In this document: positions 1-14,445 of the stretch, one piece after another
Numbering within the stretch: the stretch's first letter is position 1
Layout of the letters: every line of letters starts with the position of its first letter
Source of the DNA: a virus
Lineage: Duplodnaviria > Heunggongvirae > Uroviricota > Caudoviricetes
Reading direction: 5' to 3' (one strand)
Virus record (IMG/VR): IMGVR_UViG_2529292722_000020
Length of the DNA stretch: 14,445 bases
Program-made: the position numbers and the translations under genes
Notes under the pieces: generated by a model
What the model was told of the DNA's origin: nothing
What the model saw: only the letters and a program-made list of their open reading frames with translations
Databases searched by the model: none

Positions 1-441
<441 letters not shown>

Positions 442-445
<4 letters not shown>

Positions 446-711
446 TGCTTCATCTCCCTTTCCATTTCATCAATGTCAACGTCATCAGGAAGATGGGAGC
501 AATACGCCGCTATACCATGATGATTTATCTCATACCCTTTGAACGTTACCATCTGGCGCGTAATCTCAACTTCGTTCAGGAATCCGTCATCGCATAACTG
601 CCTGGCTATTTTCGATTTGGTCTGGATTATTGGTAGTGCCTGTTCTTTCAAAGCGCATGATATTTGTGCATCCCATGCCTTTTCGAGAATGGCTAATTGT
701 TTTTTATTCAT
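442..711 (-). CDS. Hypothetical phage protein (89 aa) in the nin-side region downstream of the helicase
   Basis: Complete ORF whose ATG overlaps the helicase-remnant stop (ATGA at 711-708). No family recognised. Confidence 0.5.
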
Positions 712-917
712 CAGAATCCTCCTTTCTTCTTGGACTGCGGTTCCTCGCGTTCACGTCGGCGCATTTCAGCAGACTGTTGGTCTGTGTCATAAATAGCGCC
801 ATTTGCCTGAATGCAATACACCGTGCCGGTATTGCCATGACGATTGAGGCGAAGGATTAGTTCGGTTTCACCAGGAGGAACGCTGTCATCAAAAGCACCT
901 TCACGATGGATCCCCAC
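711..917 (-). pseudogene. C-terminal remnant of the DnaB-like helicase, in the same frame as 936-2147 but cut off by an in-frame TAA at 936-938
   Basis: Translation across the stop reads ...SRDTGQI*QDCDYWVGIHREGAF...ELILRLNRHGNTGTVYCIQANGAIYDTD, which aligns with the DnaB C-terminus SGSIEQDADLIMFIYRDEVY...EIIIGKQRNGPIGTVRLTFNGQWSRFDN. Codon 917 is in frame with codon 935. Confidence 0.65.
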
Positions 918-935
918 CCAATAATCGCAATCCTG

Positions 936-2147
936 TTAAATCTGCCCTGTATCTCGTGAGTCACTTGGTAATGGGCGTTTATTGGTTCGGCTTTCCAGTG
1001 CGCGGTTAAGCTGTGTCAGAAGCACAACAACGCAATCAAGCTCTTTGGCAAGGTTCTTCAGTCCTTTGGTGATCATGCCGTAAGCAAGGTCGTTGCGATC
1101 GGCCTTTTCAGCGGTCATTAGTGTCAGGTAATCGACCAGAATCATGCCAACACATCCTTTTTCTCGCTTGATTCGACGGCTTTCGCTGACGATTTGAGCC
1201 AGAGATAATCCCGGCGTGTCGTCGATGTAAAGCAGGTCGATTTCACTCAAGCGATTGGCTGTTTCGATCGCCCTGTTGAAGTCACCATCGTAATCACCCT
1301 GATAGCCGTCATCAGCGTCATTTGTCGCCGGAAGGTAAAAAATATTCGGGTTAACACCTGACTTCTGTCCTACCAGTTTTTCCAGTATCTGGTCACCGGG
1401 CATTTCAAGGCTGAACATCAGAGCGGGCTTTTTCTCATGCACTGCGCAGTTGATTGCCATCTGGCTGTATAGCGTCGTTTTCCCCATCTTAGGGCGAGCG
1501 CCAATGACAAACAGAGAGCCTTTCACCAGACCTTTCGGTGACAGCATCCTGTCCAGCGATGGGATCCCTGTGCTCATTCCCCGTTGTTCGCCTGATGGGT
1601 CAAATCGCTTCTCAAGGTCGCTAACCCAGTCTTCCATGACCTCGCCAAATGAGCGAAGGCCGCGACGCGATCCGGTTTTTGCATGGTCTGTCAGTTGCGT
1701 GAAAATCGCCTGAATAGCTTCGTACTTCTGCGTCGCAGTCATTCCGTTGCGGGAATAGAGCAATTCCGTCGCTTCAGTCATGCGGTTGATGGCGTAGCGT
1801 TCCATTGCGGTTTCGCGAACCTGCATTGCATAGGCAACGATGTTTGCGGCGCTCGGCGTGTTCTTTGCGATCTCAGCGATATAAGCAAAACCGCCAACAG
1901 ACGCCGTTAACGATTTACGCTCCAGTTCATCGAAAAGCGTCAGGCCATCTACTGGCTTTTGCTCCCGGTGCATTCTGGTTATTTCTTCGAAAAGGATTTT
2001 GTGTGATCGGCTGTAAAATGAATCAGGCTTCAGCATCGCCAGAACTTTCTGGACGCGCTCACTGCTGTCATCATCCAGAAGCAATCCACCAATCACCGCC
2101 TGCTCTGCCTCGATGCTATGGGGCGGCGCATAAAAATTATCGGTCAT
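936..2147 (-). CDS. Replicative DNA helicase, DnaB family (phage P22 gene 12 type), prematurely terminated
   Basis: PPHSIEAEQAVIGGLLLD N-terminal motif and Walker A GARPKMGKT. Start chosen at ATG 2147-2145 (MTDNFY) behind a GAGGGTG Shine-Dalgarno rather than the GTG at 2162. The product lacks about 70 C-terminal residues of the RecA-like domain. Confidence 0.8.
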   Translation of the reverse strand: MTDNFYAPPHSIEAEQAVIGGLLLDDDSSERVQKVLAMLKPDSFYSRSHKILFEEITRMHREQKPVDGLTLFDELERKSLTASVGGFAYIAEIAKNTPSAANIVAYAMQVRETAMERYAINRMTEATELLYSRNGMTATQKYEAIQAIFTQLTDHAKTGSRRGLRSFGEVMEDWVSDLEKRFDPSGEQRGMSTGIPSLDRMLSPKGLVKGSLFVIGARPKMGKTTLYSQMAINCAVHEKKPALMFSLEMPGDQILEKLVGQKSGVNPNIFYLPATNDADDGYQGDYDGDFNRAIETANRLSEIDLLYIDDTPGLSLAQIVSESRRIKREKGCVGMILVDYLTLMTAEKADRNDLAYGMITKGLKNLAKELDCVVVLLTQLNRALESRTNKRPLPSDSRDTGQI

Positions 2148-3027
2148 CGTGTTCACCCTCACGAACTTTCAGGTAGGTATTATCGTTAAGCAGGAAATCA
2201 AATCCCTTTTTGTGCCAGACGGTTCCTCGCTGATGGTTTGGGCGCTCTTCGAACATCCATCGGCAATTTTCGCCTACGTATCTCAAATAATTTCTCCAGT
2301 CCTGCATCGTGAACCCATGCCCGTCAAGCTGGCGGGTTATCACTCCGGCTTTGCGCCAGAACGTTCGGATCTGGTTTTTACGCTTGTCATTCAGTGCGCG
2401 GATTCTTGGCGCTTCAGGAAGGATTTCGTGGTAAGCATCGACAACATCCTGACAGCTAACGGAAGGTTTTTTCTTGTCAGACTTTTTGTCTGCTGTGGCA
2501 CTCTCTAATACGTCAGTATTAGAGATATTATTTATATTATTGTTTATGGACAACCGTTGGACAACCGTTGGACAATCTCCGCTGAGAGCCTCGCCATTAC
2601 TGGTGTTTGCGTTGGACAACCGTTGGACAACCGTTGGACAATTTTTTGCCTGAAAATCGTCATATTTAACGATTGTAAACAGGCTAAATTTCTTCCCCAT
2701 CGAGCAAATATTAAGCATCCCTTTCGACTCAAAAGTCCGTAATAAGCTCCGAACTTTGTTGTCGGGGATGAATGTTTCTCTGACCAGCGACGGGCGTCCA
2801 GTTATCATCTGACCGCGATCAACAGTTATCGGCCCGATATCCGTATTGACGACAGTAGATTCGTGATTAGCCTTGAGGATTAAGTGAAGCCAAAGATGTA
2901 CTGCCTGAGAGTCCTTATAGAGCCTGCTGTCCATAAACTGGCGGTGTATATAGGCATACCCCATACTGGATGCCTCCTGATGTTGTACAGGGTTATGCCT
3001 GTAATCAGCTAACTTAACGACGCCCAT
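2137..3027 (-). CDS. Replication initiator, lambda O / P22 gene 18-like, with origin iterons inside the coding sequence
   Basis: Position immediately upstream of and overlapping the helicase gene; the iterons encode a repeated CPTVVQRLSN peptide, as lambda ori does within O. Confidence 0.8.
   Translation of the reverse strand: MGVVKLADYRHNPVQHQEASSMGYAYIHRQFMDSRLYKDSQAVHLWLHLILKANHESTVVNTDIGPITVDRGQMITGRPSLVRETFIPDNKVRSLLRTFESKGMLNICSMGKKFSLFTIVKYDDFQAKNCPTVVQRLSNANTSNGEALSGDCPTVVQRLSINNNINNISNTDVLESATADKKSDKKKPSVSCQDVVDAYHEILPEAPRIRALNDKRKNQIRTFWRKAGVITRQLDGHGFTMQDWRNYLRYVGENCRWMFEERPNHQRGTVWHKKGFDFLLNDNTYLKVREGEHDDR
2546..2644. repeat. Replication origin iterons: two clusters of three 11-bp direct repeats (TTGGACAACCG), flanked by an AT-rich tract at 2505-2545
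   Basis: Direct reading: clusters at 2546-2578 and 2612-2644, separated by about 33 bp. The AT-rich block taatacgtcagtattagagatattatttatattattgtttat lies on the side expected for a lambda-type ori. Confidence 0.65.
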
Positions 3028-3175
3028 GTTTCACTCCTGCTTTGGCTAGTCTGTAAACACCAACAAGGCGCTCTGCGAACGCCCTGTTATTTGCTGCGGC
3101 TACCACTAATCCCTCAGGTGAATCAGGGTGTCGAATCTCTTCTTTTTCCTGGTATTTCTTACGACGTTTTGTCAT
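3014..3175 (-). CDS. Small basic protein (53 aa, MTKRRKKYQEKEEIRHPDSPEGLVVAAANNRAFAERLVGVYRLAKAGVKHGRR) between cII-like and O-like genes
   Basis: ATG at 3175-3173 sits 5 nt behind an AGGAG Shine-Dalgarno; the stop at 3016-3014 overlaps the O start by 14 nt. Found by manual translation. Confidence 0.35.
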   Translation of the reverse strand: MTKRRKKYQEKEEIRHPDSPEGLVVAAANNRAFAERLVGVYRLAKAGVKHGRR

Positions 3176-3207
3176 AATTACTCCTGTGGATTGATCCAGT
3201 AATTCCC

Positions 3208-3504
3208 TCAGAATTGCATATCAATTTGCTTAAAATCCTCGGTGGCGGCCGGGGATTTTTTCTTTGTGATTTCATCAAGCGCATACTTAAAAGCCCTGCT
3301 AATTGGACTGATGTCTGATGCCATTCCGAAAGCACACAAGACCGAAGCAATAAACCGCCAGTCCGTTCTGCTTATCTTCGATTCATGACAACCAATCATC
3401 TTTGCCAGACCGCGCTGAGTAAGCGTTGACAGGTTGATAAGTAAATCTGTTTCAGCGCGATCAACGTCACGCTGTGTTGGCTTGCTGTAGCTTGCTTGTG
3501 CCAT
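3208..3504 (-). CDS. CII-like transcriptional activator (P22 C1 type)
   Basis: C-terminus KKKSPAATEDFKQIDMQF resembles lambda CII KKRPAATERSEQIQMEF; gene lies downstream of cro in the rightward operon. Confidence 0.8.
   Translation of the reverse strand: MAQASYSKPTQRDVDRAETDLLINLSTLTQRGLAKMIGCHESKISRTDWRFIASVLCAFGMASDISPISRAFKYALDEITKKKSPAATEDFKQIDMQF
3237..3262 (+). terminator. Antisense intrinsic terminator inside the 3' end of the cII-like gene (candidate OOP-like RNA terminator)
   Basis: Stem CCTCGG (3237-3242), loop TGGCGG, stem CCGGGG (3249-3254, one G-U pair), then TTTTTT at 3257-3262, on the strand opposite cII. Confidence 0.45.
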
Positions 3505-3572
3505 TTGTTAATTTTCCTATATTGATATTGAGTTATAGCGGCACACCCAATGGATTTGCCGCTGATGTTTGC

Positions 3573-3614
3573 TCACCCGGTTAGAGGTGAAAGGCCAGAA
3601 CTGTTAAAGAGCAA
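3573..3614 (-). promoter_or_regulatory. Candidate nutR: boxA (GCTCTTTAACAG) plus boxB hairpin with CUAACC loop
   Basis: Minus-strand boxA at 3612-3601 directly after the cro stop; hairpin UCACCU-CUAACC-GGGUGA at 3590-3573. Confidence 0.45.
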
Positions 3615-3619
3615 TTTGC

Positions 3620-3805
3620 TTATGCCGCTTGGCGGTAAGCACTTTCTTGATACTTCAGGGCGCCAGCTGTAACGATTTCCAATCGATAGGCGTCTTTCTC
3701 TGGGATAACTTCTTTCCACTGAGAGACTGCTGCATCGCTAATGCCTAGTGCTTTAGCAACAGCACGCTGGGTTCCGAAGTGGTCAATAACATCTTTTTTG
3801 TACAT
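3620..3805 (-). CDS. cro: Cro repressor, P22 type
   Basis: 61-aa product MYKKDVIDHFGTQRAVAKALGISDAAVSQWKEVIPEKDAYRLEIVTAGALKYQESAYRQAA matches my recollection of P22 Cro almost residue for residue; divergent from the repressor gene. Confidence 0.9.
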   Translation of the reverse strand: MYKKDVIDHFGTQRAVAKALGISDAAVSQWKEVIPEKDAYRLEIVTAGALKYQESAYRQAA

Positions 3806-3885
3806 AGACTCGCTCCGAAATTAAAGAACACTTAAATTATCCACCAAAGGAATCTTAAGTCAAGTTTATTTAAGATGTCTTAACT
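3806..3885. promoter_or_regulatory. Right operator region (OR) with divergent PR/PRM between cro and c2
   Basis: Palindromic sites with TTAAGA / TCTTAA half-sites: ATTAAAGAACACTTAAAT near 3820-3838 and TTTAAGATGTCTTAA at 3869-3883, the latter abutting the c2 ATG. Confidence 0.6.
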
Positions 3886-4536
3886 ATGAATACACAACTG
3901 ATGGGTGAGCGTATTCGCGCTCGCAGAAAAGAACTCAAGATTAGGCAGGCTGCCCTTGGCAAGATGGTTGGCGTGTCTAATGTTGCTATTTCCCAATGGG
4001 AGCGATCTGAAACTGAGCCCAATGGCGAAAACCTATTGGCCTTAGCCAAGGCTTTGCAGTGCTCCCCTGATTACCTGTTGAAAGGAGAGGATAGTCTTTC
4101 AAACATTGCCTATCACAGCAGGCATGATCCAAGAGGTTCGTATCCTCTAATTAGTTGGGTAAGCGCAGGATGTTGGATGGAAGCTGTAGAGCCATATCAT
4201 AGGCGTGCAATAGATAACTGGTACGACACAACGGTAGATTGTTCTGAAGACTCTTTTTGGCTCGACGTTAAAGGCGATTCAATGACTGCCCCGGCAGGAC
4301 TGAGTATTCCTGAGGGGATGATTATTCTCGTCGACCCAGAAGTCGAACCACGTAATGGAAAGCTGGTAGTCGCCAAACTTGAAGGGGAAAACGAGGCGAC
4401 ATTCAAAAAGTTAGTTATTGATGCCGGTAGAAAATTCCTGAAACCACTCAATCCACAATACCCAATGATTGAAATCAATGGGAACTGTAAAATCATTGGC
4501 GTTGTCGTTGATGCCAAGCTAGCAAACCTTCCTTAA
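3886..4536 (+). CDS. c2: Phage repressor, P22 c2 type (N-terminal HTH domain plus C-terminal LexA/S24-like autocleavage domain)
   Basis: 216 aa; N-terminus MNTQLMGERIRARRKELKIRQAALGKMVGVSNVAISQWERSETEPNGENLLALAKALQCSPDYLLKG matches remembered P22 c2; the C-terminal half has the GDSM...K serine-lysine dyad pattern. Confidence 0.9.
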   Translation: MNTQLMGERIRARRKELKIRQAALGKMVGVSNVAISQWERSETEPNGENLLALAKALQCSPDYLLKGEDSLSNIAYHSRHDPRGSYPLISWVSAGCWMEAVEPYHRRAIDNWYDTTVDCSEDSFWLDVKGDSMTAPAGLSIPEGMIILVDPEVEPRNGKLVVAKLEGENEATFKKLVIDAGRKFLKPLNPQYPMIEINGNCKIIGVVVDAKLANLP

Positions 4537-4556
4537 GGGGCTTTCGCCCCTTTTTT
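4537..4556 (+). terminator. Intrinsic terminator after the repressor gene
   Basis: GGGGC-TTTC-GCCCC hairpin followed by TTTTTT, immediately after the TAA at 4534-4536. Confidence 0.7.
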
Positions 4557-4599
4557 ATTTCCCGTTAAAAATCAAAGACAAACTAAATTCACGCCCATA

Positions 4600-4656
4600 A
4601 AATTAAGTTTTCTTCAAAAATGCACTTGACCAATAAATTAAGAAGTCTTAAATTTA
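4600..4656 (+). promoter_or_regulatory. PL promoter with overlapping OL operators
   Basis: -35 TTGACC (4626-4631), 17-bp spacer, -10 TAAATT (4649-4654); palindrome ATTAAGAAGTCTTAAAT (4637-4653) overlaps the promoter, with a degenerate second site near 4603-4616. Confidence 0.5.
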
Positions 4657-4699
4657 AGCCATCAGCAGGACGCTGGAAGCCAAACGGAACAGATTGGCA

Positions 4700-4740
4700 G
4701 GCTCTTTAACATCGACGGACTCTCAACCTAACCGTTGAGA
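4700..4740 (+). promoter_or_regulatory. Candidate nutL: boxA (GGCTCTTTAAC) plus boxB hairpin (7-bp stem, CUAACC loop)
   Basis: GCTCTTTAAC at 4701-4710 matches the boxA consensus; hairpin TCTCAAC-CTAACC-GTTGAGA at 4721-4740 has no following U-run, so it is not a terminator. Lies between PL and the N-like gene. Confidence 0.5.
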
Positions 4741-4850
4741 CCAGAACTTGAGTGGTTTTGGGGATGGCGCGAATTGCAGCTGCAAGACAGCGATCGAGAA
4801 GATAAGCACCTCGACGCGTCATGCGCCAAAGCCACTTAAAGGAGACCATC

Positions 4851-5156
4851 ATGGTAACCATTGTCTGGAAAGAATCCAAAGGTACGGCAAAAAGCCGCTA
4901 CAAAGCTCGCAGAGCAGAACTTATTGCCGAGCGACGCAGTAATGAAGCACTGGCGCGAAAAATTGCGCTAAAGCTCTCTGGTTGCGTCAGAGCAGACAAA
5001 GCAGCATCACTAGGAAGCCTTTGCTGCAAGAAGAAAGAAGAAGTCGTTCGAAAAAATAGAAGTATTTATTACAAAGATTCAAACCCGTTAGGAAACAAAA
5101 TTCATGCAGTCCAAAAAATAAAATTGTACAGTAAACTACCGTACGGTGCTTATTGA
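4851..5156 (+). CDS. N: N-like transcription antiterminator with arginine-rich motif (phage 21 N type)
   Basis: ATG at 4851 sits 7 nt after AAGGAG; the N-terminal GTAKSRYKARRAELIAERR matches the arginine-rich boxB-binding peptide I recall for phage 21 N; first gene downstream of PL and nutL. The track's upstream start at 4821 has no Shine-Dalgarno. Confidence 0.7.
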   Translation: MVTIVWKESKGTAKSRYKARRAELIAERRSNEALARKIALKLSGCVRADKAASLGSLCCKKKEEVVRKNRSIYYKDSNPLGNKIHAVQKIKLYSKLPYGAY

Positions 5157-5158
5157 GT

Positions 5159-5497
5159 ATGCTTATGGTGAAAAAGACTATTTATGTTAATCCTGACCGC
5201 GGACAAAACAGAAAAGTATCTGATAGAGGTCTTACATCTCGAGACAGGAGGAGAATAGCGAGATGGGAAAAAAGGATAGCATATGCATTAAAAAACGGTG
5301 TAACACCTGGATTTAATGCTATAGATGACGGTCCTGAATATAAAATTAATGAAGAACCAATGGACAAAGTTGACAAAGCATTAGCAACACCATTTCCTCG
5401 CGATGTCGAAAAAATTGAAGATGAAAAATATGAGGATGTAATGCACAGAGTTGTTAATCACGCTCACCAACGAAATCCAAATAAAAAATGGTCATAG
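5159..5497 (+). CDS. Hypothetical charged protein (about 112 aa), AT-rich accessory gene
   Basis: ORF immediately after N, followed directly by an intrinsic terminator. Start uncertain (TTG 5153, ATG 5159 or ATG 5165); no family recognised. Confidence 0.45.
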   Translation: MLMVKKTIYVNPDRGQNRKVSDRGLTSRDRRRIARWEKRIAYALKNGVTPGFNAIDDGPEYKINEEPMDKVDKALATPFPRDVEKIEDEKYEDVMHRVVNHAHQRNPNKKWS

Positions 5498-5517
5498 CCC
5501 ACTTCGGTGGGTTTTTT
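5498..5517 (+). terminator. Intrinsic terminator
   Basis: CCCAC-TTCG-GTGGG hairpin followed by TTTTTT, starting one base after the TAG stop. Confidence 0.7.
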
Positions 5518-5630
5518 ATTGTCTGAACAAATCTAATTTACTACCGCAAGCCACGCAGTGAAATGGGTGTGACTTGTGTTGGTCGCCAGAAAATGAAATT
5601 AGGCAGCAAACCACTTATTTGAGGTGAGAT

Positions 5631-6101
5631 ATGACAAAATCATGGAGCGTACCTTTTCCTGAATCAGAAACTGAACATGATGGAATGCCTGTTTTCTGGA
5701 GATTCCAGGCGACAGTTGAAGAAGATGGGATAAAAATATTCGCACTTCAATATATAGCTTTTCATCAGACAGAGCATTATGCATGGTTGGTTCCTGCGCA
5801 TTGGATTGTTGATTTTAAACCAGCACCAAATCAGTGGTTACAGGAATGGAAACAAAAGAGAAATAGATATGCAATTAAGAAAGTAGCAAAAAATGCAGAA
5901 AGATCTTTTGCATTCCCAACGAAGAAACTTGCCATTGAAAGTTTATTGCGCCGGAAGAAATACCATTTAATGAGAATCAAACAAGATTTGGCTGTTGTAT
6001 CAACTCTTGTTGATGGGATGAAGAATATTGATACATCAACACCAGATATTGAATATAACTTTGGGCACAACCAAGAAACAGAAAATTGGGTATTTTATTA
6101 G
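5631..6101 (+). CDS. Hypothetical protein (156 aa), AT-rich moron gene
   Basis: GAGGTGAG Shine-Dalgarno 5 nt before ATG 5631; lies between two intrinsic terminators; no family recognised. Confidence 0.55.
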   Translation: MTKSWSVPFPESETEHDGMPVFWRFQATVEEDGIKIFALQYIAFHQTEHYAWLVPAHWIVDFKPAPNQWLQEWKQKRNRYAIKKVAKNAERSFAFPTKKLAIESLLRRKKYHLMRIKQDLAVVSTLVDGMKNIDTSTPDIEYNFGHNQETENWVFY

Positions 6102-6206
6102 TACGAGTAAGCACTGTGTATTCATTCCAACGAGTGAATACACGGAGCAATGTCGCTCGTAACTAAACAGGAGCCGACTTGTTCTGATTATTGGAAATCT
6201 TCTTTG

Positions 6207-6229
6207 CCCTCCGATGTGGGGGGCTTTTT
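6207..6229 (+). terminator. Intrinsic terminator closing the moron unit
   Basis: CCCTCC-GATGT-GGGGGG hairpin (one G-U pair) followed by CTTTTTA. Confidence 0.5.
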
Positions 6230-6295
6230 ATATGCATACCAATAACGCTTCACTCGAGGCGTTTTCGTTATGCAATCAAACAGAAGGAGCATCCT

Positions 6296-6466
6296 ATGCA
6301 ACAGTTCGCTATTGCAGGGGCGGCATCGGTTCGCCCTTTCAACCCGATTTTATCGGTACAGCATTCACGAAAAAATATTTTAACCGGAGCAGACTTTAAA
6401 CAACCAAGAATGAAAAGCTTGCTCGAAAAGCTTTGGGATATTTTGAAACAACAAGGCCGTCCATGA
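6296..6466 (+). CDS. CIII-like protein (putative FtsH inhibitor), 56 aa
   Basis: AAGGAG Shine-Dalgarno 8 nt before ATG 6296; MQQFAIAG...SLLEKLWDILKQQGRP resembles lambda CIII (MQYAIAG...SLLERITRKLRDGWKRLIDILNQPGVP). The longer overlapping ORFs in the track are rejected. Confidence 0.5.
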   Translation: MQQFAIAGAASVRPFNPILSVQHSRKNILTGADFKQPRMKSLLEKLWDILKQQGRP

Positions 6467-6621
6467 GTTTTACAGATAACTGGTCAGACGAAGAATTCAT
6501 TCGTCAGATGAAAGAATTAATCGGTAACGAAGGAGATATTCATGTCACTTGCAACCACAGTGAAGGAGAGCAAGTTACAGAGACGCATGTACACGCAGAA
6601 AGCTCTCTGGTATCGCCATAA
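6463..6621 (+). CDS. Small acidic protein (52 aa) in the kil position
   Basis: ATG 6463 overlaps the cIII-like stop (ATGA). Assigned by position only. Confidence 0.3.
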   Translation: MSFTDNWSDEEFIRQMKELIGNEGDIHVTCNHSEGEQVTETHVHAESSLVSP

Positions 6622-6720
6622 TGGCGACCGCGAAGGAATGCGGGTATGCCTTAATTTGTCCCGAGTCGAAGTATTAAATCAGCGTTATTTCCTTGGGCCG
6701 TGTCCATTCTGAGGTGAATT

Positions 6721-7428
6721 ATGGATTTGAATAAATTCGATGAGCCATTCAGCCCTGAAGATATCGAATGGCGAATACAGCAAAGCGGTAAAACACGCGA
6801 TGGCAAGGGGTGGGCTATGGTGCTGGCTTATGTCACGAACCGGGCAATCATGAAACGCCTGGACGATGTTTGCGGCAAAGCAGGATGGCGCAATGAATAC
6901 CGCGATATTCCCAACAACGGCGGCGTTGAATGCGGCATATCAATAAAGATTGATTCCGAATGGGTAACCAAATGGGATGCTGCTGAAAACACGCAGGTAG
7001 AAGCCGTCAAAGGTGGTCGTTCAGGTGCAATGAAGCGCGCTGCCGTTCAGTGGGGAATCGGTCGGTATCTGTATAACCTTGAGGAAGGTTTCGCACAAAC
7101 ATCTCTCGATAAAAAGCAGGGATGGCACAGGGCAAAACTCAAGGATGGAACAGGATTTTACTGGCTCCCTCCATCGCTGCCGGGATGGGCAATACCAGCA
7201 TCAGATAACAAACCATCACCAGAAAATACCAACCAGAAATCTCCATCGGTTGACTGCGAACAAATCCTGAAAGACTTCAGCGATTATGCGTCAACAGAAA
7301 CTGACAAGAAAAAACTCATCGAGCGTTATCAGCGTGACTGGCAATTAATGGCTGGCAACGAGGAGGCGCAGGCTAAATGCGTTCAGGTAATGAACATCAG
7401 AGTTAACGAACTAAAACAGGCGGCATAA
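6721..7428 (+). CDS. Rad52-family single-strand annealing protein (Sak-like recombinase)
   Basis: GAGGTGA Shine-Dalgarno before ATG 6721; AYVTNRAIMKRLDDVCGKAGW and GAMKRAAVQWGIGRYLYN match Rad52 N-domain patterns ([20 protein letters not shown] and KRALRSFGNALGN); occupies the bet position. Confidence 0.7.
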   Translation: MDLNKFDEPFSPEDIEWRIQQSGKTRDGKGWAMVLAYVTNRAIMKRLDDVCGKAGWRNEYRDIPNNGGVECGISIKIDSEWVTKWDAAENTQVEAVKGGRSGAMKRAAVQWGIGRYLYNLEEGFAQTSLDKKQGWHRAKLKDGTGFYWLPPSLPGWAIPASDNKPSPENTNQKSPSVDCEQILKDFSDYASTETDKKKLIERYQRDWQLMAGNEEAQAKCVQVMNIRVNELKQAA

Positions 7429-7896
7429 ATGTCTCACTTGGACGGAATTATTAAAAGATTCGAGTCCAGCTACAAAGTTAATGAAACAACAGGTTGCTGG
7501 GAGTCTACCTATTCAAAAAACAAAGGAGGATACACAAAATTTGTAGCCTTTGGCGTAACAATGCTTTCTCATCGGGTTGCTTTTGAGCTTTATCACTCCC
7601 CCATTCCATCTGGGAAGATGGTTTGCCACAAATGCGATAACCCATGCTGCGTTAATCCTGAACATCTCTTTTTAGGTAGCGCGCAAGAAAACATGGACGA
7701 CAAGATAGCAAAAGGAAGGCATCGTGGAGCCAAGAAAGGTCATGCTCATCATGGTGCAAAATTAACAGAGTGGCAGGGTATAGAAATTAGGAAAAGACTC
7801 TCTGAAAAAGAGAGTCAGTACAAGATAGCAAAAGACATGGGTGTATCTCAATCAATTATAAGCAACATAAAAACTGGCAAGAGGTGGAGCAAATGA
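7429..7896 (+). CDS. HNH homing-type endonuclease with C-terminal HTH
   Basis: HNH motif [26 protein letters not shown]; start abuts the SSAP stop (TAAATG); the end overlaps the SSB start. Confidence 0.8.
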
Positions 7897-8399
7897 GTTC
7901 TCGCGGGATAAATAAGGTGATTATCCTTGGTCGGGTAGGACAAGACCCGGAAGTTCGATACTCACCATCAGGAACAGCGTTCGCTAACCTGACAATAGCC
8001 ACGTCAGAACAATGGCGAGATAAAAATACTGGCGAGCAAAAGGAATTGACTGAATGGCATCGTGTTGCTGTATCCGGGAAACTGGCTGAGGTCGTGGGGC
8101 AGTATGTGAAAAAAGGTGATCAGATTTATTTCGAGGGAATGCTGAGAACCAGAAAATGGAAAGACCAGTCAGGGCAAGACCGTTACACAACCGAGGTTCA
8201 TGTCGGAATTAATGGCGTGATGCAAATGCTTGGCGGCATTGGCGACAGCAAACAACAAGCAGCCAGCAGGCAATCACAGAAGCCACAGCAGCAATCATCA
8301 CCAGCACAACACAACGAACCTCCGATGGATTTTGACGACGATATACCCTTTGCACCAGTAACTCTCCCCTTCCCTCGTCACGCTATTCACGCAATTTAA
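7893..8399 (+). CDS. ssb: Single-stranded DNA-binding protein SSB, with a 15-aa extension after the DDDIPF tail
   Basis: [23 protein letters not shown]...TEWHRVAV...[11 protein letters not shown] closely resembles E. coli SSB; GAGGTG Shine-Dalgarno 6 nt before ATG 7893. Confidence 0.9.
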
Positions 8400-8407
8400 G
8401 GACTTAC

Positions 8408-8956
8408 ATGAATCACTTAATGGTTGACCTTGAAACAATGGGCAACGGGCCATACGCGCCAGTTATTTCTATTGGGGCGGTATTCTTTGACCCGAATACC
8501 GGAGAAACAGGAGAAGAGTTCTCGGTAAATATCTCGCTTGAGTCATCAATGCGATATCGGGCGCGTCCTGACGCTTCAACGATTTTATGGTGGATGGAAC
8601 AGAGTGAAGAAGCCAGAAAATCGCTAACCAGCAACACTCAAGAGCTTTCAACAGCTCTTTCATGGTTATCTGAATTCATCATAAAGAACGCTAACCACAA
8701 ATTCGTTCAGGTTTGGGGGAATGGAGCATCATTTGACTGCGTTATTCTCCGCAACAGTTATTCGCTGACAGGGCAGCCAGTTCCGTGGCAGTGGTGGAAT
8801 GACCGCGACGTAAGAACAATCGTCGAGCTTGGAAAGGTAATAGGATTCGACCCTAAGCGAGATATGCCATTCAAAGGAACTCGCCACAACGCGCTTGATG
8901 ATGCCATCCACCAAGCCAAATACGTTTCAGCGATCTGGAAAAAGTTAGCTAAATAA
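8408..8956 (+). CDS. DnaQ-like (DEDDh) 3'-5' exonuclease
   Basis: Exo I motif MVDLETMG and Exo III motif HNALDDAIHQAKY; sits in the phage recombination module. Confidence 0.7.
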   Translation: MNHLMVDLETMGNGPYAPVISIGAVFFDPNTGETGEEFSVNISLESSMRYRARPDASTILWWMEQSEEARKSLTSNTQELSTALSWLSEFIIKNANHKFVQVWGNGASFDCVILRNSYSLTGQPVPWQWWNDRDVRTIVELGKVIGFDPKRDMPFKGTRHNALDDAIHQAKYVSAIWKKLAK

Positions 8957-8972
8957 TCAACCGGAGAAAAAC

Positions 8973-9266
8973 ATGCCAGCGCCTTTGTATGGTGCGGATG
9001 ACCCGCGCCGCTGTTCCGGCAATTCTGTATCGGAGGTGCTGGATAAATTCAGAAAAAACTACGATCGAATAATGTCTCTACCGCAGGAAACGAAAGAGGA
9101 AAAGGAATTTCGCCACTGTATATGGCTTGCAGAGAAAGAAGAACGCGAGCGAATTTACCAGACATCAATCCGACCATTCCGCAAAGCCACATATACCCAC
9201 TTCCCTGAAATTGACCCGCGCCTGCGTCATTACCGCTCACGCTATGGCGCTATCAGTAATGACTGA
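8973..9266 (+). CDS. Hypothetical protein (97 aa)
   Basis: ORF with a GGAGA Shine-Dalgarno; no family recognised. Confidence 0.5.
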   Translation: MPAPLYGADDPRRCSGNSVSEVLDKFRKNYDRIMSLPQETKEEKEFRHCIWLAEKEERERIYQTSIRPFRKATYTHFPEIDPRLRHYRSRYGAISND

Positions 9267-9277
9267 GGAATTAACAA

Positions 9278-9567
9278 TGAAAACAAAGAAGCTAAACATC
9301 GACATCGGCAAATACGTTATTACCGGAACCAAACACGATCTGATTCTTAGCGAAAGAGGAATTATCAAAGAAGGCGAGAATGCAGGGAAAGAAACACTAA
9401 GTCGTATCGGTTATTACAGCAAGTTTGAGCATCTGGTCAAAGAGTTATGCAACCGTGAAATCCTGTTATCTCAGGCGCAGACGCTACAGGATATTCAGCA
9501 GCATATCGATACTTTAGGTGTATCACTTAGCATGGCTGTTGACCAGTTCATGGAGAGTAAATCATGA
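9278..9567 (+). CDS. Hypothetical protein (96 aa)
   Basis: Start taken at ATG 9278 behind a GAGG Shine-Dalgarno rather than the track's upstream start at 9127; no family recognised. Confidence 0.5.
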
Positions 9568-9731
9568 GAGGACTTGCATACAATCCCGGCATTCTTCCGG
9601 CAGAAATGATTATTCGCCAACGCGTAAAGCCAATGCCATCGAGAGAGGAATTGCTTAAGAGAAATGGTTTCGGTTCTGTTAATGACAACAAATATCTGAA
9701 TGCGATGTGGCGCAAAGGAGGCAACCAGTGA
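9564..9731 (+). CDS. Hypothetical small protein (55 aa)
   Basis: ATG overlaps the upstream stop (ATGA); found by manual translation. Confidence 0.4.
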
Positions 9732-9880
9732 GTAACCGTTTTTACATGATGTGCTTGCGTGAAACTGTAGGTGATAACGCCTCATTCCATTGCCATAACG
9801 GCAATGAGCATGGCGAGATGGCTATGAAGCATGGAAAACGCCTGTCGAAGTATATTGTGATGAGTGGGGTGGGTGAATGA
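9728..9880 (+). CDS. Hypothetical small Cys/His-containing protein (50 aa)
   Basis: GTG 9728 sits 6 nt after AAAGGAGG and overlaps the upstream stop (GTGA); its own stop overlaps the methyltransferase start (ATGA). Confidence 0.4.
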
Positions 9881-10605
9881 TTTGCCTTCACAACGCAGAC
9901 TGCTTTGACATCTTTCCGCAAATCGCCAGCAACTCCGTAGATCTTGTATGTGCCGATATTCCATATGGAACAACTCGGTGTCGCTGGGATTCTGTTCTCG
10001 ACCTGCAGTTGATGTGGAAGCAGATTTACCGTATTTCCAAACCGAACGCTGCAATTGTTCTGTTTTCCGCTCAGCCTTTTACCAGCGTGCTGGTCAACAG
10101 CAATCTTCGTGACTGGAAAACAGAATGGATTTGGGAAAAGCCACACGCGACAGGATTTTTGAACGCAAAAAAACAACCTTTAAGAGCGCATGAAAATATT
10201 GAAGTTTTTTACAGAAAGCAACCGACATACAACCCACAGATGACGTATGGGAACGCCAGAAAAACCTCAACAAGAGGTAGGCTGAATACTGATGTATATG
10301 GCGATGCGCTGAAAAAGGTCGTTTACGATTCAACAAGTCGCTATCCGAGAGACGTGCAGAAATTCTCCAGCGACAAGCAAAAGCAGGCACTTCATTCAAC
10401 ACAAAAGCCACTGGCTCTGGTGAGATATCTGATTGAAACATATAGCAATATTGGCGACACAGTGTTGGATTTCACTATGGGTAGCGGAACTACTGGCGTT
10501 GCGTGCCAACAATCAGGACGCCGATTTACAGGAATAGAAAAAGATCCAGAAATTTTTCGTATCGCATTAGAGCGTATGGGAATTAAACAGGAGCATGCAG
10601 CATGA
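9877..10605 (+). CDS. Orphan DNA methyltransferase, beta class (N6-adenine or N4-cytosine)
   Basis: Motif IV-like DIPY (CADIPYG) near the N-terminus and motif I FTMGSGTTG near the C-terminus, the beta-class order; no adjacent restriction endonuclease. Confidence 0.8.
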   Translation: MICLHNADCFDIFPQIASNSVDLVCADIPYGTTRCRWDSVLDLQLMWKQIYRISKPNAAIVLFSAQPFTSVLVNSNLRDWKTEWIWEKPHATGFLNAKKQPLRAHENIEVFYRKQPTYNPQMTYGNARKTSTRGRLNTDVYGDALKKVVYDSTSRYPRDVQKFSSDKQKQALHSTQKPLALVRYLIETYSNIGDTVLDFTMGSGTTGVACQQSGRRFTGIEKDPEIFRIALERMGIKQEHAA

Positions 10606-10623
10606 TTTTTGTGGAGGCAACCA

Positions 10624-11010
10624 GTGAGCGAAATTAATTACCAGGCACTGCGTGAGGCGGCGGAACGTGCAATTCCAGCAATGGAACGCCTGTTAATGTT
10701 GCCAGCTGATGATGATTTGTTAAGTGAACAGGAACTTAAAGATTACGGTGTGGATATTGATGCGCTCAACGCCTTCAAATTTCTGGCCGGACCAGAAACC
10801 GTGCTGGCGCTGCTGGATGAGCTGGAAGCCAAAGACAAGCGGATTGCTGACATGGATGCGCGGGAGGTTGTACTGCCGCGTGCGCACGATGTTCACCCAT
10901 TAGGGCCGCAGTCGGCGAAAATTTTTTGTGAGTTTCACCGGAGTATCGTGAACAGATGCGCCGATGAGATTCGCAAGGTTGGCGTCAAAGTCAGCATCAA
11001 GGGGAATTAG
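10624..11010 (+). CDS. Ead/Ea22-like family protein (about 128 aa)
   Basis: GTG 10624 sits 6 nt after GGAGG; N-terminus SEINYQALREAAERA and PETVLALLDELEAKDKRIA coiled-coil segment resemble Ea22-like prophage proteins as I recall them. Confidence 0.5.
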   Translation: MSEINYQALREAAERAIPAMERLLMLPADDDLLSEQELKDYGVDIDALNAFKFLAGPETVLALLDELEAKDKRIADMDAREVVLPRAHDVHPLGPQSAKIFCEFHRSIVNRCADEIRKVGVKVSIKGN

Positions 11011-11015
11011 GGATA

Positions 11016-11806
11016 TGGCTGAACTAACCAAAGAATGGCTGAAGCAAACTATCGCTCAATACGAAGCCAATCGTGATGAATTACCGTTTGGACTGGATAC
11101 CAACAGTGCCATTGAGCTTCAGGCGTTCAAGTTGGCGCTGGCATCGCTGGAAGCAGAACCAGTTGCTTATATTTTCAAACATCCGGCTGGAAAATTATTC
11201 TGGGCTTTAACGGATGAAAGCAATAAAGAGCAATCGGACGTTATTCCTGTTTATGCCGCCCCTCCAGTGCCAGTAGTACCTGCTGCATTACCTGAGAACG
11301 ACGATGAGGACGGGCATGACATTGATTATCTTGAGCCATCTGAAGTTTACTCGCTTGGGCGAACAGCTGGCTGGAACGCCTGCCGTGCTGCCATGCTTCA
11401 TGGTGCCGAACCTGTAAGCCAAACTTACAAGTTGCCTCCCCTGTCATCCAGAGAAGTAAACGACGCGGCATGGAAATTACACAACATGCTGACTGAACAC
11501 GGCCCTCTAAATGGGTGTCAGTTCAACAATTTGAAAGAGTGCTTCTATGAGGCATTAAAGGTCGCAATGCGCAACTATCCGGTAACTCCGGATGGTTGGA
11601 TAAGCTGTAGTGAGCGAATGCCGAACGATAAACAGTATGTTTGGTGTTGGGGTAAGTCTTACGGCTGGACTGAGTGCAATACCTTCGAAGGGTATTACGA
11701 TTGGTCGAGAAACAAATGGTGGGCAGTTACTGACGATGGGGAAGAACCGGCATCGAAAGTAACTCACTGGATGCCTCTACCAGAACCGCCTCAGGAGGTG
11801 AAGTAA
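11016..11806 (+). CDS. Ea22-like protein with C-terminal DUF551-like domain
   Basis: ATG 11016; C-terminal WxW-rich segment ending WMPLPEPP is the pattern I associate with DUF551. Confidence 0.6.
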
Positions 11807-12084
11807 TGGACTCCTTCGCGAAATATACAATTATTGACTGGATAGCCTTCCTTCAGGTTTTGCTCATCTGGTTTTATATGGCTTACAGGAGTGGACAGTG
11901 GATTGTCAGTGTAGCCTGTAGCAAGGGATGGCGTTGGTGGAACAGAAAGAATAAAAAAGCACTGGCATTGGATTCGTTTTACGAAGCATTCAATCTTAAC
12001 AGCCTTCAGCCTGGTTCTGTCATTGTAGTCACCACTCAAAGCGGCATGACCATTCAGATTCATAAACCAAAAGAGGAAAAATGA
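11806..12084 (+). CDS. Hypothetical protein with hydrophobic N-terminal segment (92 aa)
   Basis: AGGAGGTG Shine-Dalgarno inside the upstream gene's 3' end; ATG overlaps the upstream TAA. Confidence 0.45.
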   Translation: MDSFAKYTIIDWIAFLQVLLIWFYMAYRSGQWIVSVACSKGWRWWNRKNKKALALDSFYEAFNLNSLQPGSVIVVTTQSGMTIQIHKPKEEK

Positions 12085-12170
12085 TGTGGCCTATATGTGT
12101 TAATTGCGGACGGATGTGCCTATCTGGATGGTGCCGAAAGTGCGACAAATGCACGAAGAAAAGACAATAA
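12084..12170 (+). CDS. Cys-rich micro-protein (MWPICVNCGRMCLSGWCRKCDKCTKKRQ), possible zinc ribbon
   Basis: Six cysteines in 28 aa; AGAGGA Shine-Dalgarno upstream; start overlaps the upstream stop. Found by manual translation. Confidence 0.25.
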   Translation: MWPICVNCGRMCLSGWCRKCDKCTKKRQ

Positions 12171-12242
12171 CAATCCTCGCACTCGCGGGGATTTCTTTTA
12201 TCTGAACTCGCTACGGCGGGTTTTGTTTTATGGAGATGATAA

Positions 12243-12410
12243 ATGCACTTCCGAGTCACAGGTGAATGGAATGGAGAGCCATTCGACAGGGTCGTCGAAG
12301 CAGAGGGCATCAACGACTGCTATAACCACTGGATGATATGGGCGCAGATAGCGCATGCAGACGTAACCAATATTCGAATTGAAGAACTGAAAGAACACCA
12401 AGCCGCCTGA
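12243..12410 (+). CDS. Hypothetical small protein (55 aa)
   Basis: GGAG Shine-Dalgarno 7 nt before ATG 12243; followed directly by an intrinsic terminator. Confidence 0.35.
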   Translation: MHFRVTGEWNGEPFDRVVEAEGINDCYNHWMIWAQIAHADVTNIRIEELKEHQAA

Positions 12411-12422
12411 TGGCGGTTTTTT
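12403..12422 (+). terminator. Intrinsic terminator
   Basis: CCGCC-TGAT-GGCGG hairpin followed by TTTTTT. Confidence 0.65.
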
Positions 12423-12432
12423 ATTGCCTGAT

Positions 12433-12448
12433 TTGCAGGTTCGATTCC
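12433..12448 (+). other. tRNA-derived fragment matching the T-arm of tRNA-Arg argW (att-site remnant)
   Basis: TTGCAGGTTCGATTCC carries the GGTTCGATTCC T-loop signature and matches the argW segment as I recall it; flanks do not continue the tRNA. Confidence 0.5.
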
Positions 12449-12467
12449 CTATTCGGAGATAGCACTC

Positions 12468-12668
12468 ATGCAACACGAACTACAGCCTGATTCACTGGTT
12501 GATTTGAAATTCATCATGGCCGATACTGGCTTTGGTAAAACCTTCATCTACGACCGGATTAAGTCCGGCGACCTGCCAAAAGCCAAAGTTATCCACGGGC
12601 GAGCAAGATGGTTATATCGTGACCATTGTGAATTCAAAAATAAGCTCTTAAGCCGCGCCAATGGGTAA
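12468..12668 (+). CDS. AlpA/Xis-family excisionase-like DNA-binding protein
   Basis: 66 aa with winged-helix pattern ...MADTGFGKTFIYDRIKSGDLPKAKVIHGRARWLYRDHCEF...; sits at the integration-proximal end of the prophage. Confidence 0.7.
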   Translation: MQHELQPDSLVDLKFIMADTGFGKTFIYDRIKSGDLPKAKVIHGRARWLYRDHCEFKNKLLSRANG

Positions 12669-12741
12669 AATAGCGGGTAAAATATTTCTCACATCTAAAA
12701 AACACCATTCTAATCAATCCCCTGCCGCGTCAAGTAGATGT

Positions 12742-12756
12742 CTGCAGGGGACACCA
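12742..12756 (+). other. 3'-terminal fragment of tRNA-Arg argW (acceptor 3' strand plus CCA); host side of the attachment junction
   Basis: CTGCAGGGGACACCA matches the argW 3' end as I recall it; it is the direct continuation of the fragment at 12433-12448. Confidence 0.55.
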
Positions 12757-13197
12757 GATACCCTTCAAACGAAATCTACCTTCACCCCGTAAAAGATGGG
12801 TTTGGCAGCACACTTGCCTTATATCTACTCATTTTTACTGCAACAGGTTGAAATCTCAGCACTGTCAGAAAGCGCTGATGACTAAACAGCCCTGGGCCGG
12901 GCGATGTAACCATCACACAGAATCCTGATAGCGAAATATGGCGTGACTCGATACTTCACTCCGCAATGCATTCCTTGATGAATTCGCAGGACCGTGATAC
13001 ACGGGACAGGTCACTGAATGACGACAATGTCCTGGAAATCAGCGAACCGCGCATCTGAAGTACATTTGAGCGACTGTACCAGAACATGAATGAGGCGTTT
13101 GGATTAGGCGATTATTAGCAGGGCTAAGCATTTTACTATTATTATTTTCCGGTTGAGGGATATAGAGCTATCGACAACAACCGGAAAAAGTTTACGT

Positions 13198-14445
13198 CTA
13201 TATTGCTGAAGGTACAGGCGTTTCCATAACTATTTGCTCGCGTTTTTTACTCAAGAAGAAAATGCCAAATAGCAACATCAGGCAGACAATACCCGAAATT
13301 GCGAAGAAAACTGTCTGGTAGCCTGCGTGGTCAAAGAGTATCCCAGTCGGCGTTGAAAGCAGCACAATCCCAAGCGAACTGGCAATTTGAAAACCAATCA
13401 GAAAGATCGTCGACGACAGGCGCTTATCAAAGTTTGCCACGCTGTATTTGAAGACGGATATGACACAAAGTGGAACCTCAATGGCATGTAACAACTTCAC
13501 TAATGAAATAATCCAGGGGTTAACGAACAGCGCGCAGGAAAGGATACGCAACGCCATAATCACAACTCCGATAAGTAATGCATTTTTTGGCCCTACCCGA
13601 TTCACAAAGAAAGGAATAATCGCCATGCACAGCGCTTCGAGTACCACCTGGAATGAGTTGAGATAACCATACAGGCGCGTTCCTACATCGTGTGATTCGA
13701 ATAAACCTGCATAAAAGACAGGAAAAAGTTGTTGATCAAAAATGTTATAGAAAGACCACGTCCCCACAATAAATATGACGAAAACCCAGAAGTTTCGATC
13801 CTTGAAAACTGCGATAAAATCCTCTTTTTTTACCCCTCCCGCATCTGCCGCTACGCACTGGTGATCCTTATCTTTAAAACGCATGTTGATCATCATAAAT
13901 ACAGCGCCAAATAGCGAGACCAACCAGAAGTTGATATGGGGACTGATACTAAAAAATATGCCGGCAAAGAACGCGCCAATAGCATAGCCAAAAGATCCCC
14001 AGGCGCGCGCTGTTCCATATTCGAAATGAAAATTTCGCGCCATTTTTTCGGTGAAGCTATCAAGCAAACCGCATCCCGCCAGATACCCCAAGCCAAAAAA
14101 TAGCGCCCCCAGAATTAGACCTACAGAAAAATTGCTTTGCAGTAACGGTTCATAAACGTAAATCATAAACGGTCCGGTCAAGACCAGGATGAAACTCATA
14201 CACCAGATGAGCGGTTTCTTCAGACCGAGTTTATCCTGAACGATGCCGTAGAACATCATAAATAGAATGCTGGTAAACTGGTTGACCGAATAAAGTGTAC
14301 CTAATTCCGTCCCTGTCAACCCTAGATGTCCTTTCAGCCAAATAGCGTATAACGACCACCACAGCGACCAGGAAATAAAAAAGAGAAATGAGTAACTGGA
14401 TGCAAAACGATAGTACGCATTTCTGAATGGAATATTCAGTGCCAT
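13198..14445 (-). CDS. cscB: Sucrose:H+ symporter CscB (LacY-family oligosaccharide permease)
   Basis: 415-aa multi-transmembrane protein; N-terminus MALNIPFRNAYYRFASSYSFLFFISWSLWW matches my recollection of E. coli CscB. The window ends exactly on its start codon. Confidence 0.85.
   Translation of the reverse strand: MALNIPFRNAYYRFASSYSFLFFISWSLWWSLYAIWLKGHLGLTGTELGTLYSVNQFTSILFMMFYGIVQDKLGLKKPLIWCMSFILVLTGPFMIYVYEPLLQSNFSVGLILGALFFGLGYLAGCGLLDSFTEKMARNFHFEYGTARAWGSFGYAIGAFFAGIFFSISPHINFWLVSLFGAVFMMINMRFKDKDHQCVAADAGGVKKEDFIAVFKDRNFWVFVIFIVGTWSFYNIFDQQLFPVFYAGLFESHDVGTRLYGYLNSFQVVLEALCMAIIPFFVNRVGPKNALLIGVVIMALRILSCALFVNPWIISLVKLLHAIEVPLCVISVFKYSVANFDKRLSSTIFLIGFQIASSLGIVLLSTPTGILFDHAGYQTVFFAISGIVCLMLLFGIFFLSKKREQIVMETPVPSAI

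What the first reader, a model, noticed from the sequence alone, without database searches (positions are those of the whole stretch)
711..2147. Replicative helicase gene interrupted by an in-frame TAA at a conserved Glu position
Reading through 936-938 gives ...SRDTGQI*QDCDYW..., aligned to the DnaB motif ...SGSIEQDADLIMF...; the codon is TAA where GAA is expected, and the downstream 68 codons continue the DnaB C-terminal domain in the same frame. This is a single-base nonsense change, not a frameshift, and it removes part of the ATPase domain. Together with the IS insertion and the missing integrase it indicates a defective prophage.
Basis: seen in the sequence. Interest (0 to 1): 0.55.

Follow-up and report, generated by a model that had tools for sequence, protein, structure and literature searches.

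The report
Probable sequencing-error stop in prophage helicase
The stop codon inside this prophage DNA-helicase gene is really in the record, but it occurs in only one 2013 short-read draft genome whose other odd bases look like base-calling errors, so it is most likely an artefact and the finding is ordinary.

Summary
On the minus strand, 711-2147 is a 478-codon DnaB-type helicase frame with TAA at 936-938. It replaces a Glu that is conserved in 115 of 118 diverse homologues. The stop removes 75 residues, including the arginine finger (R436).

The window is the start of contig AQDI01000086.1, an Illumina-era draft of ETEC strain 2866450. Three complete genomes and three sister drafts of the same clone read GAA, as do 375 E. 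coli records and at least 120 viral contigs. The truncated protein occurs on one contig among about 15 billion proteins.

The four drafts differ from the complete genomes at 18 events over about 20 kb. Thirteen are T>G/A>C, mostly GGT>GGG, the classic Illumina systematic miscall. Four are G>T/C>A next to TT/AA, and the stop is one of these. These variants are shared among drafts in a pattern no tree can explain, which means recurrent site-specific error.

I therefore rate the stop a consensus error (about 0.75). The alternative is a recent private knockout (about 0.2).

The "missing integrase" is wrong. IntS sits beside tRNA-Arg (argW) at the other prophage end, as in KplE1/HK620/Sf6. The IS100 insertion is real but is shared with genomes that have an intact helicase.

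The parts
711..2147 (-). Full reading frame of the phage DnaB-type replicative helicase (478 codons plus stop), interrupted at codon 404
   Evidence: Translation. The same coordinates are annotated as an intact 478-aa CDS, WP_001388106.1, in three complete genomes. Pfam DnaB covers residues 8-112 and DnaB_C residues 190-445.
936..938 (-). In-frame TAA replacing GAA (E404). The variant base is window 938 (A on +, T on the coding strand, in the context ATT[G>T]AAC)
   Evidence: The base is C (GAA) in all six sister genomes. None of 375 E. coli records matches a 120-nt query round it at 100%. All 120 viral contigs checked carry C.
939..2147 (-). Truncated 403-aa product as deposited (EMV72379.1)
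   Evidence: An exact look-up finds it on one contig only, AQDI01000086.1 of GCA_000354935.2.
711..917 (-). 68-codon remnant ORF (GTG start) carrying the C-terminal strands, deposited as EMV72378.1
840..842 (-). Codon for R436, equivalent of the E. coli DnaB R442 arginine finger (KQRNG / LNRHG). It lies downstream of the stop
   Evidence: Alignment to 6bbm. Arg in 114 of 118 homologues. Coordinates. The arginine-finger role is from general knowledge of DnaB-family helicases.
1473..1502 (-). Walker A / P-loop GARPKMGKTT (residues 216-225), retained upstream of the stop
2137..3027 (-). Lambda-O-like replication initiator gene, overlapping the helicase start by 11 bases. It holds the probable origin iterons at 2536-2653
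   Evidence: Annotated as O / replication protein in Stx phages. Two blocks of three 11-bp TTGTCCAACGG repeats.
442..711 (-). 89-aa ORF directly downstream of the helicase; function unknown
   Evidence: No Pfam match.
1..310 (-). End of IS100 (start of istA at 1-222). The contig breaks here
   Evidence: Annotation in sister genomes. IS end TGTGTCACGAACGG at 310. The window is contig positions 2-14446.
12468..12668 (+). torI-type excisionase (recombination directionality factor) at the prophage end
   Evidence: Annotation. Literature: PMC2951348.
12742..12756 (+). Attachment-site core CTGCAGGGGACACCA, marking the prophage boundary. The second copy is the 3' end of tRNA-Arg next to intS in ETEC-2264
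6809..6809 (+). Second suspect base: GGT>GGG (Rad52-like V30G)
   Evidence: Present in drafts AQDI, AQDM and AQDN but not AQDB.
7778..7778 (+). Third suspect base: GGT>GGG (HNH V117G)
   Evidence: The same variant protein occurs in three short ENA metagenome scaffolds (one labelled coverage 2.26), at least one on another phage background.
8156..8156 (+). Fourth suspect base: AAAG>AAAA (ssb, synonymous)
   Evidence: drafts AQDI and AQDB only.
10252..10252 (+). Fifth suspect base: C>A next to A (methyltransferase H126N), the same class as the stop
   Evidence: drafts AQDI and AQDB only; two contigs in the whole collection.

Best explanation
The gene is the DnaB-type replicative helicase of a roughly 43-kb P22/Sf6/HK620-like prophage integrated at argW in a CS7 ETEC clone. 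It sits directly after the O-like initiator gene that carries the origin iterons. In the living phage it would be loaded at that origin to unwind DNA after induction. The TAA at 936-938 is most likely not in the bacterium. It is most likely a consensus base-call error (G read as T after TT) in the 2013 draft of strain 2866450 (presumed Illumina). Shown: the identity of the gene, the single-base difference, its uniqueness, and the error-like, non-tree-like spectrum of all other differences in four drafts of that batch. Inferred: that base 938 belongs to that error population. If the base were real, the product would lack the last strands of the RecA fold and the trans-acting arginine finger, so the hexamer should not hydrolyse NTP and the prophage could not drive its own replication.
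For: (1) Source. The truncated protein maps to one contig, AQDI01000086.1 of GCA_000354935.2, which ends inside IS100 as short-read assemblies do.
(2) Uniqueness. The intact protein, identical apart from E404, is on 172 contigs and the truncated one on 1. The TAA 25-mer has 0 hits in IMG/VR and 0 in metagenome contigs, while the same 25-mer with N hits at least 120 viral contigs, all GAA. No 100% match exists among 375 E. coli records.
(3) Error spectrum. Across about 20 kb, four drafts of the same clone differ from three complete genomes at 18 events. Thirteen are T>G/A>C and four are G>T/C>A beside TT/AA (938, 4564, 10252, 19759). Three positions are transitions, two of them inside dinucleotide changes to GG.
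(4) Statistics. For the first 14 differences, 7 strict GGT>GGG cases against 0.85% expected gives p about 1e-11. All 14 copy a neighbouring base (p about 7e-6). Twelve of 14 are A<->C or G<->T (p about 8e-5).
(5) Literature. GGT>GGG is the strongest Illumina systematic-error motif, and its positions are replicable between runs (PMC3295828; PMC3622629).
(6) Sharing pattern. The variants fail the four-gamete test: 6809 in {AQDI, AQDM, AQDN}, 7778 in {AQDI, AQDN}, 12221 in {AQDM, AQDN}, 8156 and 10252 in {AQDI, AQDB}. They recur rather than being inherited.
(7) Independent recurrence. The 7778 variant also appears in three short ENA metagenome scaffolds (one labelled coverage 2.26), at least one on another phage background.
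(8) Sources. The variant proteins occur in NCBI records (one also in ENA) but never in Logan re-assemblies, whereas the reference alleles do.
(9) Contrast. The complete genomes' own private differences are ordinary A/G transitions.
Against: No reads were inspected, so the call rests on association. Base 938 is not the classic GGT>GGG motif. It is G>T after TT, a smaller class here (4 of 18 events). Unlike 6809, 7778, 10252 and 12221, it does not recur in another draft. Published per-read error rates at such motifs are only a few percent, so consensus errors imply low coverage or a faulty pipeline, which I could not verify. Real inactivation of this helicase does happen. Other assemblies carry a stop at L393, a stop at R398 and a 1-nt frameshift at Q402, the last in six or more Logan runs. 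The complete genomes show roughly one genuine private SNP per 20 kb, so one of the six private differences of 2866450 could be real.
Confidence: 0.75

Rival explanations
1. The TAA is a genuine, very recent G:C>T:A mutation private to strain 2866450. It truncates the helicase before its arginine finger and makes the prophage unable to replicate on its own. This would be ordinary prophage decay.
For: The base is in the public record (EMV72379.1). Prophage helicases of this family are independently broken elsewhere: stops at L393 and R398, and a frameshift at Q402 seen in six or more Logan runs. The prophage already carries IS100 and small pseudogenes. Complete genomes of the clone show about one real private SNP per 14-20 kb. 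Base 938 does not recur in other drafts as the clearest artefacts do.
Against: The change is unique among about 15 billion proteins, 5,426 complete E. coli genomes, IMG/VR and JGI metagenome contigs. It belongs to a set of differences with a non-biological spectrum, with no standalone transition private to this strain, and with non-tree-like sharing. G:C>T:A is a minor class of natural E. coli SNPs (general knowledge).
Confidence: 0.2
2. The strains are real oxidised-guanine mutators (mutT / mutY-mutM type), so the A:T>C:G and G:C>T:A changes, including the stop, are genuine hypermutation.
For: The spectrum is almost purely A:T>C:G plus G:C>T:A, which are the two classes raised in mutT and mutY/mutM mutants (general knowledge).
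Against: The same sites recur in incompatible combinations among four drafts and in unrelated metagenome scaffolds. The dominant context is exactly the Illumina GGT>GGG motif. Three complete genomes of the same clone show none of these changes. The rate, about 3e-4 per base per strain, would imply some 1,500 private SNPs per isolate. The mutT and mutY genes could not be examined.
Confidence: 0.04
3. The stop comes from collapsing reads of a second, pseudogenised copy of the helicase elsewhere in the genome into one consensus.
For: E. coli genomes often hold several lambdoid prophages. Some genomes have two or three places matching this gene.
Against: The three sister complete genomes have a single copy of this helicase region (places_in_record 1 for H31-H33). 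No genome anywhere carries the TAA allele that would act as donor.
Confidence: 0.01

Closest known systems
DnaB-type 'P' helicase of Stx-converting phages (VT2-Sakai, Stx2 phage 86, phi296) and its intact allele WP_001388106.1 in ETEC-2264, 90-9280 and E2980
   Same: Identity is 98.5-98.8% at nucleotide level over 1.7 kb to the phage genes and 1,700 of 1,701 bases to the ETEC allele. Length is the same (478 aa). The position is the same, after the O-like initiator and before an 89-aa ORF.
   Different: Only the G>T at window 938, which turns E404 into a stop.
Cellular replicative helicase DnaB (E. coli, PDB 6bbm)
   Same: The two-domain architecture is shared, with Walker A, the SGxIEQDxD motif and the KxRxG arginine finger. 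The alignment covers residues 6-445 at E = 3.6e-82.
   Different: This is a phage-encoded paralogue with a 33-residue charged C-terminal tail. Here it is truncated after residue 403 in the deposited sequence.
Illumina sequence-specific (systematic) base-call errors, GGT>GGG type (Meacham et al. 2011, PMC3295828; Allhoff et al. 2013, PMC3622629)
   Same: The differences of the four drafts are dominated by T>G after GG. They copy the preceding base, stay within the G/T and A/C pairs, and recur at the same positions in independent data sets.
   Different: The stop itself is G>T after TT, not T>G after GG, and it is seen in only one draft. Strand bias, the defining read-level property, could not be examined.
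KplE1 / HK620 / Sf6 / CUS-3 recombination module at argW
   Same: The torI excisionase and the att core CTGCAGGGGACACCA lie at this end. intS lies beside tRNA-Arg with the second core copy at the other end.
   Different: None relevant. This shows that the apparent absence of an integrase in the window is the normal layout.

Membership tests
DnaB-family replicative helicase | N-terminal DnaB domain (PF00772) | tested here: met
   Residues 8-112, E = 2.3e-31, 108 bits against a cut-off of 23.
DnaB-family replicative helicase | Complete C-terminal RecA-type domain (PF03796) | tested here: not met
   The intact allele matches profile positions 1-244 of 255 over residues 190-445. The window's product stops after residue 403, so about 42 domain residues are missing.
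DnaB-family replicative helicase | Walker A P-loop GKT | tested here: met
   GARPKMGKTT at residues 216-225 aligns with ARPSMGKTT of E. coli DnaB.
DnaB-family replicative helicase | Conserved Glu of the SGxIEQDxD motif | tested here: not met
   The codon is TAA in the window. The column is Glu in 115 of 118 homologues and in all sister genomes.
DnaB-family replicative helicase | Arginine finger (E. coli R442 equivalent) present in the product | tested here: not met
   R436 is encoded at 840-842, downstream of the stop. The column is Arg in 114 of 118 homologues.
DnaB-family replicative helicase | Hexamer formation, NTPase and 5'-3' unwinding activity | not testable with these tools
   Needs biochemistry.
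Illumina systematic base-call error | Substitution copies the preceding base within a G/T or A/C pair | tested here: met
   On the coding strand the change is ATT[G>T]AAC. All of the first 14 differences share the neighbour-copy property (p about 7e-6).
Illumina systematic base-call error | Canonical motif GGT>GGG | tested here: not met
   Base 938 is TTG>TTT. The motif is met by 7 of the first 14 differences in the same drafts (p about 1e-11) but not by this one.
Illumina systematic base-call error | Recurrence at the same position in independent runs | tested here: not met
   938 is variant in AQDI only. Recurrence is seen at 6809, 7778, 10252, 12221 and 8156 and at 7778 in metagenomes.
Illumina systematic base-call error | Strand bias and low base quality of supporting reads | not testable with these tools
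Illumina systematic base-call error | Variant absent from independent assemblies of the same clone | tested here: met
   Three complete genomes and three other drafts read GAA. The truncated protein is on one contig only.
Defective (cryptic) prophage | Loss of integrase or attachment sites | tested here: not met
   In the colinear ETEC-2264 genome intS is intact beside tRNA-Arg and both att cores are present. The other end of the prophage in strain 2866450 lies on another contig and was not seen.
Defective (cryptic) prophage | Insertion or pseudogenes in the early-to-late operon | tested here: met
   IS100 lies between the replication genes and ninB-Q, and there are partial NinE, nuclease and HNH genes. 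Whether this blocks induction is untested.

The most novel reading that the evidence does not exclude
The transversions are real. On this reading a Bangladeshi CS7 ETEC sub-lineage is, or was, an oxidised-guanine (mutT / mutY-like) hypermutator with strong site hot spots, and the helicase stop is one of its hits, freshly disabling replication of an otherwise complete argW prophage.
Probability: 0.04. Interest if true: 0.35.

Novelty: not a real feature. Interest (0 to 1): 0.07.

Why it matters
It matters mainly as a caution. One wrong base in a public draft produces two deposited 'proteins' (EMV72379.1 and EMV72378.1) and an apparent pseudogene that could be read as prophage decay. The same window holds at least four more suspect bases that create amino-acid variants (Rad52 V30G, HNH V117G, methyltransferase H126N), and these are already propagated into RefSeq and UniRef entries. 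If the stop were real it would still be an ordinary private knockout of a prophage replication gene, with no new biology.

Tried and rejected
I looked for the TAA allele in five places: complete E. coli genomes, IMG/VR, JGI metagenome contigs, INPHARED phages (best match 98.8%) and the 15-billion-protein collection. It was found only in the source contig.

I replaced it with an N-containing pattern.

I first took all five window differences to be private to this strain. Look-ups of the variant proteins showed that four of them recur in other drafts. That changed the argument from 'private SNP cluster' to 'recurrent, non-tree-like errors'.

The apparent clustering of independent helicase lesions at codons 393-404 is an ascertainment effect of querying with the 68-aa remnant ORF, so I rejected it as a hot spot.

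I looked for a target-site duplication at IS100 and found only TCATA / TATGA in inverted orientation. I did not pursue this.

Walking further along the contig to enlarge the error statistics was not possible, because only window-encoded proteins may be looked up. A paper search for the strain gave only its CS7 and CRISPR context.

Full report
**What is in the sequence**

Read on the minus strand, 711-2147 is one frame of 478 codons that contains a single TAA at 936-938 (...SRDTGQI*QDCDYWVGIHRE...) and ends at the natural stop at 711-713. ORF listing therefore shows two pieces, 936-2162 and 711-917.

**What the gene is**

The intact version matches Pfam DnaB (residues 8-112) and DnaB_C (residues 190-445) well above their cut-offs. 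It aligns over residues 6-445 with E. coli DnaB structures at E = 3.6e-82. At nucleotide level it is 98.5-98.8% identical to the 'P' / DnaB-like helicase genes of Stx-converting phages such as VT2-Sakai, Stx2 phage 86 and phi296.

The gene overlaps by 11 bases the end of a lambda-O-like initiator gene (2137-3027). That gene contains two blocks of three 11-bp TTGTCCAACGG repeats at 2536-2653, which are the probable origin iterons.

**What the stop would do**

E404 aligns with E409 of E. coli DnaB in SGSIEQDAD. I aligned 118 full-length representatives from a search of 1.84 billion cluster representatives.
- The E404 column is Glu in 115 of them.
- The column of R436 (E. coli R442 in KQRNG, the arginine finger by general knowledge) is Arg in 114.
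- Every homologue runs at least 54 residues (median 76) beyond the stop position.

No homologue ends naturally there. The deposited product would lack 75 residues, including the arginine finger.

**Where the window comes from**

An exact look-up of the 403-aa product finds a single contig, AQDI01000086.1 of GCA_000354935.2 (E. coli 2866450, protein EMV72379.1). The window is contig positions 2-14446, and the contig ends inside IS100. Strain 2866450 is a CS7-expressing ETEC (PMC6301781).

Three complete genomes are colinear with the whole window: ETEC-2264, O114:H49 90-9280 and E2980.

**How unusual the stop is**

- Over 1,701 bases the only difference from 90-9280 is base 938.
- The intact protein, identical apart from E404, is on 172 contigs, while the truncated one is on 1.
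- A 120-nt query round the stop hits 375 E. coli records, none at 100%.
- The 25-mer with the TAA allele has no match in IMG/VR or in the JGI metagenome contigs.
- The same 25-mer with N at that base hits at least 120 viral contigs, all carrying the GAA allele.

**The other differences in this assembly batch**

Looking up the window's variant proteins retrieved three further drafts of the same clone from the same accession series: AQDB01000092.1, AQDM01000095.1 and AQDN01000078.1. All three have an intact 478-aa helicase.

Over about 17-20 kb, which covers the prophage plus the chromosomal csc genes and dsdA, the four drafts differ from the complete genomes at 18 events.
- Thirteen are T>G/A>C, mostly GGT>GGG.
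- Four are G>T/C>A directly beside TT or AA: 938 (the stop), 4564, 10252 and 19759.
- The only transitions are 8156 and two bases that sit inside dinucleotide changes to GG.

The complete genomes' own private differences, at 4591 and 8653, are plain A/G transitions.

For the first 14 differences I computed three tests.
- Seven strict GGT>GGG cases against 0.85% expected give p about 1e-11.
- All 14 copy a neighbouring base, which gives p about 7e-6.
- Twelve of 14 are A<->C or G<->T, which gives p about 8e-5.

Meacham et al. report GGT>GGG as the strongest Illumina systematic-error motif and find its positions highly replicable between experiments (PMC3295828). Allhoff et al. confirm the motif on GAIIx, HiSeq and MiSeq data (PMC3622629).

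**The variants are not inherited**

The sharing pattern among the four drafts is as follows.

| Site | Drafts carrying the variant |
|---|---|
| 6809 | AQDI, AQDM, AQDN |
| 7778 | AQDI, AQDN |
| 12221 | AQDM, AQDN |
| 8156 and 10252 | AQDI, AQDB |

Several site pairs show all four combinations. In a nearly identical clonal segment that requires repeated change at the same sites. The 7778 variant protein also turns up in three short ENA metagenome scaffolds (one labelled coverage 2.26), at least one on a different phage background. The variant proteins occur in NCBI records (one also in ENA) but never in Logan re-assemblies, whereas the reference alleles do. Recurrent site-specific miscalling explains all of this. 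Descent does not.

**Verdict on the stop**

Base 938 belongs to the smaller G>T-after-TT class and is seen in one draft only, so its status is inferred by association and not shown. I took three things into account.
- The complete genomes suggest about one genuine private SNP per 20 kb.
- G:C>T:A changes are rare among natural SNPs.
- The drafts carry at least three other changes of the same class and context.

On that basis I put the probability of an artefact at about 0.75 and of a real private nonsense mutation at about 0.2.

Real inactivation of this helicase does occur elsewhere. Other assemblies carry a stop at L393, a CGA>TGA stop at R398 (in a copy that also carries an intein in the Walker A site) and a 1-nt frameshift at Q402 found in six or more Logan runs. 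The apparent clustering of these lesions is caused by the way I queried, using the 68-aa remnant ORF. A collapsed second gene copy is unlikely, because the sister genomes hold one copy of this region.

In ETEC-2264 the prophage is a roughly 43-kb P22-like element. It runs from tRNA-Arg and intS through an O-antigen polymerase gene, tailspike, head genes, lysis genes, Q and the nin region. It then continues through IS100, the helicase, the O-like gene, cII, cro and the repressor, and the recombination genes to torI.

The 15-nt att core CTGCAGGGGACACCA lies at the 3' end of tRNA-Arg and again at window 12742-12756, 74 bases after torI. It corresponds to the first 15 bases of the 16-nt KplE1 core given in PMC2951348. 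That paper describes the same recombination module in KplE1, HK620, Sf6 and CUS-3. An unrelated mosaic prophage in NCTC8623 has the same torI-cscB junction.

So the integrase is not missing. It is simply at the other end, outside the window and, in this draft, on another contig. The IS100 insertion is real. It may impair read-through to the late genes, but it is shared by all six sister genomes with an intact helicase.

**Novelty**

There is none. The gene, the prophage type, its recombination module and the error type are all known. The finding is best filed as a probable assembly artefact. The fallback reading is ordinary prophage decay.

Noticed in passing
window 6809, 7778, 8156, 10252: Four more bases differ from all three complete sister genomes. 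They cause Rad52-like V30G, HNH V117G, a synonymous change in ssb, and methyltransferase H126N. All copy a neighbouring base and two are GGT>GGG. They recur among sister drafts in a non-tree-like pattern, so they are probably base-call errors that now exist as separate RefSeq/UniRef proteins (WP_001712826.1, WP_024172030.1, WP_032267735.1).
   Followed up: yes
window 2536-2653: Two blocks of three tandem 11-bp repeats (TTGTCCAACGG on the coding strand), 44 bp apart, lie inside the O-like initiator gene. They are probably the phage origin iterons.
   Followed up: partly
window 12468-12756: The torI-type excisionase is followed 74 bp later by the att core CTGCAGGGGACACCA, which marks the prophage boundary next to the csc sucrose genes. 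The second core copy is the 3' end of tRNA-Arg beside intS in ETEC-2264 (L022 9185-9199).
   Followed up: yes
L010 742-3207 (ENA metagenome scaffold): A near-identical helicase carries an insertion of about 340 residues, apparently an intein, inside the Walker A motif (GK|...HN|TT). It also has an in-frame TGA at R398, six codons before the window's stop.
   Followed up: partly
L012-L017 (Logan assemblies), helicase codon 402: A 1-nt frameshift allele of the same helicase (429-aa product overlapping the 68-aa remnant) is seen in six or more independent sequencing runs. L008 has a stop at L393. These look like genuine pseudogenised copies in other prophages.
   Followed up: partly
window 9877-10605 (methyltransferase) and protein P0217: A 197-aa version of this 242-aa DNA methyltransferase is deposited from 11 contigs, including several ETEC drafts with EMV accessions (e.g. 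E. coli 2872800). It could be another recurrent assembly or annotation defect.
   Followed up: no
window 300-320 and L018 25820-25840: At the two IS100 ends the flanks read TCATA and TATGA, which are inverted and not direct. I saw no clean target-site duplication. The partial HNH gene beyond the IS lacks its C-terminus, so a deletion or rearrangement may have accompanied the insertion.
   Followed up: partly
strain level (PMC6301781): That paper notes a lone Ile>Leu change in the CS7 major subunit of strain 2866450. Ile>Leu needs an A>C (or A>T) first-base change, so it may be the same kind of assembly error.
   Followed up: no
L147, L148, L149 (ENA metagenome scaffolds): The HNH V117G (GGT>GGG) variant reappears in three short metagenome scaffolds (one labelled coverage 2.26), at least one with a different phage neighbourhood. 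This suggests the site is a reproducible Illumina error hot spot.
   Followed up: partly

Follow-up and report, generated by a model that had tools for sequence, protein, structure and literature searches.

The stretch of DNA analysed here (14,445 nt, IMG/VR record IMGVR_UViG_2529292722_000020; hereafter the window) comes from a lambdoid prophage, whose immunity and replication region it represents in reverse orientation. A cI-like repressor gene (positions 3886–4536, + strand), a P22-type cro (3620–3805, − strand), cII (3208–3504, − strand; Pfam Phage_CII, 1.3e-32; phrog_191), an O-like initiator gene (2137–3027, − strand) and a DnaB-like helicase gene (936–2162, − strand) stand in the lambdoid order, and positions 2900–3900 are 97% identical to HK629 and, over the immunity part, 95% identical to phage 21. 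The best sigma-70 match of the whole window, TTGACT-16-GATAAT (10/12, at 3836–3863 on the − strand), lies between cro and cI and is the expected pR of an imm21-type immunity region.

Between cII, the putative antisense target considered below, and the O-like gene lies a 162-nt ORF (3014–3175, − strand) encoding 53 aa of the HK97 gp53 family (phrog_1331, E 1.4e-37), a real phage gene family. It begins just past the cII stop, and its AGGAG Shine–Dalgarno sequence (3181–3185, read on the reverse complement) abuts the 5′ end of oop. The first-pass annotation had placed a 53-codon ORF with a strong Shine–Dalgarno sequence in the interval 3237–3262; the ORF and its ribosome-binding signal are real, but the ORF adjoins that interval rather than lying inside it. 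An ORF on the + strand at 3242–3388 (48 aa, GTG start) is regarded as a chance ORF antisense to cII.

The replication genes have two further features. The helicase gene (711–2162 in full, − strand) is broken by an in-frame TAA at 936–938 (…DTGQI*QDCDYWVGIHRE…), and the ORF at 711–917 is the C-terminal remainder of the helicase (phrog_19); the TAA looks like a nonsense mutation, and the prophage may therefore be replication-defective. The O-like gene contains two clusters of three 11-bp units, GTTGGACAACC, at 2547–2587 and 2613–2653, 66 bp apart; in the protein they appear as the repeated peptide CPTVVQRLS, and they are probably the iterons of this module's origin. They lie about 550–650 bp upstream of pO.

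The oop RNA gene and its terminator

The oop RNA was among the first antisense RNAs described. On the + strand of the window, positions 3170–3262 align base for base with pO–oop–tO of lambda, with the oopRNA of phage 21 (AJ237660) and with the interval of HK629 annotated as "similar to coliphage lambda oop RNA"; the aligned sequences do not differ in the extended −10 TGTCATAAT, in the start region or in the T-run. Both ends of the RNA gene (77 nt, 3186–3262) were taken from its homology to lambda oop (38675 to 38599): position 3186 corresponds to lambda base 38675, and the length of 77 nt places the 3′ end at 3262. The alignment over the 77 nt is ungapped, with 58 identical positions and 19 substitutions. 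The predicted start lies 7 nt past the extended −10, as in lambda, and the overlap with cII, 55 nt at 3208–3262 (52 coding nucleotides and the stop codon), is equal to that of lambda. The 77-nt OOP RNA, its 52/55-nt overlap with cII, the RNase III mechanism and the suppression of CII activity have been described previously (PMC5869508, PMC3349717, PMC2327240). Positions 3168–3200 on the − strand, ACTGGATCAATCCACAGGAGTAATTATGACAAA, match exactly the consensus of the 33-bp "high homology region" of lambdoid phages (PMC3349717), which here contains the −10 of pO, the 5′ end of oop, and the Shine–Dalgarno sequence and ATG of the downstream gene.

Full-length homology, antisense geometry relative to cII and a conserved intrinsic terminator, three marks of the lambdoid oop family, are found at this locus, and we consider it very probable that 3170–3262 is the pO–oop–tO unit of an E. 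coli lambdoid prophage, antisense to cII as in lambda. The earlier proposal of an OOP-like regulatory RNA is supported by the alignment with lambda, phage 21 and HK629, which shows it to be an oop homologue proper; the comparison with lambda oop suggested at that time gives a base-for-base match, the same length and the same cII overlap. A search of the window against Rfam found no family at gathering score, and under permissive settings positions 3100–3350 gave sub-threshold chance matches, none of them to an oop model; since not even a sub-threshold match to such a model appeared, Rfam 15 seems to be without one.

The terminator scan, folding and stem alignment place the intrinsic terminator tO at the 3′ end of this unit. 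Its hairpin at 3232–3259 on the + strand, AAAATCCTCGGTGGCGGCCGGGGATTTT, has 12 pairs, 5 of them G-C, a loop of 4 nt and the tail TTCTTTGTGA, with TTCTTT directly 3′ of the hairpin. The interval 3237–3262 comprises the G+C core CCTCGG/CCGGGG (3237–3254) with the loop GGCG (3244–3247), followed by A, six T residues (3256–3261) and C. The hairpin lies opposite codons 81–90 of the 98 codons of cII, within the last 18, and the scan together with the Pfam assignment of cII confirms the initial observation of a + strand hairpin and T6 run inside the final codons of this − strand gene. The window contains 34 terminator-like sites, about twice the 14.9 ± 4.5 found in shuffled sequences, and tO ranks second in strength among them. 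Other strong terminator-like hairpins on the + strand are clustered at 6206–6224 and 6244–6263, and at 12172–12193, 12204–12223 and 12400–12419.

Folding of the 80 nt at 3186–3265 gives two hairpins with −30.4 kcal/mol (z = −4.1 against shuffled sequences). The upstream one, the predicted stem-loop I (3186–3229, + strand; pairs 1–10/35–44 and 14–20/26–32 of the RNA), is predicted in every variant of oop, and this support is thermodynamic. Its registers in the window type (…ATATCAA…) and in the lambda type (…ATCTGGA…) are shifted by 4 nt; in tests of both registers no covariation in register was found for stem-loop I, each register fitting its own sequence group only. Its 5′ arm was largely fixed by the search pattern with which the loci were collected.

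The putative pO region and its upstream junction

The extended −10 of pO, TG-T-CATAAT, at 3170–3178 on the + strand, was identified from the alignment, and in lambda the scan calls a promoter at this place, with TG preceding the −10. It lies in the first codons of the 53-aa ORF, and its CAT doubles as the ATG of that ORF on the opposite strand. Conservation of the −10 is not an independent proof of a promoter, because the same bases form the ATG and spacer of the downstream ORF. A candidate −35, read from the sequence at 3149–3155 (+ strand), is either CTGGTA (spacer of 18 nt) or TGGTAT (spacer of 17 nt), with only 2–3 of 6 matches to TTGACA. The consensus promoter scan recovers pO of lambda (TTGAGT-17-CATAAT) and finds no promoter at pO in the window, and for this reason the putative pO is treated as a promoter of the extended −10 kind whose −35 is unproven. 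Upstream of −19 the window sequence, including the −35, is unrelated to that of lambda. Since this −35 region is also too weak for the consensus scan, we speak of transcription from the window copy as presumed. For the + strand promoter that the first-pass annotation had suggested looking for, the extended −10 identical to that of lambda speaks in favour, and the negative consensus scan and the weak, non-conserved −35 speak against. A sigma-70 promoter with an extended −10 can work without a good −35.

A 45-bp pO fragment of lambda is inactive, and 94 bp reaching into gene O are required (PMC5869508); the O sequence of the 94-bp fragment is absent from the window. An OOP transcript was detected by RNA-seq in the P22-like prophage BTP1 (PMC7067206), which lends some support to activity in contexts other than that of lambda. 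A LexA-box-like motif, CTGT-N9-CAG, was found by motif scan across the start of oop (3184–3199, + strand), in the same place as in lambda; the window has 3 matches against 1.4 expected, and a motif this short is not significant alone. A LexA site within lambda oop–pO is cited in PMC5869508, and we infer that its exact position is equivalent to that of CTGT-N9-CAG.

Three unrelated upstream sequences, namely lambda gene O, the HK97 gp53-type ORF (the context of the window) and the P22 orf48-type ORF, are joined at one base, about position 3167 (−19), to a block made up of oop and its −10 in 122 loci (L001–L123). Both non-lambda contexts, themselves unrelated, have CCTGGTA equally far from the −10 (window 3149–3154; orf48-type loci such as L042); it encodes Tyr-Gln on the opposite strand and could be a common −35-like element or protein motif. 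The body of oop is a mosaic in which the blocks GATAGAT/GATTGAT, GACC/TCCC and CTGGA/ATCAA and the terminator types occur in many combinations. Recombination seems to use the oop unit as a linker that joins immunity to replication modules.

Conservation of the terminator stem

Scanning IMG/VR with a pattern tied to the −10 and the 5′ end of oop gave 120 loci; with the window and reference phages, 122 copies with 31 distinct oop sequences could be scored. The hairpin and T-run are kept in all 122, one of them with a stem mismatch, one with an interrupted T-run and one with a T5 run. Loss of the hairpin in related phages had been named at the outset as the observation that would speak against a regulatory RNA, and what we find is the hairpin kept throughout, with compensatory changes. 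Four main terminator types occur: the lambda type, ACGCTCGG-TTGCCG-CCGGGCGT; the window type, ATCCTCGG-TGGCGG-CCGGGGAT; that of phage 21, with the lambda stem and a longer loop; and a fourth, GTCCCCGG-CGGCCA-CCGGGGAT. The hairpin is likewise retained in more distant Lederbergvirus (Salmonella) and bat-faeces phages, in one of them as a further stem variant.

Among the 31 distinct sequences, standard pairs fill 98.7% of stem cells, against 36.6–61.3% when the 3′ partner is slid by 1–3 columns. In two stem pairs both partners have changed: C-G has become U-A and G-C has become C-G, each in 12 of the 31 sequences. The two pairs are adjacent and may derive from a single exchange event. These compensatory changes replace amino acids of the cII product, R by S and ERS by EDF (cII tail KKRPAATERSEQ in lambda, KKSPAATEDFKQ in the window), and the terminator loop encodes AA, VCK or VAA in cII, depending on the type. 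As the stem is kept at the cost of replacements in the CII tail, protein coding alone does not explain it, which argues for selection on the RNA or terminator structure itself. The alignment is a clean case of compensation in an RNA hairpin that is paid for with amino-acid replacements in the overlapping cII tail.

Probable mode of action, alternatives and relation to known phages

By analogy with lambda, RNA polymerase would start at about 3186 from the extended −10 promoter within the opening codons of the 53-aa ORF and transcribe 77 nt convergently to the pR operon, and a stop at the tO hairpin and T-run would release the RNA. The transcript has full complementarity to the last 52 coding nucleotides and stop codon of the cII mRNA and to the next 22 nt and could then pair with all of these, so that the duplex would end one base short of the Shine–Dalgarno sequence of the next gene. 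Cleavage of the duplex by RNase III would lower CII and favour lysis, and activity of pO might also restrain pR transcription into the origin. Cleavage, reduction of CII and a push towards lysis are documented only in lambda (Krinke and Wulff 1987, 1990, as cited in PMC5869508 and PMC2327240), and for the window copy RNase III cleavage and CII reduction are presumed from that precedent. Even in lambda the physiological weight of OOP is debated, and little or no role was assigned to it in CII removal after SOS induction (PMC2327240).

We regard it as possible, though doubtful as the main role, that the unit acts chiefly through its promoter, convergent pO interfering with pR and thereby tuning the origin in the O-like gene, with the RNA largely a by-product. 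In lambda, pO reduces transcription from pR, and replication suffers in pO− mutants (PMC3985674), plasmids with oop and ori iterons silence the replication of phages with a lambda replication module (PMC3349717), and the window has its iteron-like repeats upstream of pO. However, OOP supplied from a plasmid in trans abolishes CII activity (PMC5869508, PMC3349717), and therefore the RNA itself is active; replacing the body of lambda oop while keeping pO and tO did not leave the inhibition phenotype intact (PMC3349717), and a defined RNA product agrees with the selection on the terminator stem. The promoter role and the RNA role do not exclude each other.

That the window copy is instead a silent relic, its hairpin and −10 persisting by descent and by the constraints of cII and of the downstream translation signals, and its pO inactive without the −35 and O sequence of lambda, appears very unlikely to us, despite the weak −35, the inactivity of the 45-bp lambda fragment pO45 (PMC5869508), the overlap of the −10 with the Shine–Dalgarno–ATG region of the 53-aa ORF and the nonsense codon in the helicase gene. 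Against it, one oop body occurs in three unrelated upstream contexts, always with TG-N-CATAAT and a paired terminator, and the stem changes are both compensatory and protein-altering. The absence of a good −35 need not, from what is established for sigma-70, silence an extended −10, and the sequence is identical in the plaque-forming phages HK106 and HK022. Detection of OOP in BTP1 (PMC7067206) points the same way. It is hardly conceivable that the hairpin arose by chance or as a by-product of protein coding, or that it terminates the − strand cII transcript. The A-run before the stem does give four T residues after the hairpin on the reverse complement, yet the scan scored no − strand terminator at the hairpin and pR transcripts must run on into the replication genes, while conservation, compensatory changes and homology to a mapped terminator rule out chance.

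Taken as an antisense oop unit, the window copy is an ordinary and already known member of the lambdoid oop family. Its allele and the adjacent 162-nt ORF were tabulated for HK97, HK022, 933W and VT2-Sa (Hayes et al. 2012, PMC3349717), and oop-like sequences have been remarked on in Stx phages (PMC5488031); for direct evidence of an oop transcript in 933W and Stx phages, our literature search returned comparative and review statements only. With positions 3140–3290 as the query, matches were obtained in 1165 of 5426 complete E. coli genomes (about one in five), with up to 4 copies per genome, and the window variant is present at no less than 99% identity in 622 E. coli genome records. PGAP leaves oop unannotated in the matching genomes, because neither Rfam nor PGAP appears to have a model for it. 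The importance of the locus beyond annotation is small, one practical point being that the gene is missing from both resources.

The sequence types (lambda, the HK022/Stx type of the window, phage 21 and the fourth) might in addition be putative specificity classes, each RNA knocking down only cII of its own class. We think this unlikely, and lambda OOP is still active on imm21 cII despite five mismatches (PMC3349717); if true, it would mean cross-talk at the RNA level among co-resident and incoming lambdoid phages, many E. coli genomes holding several lambdoid prophages.

Lambda oop is placed and oriented as in the window with respect to cII and the gene that follows it, and has the same extended −10, length and cII overlap, and the same two-hairpin plan with a terminal intrinsic terminator. 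It differs from the window copy by the 19 substitutions in the oop body, by C-G and G-C pairs where the window terminator stem has U-A and C-G, and by gene O sequence upstream of −19, including the −35, where the window has the 53-aa ORF. Phage 21 and HK629 share the immunity region of the window (cro and cI 95–97% identical) and the same oop unit, but phage 21 has a longer terminator loop (CTTGCACA) and HK629, unlike the window, a lambda-type oop body. The 162-nt ORF beside oop in HK97 (PMC3349717) is the same as that of the window. HK106 is 100% identical to the window over 3140–3290, and HK022 and VT2-Sakai are 100% identical over 3166–3290, with no difference in the RNA itself; upstream of −19 these two carry the P22 orf48-type sequence, whereas the window carries the gp53 type.

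What the first reader, a model, noticed from the sequence alone, without database searches (positions are those of the whole stretch)
3573..4740. Mosaic control region: P22-type repressor, cro and operators combined with a phage 21-type N and CUAACC-loop nut sites
The repressor and Cro match P22 proteins from memory and the operators have TTAAGA half-sites, yet the antiterminator carries the phage 21-type arginine-rich motif. Both candidate nut hairpins, nutL at 4721-4740 and nutR at 3590-3573 on the minus strand, have the same CUAACC loop, each preceded by a boxA-like GCTCTTTAAC. This gives internally consistent N/nut specificity alongside a heterologous immunity module.
Basis: partly seen in the sequence, partly recalled or inferred. 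Interest (0 to 1): 0.35.

Follow-up and report, generated by a model that had tools for sequence, protein, structure and literature searches.

The report
Phage 21 immunity region in prophage
This stretch is the long-known immunity and antitermination control region of coliphage 21 (the "imm21" cassette also carried by BL21(DE3)), sitting in an E. coli prophage, so it is ordinary rather than a new mosaic.

Summary
These are a P22-like repressor and Cro, operators with TTAAGA half-sites, an N protein with the phage 21 arginine-rich motif, and two boxA + CUAACC-loop hairpins. The hairpins lie at 4721-4740 (+) and 3590-3573 (-).

The interpretation as a mosaic with a heterologous immunity module does not hold. 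Window 3168-5073 is collinear with phage 21 itself at 97% nucleotide identity. The repressor and Cro are 100% identical in amino acids to phage 21's own proteins. Both hairpins fall exactly on the nutL and nutR stem-loops annotated in the phage 21 genome. Phage 21's native repressor and Cro simply are P22-like (93.5% and 98.4%).

The same cassette is in lambda imm21, DE3, mEp235, Kapi1 and HK629. About 240 complete E. coli genome records hold it at 99% identity or more.

- The last ~40 codons of N are replaced by an HK022-type segment that also brings the nun gene. The displaced N 3' end survives downstream.
- The replication genes are not phage 21's lambda-type O/P.

Both arrangements already occur in sequenced phages. 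Verdict: already known, low interest.

The parts
3208..3504 (-). cII-type activator gene, first gene after nutR/tR1 in the rightward (here minus-strand) early operon
   Evidence: Pfam Phage_CII 112 bits. It is 87.8% identical to phage 21 CII; the C-terminus diverges.
3573..3590 (-). nutR boxB hairpin UCACCU-CUAACC-GGGUGA
   Evidence: Identical to phage 21 and coincides with its annotated nutR stem_loop. Folds at -8.2 kcal/mol.
3603..3612 (-). nutR boxA GCUCUUUAAC
   Evidence: Exact match. Overlaps the boxA-R feature of the phage 21 record. Shared with P22, CUS-3, N7 and Gally.
3620..3805 (-). cro (lytic repressor), 61 aa
   Evidence: 61/61 identical to phage 21 Cro and 60/61 to P22 Cro. Pfam P22_Cro.
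3820..3885 (.). Right operator region with three operators (3820-3837, 3842-3860, 3868-3885). They overlap PR (-35 TTGACT 3863-3858, -10 GATAAT 3841-3836, minus strand) and the repressor maintenance promoter region.
   Evidence: Identical to phage 21; 4 mismatches to P22 over 91 nt. Operator features are in the phage 21 record. Promoter scan.
3886..4536 (+). Prophage repressor (LexA-like, HTH + S24 autopeptidase), 216 aa
   Evidence: 216/216 identical to the phage 21 ORF and 202/216 to P22 C2, with residues 17-53 including the HTH identical. Pfam HTH_3 + Peptidase_S24.
4535..4552 (+). Terminator-like hairpin plus T-run after the repressor gene
   Evidence: Scan. A terminator is annotated at the same place in phage 21.
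4572..4654 (.). Left operator region with three operators (4572-4589, 4601-4618, 4636-4653). They overlap PL (-35 TTGACC 4626-4631, -10 TAAATT 4649-4654). By homology, the PL start is about 4661.
4701..4710 (+). nutL boxA GCUCUUUAAC
4721..4740 (+). nutL boxB hairpin UCUCAAC-CUAACC-GUUGAGA
   Evidence: Identical to phage 21 and coincides with its annotated nutL stem_loop. Folds at -9.3 kcal/mol, z = -2.8.
4851..5156 (+). N antiterminator, 101 aa. Residues 1-57 are identical to phage 21 N, including the ARM. Over the C-terminal ~40 aa the window switches from phage 21 sequence to the HK022-type variant.
   Evidence: 100/101 identical to mEp235 N.
5104..5132 (+). Probable constitutive nun promoter (-35 ATGCAG 5104-5109, -10 TACAGT 5127-5132), lying inside the 3' end of the N coding sequence
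   Evidence: Inferred only by sequence identity with the nun promoter annotated in phage O276/HK022. Not tested here.
5159..5497 (+). nun, an HK022-type transcription arrest factor that targets lambda-type boxB
   Evidence: 107/109 identical to PDB 6ALG chain N. The ARM is 26/26 identical to the PDB 1HJI peptide. 112/112 identical to mEp235 Nun.
5496..5513 (+). Terminator-like hairpin plus T-run after nun
5536..5622 (+). Displaced remnant of the phage 21/CUS-3-type N 3' end (IYYRKPRSEMGVTCVGRQKMKLGSKPLI*), with no start codon
   Evidence: Window 5536-5633 is 96.9% identical to phage 21 L001 3065-3162. Translation.

Best explanation
The region is the native immunity and early-antitermination cassette of coliphage 21 (imm21), carried by a P22/HK620-like prophage next to cscB in an E. 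coli chromosome.

How it works, by homology with phage 21, P22 and lambda:
- In the lysogen the LexA-like repressor (3886-4536) binds three operators on each side and shuts off PR (leftward in this window) and PL (rightward).
- After RecA-stimulated self-cleavage of the repressor, PL and PR fire.
- Cro (3805-3620) then turns down the repressor promoter.
- The PL transcript carries nutL (boxA 4701-4710, boxB 4721-4740) and encodes N (4851-5156).
- The arginine-rich helix of N (residues about 8-29) binds the CUAACC-loop boxB hairpins of nutL and nutR (3590-3573).
- With boxA and the host Nus factors, N makes RNA polymerase resistant to the downstream terminators, so the delayed-early genes are expressed.

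Shown here: sequence identity with phage 21 for every element, hairpin formation, and matched changes of ARM and boxB across relatives. Inferred from the literature on phage 21, lambda and P22: the binding and antitermination steps themselves.
For: (1) Window 3168-5073 aligns to phage 21 OL657228.1 in one block at 97.2% identity. Query 3500-5073 is 98.9% identical to phage 21, lambda imm21 and DE3, and 99.7% to mEp235.

(2) The repressor is 216/216 and Cro 61/61 identical to phage 21. All six operators are identical.

(3) nutL, nutR and boxA coordinates coincide with the features annotated in the phage 21 record.

(4) The N ARM is 22/22 identical to the peptide whose complex is solved as PDB 1NYB. 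I recall that entry as the complex with phi21 boxB RNA, Cilley & Williamson 2003, cited in PMC4509934.

(5) Specificity co-varies on one immunity backbone:
- P22 keeps cro, operators, the repressor gene and boxA at 83.6% DNA identity. That homology stops at window 3602 and 4715, just past each boxA, and P22 has GACAA-loop boxB plus the unrelated gp24 ARM.
- CUS-3, N7 and Gally (repressor 211/217) have the same boxA but a third boxB (UCCCGC-CGAAAU-GCGGGA) at both nut positions, and a third ARM (NARNRRRARRQAQREQ).

(6) Within the window the two boxB stems differ at 5 pairs by changes on both sides, while the loops are identical (sequence).

(7) mEp235, with the same cassette and the same hybrid N, is a plaque-forming, inducible phage (PMC3442831).
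Against: - Nothing contradicts the identification.
- The C-terminal ~40 residues of N differ from phage 21 N. In lambda N, from my own knowledge, this part contacts RNA polymerase, so full N activity in this particular prophage is inferred, not shown.
- An IS100 sits in the nin region at the window's left end, so the prophage as a whole may be impaired.
- Pfam's N_peptide model scores below its cut-off (18.4 vs 27.9 bits).
- The isolated-hairpin z-scores are modest, and they vanish when boxA and the spacer are included. Folding energy alone would not establish the hairpins.
Confidence: 0.95

Rival explanations
1. This would be a recombinant control region in which a P22-derived immunity module (repressor, cro, operators) was joined to a phage 21-derived N/nut module. 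That would make it a noteworthy heterologous combination.
For: The repressor and Cro are very close to P22's (93.5% and 98.4%). P22 homology ends abruptly just past each boxA, so relative to P22 the boxB/N parts are indeed a different module.
Against: Repressor, Cro and operators are identical to phage 21's own. The DNA is much closer to phage 21 (97-99%) than to P22 (83.6%) across the very genes called 'P22-type'. No junction separates the immunity genes from N/nut relative to phage 21. The P22/21 relationship is old literature.
Confidence: 0.03
2. The cassette is a decayed, non-functional relic. Replacing N's C-terminus with the HK022-type segment would have inactivated antitermination, and the nut sites would persist only by inertia in a cryptic prophage.
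For: The N C-terminus diverges from phage 21 N at 21 of 98 aligned positions, all after residue 57. An IS100 interrupts the prophage nearby. RefSeq annotates N as hypothetical.
Against: - All ORFs and sites are intact and identical to functional phages.
- The same hybrid N occurs in mEp235, which plates and is inducible.
- It also occurs in mEpX1, Kapi1, PA28 and many Stx1a phages.
- The variant C-terminus keeps the IYY...QKIKL.SK motif shared with phage 21 and lambda N.
Confidence: 0.08

Closest known systems
Coliphage 21 immunity region (imm21), as in phage 21 OL657228.1, lambda imm21 and the DE3 prophage of BL21(DE3)
   Same: Collinear from the cII gene (3208-3504) to codon ~74 of N, at 97-99% DNA identity. 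Repressor, Cro, six operators, PL/PR, boxA and both boxB hairpins are identical. N residues 1-57 are identical.
   Different: N's C-terminal ~40 aa, and the presence of nun downstream. The cII C-terminus diverges. The replication genes left of 3168 are a non-lambda initiator plus a DnaB-like helicase, not phage 21's lambda-like O/P.
Enterobacteria phage mEp235 (JQ182731) and Kapi1 (MT813197)
   Same: 99.7% and 99.5% identity over 3500-5200, including the hybrid N and nun. mEp235 N is 100/101 and Nun 112/112 identical. Kapi1 integrates at argW, which from memory lies next to the csc locus; I did not check argW in this genome.
   Different: Only point differences in this region. This window is a chromosomal prophage copy with an IS100 nearby.
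Salmonella phage P22 immC (c2, cro, OR/OL) with gene 24/nut
   Same: Same repressor/Cro family with an identical HTH, near-identical operators, the same boxA and the same gene order.
   Different: The P22 boxB hairpins (GCGCUGACAAAGCGC and CCGCCGACAACGCGG) and the gp24 ARM are unrelated to those here. Homology stops within a few bases after each boxA.
Lambda N/nut antitermination
   Same: Same logic and layout: an ARM at the N terminus, boxA + boxB downstream of PL and PR, and a conserved C-terminal motif (…YY/WYSKP…GRQKIK…) in phage 21 N.
   Different: The ARM and boxB sequences differ: a GAAAA/GAAGA pentaloop in lambda versus a CUAACC hexaloop here. N identity is only 23%.
HK022 nun locus
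   Same: Window 5040-5514 is 96.4% identical to HK022. It includes nun and the ~120 nt upstream that hold the annotated nun promoter.
   Different: In the HK022 region examined there is no N 5' half upstream of that piece, and the O276 record annotates HK022 putL antiterminator RNA downstream of pL. Here the same upstream piece is read in frame as the C-terminus of a phage 21-type N.

Membership tests
Phage 21 immunity cassette (imm21) | Repressor and Cro of phage 21 sequence | tested here: met
   216/216 and 61/61 identical.
Phage 21 immunity cassette (imm21) | Phage 21 operator sequences at OR and OL | tested here: met
   All six sites are identical to OL657228.1.
Phage 21 immunity cassette (imm21) | Phage 21 nutL and nutR (boxA + CUAACC-loop boxB) at the annotated positions | tested here: met
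   Identical sequence, and the coordinates map one-to-one.
Phage 21 immunity cassette (imm21) | Immunity phenotype: the lysogen is immune to lambda imm21 / phage 21 | not testable with these tools
   Needs a plating experiment.
Lambda-type N/nut processive antitermination | N-terminal arginine-rich motif matching a characterised N | tested here: met
   22/22 identical to the phage 21 N peptide of PDB 1NYB.
Lambda-type N/nut processive antitermination | boxA followed by a boxB hairpin in both early transcripts, downstream of PL and PR | tested here: met
Lambda-type N/nut processive antitermination | ARM and boxB change together in relatives | tested here: met
   Three ARM/boxB pairs (21-type, P22-type, CUS-3-type) occur on one repressor/boxA backbone.
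Lambda-type N/nut processive antitermination | C-terminal RNA-polymerase-binding region of N intact | tested here: inconclusive
   The C-terminus is replaced by the HK022-type variant. The motif IYY...QKIKL.SK is retained. Viability of mEp235 with the same allele argues for function.
Lambda-type N/nut processive antitermination | Curated family model match | tested here: not met
   Pfam N_peptide 18.4 bits, below its cut-off of 27.9. No NCBIfam hit. This reflects weak models for these short, divergent proteins.
P22 immC (C2/Cro) family | C2-type repressor with the same HTH, plus a P22_Cro-fold Cro | tested here: met
   202/216 identical with the HTH residues identical. Pfam P22_Cro 96.9 bits.
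P22 early control region as a whole | gp24-type N and GACAA-loop boxB | tested here: not met
   N versus gp24 is 26/76 identical, alignment score 24. The boxB sequences are unrelated.
HK022 Nun (side finding) | Nun ARM and the C-terminal arrest segment ending KKWS | tested here: met
   107/109 identical to 6ALG chain N and 26/26 to the 1HJI peptide.

The most novel reading that the evidence does not exclude

The nun cassette (5074-5535) is inserted at the 'IYY' codons of N. It supplies its own replacement N C-terminus, and the probable nun promoter lies inside that coding sequence. The original N 3' end is left as a remnant at 5536-5622. HK022 retains only the replacement N 3' end plus nun.

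Two readings are not excluded:
- This N-nun tandem is the ancestral state from which the N-less HK022 locus derived.
- The co-travelling N C-terminus is functionally matched to Nun, for example so that the resident phage's own N-modified polymerase is not arrested.

The second, functional part is pure speculation.
Probability: 0.15. Interest if true: 0.3.

Novelty: already known. Interest (0 to 1): 0.07.

Why it matters
It matters little as a discovery. The cassette is one of the classical lambdoid immunity regions and is present in BL21(DE3). From my own knowledge it has been studied since the 1970s-80s; the paper titles were confirmed.

It is still a clean illustration of two points:
- N specificity is carried by two small patches, boxB at nutR and boxB + ARM at nutL/N. 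These are swapped around a conserved repressor/boxA backbone.
- Automated annotation still labels N and Nun as 'hypothetical protein'.

The practical value is correct annotation of this ETEC prophage. It carries imm21 immunity, phage 21-type N/nut, and an HK022-type Nun that probably excludes phages with lambda-type nut sites.

Tried and rejected
- Rfam scan of the whole window found no family, so nut sites are not matched by any Rfam model.
- tRNA scan for an argW fragment at the prophage end found none in the window.
- My first operator pattern (TTAAGN6CTTAA, up to 2 mismatches) was mis-specified. It found no operators and no excess over chance. The operators were then located by mapping the phage 21 annotation and aligning.
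- Folding the nut sites with boxA and spacer included gave unremarkable z-scores (-1.3 and +0.1). Only the isolated hairpins stand out. The support therefore comes from homology and co-variation, not from energy.
- King et al. 2000, on the nun promoters, is not held in the library. Promoter positions were taken from the O276 GenBank annotation instead.
- I considered that the missing integrase next to xis/torI meant a truncated prophage. I rejected this because the KplE1/HK620/CUS-3 type module transcribes int and the RDF separately, and from my own recollection they sit at opposite prophage ends.
- I did not run the large protein-database searches or structure prediction. Near-identical annotated phage genomes and solved structures already answered the question.

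Full report
**What is there**

The window is 100% identical to a stretch of the E. coli ETEC-2264 chromosome, and to two other genomes. It covers the early regions of a lambdoid prophage. The prophage ends with a torI-type excisionase gene next to the sucrose permease gene cscB.

In this orientation the leftward early operon of the phage runs on the + strand. Its order is repressor 3886-4536, PL about 4626-4654, nutL, N 4851-5156, nun, recombination genes and xis. The rightward operon runs on the - strand. Its order is PR, cro 3805-3620, nutR, cII 3504-3208, then replication genes.

**Check of the observation**

- The repressor is 202/216 identical to P22 C2, and Cro is 60/61 identical to P22 Cro.
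- Six 18-19 bp operators carry TTAAG(A) half-sites and flank the repressor gene.
- N residues 8-29 match 22/22 the phage 21 N peptide of PDB entry 1NYB.
- The exact decamer GCTCTTTAAC occurs only twice in 14.4 kb, at 4701-4710 (+) and 3612-3603 (-).
- Each decamer is followed 10-12 nt later by a hairpin with a CUAACC loop: UCUCAAC-CUAACC-GUUGAGA at 4721-4740 and UCACCU-CUAACC-GGGUGA at 3590-3573.
- The two stems differ by changes on both sides at five pairs, while the loop is invariant. That pattern fits a hairpin whose loop is what the protein reads.

**What it is**

A megablast of 3500-5200 against phage genomes gave three groups of hits:

| Phage(s) | Identity | Coverage |
|---|---|---|
| mEp235 | 99.7% | full length |
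| Kapi1 | 99.5% | full length |
| phage 21, lambda imm21, lambda h434 imm21, DE3 | 98.9% | first 1574 nt |

A direct alignment shows one collinear block, window 3168-5073 = phage 21 at 97.2%. The repressor and Cro are 100% identical in amino acids to phage 21's own. All six operators are identical.

The region is therefore the native imm21 cassette.

That is a property of phage 21, not evidence of a new recombinant. The literature titles confirm how old the comparison is:

- Poteete et al. [quoted passage not shown] - Cilley & Williamson 2003, the phi21 N peptide-boxB structure.

**How it most likely works**

These steps are inferred from the established lambda, phage 21 and P22 model. Only sequence-level support was obtained here.

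1. The repressor occupies OR and OL and silences PR and PL.
2. On induction the S24 autopeptidase domain (Pfam) cleaves the repressor.
3. PL and PR then fire.
4. N is made from the PL transcript.
5. The ARM of N binds the boxB hairpins in the nascent nutL and nutR RNAs. Together with boxA and the Nus factors, it converts RNA polymerase to a terminator-resistant form.

**Comparative support for the N/boxB pairing**

The pairing changes together on one backbone.

- P22 shares cro, the operators, the repressor gene and boxA at 83.6% DNA identity. That homology stops at window 3602 and 4715, a few bases beyond each boxA. P22's boxB hairpins and gp24 ARM are unrelated.
- CUS-3, N7 and Gally have a repressor 211/217 identical to this one and the same boxA. 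At both nut positions they carry a third boxB, UCCCGC-CGAAAU-GCGGGA. Their N has a third ARM, while its middle and C-terminal parts resemble phage 21 N.
- PA28, an Stx2a phage with a 933W-type repressor, carries the phage 21-type ARM together with the CUAACC nutL.

So the ARM + boxB module is the unit that is exchanged. The truly 'heterologous' combination exists elsewhere, not here.

**Where this prophage really departs from phage 21**

(a) *Left of 3168.* The replication genes are a non-lambda initiator (2137-3027) plus a DnaB-like helicase (936-2162, extended to 708-2144 in the RefSeq annotation). The initiator gene contains two clusters of three 11-bp TGGACAACCGT repeats. Phage 21 has lambda-like O/P instead.

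(b) *Within N.* Phage 21 identity ends at 5073 and resumes at 5536-5633, at 96.9%. The intervening 462 bp, together with the ~35 bp before it, is 96.4% identical to the HK022 nun locus. The inserted piece contains:

- an alternative N C-terminus (…IYYKDSNPLGNKIHAVQKIKLYSKLPYGAY*);
- nun at 5159-5497, which is 107/109 identical to the Nun chain of PDB 6ALG and 26/26 to the ARM peptide of 1HJI;
- a terminator-like hairpin.

The displaced N 3' end, IYYRKPRSEMGVTCVGRQKMKLGSKPLI*, remains as an unexpressed remnant at 5536-5622.

In the HK022 region examined, the same alternative N 3' end lies upstream of nun without an N 5' half. The O276 record places the nun promoter inside that piece, which corresponds to window 5104-5132.

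HK022 Nun is known to bind lambda boxB and to arrest polymerase on lambda DNA (PMC5386594). From my own recollection of Robert et al. 1987, it does not act on phage 21 nut sites. That would make an N21 + Nun pair self-compatible. This prophage therefore probably antiterminates on its own CUAACC nut sites and excludes phages with lambda-type nut sites.

The arrangement is already present in sequenced phages: mEp235, mEpX1, Kapi1, PA28 and many Stx1a phages. At least 80% of it is found in 213 of 5426 complete E. coli genomes. mEp235 forms plaques and is inducible, which argues that the hybrid N works.

**How common and how novel**

About 240 complete E. coli genome records hold the 1.3-kb core (3560-4860) at 99% identity or more, and 489 genomes hold at least 80% of its length. 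The cassette is also in BL21(DE3) through the DE3 prophage. It is already known in every respect.

**Verdict**

- Observation: confirmed.
- Interpretation: partly supported. The identities and the N/nut consistency are right. The claim of a mosaic with a heterologous immunity module is wrong.
- Novelty: already known.
- Interest: low.

The N-nun junction is a modestly interesting side observation, recorded under 'noticed in passing'.

Noticed in passing
window 5040-5640: An HK022-type nun cassette is inserted at the 'IYY' codons of N. It supplies a replacement N C-terminus (to 5156), nun (5159-5497) and a terminator-like hairpin (5496-5513). The original phage 21/CUS-3-type N 3' end is left as a remnant at 5536-5622. 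The probable nun promoter (5104-5132, by homology to the O276 annotation) lies inside the N coding sequence. HK022 has the same upstream piece but no N 5' half in the region examined.
   Followed up: partly
window 4851-5497; locus L005 7851-8497: RefSeq/PGAP annotates both N and Nun as 'hypothetical protein' in ETEC-2264. Pfam N_peptide scores below its cut-off, and no Pfam or NCBIfam model hits Nun. This is an annotation gap for two well-characterised proteins.
   Followed up: yes
window 1-~222; locus L005 1421-3222: An IS100 (IS21-family; istA/istB) is inserted in the nin region of the prophage, just left of the window's first phage genes. It may affect prophage viability.
   Followed up: no
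window 2547-2579 and 2613-2645: Two clusters of three tandem 11-bp repeats (TGGACAACCGT), 66 bp apart, lie inside the O-like replication gene (2137-3027, minus strand). They are probably the origin iterons.
   Followed up: partly
window 7429-7896: An HNH endonuclease ORF is wedged between the Rad52-like recombinase gene (6721-7428) and ssb (annotated at 7893-8399), abutting the former and overlapping the latter. It looks like a homing-endonuclease insertion.
   Followed up: no
window 12468-13198: The torI-type excisionase gene (12468-12668) is the last phage gene before cscB (13198-14445, minus strand). There is no integrase beside it and no tRNA fragment was detected. This fits the KplE1/HK620/CUS-3 recombination module, in which int and the RDF are transcribed separately (PMC2951348).
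   Followed up: partly
loci L006-L008 (N7, CUS-3, Gally), nutL ~1504-1550 and nutR ~413-365: These P22-like coliphages have a repressor 97% identical to this one and the same boxA. They carry a third boxB type (UCCCGC-CGAAAU-GCGGGA) and a third N ARM (NARNRRRARRQAQREQ). I did not check whether this N/boxB pair has been characterised.
   Followed up: no
locus L001 1965-2537 (phage 21 record OL657228.1): The phage 21 record annotates the repressor from an internal Met (190 aa), and two operators are both labelled OR2. The full 216-aa ORF matching P22 C2 is open in phage 21 as well.
   Followed up: partly

What the first reader, a model, noticed from the sequence alone, without database searches (positions are those of the whole stretch)
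5159..6229. AT-rich two-gene moron between the N-like gene and cIII, bracketed by intrinsic terminators
Two ORFs of unrecognised family (about 112 aa, highly charged; 156 aa, Trp/His-rich) sit where lambdoid phages carry ral, sieB and other exclusion or anti-defence cargo. By eye the region is markedly AT-rich compared with the flanking phage genes. It is insulated by terminators at 5498-5517 and 6207-6229, with an extra U-less hairpin at 6116-6143, and the second gene has a strong Shine-Dalgarno. This is the architecture of an independently expressed accessory unit and the best candidate here for an undescribed exclusion, defence or anti-defence function.
Basis: partly seen in the sequence, partly recalled or inferred. 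Interest (0 to 1): 0.65.

Follow-up and report, generated by a model that had tools for sequence, protein, structure and literature searches.

The report
Nun exclusion gene plus unknown neighbour
The AT-rich stretch holds two separately mobile phage cargo genes: the first is the well-studied Nun protein, which lets a dormant virus block infection by phage lambda, and the second is a widespread early phage gene (HK97 gp45) whose function is still unknown.

Summary

- **ORF1 is a known protein.** It is phage HK022 Nun (110/112 identical; 107/109 to PDB 6ALG chain N), the textbook lambda-exclusion and transcription-arrest factor. The resident nut sites are phage-21 type, so the prophage should escape its own Nun.
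- **ORF2 is known but uncharacterised.** It is HK97 gp45 / 933W L0079 (PHROG 1636) and occurs in 598 of 5426 complete E. coli genomes. It has no Pfam, NCBIfam, PADLOC or PDB relative. A confident model (pLDDT 94.7) matches no solved structure and resembles only uncharacterised phage proteins.
- **The pair is not one unit.**
  - Each gene occurs without the other: HK022 and mEp235 have nun only; HK97 and 933W have ORF2 only.
  - nun arrived with an AT-rich N-like tail inserted into the 3' end of a phage-21 N gene, leaving a relic of the old N end at 5530-5622.
  - The right-hand hairpin and terminator are conserved pL-operon backbone, identical to lambda's sequence downstream of ral.
  - ORF2 has no detectable promoter, so it most likely acts early in lytic growth.

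The parts
4626..4654 (+). pL-like promoter (TTGACC-17-TAAATT) downstream of the repressor gene and its terminator (4535-4552)
   Evidence: The repressor at 3886-4536 is 100% identical to the repressor of phage DE3, which my own knowledge says carries the phage-21 immunity region.
4701..4740 (+). nutL: boxA GCTCTTTAACA (4701-4711) and boxB hairpin 4721-4740 (loop CUAACC), phage-21 type and not lambda type
   Evidence: mEp235 annotates a boxA at the same place. The window holds no lambda-type boxB beyond chance level. nutR on the minus strand, 3613-3572, has boxB UUCACCUCUAACCGGGUGAG.
4851..5156 (+). Hybrid N antiterminator gene. Residues 1-57 are identical to phage-21 N (DE3). The C-terminal third comes from the nun-linked AT-rich tail.
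   Evidence: identical over the first 57 residues, diverged thereafter; 77/96 overall. PHROG 271 E 4.6e-31. 100% identical to mEp235 N over 100 of 101 residues.
5039..5156 (+). Left part of the nun cassette: an AT-rich (31% GC) N-like tail that travels with nun. By homology to HK022 it should hold the prophage promoter(s) of nun.
   Evidence: The HK022 match starts at 5039. The 120 bp upstream of nun are 116/120 identical to HK022, where the same tail is a decayed remnant. The King et al. 2000 title is cited.
5159..5497 (+). nun: HK022 Nun transcription-arrest / lambda-exclusion factor (probable start 5165)
   Evidence: PDB 6ALG_N 107/109 identical, E 8e-71. The 1HJI arginine-rich peptide is 26/26 identical. 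PHROG 5632 E 8.5e-71. Only S11R and D63E differ from HK022. dN/dS is 0.08-0.14.
5496..5519 (+). Intrinsic terminator of the nun cassette; it overlaps the nun stop codon
   Evidence: HK022 has a hairpin at the same place in which one stem pair differs on both sides yet still pairs (A-U vs G-C). The hairpin is destroyed in PA28.
5530..5622 (+). Non-coding relic of the original phage-21 N 3' end (reads NLIYYRKPRSEMGVTCVGRQKMKLGSKPLI*). It contains the 55-bp junction sequence 5569-5623, which is invariant in five phages.
   Evidence: (233 phage records).
5631..6101 (+). ORF2 = HK97 gp45 / 933W L0079 family, 156 aa, function unknown. The cassette spans about 5624-6109.
   Evidence: PHROG 1636 E 1.4e-111. 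83 phage records. 598 E. coli genomes. Junctions. AlphaFold2 pLDDT 94.7. No PDB fold match.
6111..6148 (+). U-less 14-bp hairpin, part of the conserved pL-operon backbone and not of the cargo
   Evidence: dG -21.7, z -7.3. Identical in lambda (between ral and ea10), HK97 and mEp235. IS903 of HK022 is inserted in it.
6206..6229 (+). Intrinsic terminator of the backbone (the lambda terminator downstream of ral; annotated 'putative terminator' in HK97)
6244..6270 (+). Second, weaker terminator-like hairpin just upstream of cIII; shared with HK97 and mEp235 but absent from lambda
6296..6466 (+). cIII
   Evidence: PHROG 550 E 1e-22.

Best explanation
The region is a stack of two unrelated single-gene cargo cassettes in the accessory hotspot of the leftward early (pL) operon. 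The host element is an imm21-type lambdoid prophage of E. coli ETEC-2264.

Cassette A (about 5039-5529) carries an N-like tail, nun and its own terminator.
- Shown: the protein is HK022 Nun with two conservative substitutions, both outside the RNA-binding arginine-rich motif and outside the C-terminal arrest segment.
- From the literature: in an HK022 lysogen Nun is made constitutively at low level. It binds the boxB hairpin of lambda nut RNA through its arginine-rich motif and displaces N. With NusA, B, E and G it wedges its C-terminal segment into RNA polymerase and blocks translocation. Mfd then releases the arrested complex, and the superinfecting lambda is excluded.
- Inferred: the same happens here, and the resident phage is spared because its nutL and nutR boxB hairpins are phage-21 type.

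Cassette B (about 5624-6109) is ORF2, the HK97 gp45 / 933W L0079 family.
- Shown: it is a soluble 18.6-kDa protein with a confidently predicted fold that matches no solved structure. A long twisted three-stranded beta-meander is followed by short helices and a 33-residue amphipathic helix. The centre is strongly basic (net +11) and the tails are acidic. It has no promoter of its own. In HK97 and 933W it is co-transcribed with N.
- Inferred, low confidence: it is an early lytic protein that binds nucleic acid or a host protein and serves host takeover or anti-defence. It is probably not a prophage-expressed defence gene.

The downstream hairpin and terminator belong to the operon backbone. N-modified polymerase reads through both terminators after induction.
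For: Nun identity. Mechanism: PMC5386594 and PMC4496710.

Self-immunity: the repressor is 100% identical and the N-terminal 57 residues of N are identical to DE3, which my own knowledge says carries the phage-21 immunity region. There is no lambda boxB.

Purifying selection on nun: dN/dS 0.08-0.14.

Independence of the cassettes:
- HK022 has nun, its terminator and an IS903 in the backbone hairpin, and no ORF2.
- mEp235 has N, nun and a different 208-aa gene.
- HK97 and 933W have N followed by ORF2.
- Tandem stacks occur with Nmad5 or ral.
- Phage records: nun 30, ORF2 83, both about 14.
- E. coli genomes: nun 221, ORF2 598, adjacent 138.
- ORF2 DNA differs at 4/468 sites between the window and PA28, while the adjacent nun differs at 21/336.

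N relic and junctions. Backbone identity to lambda.

ORF2 features. No promoter. Fold relatives only in uncharacterised phage proteins, some from phages I believe are virulent. Distant homologues lie in prophage early regions with no conserved partner gene.
Against: No experiment exists on this prophage. Lambda exclusion, nun expression and ORF2 expression are all inferred.
- The nun promoter is not detectable by consensus scan, and the primary paper could not be read.
- The prophage has an IS100 in its nin region and may be defective, though that would not stop nun expression.
- nun and ORF2 are adjacent in 62% of nun-bearing genomes, far above random expectation. A functional link is therefore not strictly excluded, although clonal sampling and physical linkage explain it more simply.
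- ORF2's proposed role rests on position, expression logic and charge pattern only. No homologue has a known function, and no nucleic-acid-binding or enzymatic motif was recognised.
Confidence: 0.75

Rival explanations
1. One insulated two-gene moron, expressed on its own, encodes a previously undescribed exclusion, defence or anti-defence pair.
For: AT-rich cargo bracketed by terminators. The two genes are adjacent in 138 E. coli genomes and in PA28-type Stx1 phages. In PA28 the terminator between them is destroyed, so they would be co-transcribed there.
Against: ORF1 is the described Nun protein. Each gene occurs alone in viable phages: HK022, mEp235, mEpX1 and HK75 against HK97, 933W and H-19B. 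A relic of the N 3' end separates the two. Other cassettes can sit between them. The right terminator is lambda backbone. HK022 Nun excludes lambda without ORF2 (literature).
Confidence: 0.05
2. ORF2 is a prophage-expressed defence or superinfection-exclusion gene, like SieB or Nun. It would be expressed in the lysogen by read-through from the nun promoter or from an unrecognised promoter.
For: It sits in the slot that holds sieB in lambda and a superinfection-exclusion gene (annotated gp17) in PA28. It is AT-rich like classical morons. It is frequent in E. coli prophages. Loss of the nun terminator in PA28 would allow read-through.
Against: No promoter-like site upstream, even at a relaxed threshold. 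In HK97 and 933W it lies directly behind N inside the repressed pL operon. No transmembrane segment: maximum hydropathy 0.56. No PADLOC family. Fold relatives occur in phages I believe are virulent, where a prophage defence role makes no sense.
Confidence: 0.15
3. ORF2 is an accessory factor for the phage's own early programme. It could be a small nucleic-acid-binding modulator of transcription, recombination or replication, rather than a factor aimed at host immunity.
Confidence: 0.2
4. ORF2 is a decaying or selfish filler ORF with no function, carried along by recombination at conserved junctions.
For: Only 4 substitutions separate the copies compared, too few for a dN/dS test. No annotation exists anywhere.
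Against: Full-length homologues at 55-85% identity exist across the Enterobacterales genera named by their sources (Pectobacterium, Cronobacter, Brenneria, Rosenbergiella), with 40 invariant residues. A distant family of 86 representatives exists. Co-variation in that family is strong enough to give a pLDDT 94.7 model. The Shine-Dalgarno is strong.
Confidence: 0.03

Closest known systems
Phage HK022 Nun (transcription-arrest / lambda-exclusion factor; PDB 6ALG, 1HJI)
   Same: 110/112 residues identical. The arginine-rich motif is identical and so is the C-terminal arrest segment (H98, K106, K107, W108). A terminator hairpin follows the stop codon. The 120 bp upstream are 97% identical.
   Different: Here nun sits behind a functional-looking N gene of phage-21 specificity, as in mEp235, mEpX1 and PA28. 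HK022 instead has only a decayed N remnant and, according to the literature read, needs no phage-encoded antitermination protein because RNA elements modify the polymerase directly. Substitutions are S11R and D63E. The exclusion phenotype is untested in this strain.
HK97 gp45 / 933W L0079 / H-19B ORF (PHROG 1636)
   Same: 98-99% protein identity. Same orientation, same upstream junction and same downstream hairpin and terminator.
   Different: In HK97 and 933W it directly follows N with no terminator, which implies immediate-early expression. Here nun and its terminator intervene. No function is known for any member.
Lambda sieB-orf28-ral segment and the terminator cluster downstream of ral
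   Same: Same slot between N and cIII. The 120 bp after the cargo (hairpin plus terminator) are about 100% identical to lambda.
   Different: No sequence or family similarity between ORF2 and Ral or SieB. ral and ORF2 can co-occur in tandem, as in phi367. Equating this backbone with lambda's 'tL2' cluster rests on my memory of Luk and Szybalski 1983, not on a tool result.
Moron concept (Juhala et al. 2000; Cumby et al. 2012, PMC3594210)
   Same: Extra DNA relative to sister phages and deviant GC. For nun there is also its own terminator and literature-documented prophage promoters.
   Different: ORF2 lacks a detectable promoter and a private terminator. The two genes are separate insertions rather than one moron.

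Membership tests
HK022 Nun family (PHROG 5632) | Full-length sequence match to HK022 Nun | tested here: met
   107/109 identical to 6ALG_N, E 8e-71. 110/112 identical to the HK022 genome copy. PHROG 5632 E 8.5e-71 over 1-112.
HK022 Nun family (PHROG 5632) | N-terminal arginine-rich motif that binds lambda boxB RNA | tested here: met
   26/26 identity to the Nun peptide solved in complex with boxB (1HJI_B). RNA binding itself was not assayed.
HK022 Nun family (PHROG 5632) | C-terminal arrest determinants (H98, K106, K107, W108 in the 109-residue numbering) | tested here: met
   The C-terminal 46 residues are identical. The importance of these residues comes from PMC5386594.
HK022 Nun family (PHROG 5632) | Constitutive expression from the repressed prophage | not testable with these tools
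   The upstream 120 bp are 116/120 identical to HK022. No consensus promoter was found. The primary paper is not held; its title is cited.
HK022 Nun family (PHROG 5632) | Excludes lambda (lambda-type nut) but spares the resident phage | not testable with these tools
   Supporting sequence evidence only: the resident boxB hairpins are 21-type and the window holds no lambda boxB.
Moron (promoter-gene-terminator insertion expressed from the prophage) | Extra DNA absent from closely related phages | tested here: met
   Met for nun and ORF2 separately, not for the pair as one block.
Moron (promoter-gene-terminator insertion expressed from the prophage) | Base composition different from the flanks | tested here: met
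   Cassette A 36.4% GC and cassette B 36.2% GC, against 46.2% for the rest of the prophage. The relic between them is 41.8%.
Moron (promoter-gene-terminator insertion expressed from the prophage) | Own promoter | tested here: inconclusive
   nun: none found by scan, but promoters are documented in HK022. ORF2: none at 8 or more of 12 matches in 5498-5635, and none in HK97.
Moron (promoter-gene-terminator insertion expressed from the prophage) | Own terminator | tested here: inconclusive
   nun: yes, with one stem pair changed on both sides yet still paired relative to HK022. ORF2: the downstream terminator is shared lambda backbone, not cassette-specific.
HK97 gp45 family (PHROG 1636) | Full-length profile match | tested here: met
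   E 1.4e-111 over 1-156 of 156. 98% identical to HK97 Gp45. The family has no assigned function.
Known anti-phage defence proteins (PADLOC-DB) | Match to any defence-system model | tested here: not met
   Nun: no hit. ORF2: only a chance-level Cas1 fragment, E 0.01, 13 bits.
Lambda Ral / SieB (usual occupants of the slot) | Sequence-family match; for SieB also membrane segments | tested here: not met
   No Ral or SieB PHROG or Pfam hit. Maximum 19-residue hydropathy is 0.56.
AP2 / integrase-arm-type or GIY-YIG domains (considered for ORF2) | Profile or fold match | tested here: not met

The most novel reading that the evidence does not exclude
ORF2 (HK97 gp45 / 933W L0079) would be the founding member of a structurally new and widespread superfamily of early phage proteins (PHROGs 1636, 13631, 25384, 28215). 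The family occurs in temperate phages and, by fold, apparently in virulent ones. In this reading it neutralises a host immune system or retargets a host nucleic-acid machine such as RNA polymerase at the very start of infection. Its near-identical DNA across otherwise diverged lambdoid and Shiga-toxin phages would reflect a recent selective sweep.
Probability: 0.25. Interest if true: 0.6.

Novelty: already known. Interest (0 to 1): 0.3.

Why it matters
For annotation:
- Nun, a mechanistically famous protein, is invisible to Pfam, NCBIfam and PGAP.
- It is mis-called in RefSeq: 45 aa in PA28 and 'hypothetical' in E. coli genomes.
- Yet it is present, and under purifying selection in the copies compared (window, HK022, PA28), in about 4% of complete E. 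coli genomes, including Stx1a phages of EHEC.
- Its only known activity is lambda exclusion, so this breadth, inside N-dependent phages of other nut specificities, invites the question of which phages it really targets in nature.

For discovery:
- ORF2 is in 11% of complete E. coli genomes and in the prototype Stx2 phage 933W.
- It has a confident model that matches no solved structure and no known function.
- It is expressed, by inference, at the earliest stage of infection.
- That makes it a cheap and well-defined candidate for anti-defence or host-takeover screens. This window adds nothing beyond what HK97 and 933W already offer.

Tried and rejected
1. Known RNA element in the non-coding parts. 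Rfam gave nothing at gathering threshold and only a chance snoRNA hit at E 0.67.
2. Prophage anti-sRNAs (AgvB/AsxR type). Those lie downstream of pR', not here. The Pas sRNA paper does not mention this locus.
3. ORF2 as an AP2, integrase-arm or GIY-YIG domain. The idea came from the R-F-A-F-x-T...A...L..RK strand-helix motif and a 1zg2 hit at E 0.62. Searches do not support it.
5. Domain fusions. P0062, P0051 and P0080 are repetitive or chance matches.
6. Conserved partner genes of distant homologues. None found.
7. Literature on HK97 gp45, L0079, WP_000167581 and early-left-operon accessory genes. Nothing functional.
8. My first reading of the 55-bp invariant 'linker' as a stand-alone boundary element. 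It is in fact the 3' end of a phage-21-type N gene.
9. HK022 having lost ORF2 through IS903. Rejected: the flanks of IS903 overlap by 9 bp, which indicates a simple insertion into the backbone hairpin with no ORF2 footprint.
10. Nun being a diverged N. No detectable similarity to N21.
11. The first structure model, from the shallow alignment, was poor (pLDDT 60). The AFDB Foldseek library was unavailable.
Full report
**Source and setting.** The window is 100% identical to E. coli ETEC-2264 (NZ_CP023349, 2647456-2661900) and to two other genomes. It is the early region of a lambdoid prophage next to the csc sucrose genes. The pL operon runs on the + strand in this order:
- a repressor (3886-4536) and its terminator;
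- a pL-like promoter (4626-4654) and nutL;
- N (4851-5156);
- ORF1 (5159-5497) and ORF2 (5631-6101);
- cIII (6296-6466);
- recombination genes.

The repressor is 100% identical to the repressor of phage DE3, and the first 57 residues of N are identical to DE3's N. That DE3 carries the phage-21 immunity region is my own knowledge; one search adds only that the junction sequence lies under the antiterminator gene of a 'Lambda h434 imm21' record.

**Checking the observation.**
- ORF1 has 112 codons and 37% charged residues. ORF2 has 156 codons, 7 Trp and 6 His, and a GAGGTGA Shine-Dalgarno.
- GC is 38.2% over 5159-6229 against 46.2% for the rest of the prophage. GC3 is 0.24 and 0.28 against 0.35-0.54 in 15 other genes. 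The lowest-GC window of that length starts at 5028.
- Terminators at 5496-5517 and 6206-6229 fold at -10.3 and -13.9 kcal/mol, with z about -3. The U-less hairpin at 6111-6148 folds at -21.7 kcal/mol, z -7.3.

**ORF1 is Nun.**
- A search of solved structures gives PDB 6ALG chain N, 'Transcription termination factor nun', 107/109 identical, E 8e-71.
- The 26-residue Nun peptide solved on boxB RNA (1HJI) is 26/26 identical.
- PHROG 5632, 'Nun-like transcription termination factor', matches end to end.
- Against the HK022 genome copy only S11R and D63E differ. Both lie outside the arginine-rich motif and outside the C-terminal arrest segment.
- Pfam and NCBIfam have no model, and PGAP calls it 'hypothetical'. 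That explains why it looked unknown.

**How Nun works (from papers read here).**
- It binds boxB of lambda nut RNA through its arginine-rich motif and competes with N.
- With the Nus factors it blocks RNA polymerase translocation through its C-terminal segment, which sits inside the elongation complex.
- Mfd releases the arrested complex.
- The concentration in HK022 lysogens is about 100 nM, and overproduction is toxic.
- No role other than lambda exclusion is known (PMC5386594; PMC4496710).

**Self-immunity.** The resident nut sites are not lambda-type. The nutL boxB at 4721-4740 has loop CUAACC, and the nutR boxB reads UUCACCUCUAACCGGGUGAG. The window holds no lambda boxB beyond a chance-level non-hairpin match. 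Self-exclusion is therefore not expected. That Nun spares phage-21 nut is my recollection of Robert et al. 1987, not a tool result.

**Selection on nun.** nun is under purifying selection: dN/dS is 0.08 against HK022 and 0.14 against the PA28 copy. The PA28 copy is intact at 112 aa, although RefSeq annotates only 45 aa.

**Anatomy of the nun insertion.**
- The HK022 match to the window runs from 5039 to 5514. It includes the last third of the N reading frame.
- That segment is 31% GC. In HK022 it exists as a decayed N-like remnant upstream of nun.
- Downstream of nun's terminator, 5530-5622 still reads NLIYYRKPRSEMGVTCVGRQKMKLGSKPLI-stop, which is the C-terminus of phage-21 N.
- So nun arrived together with an alternative N tail and was spliced into the 3' end of a 21-type N gene, leaving the old end as a relic.
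- The 55 bp at 5569-5623 are invariant in the five phages aligned and present in 233 phage records. They lie inside N in imm21-type phages, and just after the N stop codon in HK97 and 933W.
- nun's terminator hairpin differs from HK022's at one stem pair on both sides yet still pairs (A-U vs G-C). It is destroyed in PA28.

**ORF2.**
- It is 98-99% identical to HK97 Gp45, 933W L0079 and an unannotated H-19B ORF. It occurs in 83 phage records and in 598 of 5426 complete E. coli genomes. It is annotated 'hypothetical' everywhere.
- There is no Pfam, NCBIfam or meaningful PADLOC hit, and PDB sequence and profile searches find nothing.
- Full-length homologues at 55-85% identity come from the Enterobacterales genera that their sources name (Pectobacterium, Cronobacter, Brenneria, Rosenbergiella) and from unnamed metagenome contigs; they share 40 invariant residues.
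- An exhaustive profile search finds 86 representatives of a 130-165-aa family. These fall in PHROGs 13631, 25384 and 28215, all of unknown function.
- With this deeper alignment AlphaFold2 gives pLDDT 94.7 and pTM 0.81. The fold has strands 19-30, 33-46 and 50-55, two short helices, strand 83-86, a helix at 98-130 and an ordered C-terminal tail. The shallow alignment gave only pLDDT 60.
- Foldseek against viral models finds 13 hits at E below 1e-3, all uncharacterised. They include Erwinia phiEa2809, Achromobacter phiAxp-3 and Delftia RG-2014, which I believe are virulent phages (my own knowledge).
- The protein is soluble (maximum hydropathy 0.56). Its centre is basic (net +11 over residues 61-130) and its tails are acidic. 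Family-wide conserved residues are R24, G33, E/Q46, T47, K83, K87, A101, R108 and K109.
- Distant homologues lie among small early genes of prophages near HNH, methylase, SSB, exonuclease, RecE or integrase genes, with no constant partner.

**One unit or two?** Two.
- HK022 has nun and its terminator, then about 30 bp, then the backbone hairpin. IS903 is inserted in that hairpin. The IS903 flanks overlap by 9 bp (window 6122-6130), which matches the 9-bp target duplication I recall IS903 making. There is no ORF2.
- mEp235 shares 4540-5623 at 99%, then carries a different 208-aa gene, and rejoins at 6110. In UPEC_U013 a gene of the same length, annotated as Nmad5 family, sits between nun and ORF2; that it is the same gene as mEp235's was not checked.
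- HK97 and 933W have N followed by ORF2, with no nun and no terminator between them.
- phi367 has N, two small ORFs, ral and then ORF2.
- PA28 has N, nun, ORF2 and an extra gene annotated as superinfection exclusion (gp17).
- Counts in phage records: nun 30, ORF2 83, both about 14. Counts in genomes: nun 221, ORF2 598, adjacent 138.
- Between the window and PA28, ORF2 DNA differs at 4/468 sites while the adjacent nun differs at 21/336. The two segments therefore have different histories, and ORF2 looks recently spread.

**The right-hand 'bracket'.** Window 6111-6229, the hairpin plus terminator, is about 100% identical to lambda's own sequence between ral and ea10, and to HK97 and mEp235. It is operon backbone that stays put whatever cargo lies upstream. 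I recall this lambda region as the tL2 terminator cluster (Luk and Szybalski 1983, from memory).

**Expression logic.**
- Documented in the literature: HK022 nun is constitutively expressed by the repressed prophage from its own promoters (title of King, Madsen and Weisberg 2000, cited; the paper itself is not held).
- Shown here: the 120 bp upstream of nun are 116/120 identical to HK022.
- Inferred: the same expression applies here, with termination at 5517.
- For ORF2, no promoter-like site exists between 5498 and 5635, even at 8 of 12 matches, and none exists in HK97.
- ORF2 should therefore be made only from pL. That means delayed-early expression here, after N-mediated read-through of nun's terminator, and immediate-early expression in HK97 and 933W.
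- Together with the fold relatives in apparently virulent phages, this favours a role during lytic growth over a prophage defence role. It is an inference, not a demonstration.

**Comparison with known systems, and verdict.**
- nun is a member of the Nun family on every feature testable from sequence. The phenotype is untested.
- The nun cassette fits the moron definition of deviant GC, own promoter and own terminator (PMC3594210).
- ORF2 meets only the 'extra DNA' and 'deviant GC' criteria.
- Everything in 5159-6229 already exists at 98-100% identity in sequenced and annotated phages: mEp235 for N and nun, HK97 for gp45, and PA28 for the whole arrangement.
- The finding is therefore real but already known. 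Its first half is fully explained. Its second half is a long-standing 'hypothetical protein' that remains a reasonable target for functional screens.

Noticed in passing
window 4851-5156 and 5530-5622: The N gene is a hybrid. The first 57 residues are identical to phage-21 N, and the C-terminal (presumably RNA polymerase-binding) third comes from an AT-rich tail that travels with nun. The displaced original N 3' end survives as a non-coding relic after nun's terminator. The same hybrid N occurs in the plaque-forming phage mEp235, so it is presumably functional.
   Followed up: yes
L005 (HK022 NC_002166) 6070-6276, minus strand: HK022, described in the paper I read as needing no phage-encoded antitermination protein, carries a decayed N-like remnant directly upstream of nun. 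It is 57% identical to residues 22-101 of the window's N and has stop codons upstream.
   Followed up: partly
window 6111-6148; L005 4602-5658: The 14-bp U-less hairpin is 100% conserved between lambda, HK97, mEp235 and this prophage, and its function is unknown. HK022's IS903 is inserted inside it; the flanking sequences overlap by 9 bp (window 6122-6130), which looks like a target-site duplication.
   Followed up: partly
L003 (PA28 NC_041935) 1996-2334: RefSeq annotates only a 45-aa 'Nun-like' fragment, but the full 112-codon nun ORF is intact (93% identical, dN/dS 0.14). Nun is therefore present in PA28-type and many Stx1a-converting phages of EHEC. In that lineage nun's terminator hairpin is destroyed.
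   Followed up: yes
L014 (UPEC_U013) 1976-2599; L002 (mEp235) 2535-3158: Another cassette used in the same slot is a 208-aa gene. In UPEC_U013 it is annotated as an Nmad5-family putative nucleotide-modification protein and sits between nun and ORF2. mEp235 has a 'hypothetical' gene of the same length there; I did not compare the two sequences.
   Followed up: no
window 5631-6101 versus 5159-5497: ORF2 DNA is almost invariant (4/468 differences) between phages whose adjacent nun genes differ at 21/336 sites. This suggests a recent horizontal spread of the ORF2 cassette across lambdoid and Stx phages.
   Followed up: partly
window 7429-7896: An HNH endonuclease gene is wedged between the Rad52-like annealing-protein gene and ssb, with abutting or overlapping start and stop codons. 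mEp235 lacks it at the same junction. It is likely a mobile homing-type insertion.
   Followed up: no
L004 1421-3222 (just left of window position 1) and window 12468-13197: An IS100 (IS21-family) element interrupts the nin region of the prophage. At the other end a TorI-type excisionase gene is followed by about 530 bp and then cscB, with no integrase at this end. The prophage may be defective, or it may be of the KplE1 type with the integrase at the far end.
   Followed up: no
window 6433-6712: Between cIII and the Rad52-like gene PGAP annotates nothing, but two overlapping small ORFs (62 and 56 aa) lie where related phages annotate kil. I did not examine them.
   Followed up: no

Follow-up and report, generated by a model that had tools for sequence, protein, structure and literature searches.

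Locus and gene order

The DNA analyzed here (IMG/VR record IMGVR_UViG_2529292722_000020), referred to below as the window, is a stretch of 14,445 nucleotides from an E. coli prophage of the lambdoid or P22-like kind, whose early-left region it covers. A prophage in E. coli ETEC-2264 matches it at 99.9% identity, and there the RefSeq annotation gives the same trio of single-strand annealing protein (SSAP), HNH, and ssb genes. The features of the window are as follows; loci and alleles without the HNH gene are called empty.

3886-4536, plus strand: cI-like repressor
Between the cI-like repressor and the SSAP gene, plus strand: small early genes
6721-7428, plus strand: Erf-like (Rad52/22-type) SSAP gene, the left homology arm (Pfam PF04098 Rad52_Rad22, 4.9e-26; PHROG 1097 "Erf-like ssDNA annealing protein," 2e-129)
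7414-7428, plus strand: conserved SSAP 3' end AAACAGGCGGCATAA (coding for ...KQAA*), containing a Shine-Dalgarno-like AGGCGG
7429-7892, plus strand: 464-bp segment missing in empty alleles (alignment with mEp235, Sf6, and Bas106)
7429-7896, plus strand: HNH endonuclease open reading frame (ORF), 155 aa, intact in 23 of 23 distinct haplotypes
7570-7695, plus strand: HNH (His-Me finger) catalytic core with cysteine cluster, aa 48-89 (Pfam HNH_3, invariant residues, fold matches)
7762-7884, plus strand: C-terminal helix-turn-helix (HTH), a putative DNA-binding domain, aa 112-152 (weak Pfam CENP-B_N hit, PHROG HTH hits, AlphaFold)
7880-7889, plus strand: AGAGGTGGAG in the last HNH codons, a putative replacement Shine-Dalgarno for ssb (sequence reading)
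7893-8399, plus strand: phage ssb, 168-aa allele, the right homology arm (Pfam SSB, 1.7e-36; allele found with and without HNH)
7896-7908, plus strand: recoded ssb patch (nt 4 to 16), AGTTCTCGCGGGA here versus GCAAGCAGAGGCG in empty alleles, with ten substitutions in 13 nt
8408-8956, plus strand: DnaQ-like 3'-5' exonuclease
8973-9266, plus strand: Abc2 anti-RecBCD
9877-10605, plus strand: DNA methyltransferase
12468-12668, plus strand: TorI-like excisionase
Right of the excisionase gene, minus strand: host cscB

The HNH gene begins at the base after the SSAP stop codon (TAA, 7426-7428; HNH ATG at 7429), and its TGA (7894-7896) overlaps the ssb ATG (7893-7895) by 4 nt, as ATGA. Both boundaries are as an earlier note on this DNA had read them. 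The SSAP gene is unaltered by the insertion, with no fixed difference between HNH-containing alleles and their nearest empty alleles.

Other features of the region concern the history of the prophage. On the right (12468-14445), host sucrose genes (cscB, minus strand) come immediately after the TorI-like excisionase gene, and the interval lacks an integrase gene. Either the integrase may be encoded at another place or the prophage may be defective. On the left, positions 1-222 are the end of an IS100 istA gene. Just left of the window, the ETEC-2264 prophage has a fragment of a second HNH gene, annotated as a partial pseudogene, that adjoins a separate AP2-domain gene, with the IS100 element right beside both (294-737 and 922-2723 of that locus, L004). 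An intact gene joining HNH_3 and AP2 domains is found in a related locus (L010, 7670-8179). Several homing-type nucleases are thus housed in these prophage early regions.

The 168-aa SSB extends past the canonical acidic tip in its last 15 codons (8352-8399). Compared with the C-terminal end of Sf6 gp26 (L002, 2913-3392), this tail looks like the result of a deletion that fused ssb to the last 14 codons of a gp26-type gene, which would place the partner-binding tip internally. The allele is common: 35 of 74 empty loci have it, as do mEp235 and other viable phages.

Domains and predicted fold of the HNH protein

We analyzed the 155-aa product by profile, structure, and population comparisons. 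Pfam HNH_3 (PF13392) matched aa 48 to 89 at 51 bits, against a cut-off of 24.8, and PHROG families 59, 1872, and 6254, each labeled "HNH endonuclease," matched at 1e-30 to 1e-33. The gene therefore encodes a protein of the HNH (His-Me finger) family, as first proposed, by a curated threshold and three PHROG families. In an alignment of 65 sequences, all family-invariant residues are present in the window protein (C23, R49, H67, C69, D70, C74, P77, H79, L80, G83, N88, D91, K95, and R97), and it has the conserved catalytic and metal-binding residues (H67, D70, H79, and N88, with cysteines C23, C69, and C74) and, in the model, the beta-beta-alpha fold of HNH nucleases.

The AlphaFold model has a mean pLDDT of 90.9 and consists of an N-terminal beta region, the His-Me finger core, and a three-helix C-terminal domain. 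Helices 114-125, 130-137, and 141-149 form the three-helix bundle, modeled with pLDDT above 90. The same region (aa ~112 to 152) gave a weak CENP-B_N/psq match and several PHROG HTH matches, and the only NCBIfam match of the protein, also weak, was to the HTH of serine invertase. The domain search that the earlier note had proposed for a C-terminal DNA-binding region thus yielded a three-helix HTH, with weak profile matches.

A Foldseek search of the PDB with the model returned I-HmuI (1u3e) as the top match, with an alignment over the full length that included the C-terminal HTH (E = 4.4e-4, probability 1.00), with I-PpoI next. It is the Foldseek probability that supports the match, not superposition, which gave a TM-score of 0.37 and an rmsd of 10.7; the low TM-score is likely due to the extended multidomain shape, modeled without DNA. 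A sequence search of PDB chains returned only designed proteins, at E values of 0.04 or higher, and the link to I-HmuI came only through the fold search. By the model, the architecture may be I-HmuI-like, with a beta region at the N terminus, an HTH at the C terminus, and between them a His-Me finger core that carries a cysteine cluster. In PADLOC (E < 0.001), the sole match of the protein was to the "homing endonuclease" model, and no defense system was matched.

Between three enterobacterial HNH lineages, pN is 0.12 to 0.19 and pS is 0.70 to 0.86. With pN so far below pS, the gene is under purifying selection.

Presence and absence at the SSAP-ssb junction

The earlier note had called for a comparison of SSAP-ssb junctions in related prophages and would have given up an insertion if the HNH gene were universal in the module. 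Among 80 IMG/VR loci whose SSAP is at least 99% identical to that of the window, ssb directly follows the SSAP stop in 71 and the HNH gene is present in 9. The junctions thus differ by precise presence or absence, and the gene is far from universal, with empty junctions in cultured phages as well. In mEp235, mEpX2, HK75, and epsilon34, the ssb ATG comes straight after the SSAP TAA with no HNH gene; in mEp235, locus position 2429 is the last of the SSAP gene and 2430 the first of ssb.

Megablast of window positions 6500-8960 against GenBank phages matched mEp235 and mEpX2 at 97.7% identity in two pieces, without the 464 bp, and gave the same kind of two-piece match for HK75, ECP1, epsilon34, and g341c. 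About 970 of 5,426 complete E. coli genomes match part of the module, and only 41 contain the 464-bp insert, at 99.4 to 99.8% identity. Such presence or absence at one precise site among near-identical genomes is expected of a homing endonuclease gene. None of the isolated phages in GenBank carries the gene at the DNA level, and the best protein match among them, at 61%, is in a Vibrio phage; all cases are therefore prophages or uncultivated contigs. The gene lies in the early-left operon between SSAP and ssb, and not next to terminase or portal genes as HNH genes of the HK97 gp74 type do.

Some E. coli genomes contain rearranged or repeated copies. In E. coli E2348/69 genomes (hits H101, H108, and H109), two places in each match the 464-bp sequence. 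In strain Z0117EC0133 (L102, 3001-3368), the HNH gene is truncated at its 5' end where the early region joins phage DNA-ejection genes; we considered this as a new insertion site and rejected it as the product of prophage rearrangement. In strain Z1323PEC0012 (L103, 1-2846), the HNH-ssb pair is intact, and a short way upstream of it erf is broken by ISCro1, an element of the IS66 family. The ISCro1 insertion explains this locus, which was likewise rejected as a new site.

A recoded patch at the start of ssb

With the HNH gene, ssb starts ATG AGT TCT CGC GGG ATA; without it, ATG GCA AGC AGA GGC GTA. In every case, the ssb that follows HNH differs from the nearest ssb of an empty locus at nt 4, 5, 6, 7, 8, 9, 10, 12, 15, and 16, and where both have the same allele there are only 0 to 4 other differences in 507 nt. 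Synonymous switches keep Ser3, Arg4, and Gly5 (AGC to TCT, AGA to CGC, and GGC to GGG), and the protein is altered only at A2S and V6I. The ATGA overlap forces the change at nt 4 and, on a wider count, those at nt 4 to 6, which then need no explanation through immunity; the remaining changes are not forced.

The element had been taken to be the ORF at 7429-7896. The ORF stands, and the footprint is larger, extending to 7908, since ssb nt 4 to 16 are recoded in every HNH-containing allele. The whole element is 464 bp plus the 13-nt patch, with a footprint of 7429-7908.

We scanned 2.9 million IMG/VR contigs for junction patterns and found 30 junctions of the HNH end with recoded ssb and at least 120 of the SSAP end with unrecoded ssb. 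In the same contigs there were no junctions of the SSAP end with recoded ssb and none of the HNH end with unrecoded ssb. The SSAP end with recoded ssb was also absent from GTDB, searched with one genome for each of 185,579 species. HNH presence and the patch are thus perfectly linked.

The ssb gene of the host, E. coli K-12, opens ATGGCCAGCAGAGGCG / ATGGCCAGCAGAGGCGTAAAC and is of the unrecoded type; of its 13 patch positions, 12 agree with the putative target. The unrecoded host sequence makes the empty state ancestral and means that the patch came in together with the gene. We rejected an origin of the empty state by HNH deletion, given this host sequence and the lack of any recoded but empty junction in IMG/VR or GTDB.

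Homing endonuclease genes are expected to sit in carrier alleles that differ from the empty allele beside the insertion point, and the ten substitutions are such a difference. Read from the sequence, the patch is a putative self-immunity change in the target that would shield the carrier from cleavage, and the ssb gene of empty alleles is the probable carrier of the recognition site. Insertion itself leaves the sequence on the ssb side undisrupted; the need for recoding thus suggests that the recognition sequence is mostly on that side of the insertion point.

Conversion tracts and diversity

The same HNH gene precedes three strongly diverged ssb alleles, of 168, 171, and 157 aa. In a locus with the 171-aa allele (L101), donor-like sequence stops at ssb nt 16 and the recipient type has taken over by nt 30; in a locus with the 157-aa allele (L054), the corresponding positions are nt 69 and nt 84. 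These switch points differ, as expected of co-conversion tracts and not of a fixed cassette boundary. Co-conversion of flanking donor sequence with variable tract ends is a feature of homing.

For the erf, HNH, and ssb genes, nucleotide diversity across 23 distinct haplotypes came to 1.87%, 0.30%, and 12.8%, respectively, and segregating sites in erf start 19 nt from the HNH start. The element is thus more uniform than its flanks in diverged backgrounds, again as homing predicts. The 168-aa ssb allele, the usual partner of HNH, is itself low in diversity (0.43%), and for this reason part of the spread may be ordinary module exchange of an HNH-ssb block instead of endonuclease-driven conversion.

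Putative translation signals at the insertion point

The AGGCGG near the end of the SSAP gene lies 6 to 11 nt before the following ATG and would serve ssb in empty alleles and the HNH gene here. The last HNH codons are AAG AGG TGG AGC AAA TGA, and the AARAGGTGG motif is kept in all three enterobacterial HNH lineages and in distant relatives. We infer that these codons give ssb a strong new Shine-Dalgarno sequence and a coupled ATGA start. The HNH gene would take the old ribosome-binding site and start position of ssb, and its own last codons would resupply ssb. Insertion would thus do little harm, because the HNH gene reuses these signals and donates a new Shine-Dalgarno sequence with the ATGA overlap.

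Relatives occupy the 5' end of ssb

A second HNH lineage, with 73% aa identity to the window protein, occurs in Cronobacter and other Enterobacteriaceae. Two of its loci, L009 and L010, have 5 differences in the 464 nt of HNH, and their identity drops to about 50 to 75% past ~25 nt upstream of HNH and past ssb nt 26. This is again an island of identity like that of the first lineage. Upstream, one locus has an SSAP gene of the P22 ERF type and the other has one of the Rad52 type, and the ssb alleles that follow HNH in this lineage vary in length between 151 and 191 aa. A third lineage, in Citrobacter, is 74% identical and has the same site and the same patch.

More distant relatives, at 51 to 61% aa identity (a Vibrio phage, Shewanella algae, and metagenomic contigs), are all immediately 5' of ssb with a stop/start overlap, and the gene upstream is variously ERF, a Gp157-like protein, an RdgC/FtsK-gamma protein, or an unknown. 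Such steady placement before ssb is a further sign of homing. One relative, at 43% identity, is in a T7-like context without ssb. The earlier note had described a free-standing homing endonuclease in a conserved gene pair. The polymorphism, patch, and conversion signatures support the free-standing homing endonuclease; the pair does not hold, since with a varying upstream gene the element is tied to the 5' end of ssb rather than to SSAP-ssb.

The last ~15 nt of the SSAP gene, AAACAGGCGGCRTAA (KQAA-stop), are shared by the P22 ERF-type and Rad52-type SSAPs, both of which precede HNH; in loci L009 to L020 they lie around position 3986-4000. The shared enterobacterial ends follow from a common C-terminal domain of these SSAPs, as noted for epsilon34 (PMC2629481). 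On the other side, ssb alleles that otherwise diverge agree almost completely over their first ~29 nt. The SSAP end and ssb start form a conserved junction that could also act as a boundary for mosaic recombination.

A search of the literature found no description of an ssb-linked HNH clade. The gene is a member of a well-known kind of element and arguably represents a newly delimited clade specific to the ssb start.

Probable homing and alternative explanations

We consider it probable, with good confidence, that the gene is a free-standing HNH homing endonuclease gene inserted precisely at the phage ssb start codon. The polymorphism, the patch linkage, the variable tract ends, the low HNH diversity, the purifying selection, and the fold underlie this explanation; cleavage, its exact target, and the translational arrangement are what we infer from them. 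Homing would begin in a cell that contains both an HNH-containing and an HNH-less lambdoid or P22-like genome, after two phages co-infect it or one infects a lysogen. The HNH protein, made from the early-left operon, would nick or cut the HNH-less allele in or beside the first ~16 to 25 nt of ssb (ATGGCAAGCAGAGGCGTAAA...). Homologous recombination from the HNH-containing genome would repair the break, a task well matched to the flanking Erf and SSB genes, and would copy in the 464-bp gene, the recoded ssb codons 2 to 6, and a variable length of donor ssb. The carrier would be protected, its ssb nt 4 to 16 being rewritten with almost no change to the SSB protein.

Two explanations without homing appear very unlikely to us. 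One takes the HNH protein to be a working nuclease subunit of the phage Rec module with Erf and SSB, like lambda Exo or RecE, and not selfish. The gene is always inside the Rec module in a position translationally coupled to ssb, and a 2025 survey of lambdoid Rec modules regards tightly packed HNH genes, such as that of ES18, as probably legitimate members (PMC12315714). The HNH gene of that survey, however, is probably a different one, of the Sf6 gp26 type and 3' of ssb. A module nuclease should co-occur regularly with the SSAP, but here the gene is missing from 71 of the 80 modules sampled and from the viable mEp235, mEpX2, and HK75, and it occurs independently of the DnaQ-like exonuclease, with it in the window and without it in L101. 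A subunit role also leaves unexplained the patch, the variable tract ends, and an island of identity made up of HNH and 16 to 70 nt of ssb. The other takes the gene to be an inactive relic that cuts nothing and spreads passively by mosaic recombination at conserved SSAP-end and ssb-start boundaries. Diverged modules share conserved stretches of about 15 nt at the SSAP end and about 30 nt at the ssb start, which alone could be recombination junctions, and the 168-aa ssb allele travels with HNH in most cases. Nevertheless, the ORF is intact with all family-invariant residues kept in 23 of 23 haplotypes, selection between lineages is strongly purifying, the clade stays 5' of ssb down to 51% identity, and passive exchange fails to explain why the patch never parts from the gene. 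Both seem highly improbable next to this evidence.

A main function in exclusion is unlikely, if somewhat less so. Here the enzyme would chiefly be a weapon that cuts the ssb start of HNH-less phages, and possibly of plasmids or the host, with spread by conversion as a by-product. The same facts fit, with a recoded, putatively resistant site in carriers and a putatively sensitive one in non-carriers, and the putative target is nearly identical in the host ssb (the 12 of 13 patch positions given above). Marker exclusion and homing are two outcomes of one cleavage, and these data do not separate them. PADLOC, though, gave only its homing endonuclease model and no defense system. Moreover, from established lambdoid biology, the early-left operon would be repressed in a lysogen, which would limit a role in defense.

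Beyond homing itself, there is a small chance that the target is the first ~20 nt of ssb and that on induction the HNH protein also harms host or competitor ssb while the recoded phage ssb resists; the target sequence is almost matched in the essential chromosomal ssb of the host and is perhaps also in ssb genes of plasmids and other phages. If so, a homing endonuclease would double as a device for host takeover or competitor exclusion, directed against a universal replication gene.

The ssb element probably represents intronless homing in nature, in temperate phages of the lambdoid and P22-like kinds, and it is well documented. It is a clean, neat example, but an ordinary one that would not surprise a specialist. 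The putative target is legible from the sequence, through the 13-nt patch and two mapped tract ends, and the clade holds the ssb start in phages of Enterobacteriaceae, Vibrio, and Shewanella. The locus offers a concrete predicted recognition sequence, with possible use as a site-specific nickase or cutter, and suggests how a selfish gene that donates a new ribosome-binding site can enter at a start codon harmlessly. For annotation, it cautions that HNH genes in lambdoid recombination modules are not automatically module nucleases.

Comparison with known systems

The Sf6 gp26/ES18-type zinc-ribbon "endonuclease" resembles the HNH gene in being a small, sporadic, nuclease-like gene of the same module beside ssb, and it has been proposed as a true Rec-module nuclease (PMC12315714). 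It differs in lying 3' of ssb where HNH lies 5', in its unrelated sequence, and in having no Pfam hit. Cysteine-rich genes of this kind follow ssb in some relatives, as in Sf6 (gp26; L002, 2913-3392) and Bas106 (L003, 2709-3188). We considered the Sf6/Bas106 gene as an alternative occupant of the HNH site and rejected it, as it is located after ssb and is unrelated. Across the population, ssb is flanked by two independent optional nuclease genes.

I-HmuI of Bacillus phage SPO1 is the top fold match and may share the order of parts (N-terminal beta DNA-binding region, His-Me finger, C-terminal HTH) at a similar size (155 aa for the HNH protein and 174 aa for I-HmuI), and both are in the Pfam HNH_3 neighborhood. 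In the structural alignment with its TM-score of 0.37, identity is ~18%, and the cysteine cluster of the protein described here (C23, C66, C69, and C74) sets it apart from I-HmuI. I-HmuI is encoded in a group I intron of a DNA polymerase gene and nicks one strand, whereas the HNH gene here is free-standing between two genes; with its ORF flush against the SSAP stop and running into the ssb start, an intron would have no space.

The free-standing homing endonucleases of T-even phages (SegG next to gene 32, SegF, and MobE) act by intronless homing, in which the endonuclease-lacking allele is cut, flanking markers are co-converted, and the carrier is protected by differences in the target sequence. 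As in those phages, the endonuclease gene here lies between conserved genes, and SegG also adjoins the gene of a single-strand-binding protein. The Seg enzymes are of the GIY-YIG family and the T-even phages are virulent, whereas the HNH gene described here is in temperate lambdoid or P22-like prophages. Unlike the T-even Seg genes, it sits where the start codon of its target gene was and would give that gene a new ribosome-binding site.

Follow-up and report, generated by a model that had tools for sequence, protein, structure and literature searches.

In lambdoid phages, so-called boundary sequences (bsq) sit at the joints between modules. The early-left genes 28 to 21 of Sf6 comprise an annealase gene, ssb, a nuclease gene, abc2 (gene 25), gene 24 (DUF5405), gene 23 (DUF2737), a variable gene and an Ea22-like gene, where the Sf6 record has bsq3 annotated at the gene start. 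The Abc2 protein of P22 (PDB 8b1t/8b1u) was found to bind RecC (PMC9836394). As for methyltransferases, M.EcoGII and M.EcoGI of E. coli O104:H4 are prophage-borne orphan adenine enzymes of the beta class (PMC5778455). This class is characterized by the order motif IV, TRD, and motif I, with (D/N/S)-P-P-(Y/F/W) as the consensus of motif IV and FxGxG as that of motif I (PMC7544214). Enzymes with a different second residue in motif IV, namely, Erm (NIPY) and KsgA/DIMT1 (NLPY), have been found to be active adenine-N6 methyltransferases (PMC9386465, PMC8463865).

The window analyzed in this work, namely, the whole stretch of 14,445 nucleotides, is approximately 99.9 to 100% identical to the chromosome of E. 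coli ETEC-2264. It is very probably a segment of the early-left operon of a P22/Sf6/HK620-like lambdoid E. coli prophage of mosaic but ordinary make-up, in which five genes ending in a methyltransferase gene were brought together by gene shuffling and do not form a dedicated system. The original prediction had seen these genes as a translationally coupled chain that might serve as an anti-restriction module. Every gene of the region is already annotated in public records, and RefSeq lists all five plus-strand ORFs as CDS with the coordinates given in Table 1. The surroundings comprise a repressor gene, cro, cII, replication genes, and torI/xis; cro and cII are on the minus strand, and all genes from the annealase gene through torI are on the plus strand. 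The region thus lies downstream of the immunity region, is co-oriented with the repressor gene, and extends from recombination genes to xis/att, as is expected for an early-left operon. PL can be placed provisionally on the basis of synteny and two promoter-like sites at 4575-4654. The match to an N-like gene is weak (PF25694, 18 bits versus a cut-off of 27.9). An early assignment to a P2-like prophage was dropped after cI, cro, cII, abc2, Ea22, and torI had been recognized. No RNA genes were detected in the whole window using Rfam gathering thresholds and a tRNA scan. An IS100 insertion is found in the prophage just left of the window.

Table 1. Position and supporting evidence of the features discussed in the text
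Feature	Position	Strand	Evidence or remarks
cI-type repressor	3886-4536	+	
Co-packed unit of 12 early-left operon genes	6721..12084	+	Junction gaps, families, Sf6 synteny
Gene order within this unit	6721..12084		Rad52-like annealase, HNH, ssb, DEDDh exonuclease, abc2, DUF5405, DUF2737, ORF4, methyltransferase, Ea22-like, DUF551, DUF4752
abc2 (ORF1), anti-RecBCD protein 2, 97 aa	8973..9266	+	PF11043, phrog_656, identity to P22
DUF5405 protein (ORF2), 96 aa, homologue of Sf6 gene 24	9277..9567	+	PF17399; Sf6 annotation: similar to P2 Orf83
DUF2737 protein (ORF3), 55 aa, homologue of Sf6 gene 23	9564..9731	+	PF10930, E=1e-29
Boundary repeat, copy 1, GGAGGCAACCAGTGAG	9717..9732	+	SD, 6 nt, and GTG start of ORF4; contains the DUF2737 stop
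ORF4, 50 aa, chimeric frameshifted gene remnant, leader ORF at most	9728..9880	+	Ends on the methyltransferase start codon
Orphan beta-class DNA amino-methyltransferase, 242 aa	9877..10605	+	PF01555, phrog_67, PADLOC MTase_II
Motif IV, D27-I28-P29-Y30 (GAT ATT CCA TAT)	9955..9966	+	Aligns to DPPY of M.MboIIA and of the DpnA-type methyltransferase
Motif I region, L-D-F-T-M-G-S-G-T-T, AdoMet binding	10465..10494	+	Conservation of D198, G202, S203, and G204
Boundary repeat, copy 2, GGAGGCAACCAGTGAG	10613..10628	+	SD and GTG start (10624) of the Ea22-like gene

The ORFs and the three 4-nt stop/start overlaps on which the chain had been based (ATGA at 9564, GTGA at 9728, and ATGA at 9877) are present, but ORF2 starts at 9277 and not at 9278, since the reading frame proposed initially contains five stop codons. 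The chain is neither linked by overlaps throughout nor bounded at five genes. At the junction between abc2 and ORF2 there is no overlap but a 10-nt gap with its own Shine-Dalgarno sequence (GAGGA), and similar sequences precede each of the other starts (GGAGAG, AAGGAGG, and a weak GGTGGG). The packing extends over 12 genes, whose successive junction gaps are 0, -4, 8, 16, 10, -4, -4, -4, 18, 4, and -1 nt, and which include a fourth ATGA overlap at 7893, outside the five-gene chain. Given this extent, the overlaps belong to the whole operon and not to the five genes. Terminator-like sites bracket the 12-gene unit (6206-6263 and 12172-12223), and a promoter scan found no promoter-like site on the plus strand between 6496 and 13115. 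Since the genes are tightly packed, point in one direction, and have no such internal site, the five are likely to be co-transcribed. The 4-nt overlaps provide the sequence prerequisites for translational coupling.

The small proteins had initially been considered to lack a recognizable family, which does not hold for three of the four. ORF1 matches PF11043 over residues 1-97 of 97 (E=9e-64, 212 bits versus a cut-off of 25) as well as phrog_656 ("abc2 anti-RecBCD"), is named "phage anti-RecBCD protein" in RefSeq, and shares approximately 91% identity with P22 Abc2 (PDB 8b1t) over 97 of 97 residues (E=4e-58), with Pro68 being retained. Its sequence thus identifies it as a bona fide anti-host-nuclease protein, which by its identity to the P22 protein (PMC9836394) would bind RecC and alter the behaviour of RecBCD. 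ORF2 scored 24.1 bits against PF17399 (DUF5405; cut-off 21.6); the label "replication initiation protein" of phrog_154 for this protein was unsupported by Pfam, NCBIfam, and structure and was treated as an annotation artefact. The third protein belongs to the DUF2737 family (PF10930), its 90% cluster includes HK97 Gp38, and the Sf6 record notes a similarity to HKaI (HK620 HKaI-like). Structure prediction, which had been proposed for the small proteins, gave an unusable AF2 model for DUF2737 (pLDDT 65, pTM 0.24), whose homologues are all at least 68% identical. The trio abc2-DUF5405-DUF2737 was found in 185 of the 5,426 complete E. coli genomes, and the genes that come after it differ. As the trio is kept as a unit in these genomes, DUF5405 and DUF2737 may have a role tied to Abc2.

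ORF4 is of a different nature. Its codons 1-26 correspond to the 5' end of a 214-aa gene of phrog_2457, and its 3' half derives from the tail of a conserved 58-aa family of the ea region, read out of frame. Compared to a 62-aa form present at three related loci (L006, L014, and L015), ORF4 has a 40-nt deletion with the joint at 9806|9807, which shifted the frame of the 3' half. Two frames of ORF4 and a third leader exist, and there is no conserved protein sequence at this position. These alignments identify ORF4 as a scar of recombination and deletion and not as a conserved protein. The possibility that it is an internally deleted version of a 203-aa gene located upstream of the methyltransferase gene in Klebsiella was discarded, as the two sequences are unrelated.

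ORF4 and the methyltransferase gene are bracketed by a perfect 16-nt direct repeat, GGAGGCAACCAGTGAG, for which 0.02 matches are expected by chance when two mismatches are allowed. The 16-mer, which was defined from the window and six related loci only, also occurs with 0 to 2 mismatches at gene starts in JL22, L014/L015, Sf6 gene 22, and the 214-aa genes of HS and DH5alpha. The segment 9717-10827 shares 99.6% identity with phage JL22, which is P1-like, and the homology starts exactly at the first copy of the repeat. On the evidence of these borders, ORF4 and the methyltransferase gene form a mobile 896-bp cassette in a swap site after DUF2737. The distribution of the genes is likewise mosaic: the full five-gene stretch was found in only 3 of the 5,426 complete E. 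coli genomes, and the methyltransferase gene in 18, with 12 of the 18 copies located on plasmids, several of them P1-like. In a Klebsiella prophage, a methyltransferase with 87% identity is encoded after HTH_ParB and the above-mentioned 203-aa gene, whereas a Salmonella enzyme with 83% identity is encoded in the nin region. Both the sparse co-occurrence and the presence of the methyltransferase in separate contexts imply that the five genes do not make up a functional module.

The assignment of the last gene product to the beta class of methyltransferases was borne out. The protein matches PF01555 (N6_N4_Mtase) with 103 bits (cut-off 26.7) over residues 21-231 of 242, phrog_67 with E=3e-70, and the PADLOC model MTase_II with E=4e-73, and the only other Pfam match was a sub-threshold one to AviRa. 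Its relatives of known structure, as detected by sequence, are M.MboIIA, the DpnA-type methyltransferase of H. pylori, RsrI, and CcrM (E=1e-14 to 2e-10). The DIPY motif (residues 27-30) is N-terminal to GSGTT (residues 202-206), which corresponds to the beta order. Membership of the Dam family (alpha class), an alternative named in the original prediction, was rejected, given the beta motif order and the lack of a match to a Dam-type profile in Pfam.

The replacement of DPPY by DIPY was also confirmed; however, it is not unusual. In motif IV, Asp, Pro, and Tyr are present and Ile occupies position 2, and 114 of 120 homologues with at least 73% identity have DIPY. Among 150 representatives at 39-59% identity, position 28 is L, P, I, M, or V, with 83 sequences having DLPY, 41 DPPY, 6 DIPY, and 4 DMPY. 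In the same set, D27, P29, Y30, D198, G202, and G204 are conserved to 93-99%. Motif I reads D-F-T-M-G-S-G, compared to the textbook D-P-F-x-G-S-G, so that GxG is present and Thr is found at the Phe position; D198, G202, S203, and G204 are conserved to 88-99%. Only 5 of the aligned sequences (the 150 representatives and the query) have the canonical DPF triplet, the commonest triplets being DNT, DFT, and DNC, and Thr or Cys is usual at the Phe position within the subfamily. These alignments mark DIPY as the normal form of motif IV in its subfamily. This subfamily is very large and occurs mainly in phages, with approximately 2,000 cluster representatives at E<=1e-30 and approximately 400 phage records from many hosts. 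The protein is most likely an active enzyme and probably an N6-adenine rather than an N4-cytosine methyltransferase, the choice between the two bases being made only from the Asp of motif IV. Its TRD has no reliable alignment to any enzyme of known specificity, and no target sequence can be transferred. No biochemically characterized member of this exact subfamily was found, nor did literature searches identify papers on a DIPY or DLPY methyltransferase motif.

When the five proteins and their neighbours were scanned with PADLOC and NCBIfam, no restriction endonuclease or defense-system protein was found near the methyltransferase, in agreement with the initial view that it has no partner endonuclease. 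Upstream of it lie DUF2737 and ORF4, and downstream of it Ea22-like, DUF551, and DUF4752; antisense ORFs across the region had no family match, and the only PADLOC matches were methyltransferase models and a homing-type HNH protein 2 kb away. A type II restriction-modification system was rejected since no cognate endonuclease gene adjoins the methyltransferase gene. The enzyme is therefore an orphan, for which self-protection or anti-restriction is the most plausible role. This part of the original prediction stays plausible, whereas the idea of a module does not, in view of the 3 genomes with all five genes. The alternative of a modification-dependent system is not supported, as nothing in the PADLOC defense scan pointed in this direction.

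Several other readings of the locus were considered. The five genes might be a co-adapted, stoichiometrically coupled module in which the small proteins are partners, specificity factors, or regulators of the methyltransferase. The three successive overlaps joining ORF2, ORF3, ORF4, and the methyltransferase gene fit this idea, as do the anti-host-nuclease nature of Abc2 itself and the fact that in all four contexts seen the upstream stop codon abuts the methyltransferase ATG (0-4 nt away). However, Sf6 has the same overlaps although its methyltransferase slot is filled by an unrelated gene, overlaps and tight gaps run on through 12 genes, and the methyltransferase is missing from 182 of the 185 trio-bearing genomes. 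Conversely, 13 of the 18 methyltransferase copies (those on the 12 plasmids and in PK8241) have none of the three small genes nearby, and the two copies in E94 and E92 lack DUF5405 and have a frameshifted DUF2737. With no conserved protein at the ORF4 position either, such a module is very improbable. Even less credit can be given to the notion that the methyltransferase is half of an unrecognized restriction-modification or modification-dependent system with a nuclease partner such as the Ea22-like, DUF551, or HNH protein. There is an HNH endonuclease gene 2 kb upstream (7429-7896), and an Ea22-like gene lies 3' of the methyltransferase gene in the E. coli and Klebsiella contexts. Yet the former is of the HNH_3 homing type (PADLOC "HEase"), represents an insertion between annealase and ssb genes with respect to Sf6, and is not linked to the methyltransferase elsewhere, whereas Ea22-like genes are a ubiquitous element of this region, with or without a methyltransferase gene, and in Salmonella the Ea22-like gene is located upstream of the methyltransferase gene and not downstream. 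In addition, none of the neighbours was matched by any PADLOC defense model.

It was also considered whether the methyltransferase is a decayed, inactive relic, in which the change from Pro to Ile in motif IV and the loss of the motif I Phe abolish catalysis. Both positions depart from the class consensus, the motif I Phe touches the adenine of AdoMet (PMC7544214), and the IS100 insertion indicates that some decay of the prophage is under way. This reading is nevertheless quite unlikely: the reading frame is intact, most of the 150 representatives have D-aliphatic-P-Y, and the strong conservation of the catalytic D, P, and Y and of the GxG residues indicates purifying selection. Moreover, the same allele is found with at least 99.6% DNA identity in P1-like phage-plasmids and in the sequenced phage JL22, and Erm and DIMT1 are active with N-I/L-P-Y. 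An outside chance remains that the enzyme acts mainly as an epigenetic regulator of phage or host expression or of replication timing and not in anti-restriction. The orphan methyltransferases Dam and CcrM have regulatory roles (PMC7544214), and the gene is part of an early operon beside genes of DNA metabolism. However, its sporadic, cassette-like spread over 18 of 5,426 E. coli genomes and over unrelated phage types, in lambdoid PL, lambdoid nin, and P1-like contexts, favours a portable benefit that does not depend on context over a tie to the regulation of a single phage, and the cI-type repressor suggests that the operon should be repressed in the lysogen.

The preferred reading, an ordinary mosaic early-left operon, suggests the following mechanism. 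After induction or infection, the PL-type operon would be read as a single long transcript, carrying the Rad52-like annealase, SSB, exonuclease, RecBCD-hijacking Abc2, DUF5405, and DUF2737, and then variable accessory "ea" genes. The swap slot after DUF2737 holds the 896-bp cassette with the ORF4 leader remnant, predicted to be non-functional, and the methyltransferase. The latter would be produced early in the lytic cycle and methylate replicating phage DNA, and the progeny would then escape restriction systems having the same target sequence. Position 2 of motif IV can accommodate an aliphatic residue, as it does in Erm and KsgA/DIMT1, since catalysis depends on the side chain of Asp, a carbonyl of the main chain, and the stacking Tyr. 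The stop/start overlaps are ordinary joints of a compact phage operon and of swap sites. It may also be that the subfamily with D-(L/I/M/V)-P-Y and D-x-(T/C)-x-G-S-G shares an odd property, such as relaxed recognition, recognition of very short sites, or action on single-stranded or replicating DNA, and that its expression is held down by a throw-away leader ORF through obligatory termination-reinitiation, but this is a long shot.

As it stands, the region is textbook lambdoid mosaicism and matters little. It illustrates that stop/start overlaps in phage operons are no sign of functional partnership, as they coincide with conserved gene-swap joints, and that one methyltransferase cassette has moved between a lambdoid prophage and P1-like phage-plasmids (99.6% identity). 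Motif-based annotation should not call D-aliphatic-P-Y degenerate, as it is the norm of a large and apparently uncharacterized phage methyltransferase subfamily. If one of its members were characterized, the findings could extend to thousands of phage genes.

Among the known systems, the closest is the Sf6 early-left region mentioned above. The two share the gene order, 95% DNA identity over 8954-9733, the 10-nt gap, the 4-nt overlaps, and the terminal torI/xis and att core, with the homology stopping at the attP core (~12742-12757). They differ in that the slot occupied here by ORF4 and the methyltransferase gene contains in Sf6 the unrelated 99-aa gene 22, and in that the prophage carries an additional HNH gene and encodes a DEDDh exonuclease where Sf6 has gene 26. 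The annealase is of the Rad52/Rad22 family (PF04098, Pfam), unlike the partner of P22 Abc2, and no abc1 homologue was identified upstream of abc2, where HNH, ssb, and exonuclease genes are found instead. As with the lambdoid bsq, the borders of exchangeable genes carry a short conserved sequence located at gene starts, and bsq3 of Sf6 corresponds in position to repeat copy 2; GGAGGCAACCAGTGAG is likened to bsq by position.

Like M.EcoGII and M.EcoGI (PMC5778455), the methyltransferase is a beta-class orphan encoded by an E. coli prophage, with presumed silence in the lysogen and a presumed role in protecting phage DNA. However, M.EcoGII has 349 aa and the canonical DPPY, compared to 242 aa and DIPY here, a comparison made by description. 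The order of motif IV, TRD, and motif I is shared with M.MboIIA (1g60), the DpnA-type enzyme of H. pylori (5hek/5hfj), M.RsrI, CcrM, and 8urk/9c3u; the alignments with M.MboIIA and 8urk are full-length, and the HxTQKP and GSGTT blocks are conserved. Unlike the enzyme described here, the solved beta-class methyltransferases all have DPPY, and the similarity to them does not exceed the E-values given above. Erm and KsgA/DIMT1 share with it the aliphatic residue in place of the first motif IV proline, but they act on RNA and belong to a different class, so that the analogy is one of chemistry only.

The five plus-strand genes originally predicted to form a dedicated, translationally coupled chain (8973-10605) are an arbitrary slice of a long operon. 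All five are annotated, and the stop/start overlaps on which the chain was based are present, namely, ATGA (9564), GTGA (9728), and ATGA (9877); the start of ORF2 had been placed one base off, at 9278, from which the frame contains five stops. The joint between abc2 and ORF2 is a 10-nt gap that carries its own GAGGA. Such tight packing is, however, not peculiar to these genes, since 12 consecutive genes (6721-12084) are packed with gaps of 0, -4, 8, 16, 10, -4, -4, -4, 18, 4, and -1 nt. A simple scan of 6496-13115 identified no plus-strand promoter-like site, and terminator-like hairpins flank the region. Together, the packing of the 12 genes, the lack of an internal promoter-like site, and the flanking hairpins identify the long operon as the natural unit. 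At the sequence level, the observation behind the original prediction is largely accurate yet ordinary; its reading as a dedicated chain lacks support.

Features of the operon region and its surroundings (positions in the window)
Feature	Position	Strand	Remark
Terminator-like hairpin	6206-6263		
HNH_3 homing-type endonuclease gene	7429-7896	+	C-terminal HTH
abc2 (ORF1)	8973-9266	+	annotated CDS in RefSeq
ORF2	9277-9567	+	annotated CDS in RefSeq
ORF3	9564-9731	+	annotated CDS in RefSeq
16-nt repeat, copy 1	9717-9732		
ORF4	9728-9880	+	annotated CDS in RefSeq
Methyltransferase	9877-10605	+	annotated CDS in RefSeq
Methyltransferase motif I	10465-10494	+	residues 197-206
16-nt repeat, copy 2	10613-10628		
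Terminator-like hairpin	12172-12223		
cscB	13198-14445	-	

The window is approximately 99.9 to 100% identical to the chromosomes of three E. coli strains, ETEC-2264 among them, and RefSeq and Pfam annotations identify a lambdoid prophage that adjoins the csc sucrose genes. Its minus strand encodes a DnaB-like helicase, a 296-aa gene at the position of a replication gene to which no family was assigned, cII, and cro. The plus strand encodes a LexA/cI-type repressor and, after it, an extended gene run comprising a weak N-like protein, a Rad52-like annealase, an HNH endonuclease, SSB, a DEDDh 3'-5' exonuclease, Abc2, DUF5405, DUF2737, the 50-aa ORF4, the DNA methyltransferase, and Ea22-like, DUF551, DUF4752, and TorI/excisionase proteins. 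This layout is that of the early-left operon of P22-like phages. The gene order recurs in phage Sf6, which shares the gap and the overlaps and has 95% DNA identity over abc2 and genes 24 and 23. In contrast, Sf6 lacks the HNH gene that lies between the annealase gene and ssb: its homology breaks off at 7431 and picks up at 7909, and the inserted gene begins directly at the annealase stop (gap 0), while its own end shares an ATGA with the ssb start. Sf6 homology runs through torI/xis (about 12359-12757; 12468-12668) and stops at the attP core annotated in Sf6, so that the prophage end (att site) lies near 12742-12757, directly before cscB. No integrase was found at the torI/xis end of the prophage. 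In KplE1/HK620-type prophages, int and xis finish at opposite prophage ends. An IS100 element (IS21 family; istA, istB) lies at 1421-3222 of locus L001, to the left of and overlapping window positions 1-222, inserted between the replication and nin genes beside a truncated HNH pseudogene. The prophage may be defective.

The small proteins had been considered to belong to no recognizable family, which is incorrect for three of the four. ORF1 is Abc2 (full-length PF11043 match, E=9e-64); it is about 91% identical to P22 Abc2, which is known from a solved RecBCD complex (8b1t), and retains Pro68. ORF2 is a DUF5405 protein and the counterpart of Sf6 gene 24, described in the Sf6 record as similar to P2 Orf83. 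ORF3 is a DUF2737 protein and the counterpart of Sf6 gene 23, described there as HK620 HKaI-like; it shares a 90% cluster with HK97 gp38, and its predicted structure was too poor in quality for use.

As judged from sequence comparison, ORF4 is a scar. The first 79 nt have matches in about 250 E. coli records, where they form the 5' end of a 214-aa gene (phrog_2457) that occupies the same slot after DUF2737 in, for example, the HS and DH5alpha prophages, relative to which homology ends after 9806 and returns at 10632 inside the Ea22-like gene. P1-like plasmids carry this leader in a 62-aa version, the C-terminal half of which derives from a different, conserved ea-region family of 58 aa (e.g., phages vB_EcoS-689R5 and ArgO145). 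In the window and in phage JL22, a 40-nt deletion (joint 9806/9807) gives the 50-aa leader and shifts the frame, so that the last 24 residues of ORF4 are out of frame. Both forms are common in public data. A third leader, of 22 aa, is found in the E. coli E94 prophage and shares with the others no more than the 21 nt that directly precede the methyltransferase start. Among the leader forms compared there is no conserved protein sequence; the constant feature is an upstream ORF whose stop lies within 0-4 nt of the methyltransferase ATG, an arrangement that would fit translational coupling and also ordinary phage compactness. The E94 prophage (L013 2248-3238), a sister that occupies the same site on the csc side, has abc2 and a frameshifted DUF2737 but no DUF5405. 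Its methyltransferase, at 253 aa, is longer by 11 residues at the C-terminus and overlaps the Ea22-like gene at that end. This arrangement shows the fluidity of the slot.

ORF4 and the methyltransferase form a cassette with one copy of a perfect 16-nt direct repeat, GGAGGCAACCAGTGAG, at each border; even with 2 mismatches permitted, 0.02 matches were expected by chance. The repeat consists of a Shine-Dalgarno sequence and a GTG start, and the same 16-mer, with 0-2 mismatches, recurs at one accessory gene start after another in JL22 and P1-like plasmids, as well as at the start of Sf6 gene 22 and that of the 214-aa gene. In its behavior it resembles the lambdoid "boundary sequences" at which genes are swapped. 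As copy 1 lies at the ORF4 start, the GTGA overlap is part of the swap joint.

The five genes do not make up a module: the full stretch is present in only 3 of 5,426 complete E. coli genomes, and the trio and the methyltransferase each occur in other contexts. A true five-gene module has adjacency in its favor and no further positive support. The abc2-DUF5405-DUF2737 trio was found in 185 genomes, and the gene that comes next is DUF7446, DUF7739, the 214-aa gene, or another. The methyltransferase allele is present in 18 genomes, with 12 copies on plasmids, and the plasmid contexts examined are P1-like. Positions 9717-10827 are 99.6% identical over 1.1 kb to P1-like phage JL22 (L002 4001-5111), a match that runs from the leader through the methyltransferase into the 5' part of the Ea22-like gene and that is surrounded in JL22 by pmg, pap, Ea22, and EaA genes. 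This near-identity and the plasmid copies indicate that two unrelated temperate phage types have recently exchanged the cassette. In Klebsiella, an 87% identical methyltransferase is preceded by an HTH_ParB gene and by an unrelated gene of 203 aa, and one of 83% identity is located in the nin region of Salmonella, between an Ea22-like gene and NinB. The exact protein (WP_032267735.1) occurs on only 2 contigs and a commoner allele of the same cluster (ATB14406.1 and others) on 237; the methyltransferase stretch matches ETEC-2264 (NZ_CP023349.1) at 99.9%, which makes a sister strain the probable source of the window, rather than ETEC-2264.

The methyltransferase matches PF01555 (103 bits) with its motifs in beta order, which rules out a Dam-type (alpha-class) enzyme. 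In full-length alignments with M.MboIIA and 8urk, its DIPY stands opposite DPPY. The prediction that DIPY is unusual holds with respect to the published motif IV consensus, (D/N/S)-P-P-(Y/F/W) (PMC7544214), but not among close homologues, 114 of 120 of which (at least 73% identity) have DIPY and the remainder DVPY or DTPY. In 150 representatives of 50% clusters (39-59% identity), DLPY (83) and DPPY (41) outnumber DIPY (6), DMPY (4), and DVPY (2), and Asp, Pro3, and Tyr of this motif are 93-99% conserved. Motif I reads D-F-T-M-G-S-G versus the canonical D-P-F-x-G-S-G; DPF is kept in only 5 of the 150 representatives plus the query, DNT, DFT, and DNC dominate, and the Phe position, normally an AdoMet-adenine contact, is usually Thr or Cys in the subfamily. 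A dead enzyme would account for such departures, but their conservation across homologues marks them as a subfamily trait under selection and not decay, leaving that reading without positive support. Active adenine-N6 enzymes with related motifs are Erm (NIPY) and DIMT1 (NLPY) (PMC9386465, PMC8463865), and a recent classification lists rare variants, e.g., NLPY, among characterized DNA methyltransferases. The target recognition domain (TRD) aligned with no characterized enzyme and so offers no guide to specificity. The family is present in about 400 phage records, with hosts from many bacterial groups. The predicted absence of a partner endonuclease was confirmed, as neither a nuclease partner nor a defense gene was found nearby; the HNH protein was rejected as a partner, being of the homing type and an insertion relative to Sf6. 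A hidden restriction-modification or modification-dependent system, like an epigenetic regulator, has nothing but adjacency to recommend it.

The sequence comparisons directly establish the identities of the genes, their operon setting and mosaic distribution, the borders of the cassette, the scar origin of ORF4, and the conservation of the motifs. A phage-borne protective enzyme is the preferred reading. Synteny with P22 and Sf6 makes it very probable that the operon would be transcribed from PL after induction and silent in the lysogen. Conservation suggests that the methyltransferase is probably active and adenine specific, and the general biology of phage orphan methyltransferases, together with the portable distribution, tips the balance modestly toward a role in shielding progeny DNA from restriction. 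Mildly new are the D-aliphatic-P-Y signature, which dominates a large and apparently uncharacterized phage methyltransferase subfamily, and the bounding by a 16-nt repeat of a cassette common to the window and P1-like phage-plasmids. Every component already has an annotation, and the architecture agrees with that of the annotated Sf6 genome record, in which a "boundary sequence" is marked at the equivalent Ea22 start.

What the first reader, a model, noticed from the sequence alone, without database searches (positions are those of the whole stretch)
12428..12760. Two contiguous argW fragments split by about 290 bp carrying the AlpA/Xis-like gene, with no integrase
TTGCAGGTTCGATTCC (12433-12448) and CTGCAGGGGACACCA (12742-12756) are adjacent segments of the argW 3' half as I recall it, both on the + strand. 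The first abuts the phage arm and the second abuts host DNA leading to cscB. This looks like an attachment junction at argW, but the int gene expected after xis is absent and a small cassette sits inside the tRNA-derived identity segment. That suggests deletion or tandem, serial integration at argW.
Basis: partly seen in the sequence, partly recalled or inferred. Interest (0 to 1): 0.55.

Follow-up and report, generated by a model that had tools for sequence, protein, structure and literature searches.

The report
Prophage right end at argW
This is the ordinary right-hand junction (attR) of a P22-like prophage of the well-studied KplE1/HK620/Sf6 type inserted in the argW tRNA gene; in this phage family the excisionase gene torI sits at this end and the integrase sits at the far end, so nothing has been deleted.

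Summary
Window 12433-12448 equals argW nt 46-61 and 12742-12756 equals argW nt 61-75, both exact, on the + strand and 293 nt apart. Chance expectation is below 1e-4.

The site is an attachment junction, namely attR of a KplE1/HK620/Sf6-type recombination module. The 66-aa ORF is TorI, the excisionase (matches PDB 1Z4H). In this family attP lies between xis and int, so integration places intS at the opposite end.

A genome 99.96% identical to the window has intact argW plus intS 43 kb upstream. It has exactly one att core at each prophage end, and the matching empty site exists in many E. coli genomes. Deletion or serial integration is therefore not supported.

Only the second fragment is the crossover core. 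The first fragment is carried by the free phages HK620 and Sf6. It sits 18-21 nt before the torI start in 27 of 31 distinct TorI lineages. It contains the published TorI-site pentamer GTTCG. I read it as an old argW T-arm copy kept as a cis element, possibly a TorI operator; this is inferred, not shown.

The CUS-3 GenBank record takes this 16-mer as its att core and so omits torI.

The parts
12400..12427 (+). Intrinsic terminator (stem-loop plus T run) ending the upstream early-left gene (55-aa ORF 12243-12410). The conserved recombination module begins at its T run.
   Evidence: Terminator scan. Among 53 E. coli-type loci the stem is highly variable and the downstream sequence is conserved. 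Sf6 annotates a 'boundary sequence bsq2' that starts here.
12433..12448 (+). First argW fragment, TTGCAGGTTCGATTCC (argW nt 46-61: T-stem 5' strand, T-loop and CC). It is not the crossover site. It is a conserved box 19 nt before the torI ATG and contains GTTCG, the pentamer of published TorI sites.
   Evidence: Exact match. Present in free phages HK620 and Sf6. Present in 27 of 31 TorI lineages at a fixed distance from the ATG. GTTCGATT is invariant in an unanchored MAFFT alignment. TorI site motif from PMC2951348. The in vitro attR substrate excludes this region (PMC3509656).
12468..12668 (+). torI, the excisionase / recombination directionality factor (66 aa).
   Evidence: PDB 1Z4H, E 6.6e-43, residues 1-66. 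RefSeq 'response regulator inhibitor TorI'. HK620 hkaC and Sf6 gene 18 occupy the same position in those phages.
12663..12682 (+). Two GGGTAAAA repeats (12663-12670 and 12675-12682), read as P-arm IntS arm-type sites.
   Evidence: Read directly from the sequence. HK620 annotates the homologous stretch as an attP repeat. IntS arm-type sites share the TAAA motif (PMC2951348). The in vitro attR primer ends at 12664. Binding was not tested here.
12731..12741 (+). Phage-side flank of the core (AAGTAGATGT), the presumed C core-type half-site. In other genera this flank reads TTCGATGTA, a second and diverged T-loop-like copy.
   Evidence: Comparison of 20 loci. The role as an IntS core-type site is inferred.
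12742..12756 (+). attR core CTGCAGGGGACACCA (argW nt 61-75), the real crossover identity segment. Phage DNA lies to its left and host DNA starts at 12757.
   Evidence: KplE1 core CTGCAGGGGACACCAT (PMC2951348). All phage homology stops at query position 557 = window 12756. attL carries the same core followed by the phage P' arm. Empty site.
12757..13197 (.). Host DNA that follows argW directly in prophage-free csc-type strains and leads to cscB (13198-14445, - strand).
   Evidence: A query of argW plus window 12757-12970 matches as one uninterrupted 100% piece in many genomes. Annotation.

Best explanation
Window 12428-12760 is the attR junction of a roughly 43-kb P22-like (Lederbergvirus-type) prophage integrated at the 3' end of argW. 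Integration used the KplE1/HK620/Sf6 site-specific recombination module.

How it works, from the cited literature. The tyrosine integrase IntS exchanges strands within the 15-16-nt core CTGCAGGGGACACCA(T), which phage attP shares with the 3' end of argW. In the phage circle attP lies between torI (xis) and intS. Integration therefore leaves argW-core-P' arm-intS at the left end (attL) and torI-P arm-core-host at the right end (attR). Excision needs IntS, IHF and TorI; TorI binds GTTCG-type sites in attL.

Shown here. The second fragment is that core. torI is intact. intS and an intact argW sit at the other end in a 99.96%-identical genome. The empty site exists in other E. coli genomes.

The first fragment (argW T-arm 16-mer) is not a second junction. 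It belongs to the phage module itself and lies at the module's left edge, between a terminator and the torI ribosome-binding site.

Inferred. It descends from an old copy of the argW T-arm. It has been kept as a cis-acting DNA site in front of torI, most likely a TorI (GTTCG) operator or accessory RDF site. The confidence value below applies to the attR/module identification. My confidence that the box is a selected cis element is about 0.5, and that it binds TorI about 0.3.
For: The window is 99.96% identical over all 14445 nt to E. coli O114:H49 90-9280. In that genome tRNA-Arg is followed by intS at 1528699-1530086, then P22-type tail, head, lysis and immunity genes run down to torI. The core and the T-arm 16-mer each occur exactly twice across the 77 kb examined, once per prophage end, giving a prophage of 43,013 bp.

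Four-way att logic:
- attL = ...GATTC CTGCAGGGGACACCA TTTATCAGTTCGCTCC
- attP of HK620 = ...AGATGT CTGCAGGGGACACCA TTTATCAGTTCGCTCC
- attR = ...AGATGT CTGCAGGGGACACCA GATACCCTTC
- attB = argW + GATACCCTTC, uninterrupted in many genomes

Homology to free phages (N7, Louie, HF4s, Kapi1, Sf6, HK620) ends exactly at window 12756. TorI matches PDB 1Z4H.

Literature: 16-nt core, module conserved in HK620, Sf6 and CUS-3, five TorI sites with GTTCG/GATCG/GTCCG cores on attL, arm sites with TAAA (PMC2951348). A 135-bp attR that starts at the end of torI suffices in vitro (PMC3509656). Int and xis lie at opposite prophage ends (PMC8787464).

For the box: it is present in HK620 and Sf6 attP regions. It is found in Escherichia, Citrobacter-like, Serratia, Pantoea, Erwinia and Edwardsiella lineages at a constant 18-21 nt from the ATG, while the outer flanks are only 33-63% conserved. 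It is tandemly duplicated in Erwinia phages and in L125. Among 53 E. coli-type loci only 1 of its 16 sites varies, and that variant is a singleton.
Against: The window itself does not contain attL, argW or intS; these are inferred from a near-identical genome.

Against the box being essential:
- It is absent from Klebsiella phage Chronis, Dryocola, Tatumella and a Pantoea clade, all of which still have torI and the core.
- A large Citrobacter-like clade has an extra T (GGTTCGATTTCC), so it is no longer an exact T-arm copy.
- Rare SNPs hit the box in some E. coli-type loci.
- The published minimal in vitro attR lacks it.
- The published TorI sites are on attL; none has been reported here as far as I could read, and the two key binding-site papers (J Biol Chem 2007; Virology 2010) are not held.
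- The conserved ATTCC tail is longer than a TorI pentamer needs.
- No sigma-70 promoter is predicted next to it.
Confidence: 0.93

Rival explanations
1. One reading: the junction is abnormal. The integrase was lost by deletion, or two elements integrated serially or in tandem at argW and left a small xis cassette inside the tRNA identity segment of this strain.
For: No int in the window after torI. Two adjacent argW pieces are separated by 293 nt.
Against: intS and intact argW sit at the other end in a 99.96%-identical genome. There is only one core and one 16-mer per prophage end. The same arrangement occurs in the packaged phages HK620 and Sf6 and in many genera, so it predates this lysogen. 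The literature describes xis and int at opposite ends as the normal state.
Confidence: 0.02
2. The T-arm 16-mer TTGCAGGTTCGATTCC is the real att core, as annotated for CUS-3 in CP000711. The prophage would then end at 12448, and torI plus the 3' fragment would be host or other DNA.
For: The CUS-3 record marks this 16-mer as 'attL core' and 'attR core'. It is an exact direct repeat flanking the prophage.
Against: Free-phage genomes continue through torI to 12756 and then into the P' arm and int. CUS-3's own left end is the HK620-type P' arm and int. In the CUS-3 lysogens IHE3034 and UTI89, torI and a core follow the 16-mer before dsdC. The empty site joins argW's ACCA directly to 12757. KplE1 recombines in vitro with an attR that lacks the 16-mer.
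Confidence: 0.02
3. The first fragment is only a neutral relic. On this view an ancestral attP carried a longer argW 3' segment (T-arm through CCA), and torI with the P arm came to lie inside or beside it. The 16-mer has no present function.
For: 16/16 identity to argW in the E. coli lineage and 15/16 in several other clades (TT[A/C/T]CAGGTTCGATTCC) point to descent from the tRNA. It is dispensable in some lineages and in vitro. It lies exactly at the left boundary of the conserved module.
Against: The flanks are nearly randomised between genera while CAGGTTCGATT..CC stays almost invariant at a fixed distance from the ATG. It is duplicated in tandem in two lineages. The core-adjacent flank in most genera is itself a second T-loop-like copy (TTCGATGTA). 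The picture is therefore a duplication, not one fragment split by an insertion.
Confidence: 0.35
4. The first fragment is part of a cII-activated pI-type promoter, as annotated for HK620 and Sf6 (cII site TTGCCTGATTTGC plus a 'phage integration' promoter). It would drive transcription through torI and attP into int during establishment of lysogeny.
For: GenBank annotation of HK620 and Sf6 places the promoter and cII site over this stretch.
Against: The first TTGC is polymorphic (G/A in 18 of 53 E. coli-type loci). Neither TTGC is conserved in other genera, although the GTTCGATT box is. No sigma-70-like hexamer pair is found. The spacing in HK620 is N5, not the N6 of lambda cII sites (N6 from my own knowledge).
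Confidence: 0.1

Closest known systems
KplE1 (CPS-53) prophage recombination module of E. coli K-12: argW-attL-intS ... torI-attR
   Same: Same tRNA target. Same core CTGCAGGGGACACCA. The 66-aa TorI matches PDB 1Z4H at E 6.6e-43 over its full length. Same GGGTAAAA P-arm repeats. Same upstream T-arm 16-mer: loci L009 and L012, whose host flank (CATCCTTGTGTTTATCC...) is near-identical to the published K-12 attR-XbaI primer region, carry it. intS is next to argW at the other end.
   Different: KplE1 is a 10.2-kb defective remnant next to dsdC. Here the module belongs to a full-length, roughly 43-kb P22-like prophage, and the host flank is the csc sucrose island. As a result the identity with host DNA ends after ACCA (G instead of T at 12757).
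attP regions of coliphage HK620 and Shigella phage Sf6
   Same: 98% identical over window 12363-12756. Same order: terminator, T-arm 16-mer, xis (hkaC / gene 18), attP core, P' arm, int.
   Different: In those phages the site is unrecombined attP, so the core is followed by the P' arm and int. Here it is followed by host DNA.
Phage CUS-3 (CP000711) 'attL/attR core'
   Same: Its annotated 16-nt core is exactly the first fragment, and its right end is 95% identical to window 12166-12448.
   Different: The CUS-3 record stops at the 16-mer. In CUS-3 lysogens torI and the core lie about 300 bp further on, so the record appears truncated rather than showing a different integration mechanism.
Lambda / P22 int-xis-attP arrangement
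   Same: Tyrosine integrase with arm-type and core-type sites, a small winged-helix RDF, and IHF dependence (established knowledge; PMC2951348).
   Different: In lambda attP lies downstream of int, so int and xis stay together at one prophage end and the RDF binds the P arm in attR. Here attP lies between xis and int, the two genes end up at opposite ends, and TorI binds attL.

Membership tests
KplE1/HK620/Sf6-type argW recombination module | RDF TorI (66-aa winged helix) encoded immediately inside attR | tested here: met
   ORF 12468-12668 matches PDB 1Z4H at E 6.6e-43 over the full length. RefSeq annotates it as torI.
KplE1/HK620/Sf6-type argW recombination module | 15-16-nt core CTGCAGGGGACACCA(T), identical to the argW 3' end, duplicated at both prophage ends | tested here: met
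   Window 12742-12756. Two copies in the matching genome, at argW and at attR. Core sequence from PMC2951348.
KplE1/HK620/Sf6-type argW recombination module | intS directly downstream of intact argW, same orientation, at the opposite prophage end | tested here: met
   L005: tRNA-Arg 13700-13774, intS 13936-15087. This is in a genome 99.96% identical to the window, not in the window itself.
KplE1/HK620/Sf6-type argW recombination module | In the free phage, attP lies between xis and int | tested here: met
   HK620 and Sf6 annotation and sequence. Stated for Kapi1, Sf6, HK620 and KplE1 in PMC8787464.
KplE1/HK620/Sf6-type argW recombination module | Clean reciprocal attL/attR/attP/attB relationship and an existing empty site | tested here: met
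   Searches give the four sequences. The empty site is found uninterrupted at 100% identity in many genomes.
KplE1/HK620/Sf6-type argW recombination module | IntS arm-type sites (TAAA motif) in the arms and TorI sites (GTTCG/GATCG/GTCCG) in the P' arm | tested here: met
   Tested by sequence only. GGGTAAAA x2 at 12663-12682. CAGTTCG, CAGTCCG, CAGTTCG, GGTTCG and CAGATCG lie in attL at L005 13778-13870. Motifs from PMC2951348.
KplE1/HK620/Sf6-type argW recombination module | IntS/TorI/IHF-dependent excision and integration activity | not testable with these tools
   Needs in vivo or in vitro recombination assays.
Tandem or serial integration, or a deletion derivative at a tRNA site | Extra att cores or tRNA fragments, remnants of a second element, or loss of int | tested here: not met
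   One core and one 16-mer per end across the 77 kb from yfcU to frc. intS is present. The arrangement is shared with free phages.
tRNA gene or tRNA-like structured RNA | Cloverleaf or T-arm hairpin detectable | tested here: not met
   ARAGORN finds 0 genes. No tRNA hit in Rfam at E<=10. No conserved pairs in the alignment fold of the torI 5' region.
T-loop (sublocation II) att site, as annotated for CUS-3 | Crossover within TTGCAGGTTCGATTCC, with phage DNA ending there | tested here: not met
   Phage homology continues to 12756. torI and the core follow the 16-mer in CUS-3 lysogens.
TorI (RDF) operator | GTTCG-type pentamer, conserved, and bound by TorI | tested here: inconclusive
   The pentamer is present and invariant in 27 of 31 lineages. 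Binding could not be tested. The conserved flanks (ATTCC) exceed what published sites share.

The most novel reading that the evidence does not exclude
The argW T-arm copy in front of torI is not a scar. It would be a tRNA-derived cis-regulatory site retained across enterobacterial phages of this module. TorI (through GTTCG) or the IntS core-binding domain (it equals the attB B-side half-site) would bind it to autoregulate the excisionase, or to bias attP against re-integration. That would be a case of a phage co-opting a piece of its own target tRNA as an operator.
Probability: 0.3. Interest if true: 0.4.

Novelty: already known. Interest (0 to 1): 0.2.

Why it matters
There are three practical points.

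First, a lone excisionase next to a tRNA fragment is not evidence of decay when the module is of the xis-attP-int type. The integrase must be sought at the other prophage end.

Second, a second exact tRNA-derived direct repeat 300 bp inside the true junction can mislead boundary calling. The CUS-3 reference record appears to end on it and therefore lacks its own excisionase gene.

Third, the family-wide conservation of the T-arm-like box before torI is a small, cheaply testable lead on how RDF expression is controlled. According to the KplE1 literature, RDF expression is the step that decides excision.

Tried and rejected
1. Chance match: rejected. Expected counts are 4.5e-6 and 2e-5.

2. tRNA or pseudo-tRNA, or a structured RNA: no support from ARAGORN, Rfam or alignment folding. 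The weak Rfam hits (STnc130 at 25 bits against a gathering score of 55) are below threshold.

3. Sigma-70 promoter at the box: none found by the consensus scan.

4. The cII/pI promoter annotated in HK620 and Sf6: the TTGC repeats are polymorphic or absent outside E. coli phages.

5. A Shine-Dalgarno-sequestering hairpin formed by UUCC and GGAG: only 4-5 weak pairs when checked by hand, and no consensus structure.

6. 'One contiguous argW fragment split by insertion of torI': too simple. In most genera the core's phage-side flank is itself T-loop-like (TTCGATGTA versus argW TTCGATTCC), so attP holds two T-loop-like copies.

7. Tandem-integration-plus-deletion histories: I could not derive the observed order from any of them without extra ad hoc steps, so the origin is left open.

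8. Papers that map IntS and TorI footprints on attR (Panis 2007 J Biol Chem; Panis 2010 Virology) and the Rho/torI paper (Menouni 2013 PNAS) are not held. I could not check whether the box has already been footprinted.

9. The 10-mer TGCAGGTTCG on the - strand at window 1816-1825 is of a length expected by chance and was dropped.

Full report
**1. The observation**

I took argW from the annotated tRNA-Arg of E. coli O114:H49 strain 90-9280 (L005 13700-13774). This genome matches the whole 14445-nt window at 99.96% identity.

An exact-match scan gives two hits on the + strand:
- argW nt 46-61 = window 12433-12448 (TTGCAGGTTCGATTCC)
- argW nt 61-75 = window 12742-12756 (CTGCAGGGGACACCA)

The two segments are adjacent in the tRNA and share the C at nt 61. 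In the window they are 293 nt apart. From base composition the expected counts are 4.5e-6 and 2.0e-5. Each pattern occurs only once, even with three mismatches allowed.

There is no tRNA gene in the window and no tRNA-family hit in the Rfam scan of 12000-13200.

**2. What the locus is**

The 66-aa ORF between the fragments (12468-12668) is TorI. It matches PDB 1Z4H, 'Tor inhibition protein', at E 6.6e-43 over all 66 residues, and RefSeq annotates it as torI. TorI is the excisionase (recombination directionality factor) of the KplE1/CPS-53 prophage. KplE1 is bordered by the duplicated 16-nt core CTGCAGGGGACACCAT at argW (PMC2951348).

BLAST against phage genomes shows where phage homology ends. 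Every free phage of this type (N7, Louie, HF4s, Kapi1, Sf6, HK620) stops matching at query position 557, which is window 12756, the last base of the second fragment.

The four att sites fit together exactly:
- attL (L005) = ...GATTC-CTGCAGGGGACACCA-TTTATCAGTTCGCTCC
- attP of HK620 = ...AGATGT-CTGCAGGGGACACCA-TTTATCAGTTCGCTCC
- attR (window) = ...AGATGT-CTGCAGGGGACACCA-GATACCCTTC
- attB = argW followed by GATACCCTTC

For attB I joined argW to window 12757-12970 and searched. The join is found as one uninterrupted 100% match in many E. coli genomes, and 1472 genomes hold at least 80% of it in one place. Host DNA therefore begins at 12757. The second fragment is the true attR core.

**3. Why there is no integrase here**

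In HK620 and Sf6 the annotated order is xis (hkaC / gene 18), attP core, P' arm, int. The Kapi1 paper states that for Kapi1, Sf6, HK620 and KplE1 attP lies between int and xis, so the two genes end up at opposite prophage ends (PMC8787464). The KplE1 papers describe intS as the first gene and torI as the last, transcribed independently (PMC2951348, PMC3509656).

In the matching genome, intact argW (1528699-1528773) is followed by intS (1528935-1530086). A P22-like gene set then runs down to torI: tailspike, ejection proteins, coat, portal, terminase, lysis, Q, nin, replication, cro/cI, erf, abc.

Across the 77 kb examined, the core and the T-arm 16-mer each occur exactly twice, once per prophage end. 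The prophage is 43,013 bp. Deletion or serial integration is not supported.

**4. The first fragment**

It is not a junction. It lies 6 nt after the T run of an intrinsic terminator (12400-12427) and 19 nt before the torI ATG.

The same TTGCAGGTTCGATTCC occupies the same place in the packaged phages HK620 (L003 2569-2584) and Sf6. It also occupies that place in loci L009 and L012, whose host flank is near-identical to the published K-12 attR primer region. It therefore belongs to the phage module and predates this lysogen.

The published in vitro attR substrate is 135 bp and starts at the end of torI (primer CTCTTAAGCCGCGCCAATGG = window 12645-12664). It excludes the fragment yet still recombines (PMC3509656). 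The fragment is thus not needed for excisive strand exchange.

I surveyed 212 torI loci from genomes and viral contigs, which gave 90 distinct upstream sequences.
- 27 of 31 distinct TorI-like proteins have GTT[C/A]GA[T/C]T within 60 nt upstream, nearly always 18-21 nt from the ATG.
- These come from Escherichia/Shigella, a Citrobacter-like clade, Serratia, Pantoea, Erwinia and Edwardsiella.
- Positions not used for anchoring are also conserved: CAG before the motif at 85-93% and CC after it at 93-100%. Sequence further out is only 33-63% conserved.
- An unanchored MAFFT alignment of 12 diverse sequences shows GTTCGATT invariant.
- Several clades read TT[A/C/T]CAGGTTCGATTCC, which is 15/16 identical to argW. 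This argues for descent from a tRNA T-arm copy rather than convergence.
- Erwinia phages carry two tandem copies, and L125 carries two.
- The Citrobacter-like clade has an extra T (GGTTCGATTTCC).
- The box is missing in Klebsiella phage Chronis (where a traR-like gene abuts xis), in Dryocola (it looks like a deletion between CTGG repeats), in Tatumella and in a Pantoea clade.
- Among 53 E. coli-type loci only 1 of the 16 positions varies, and that variant is a singleton. By comparison 4 of the 19 positions in the spacer to the ATG vary.

**5. What the box might do (inference)**

The published TorI sites on attL have cores GTTCG, GATCG and GTCCG. IntS arm sites share TAAA (PMC2951348). The box contains GTTCG, and in two lineages it reads CAGTTCG, exactly as the I1 and I3 sites in attL do.

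A TorI operator or accessory RDF site in front of torI is therefore the most economical functional reading, at a probability of about 0.3. The box also equals the attB sequence immediately left of the core, so it could be seen by the IntS core-binding domain.

Other readings fared worse:
- The cII-dependent pI promoter annotated over this stretch in HK620 and Sf6 is weakly supported. Its TTGC repeats are polymorphic in E. coli phages and absent in other genera. No sigma-70 hexamer pair is detected.
- No conserved RNA structure is found.
- A pure-relic reading remains possible, at a probability of about 0.35.

In most genera the phage-side flank of the core reads TTCGATGTA, against argW TTCGATTCC. 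attP therefore carries two T-loop-like copies. I could not reconstruct the history of how that arose.

**6. Comparison with known systems, and novelty**

Every testable defining feature of the KplE1/HK620/Sf6 module is met (see the membership table). Recombination activity cannot be tested with these tools. The finding is a member of an already described system, so the locus itself is not novel.

The family-wide T-arm-like box is, as far as I could read, not discussed in the papers that are held. Two key binding-site papers are not held, so I do not claim priority for it.

**7. Side result**

The CUS-3 GenBank record (CP000711) labels TTGCAGGTTCGATTCC as both its attL core and its attR core, and the record ends there. 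Its left end is the HK620-type core, P' arm and int.

In the lysogens IHE3034 and UTI89, which are 100% identical to the CUS-3 right end, the 16-mer is followed by torI and a core before dsdC. That core reads CTGCAGGGACACCAT, one G shorter than canonical. This may be why the inner repeat was chosen as the boundary. The CUS-3 record thus appears to omit about 310 bp that include the phage's excisionase gene.

**Verdict**

The locus is the known attR of a KplE1/HK620/Sf6-type prophage. Interest is low, with a modest testable lead in the conserved box.

Noticed in passing
L002 3234-3249 and L004 1-16 (CP000711 CUS-3); L109 2485-2815; L216 1585-1915: The CUS-3 reference record defines its att cores as the argW T-arm 16-mer and stops there. 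In the CUS-3 lysogens IHE3034 and UTI89, torI and the canonical-type core lie about 310 bp further on, before dsdC. The record seems to lack the phage's own excisionase gene and true attR.
   Followed up: yes
L109 2793-2808; L216 1893-1908: In IHE3034 and UTI89 the attR core reads CTGCAGGGACACCAT, with three Gs instead of four. This one-base deletion lies inside the presumed crossover region. It could impair excision of CUS-3 in the ST95 K1 lineage. I did not check the attL copy in those genomes.
   Followed up: partly
window 1-222 (= L001 7802-8023); L001 6222-8023: The window starts inside an IS100/IS21-family element (istA, istB). In the matching genome this element is inserted in the prophage's replication/nin region, next to truncated HNH and NinE pseudogenes. 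The prophage may therefore be defective despite its intact recombination module.
   Followed up: no
L001 26115-26333 (outside the window, downstream of csc): dsdX is annotated as missing its N-terminus and dsdC is absent. This fits the csc sucrose genes (cscB, cscK, cscA, cscR) having replaced dsdC and part of dsdX next to argW. It also explains why the host flank after ACCA differs from K-12 (G instead of T at window 12757).
   Followed up: no
L006 2484-2516; L128, L129 and L132 upstream of torI; L125: Erwinia-type phages carry two tandem copies of CAGGTTCGATTCCC (period 16) before their torI homologue. L125 has two copies, GTTCGATTCC and GTTCGATTACC (period 13). One Erwinia-type variant (L133) has only one copy.
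   Followed up: partly
window 12661-12792: A 43-aa ORF starts in the last codons of torI and runs across the attR core into host DNA. It corresponds to HK620 hkaB / Sf6 gene 17, which span the attP core in the free phage. Its C-terminal part is therefore replaced on integration.
   Followed up: no
L013 (JAEWEJ010000341, 'Actinomycetes bacterium' MAG) and L027 (JBKEAL010000209, 'Parachlamydiaceae' MAG): Two metagenome-assembled genomes labelled as Actinomycetes and Parachlamydiaceae carry short contigs with an enterobacterial-type torI module (85-92% TorI identity, with the box). These are probably binning contaminants.
   Followed up: no
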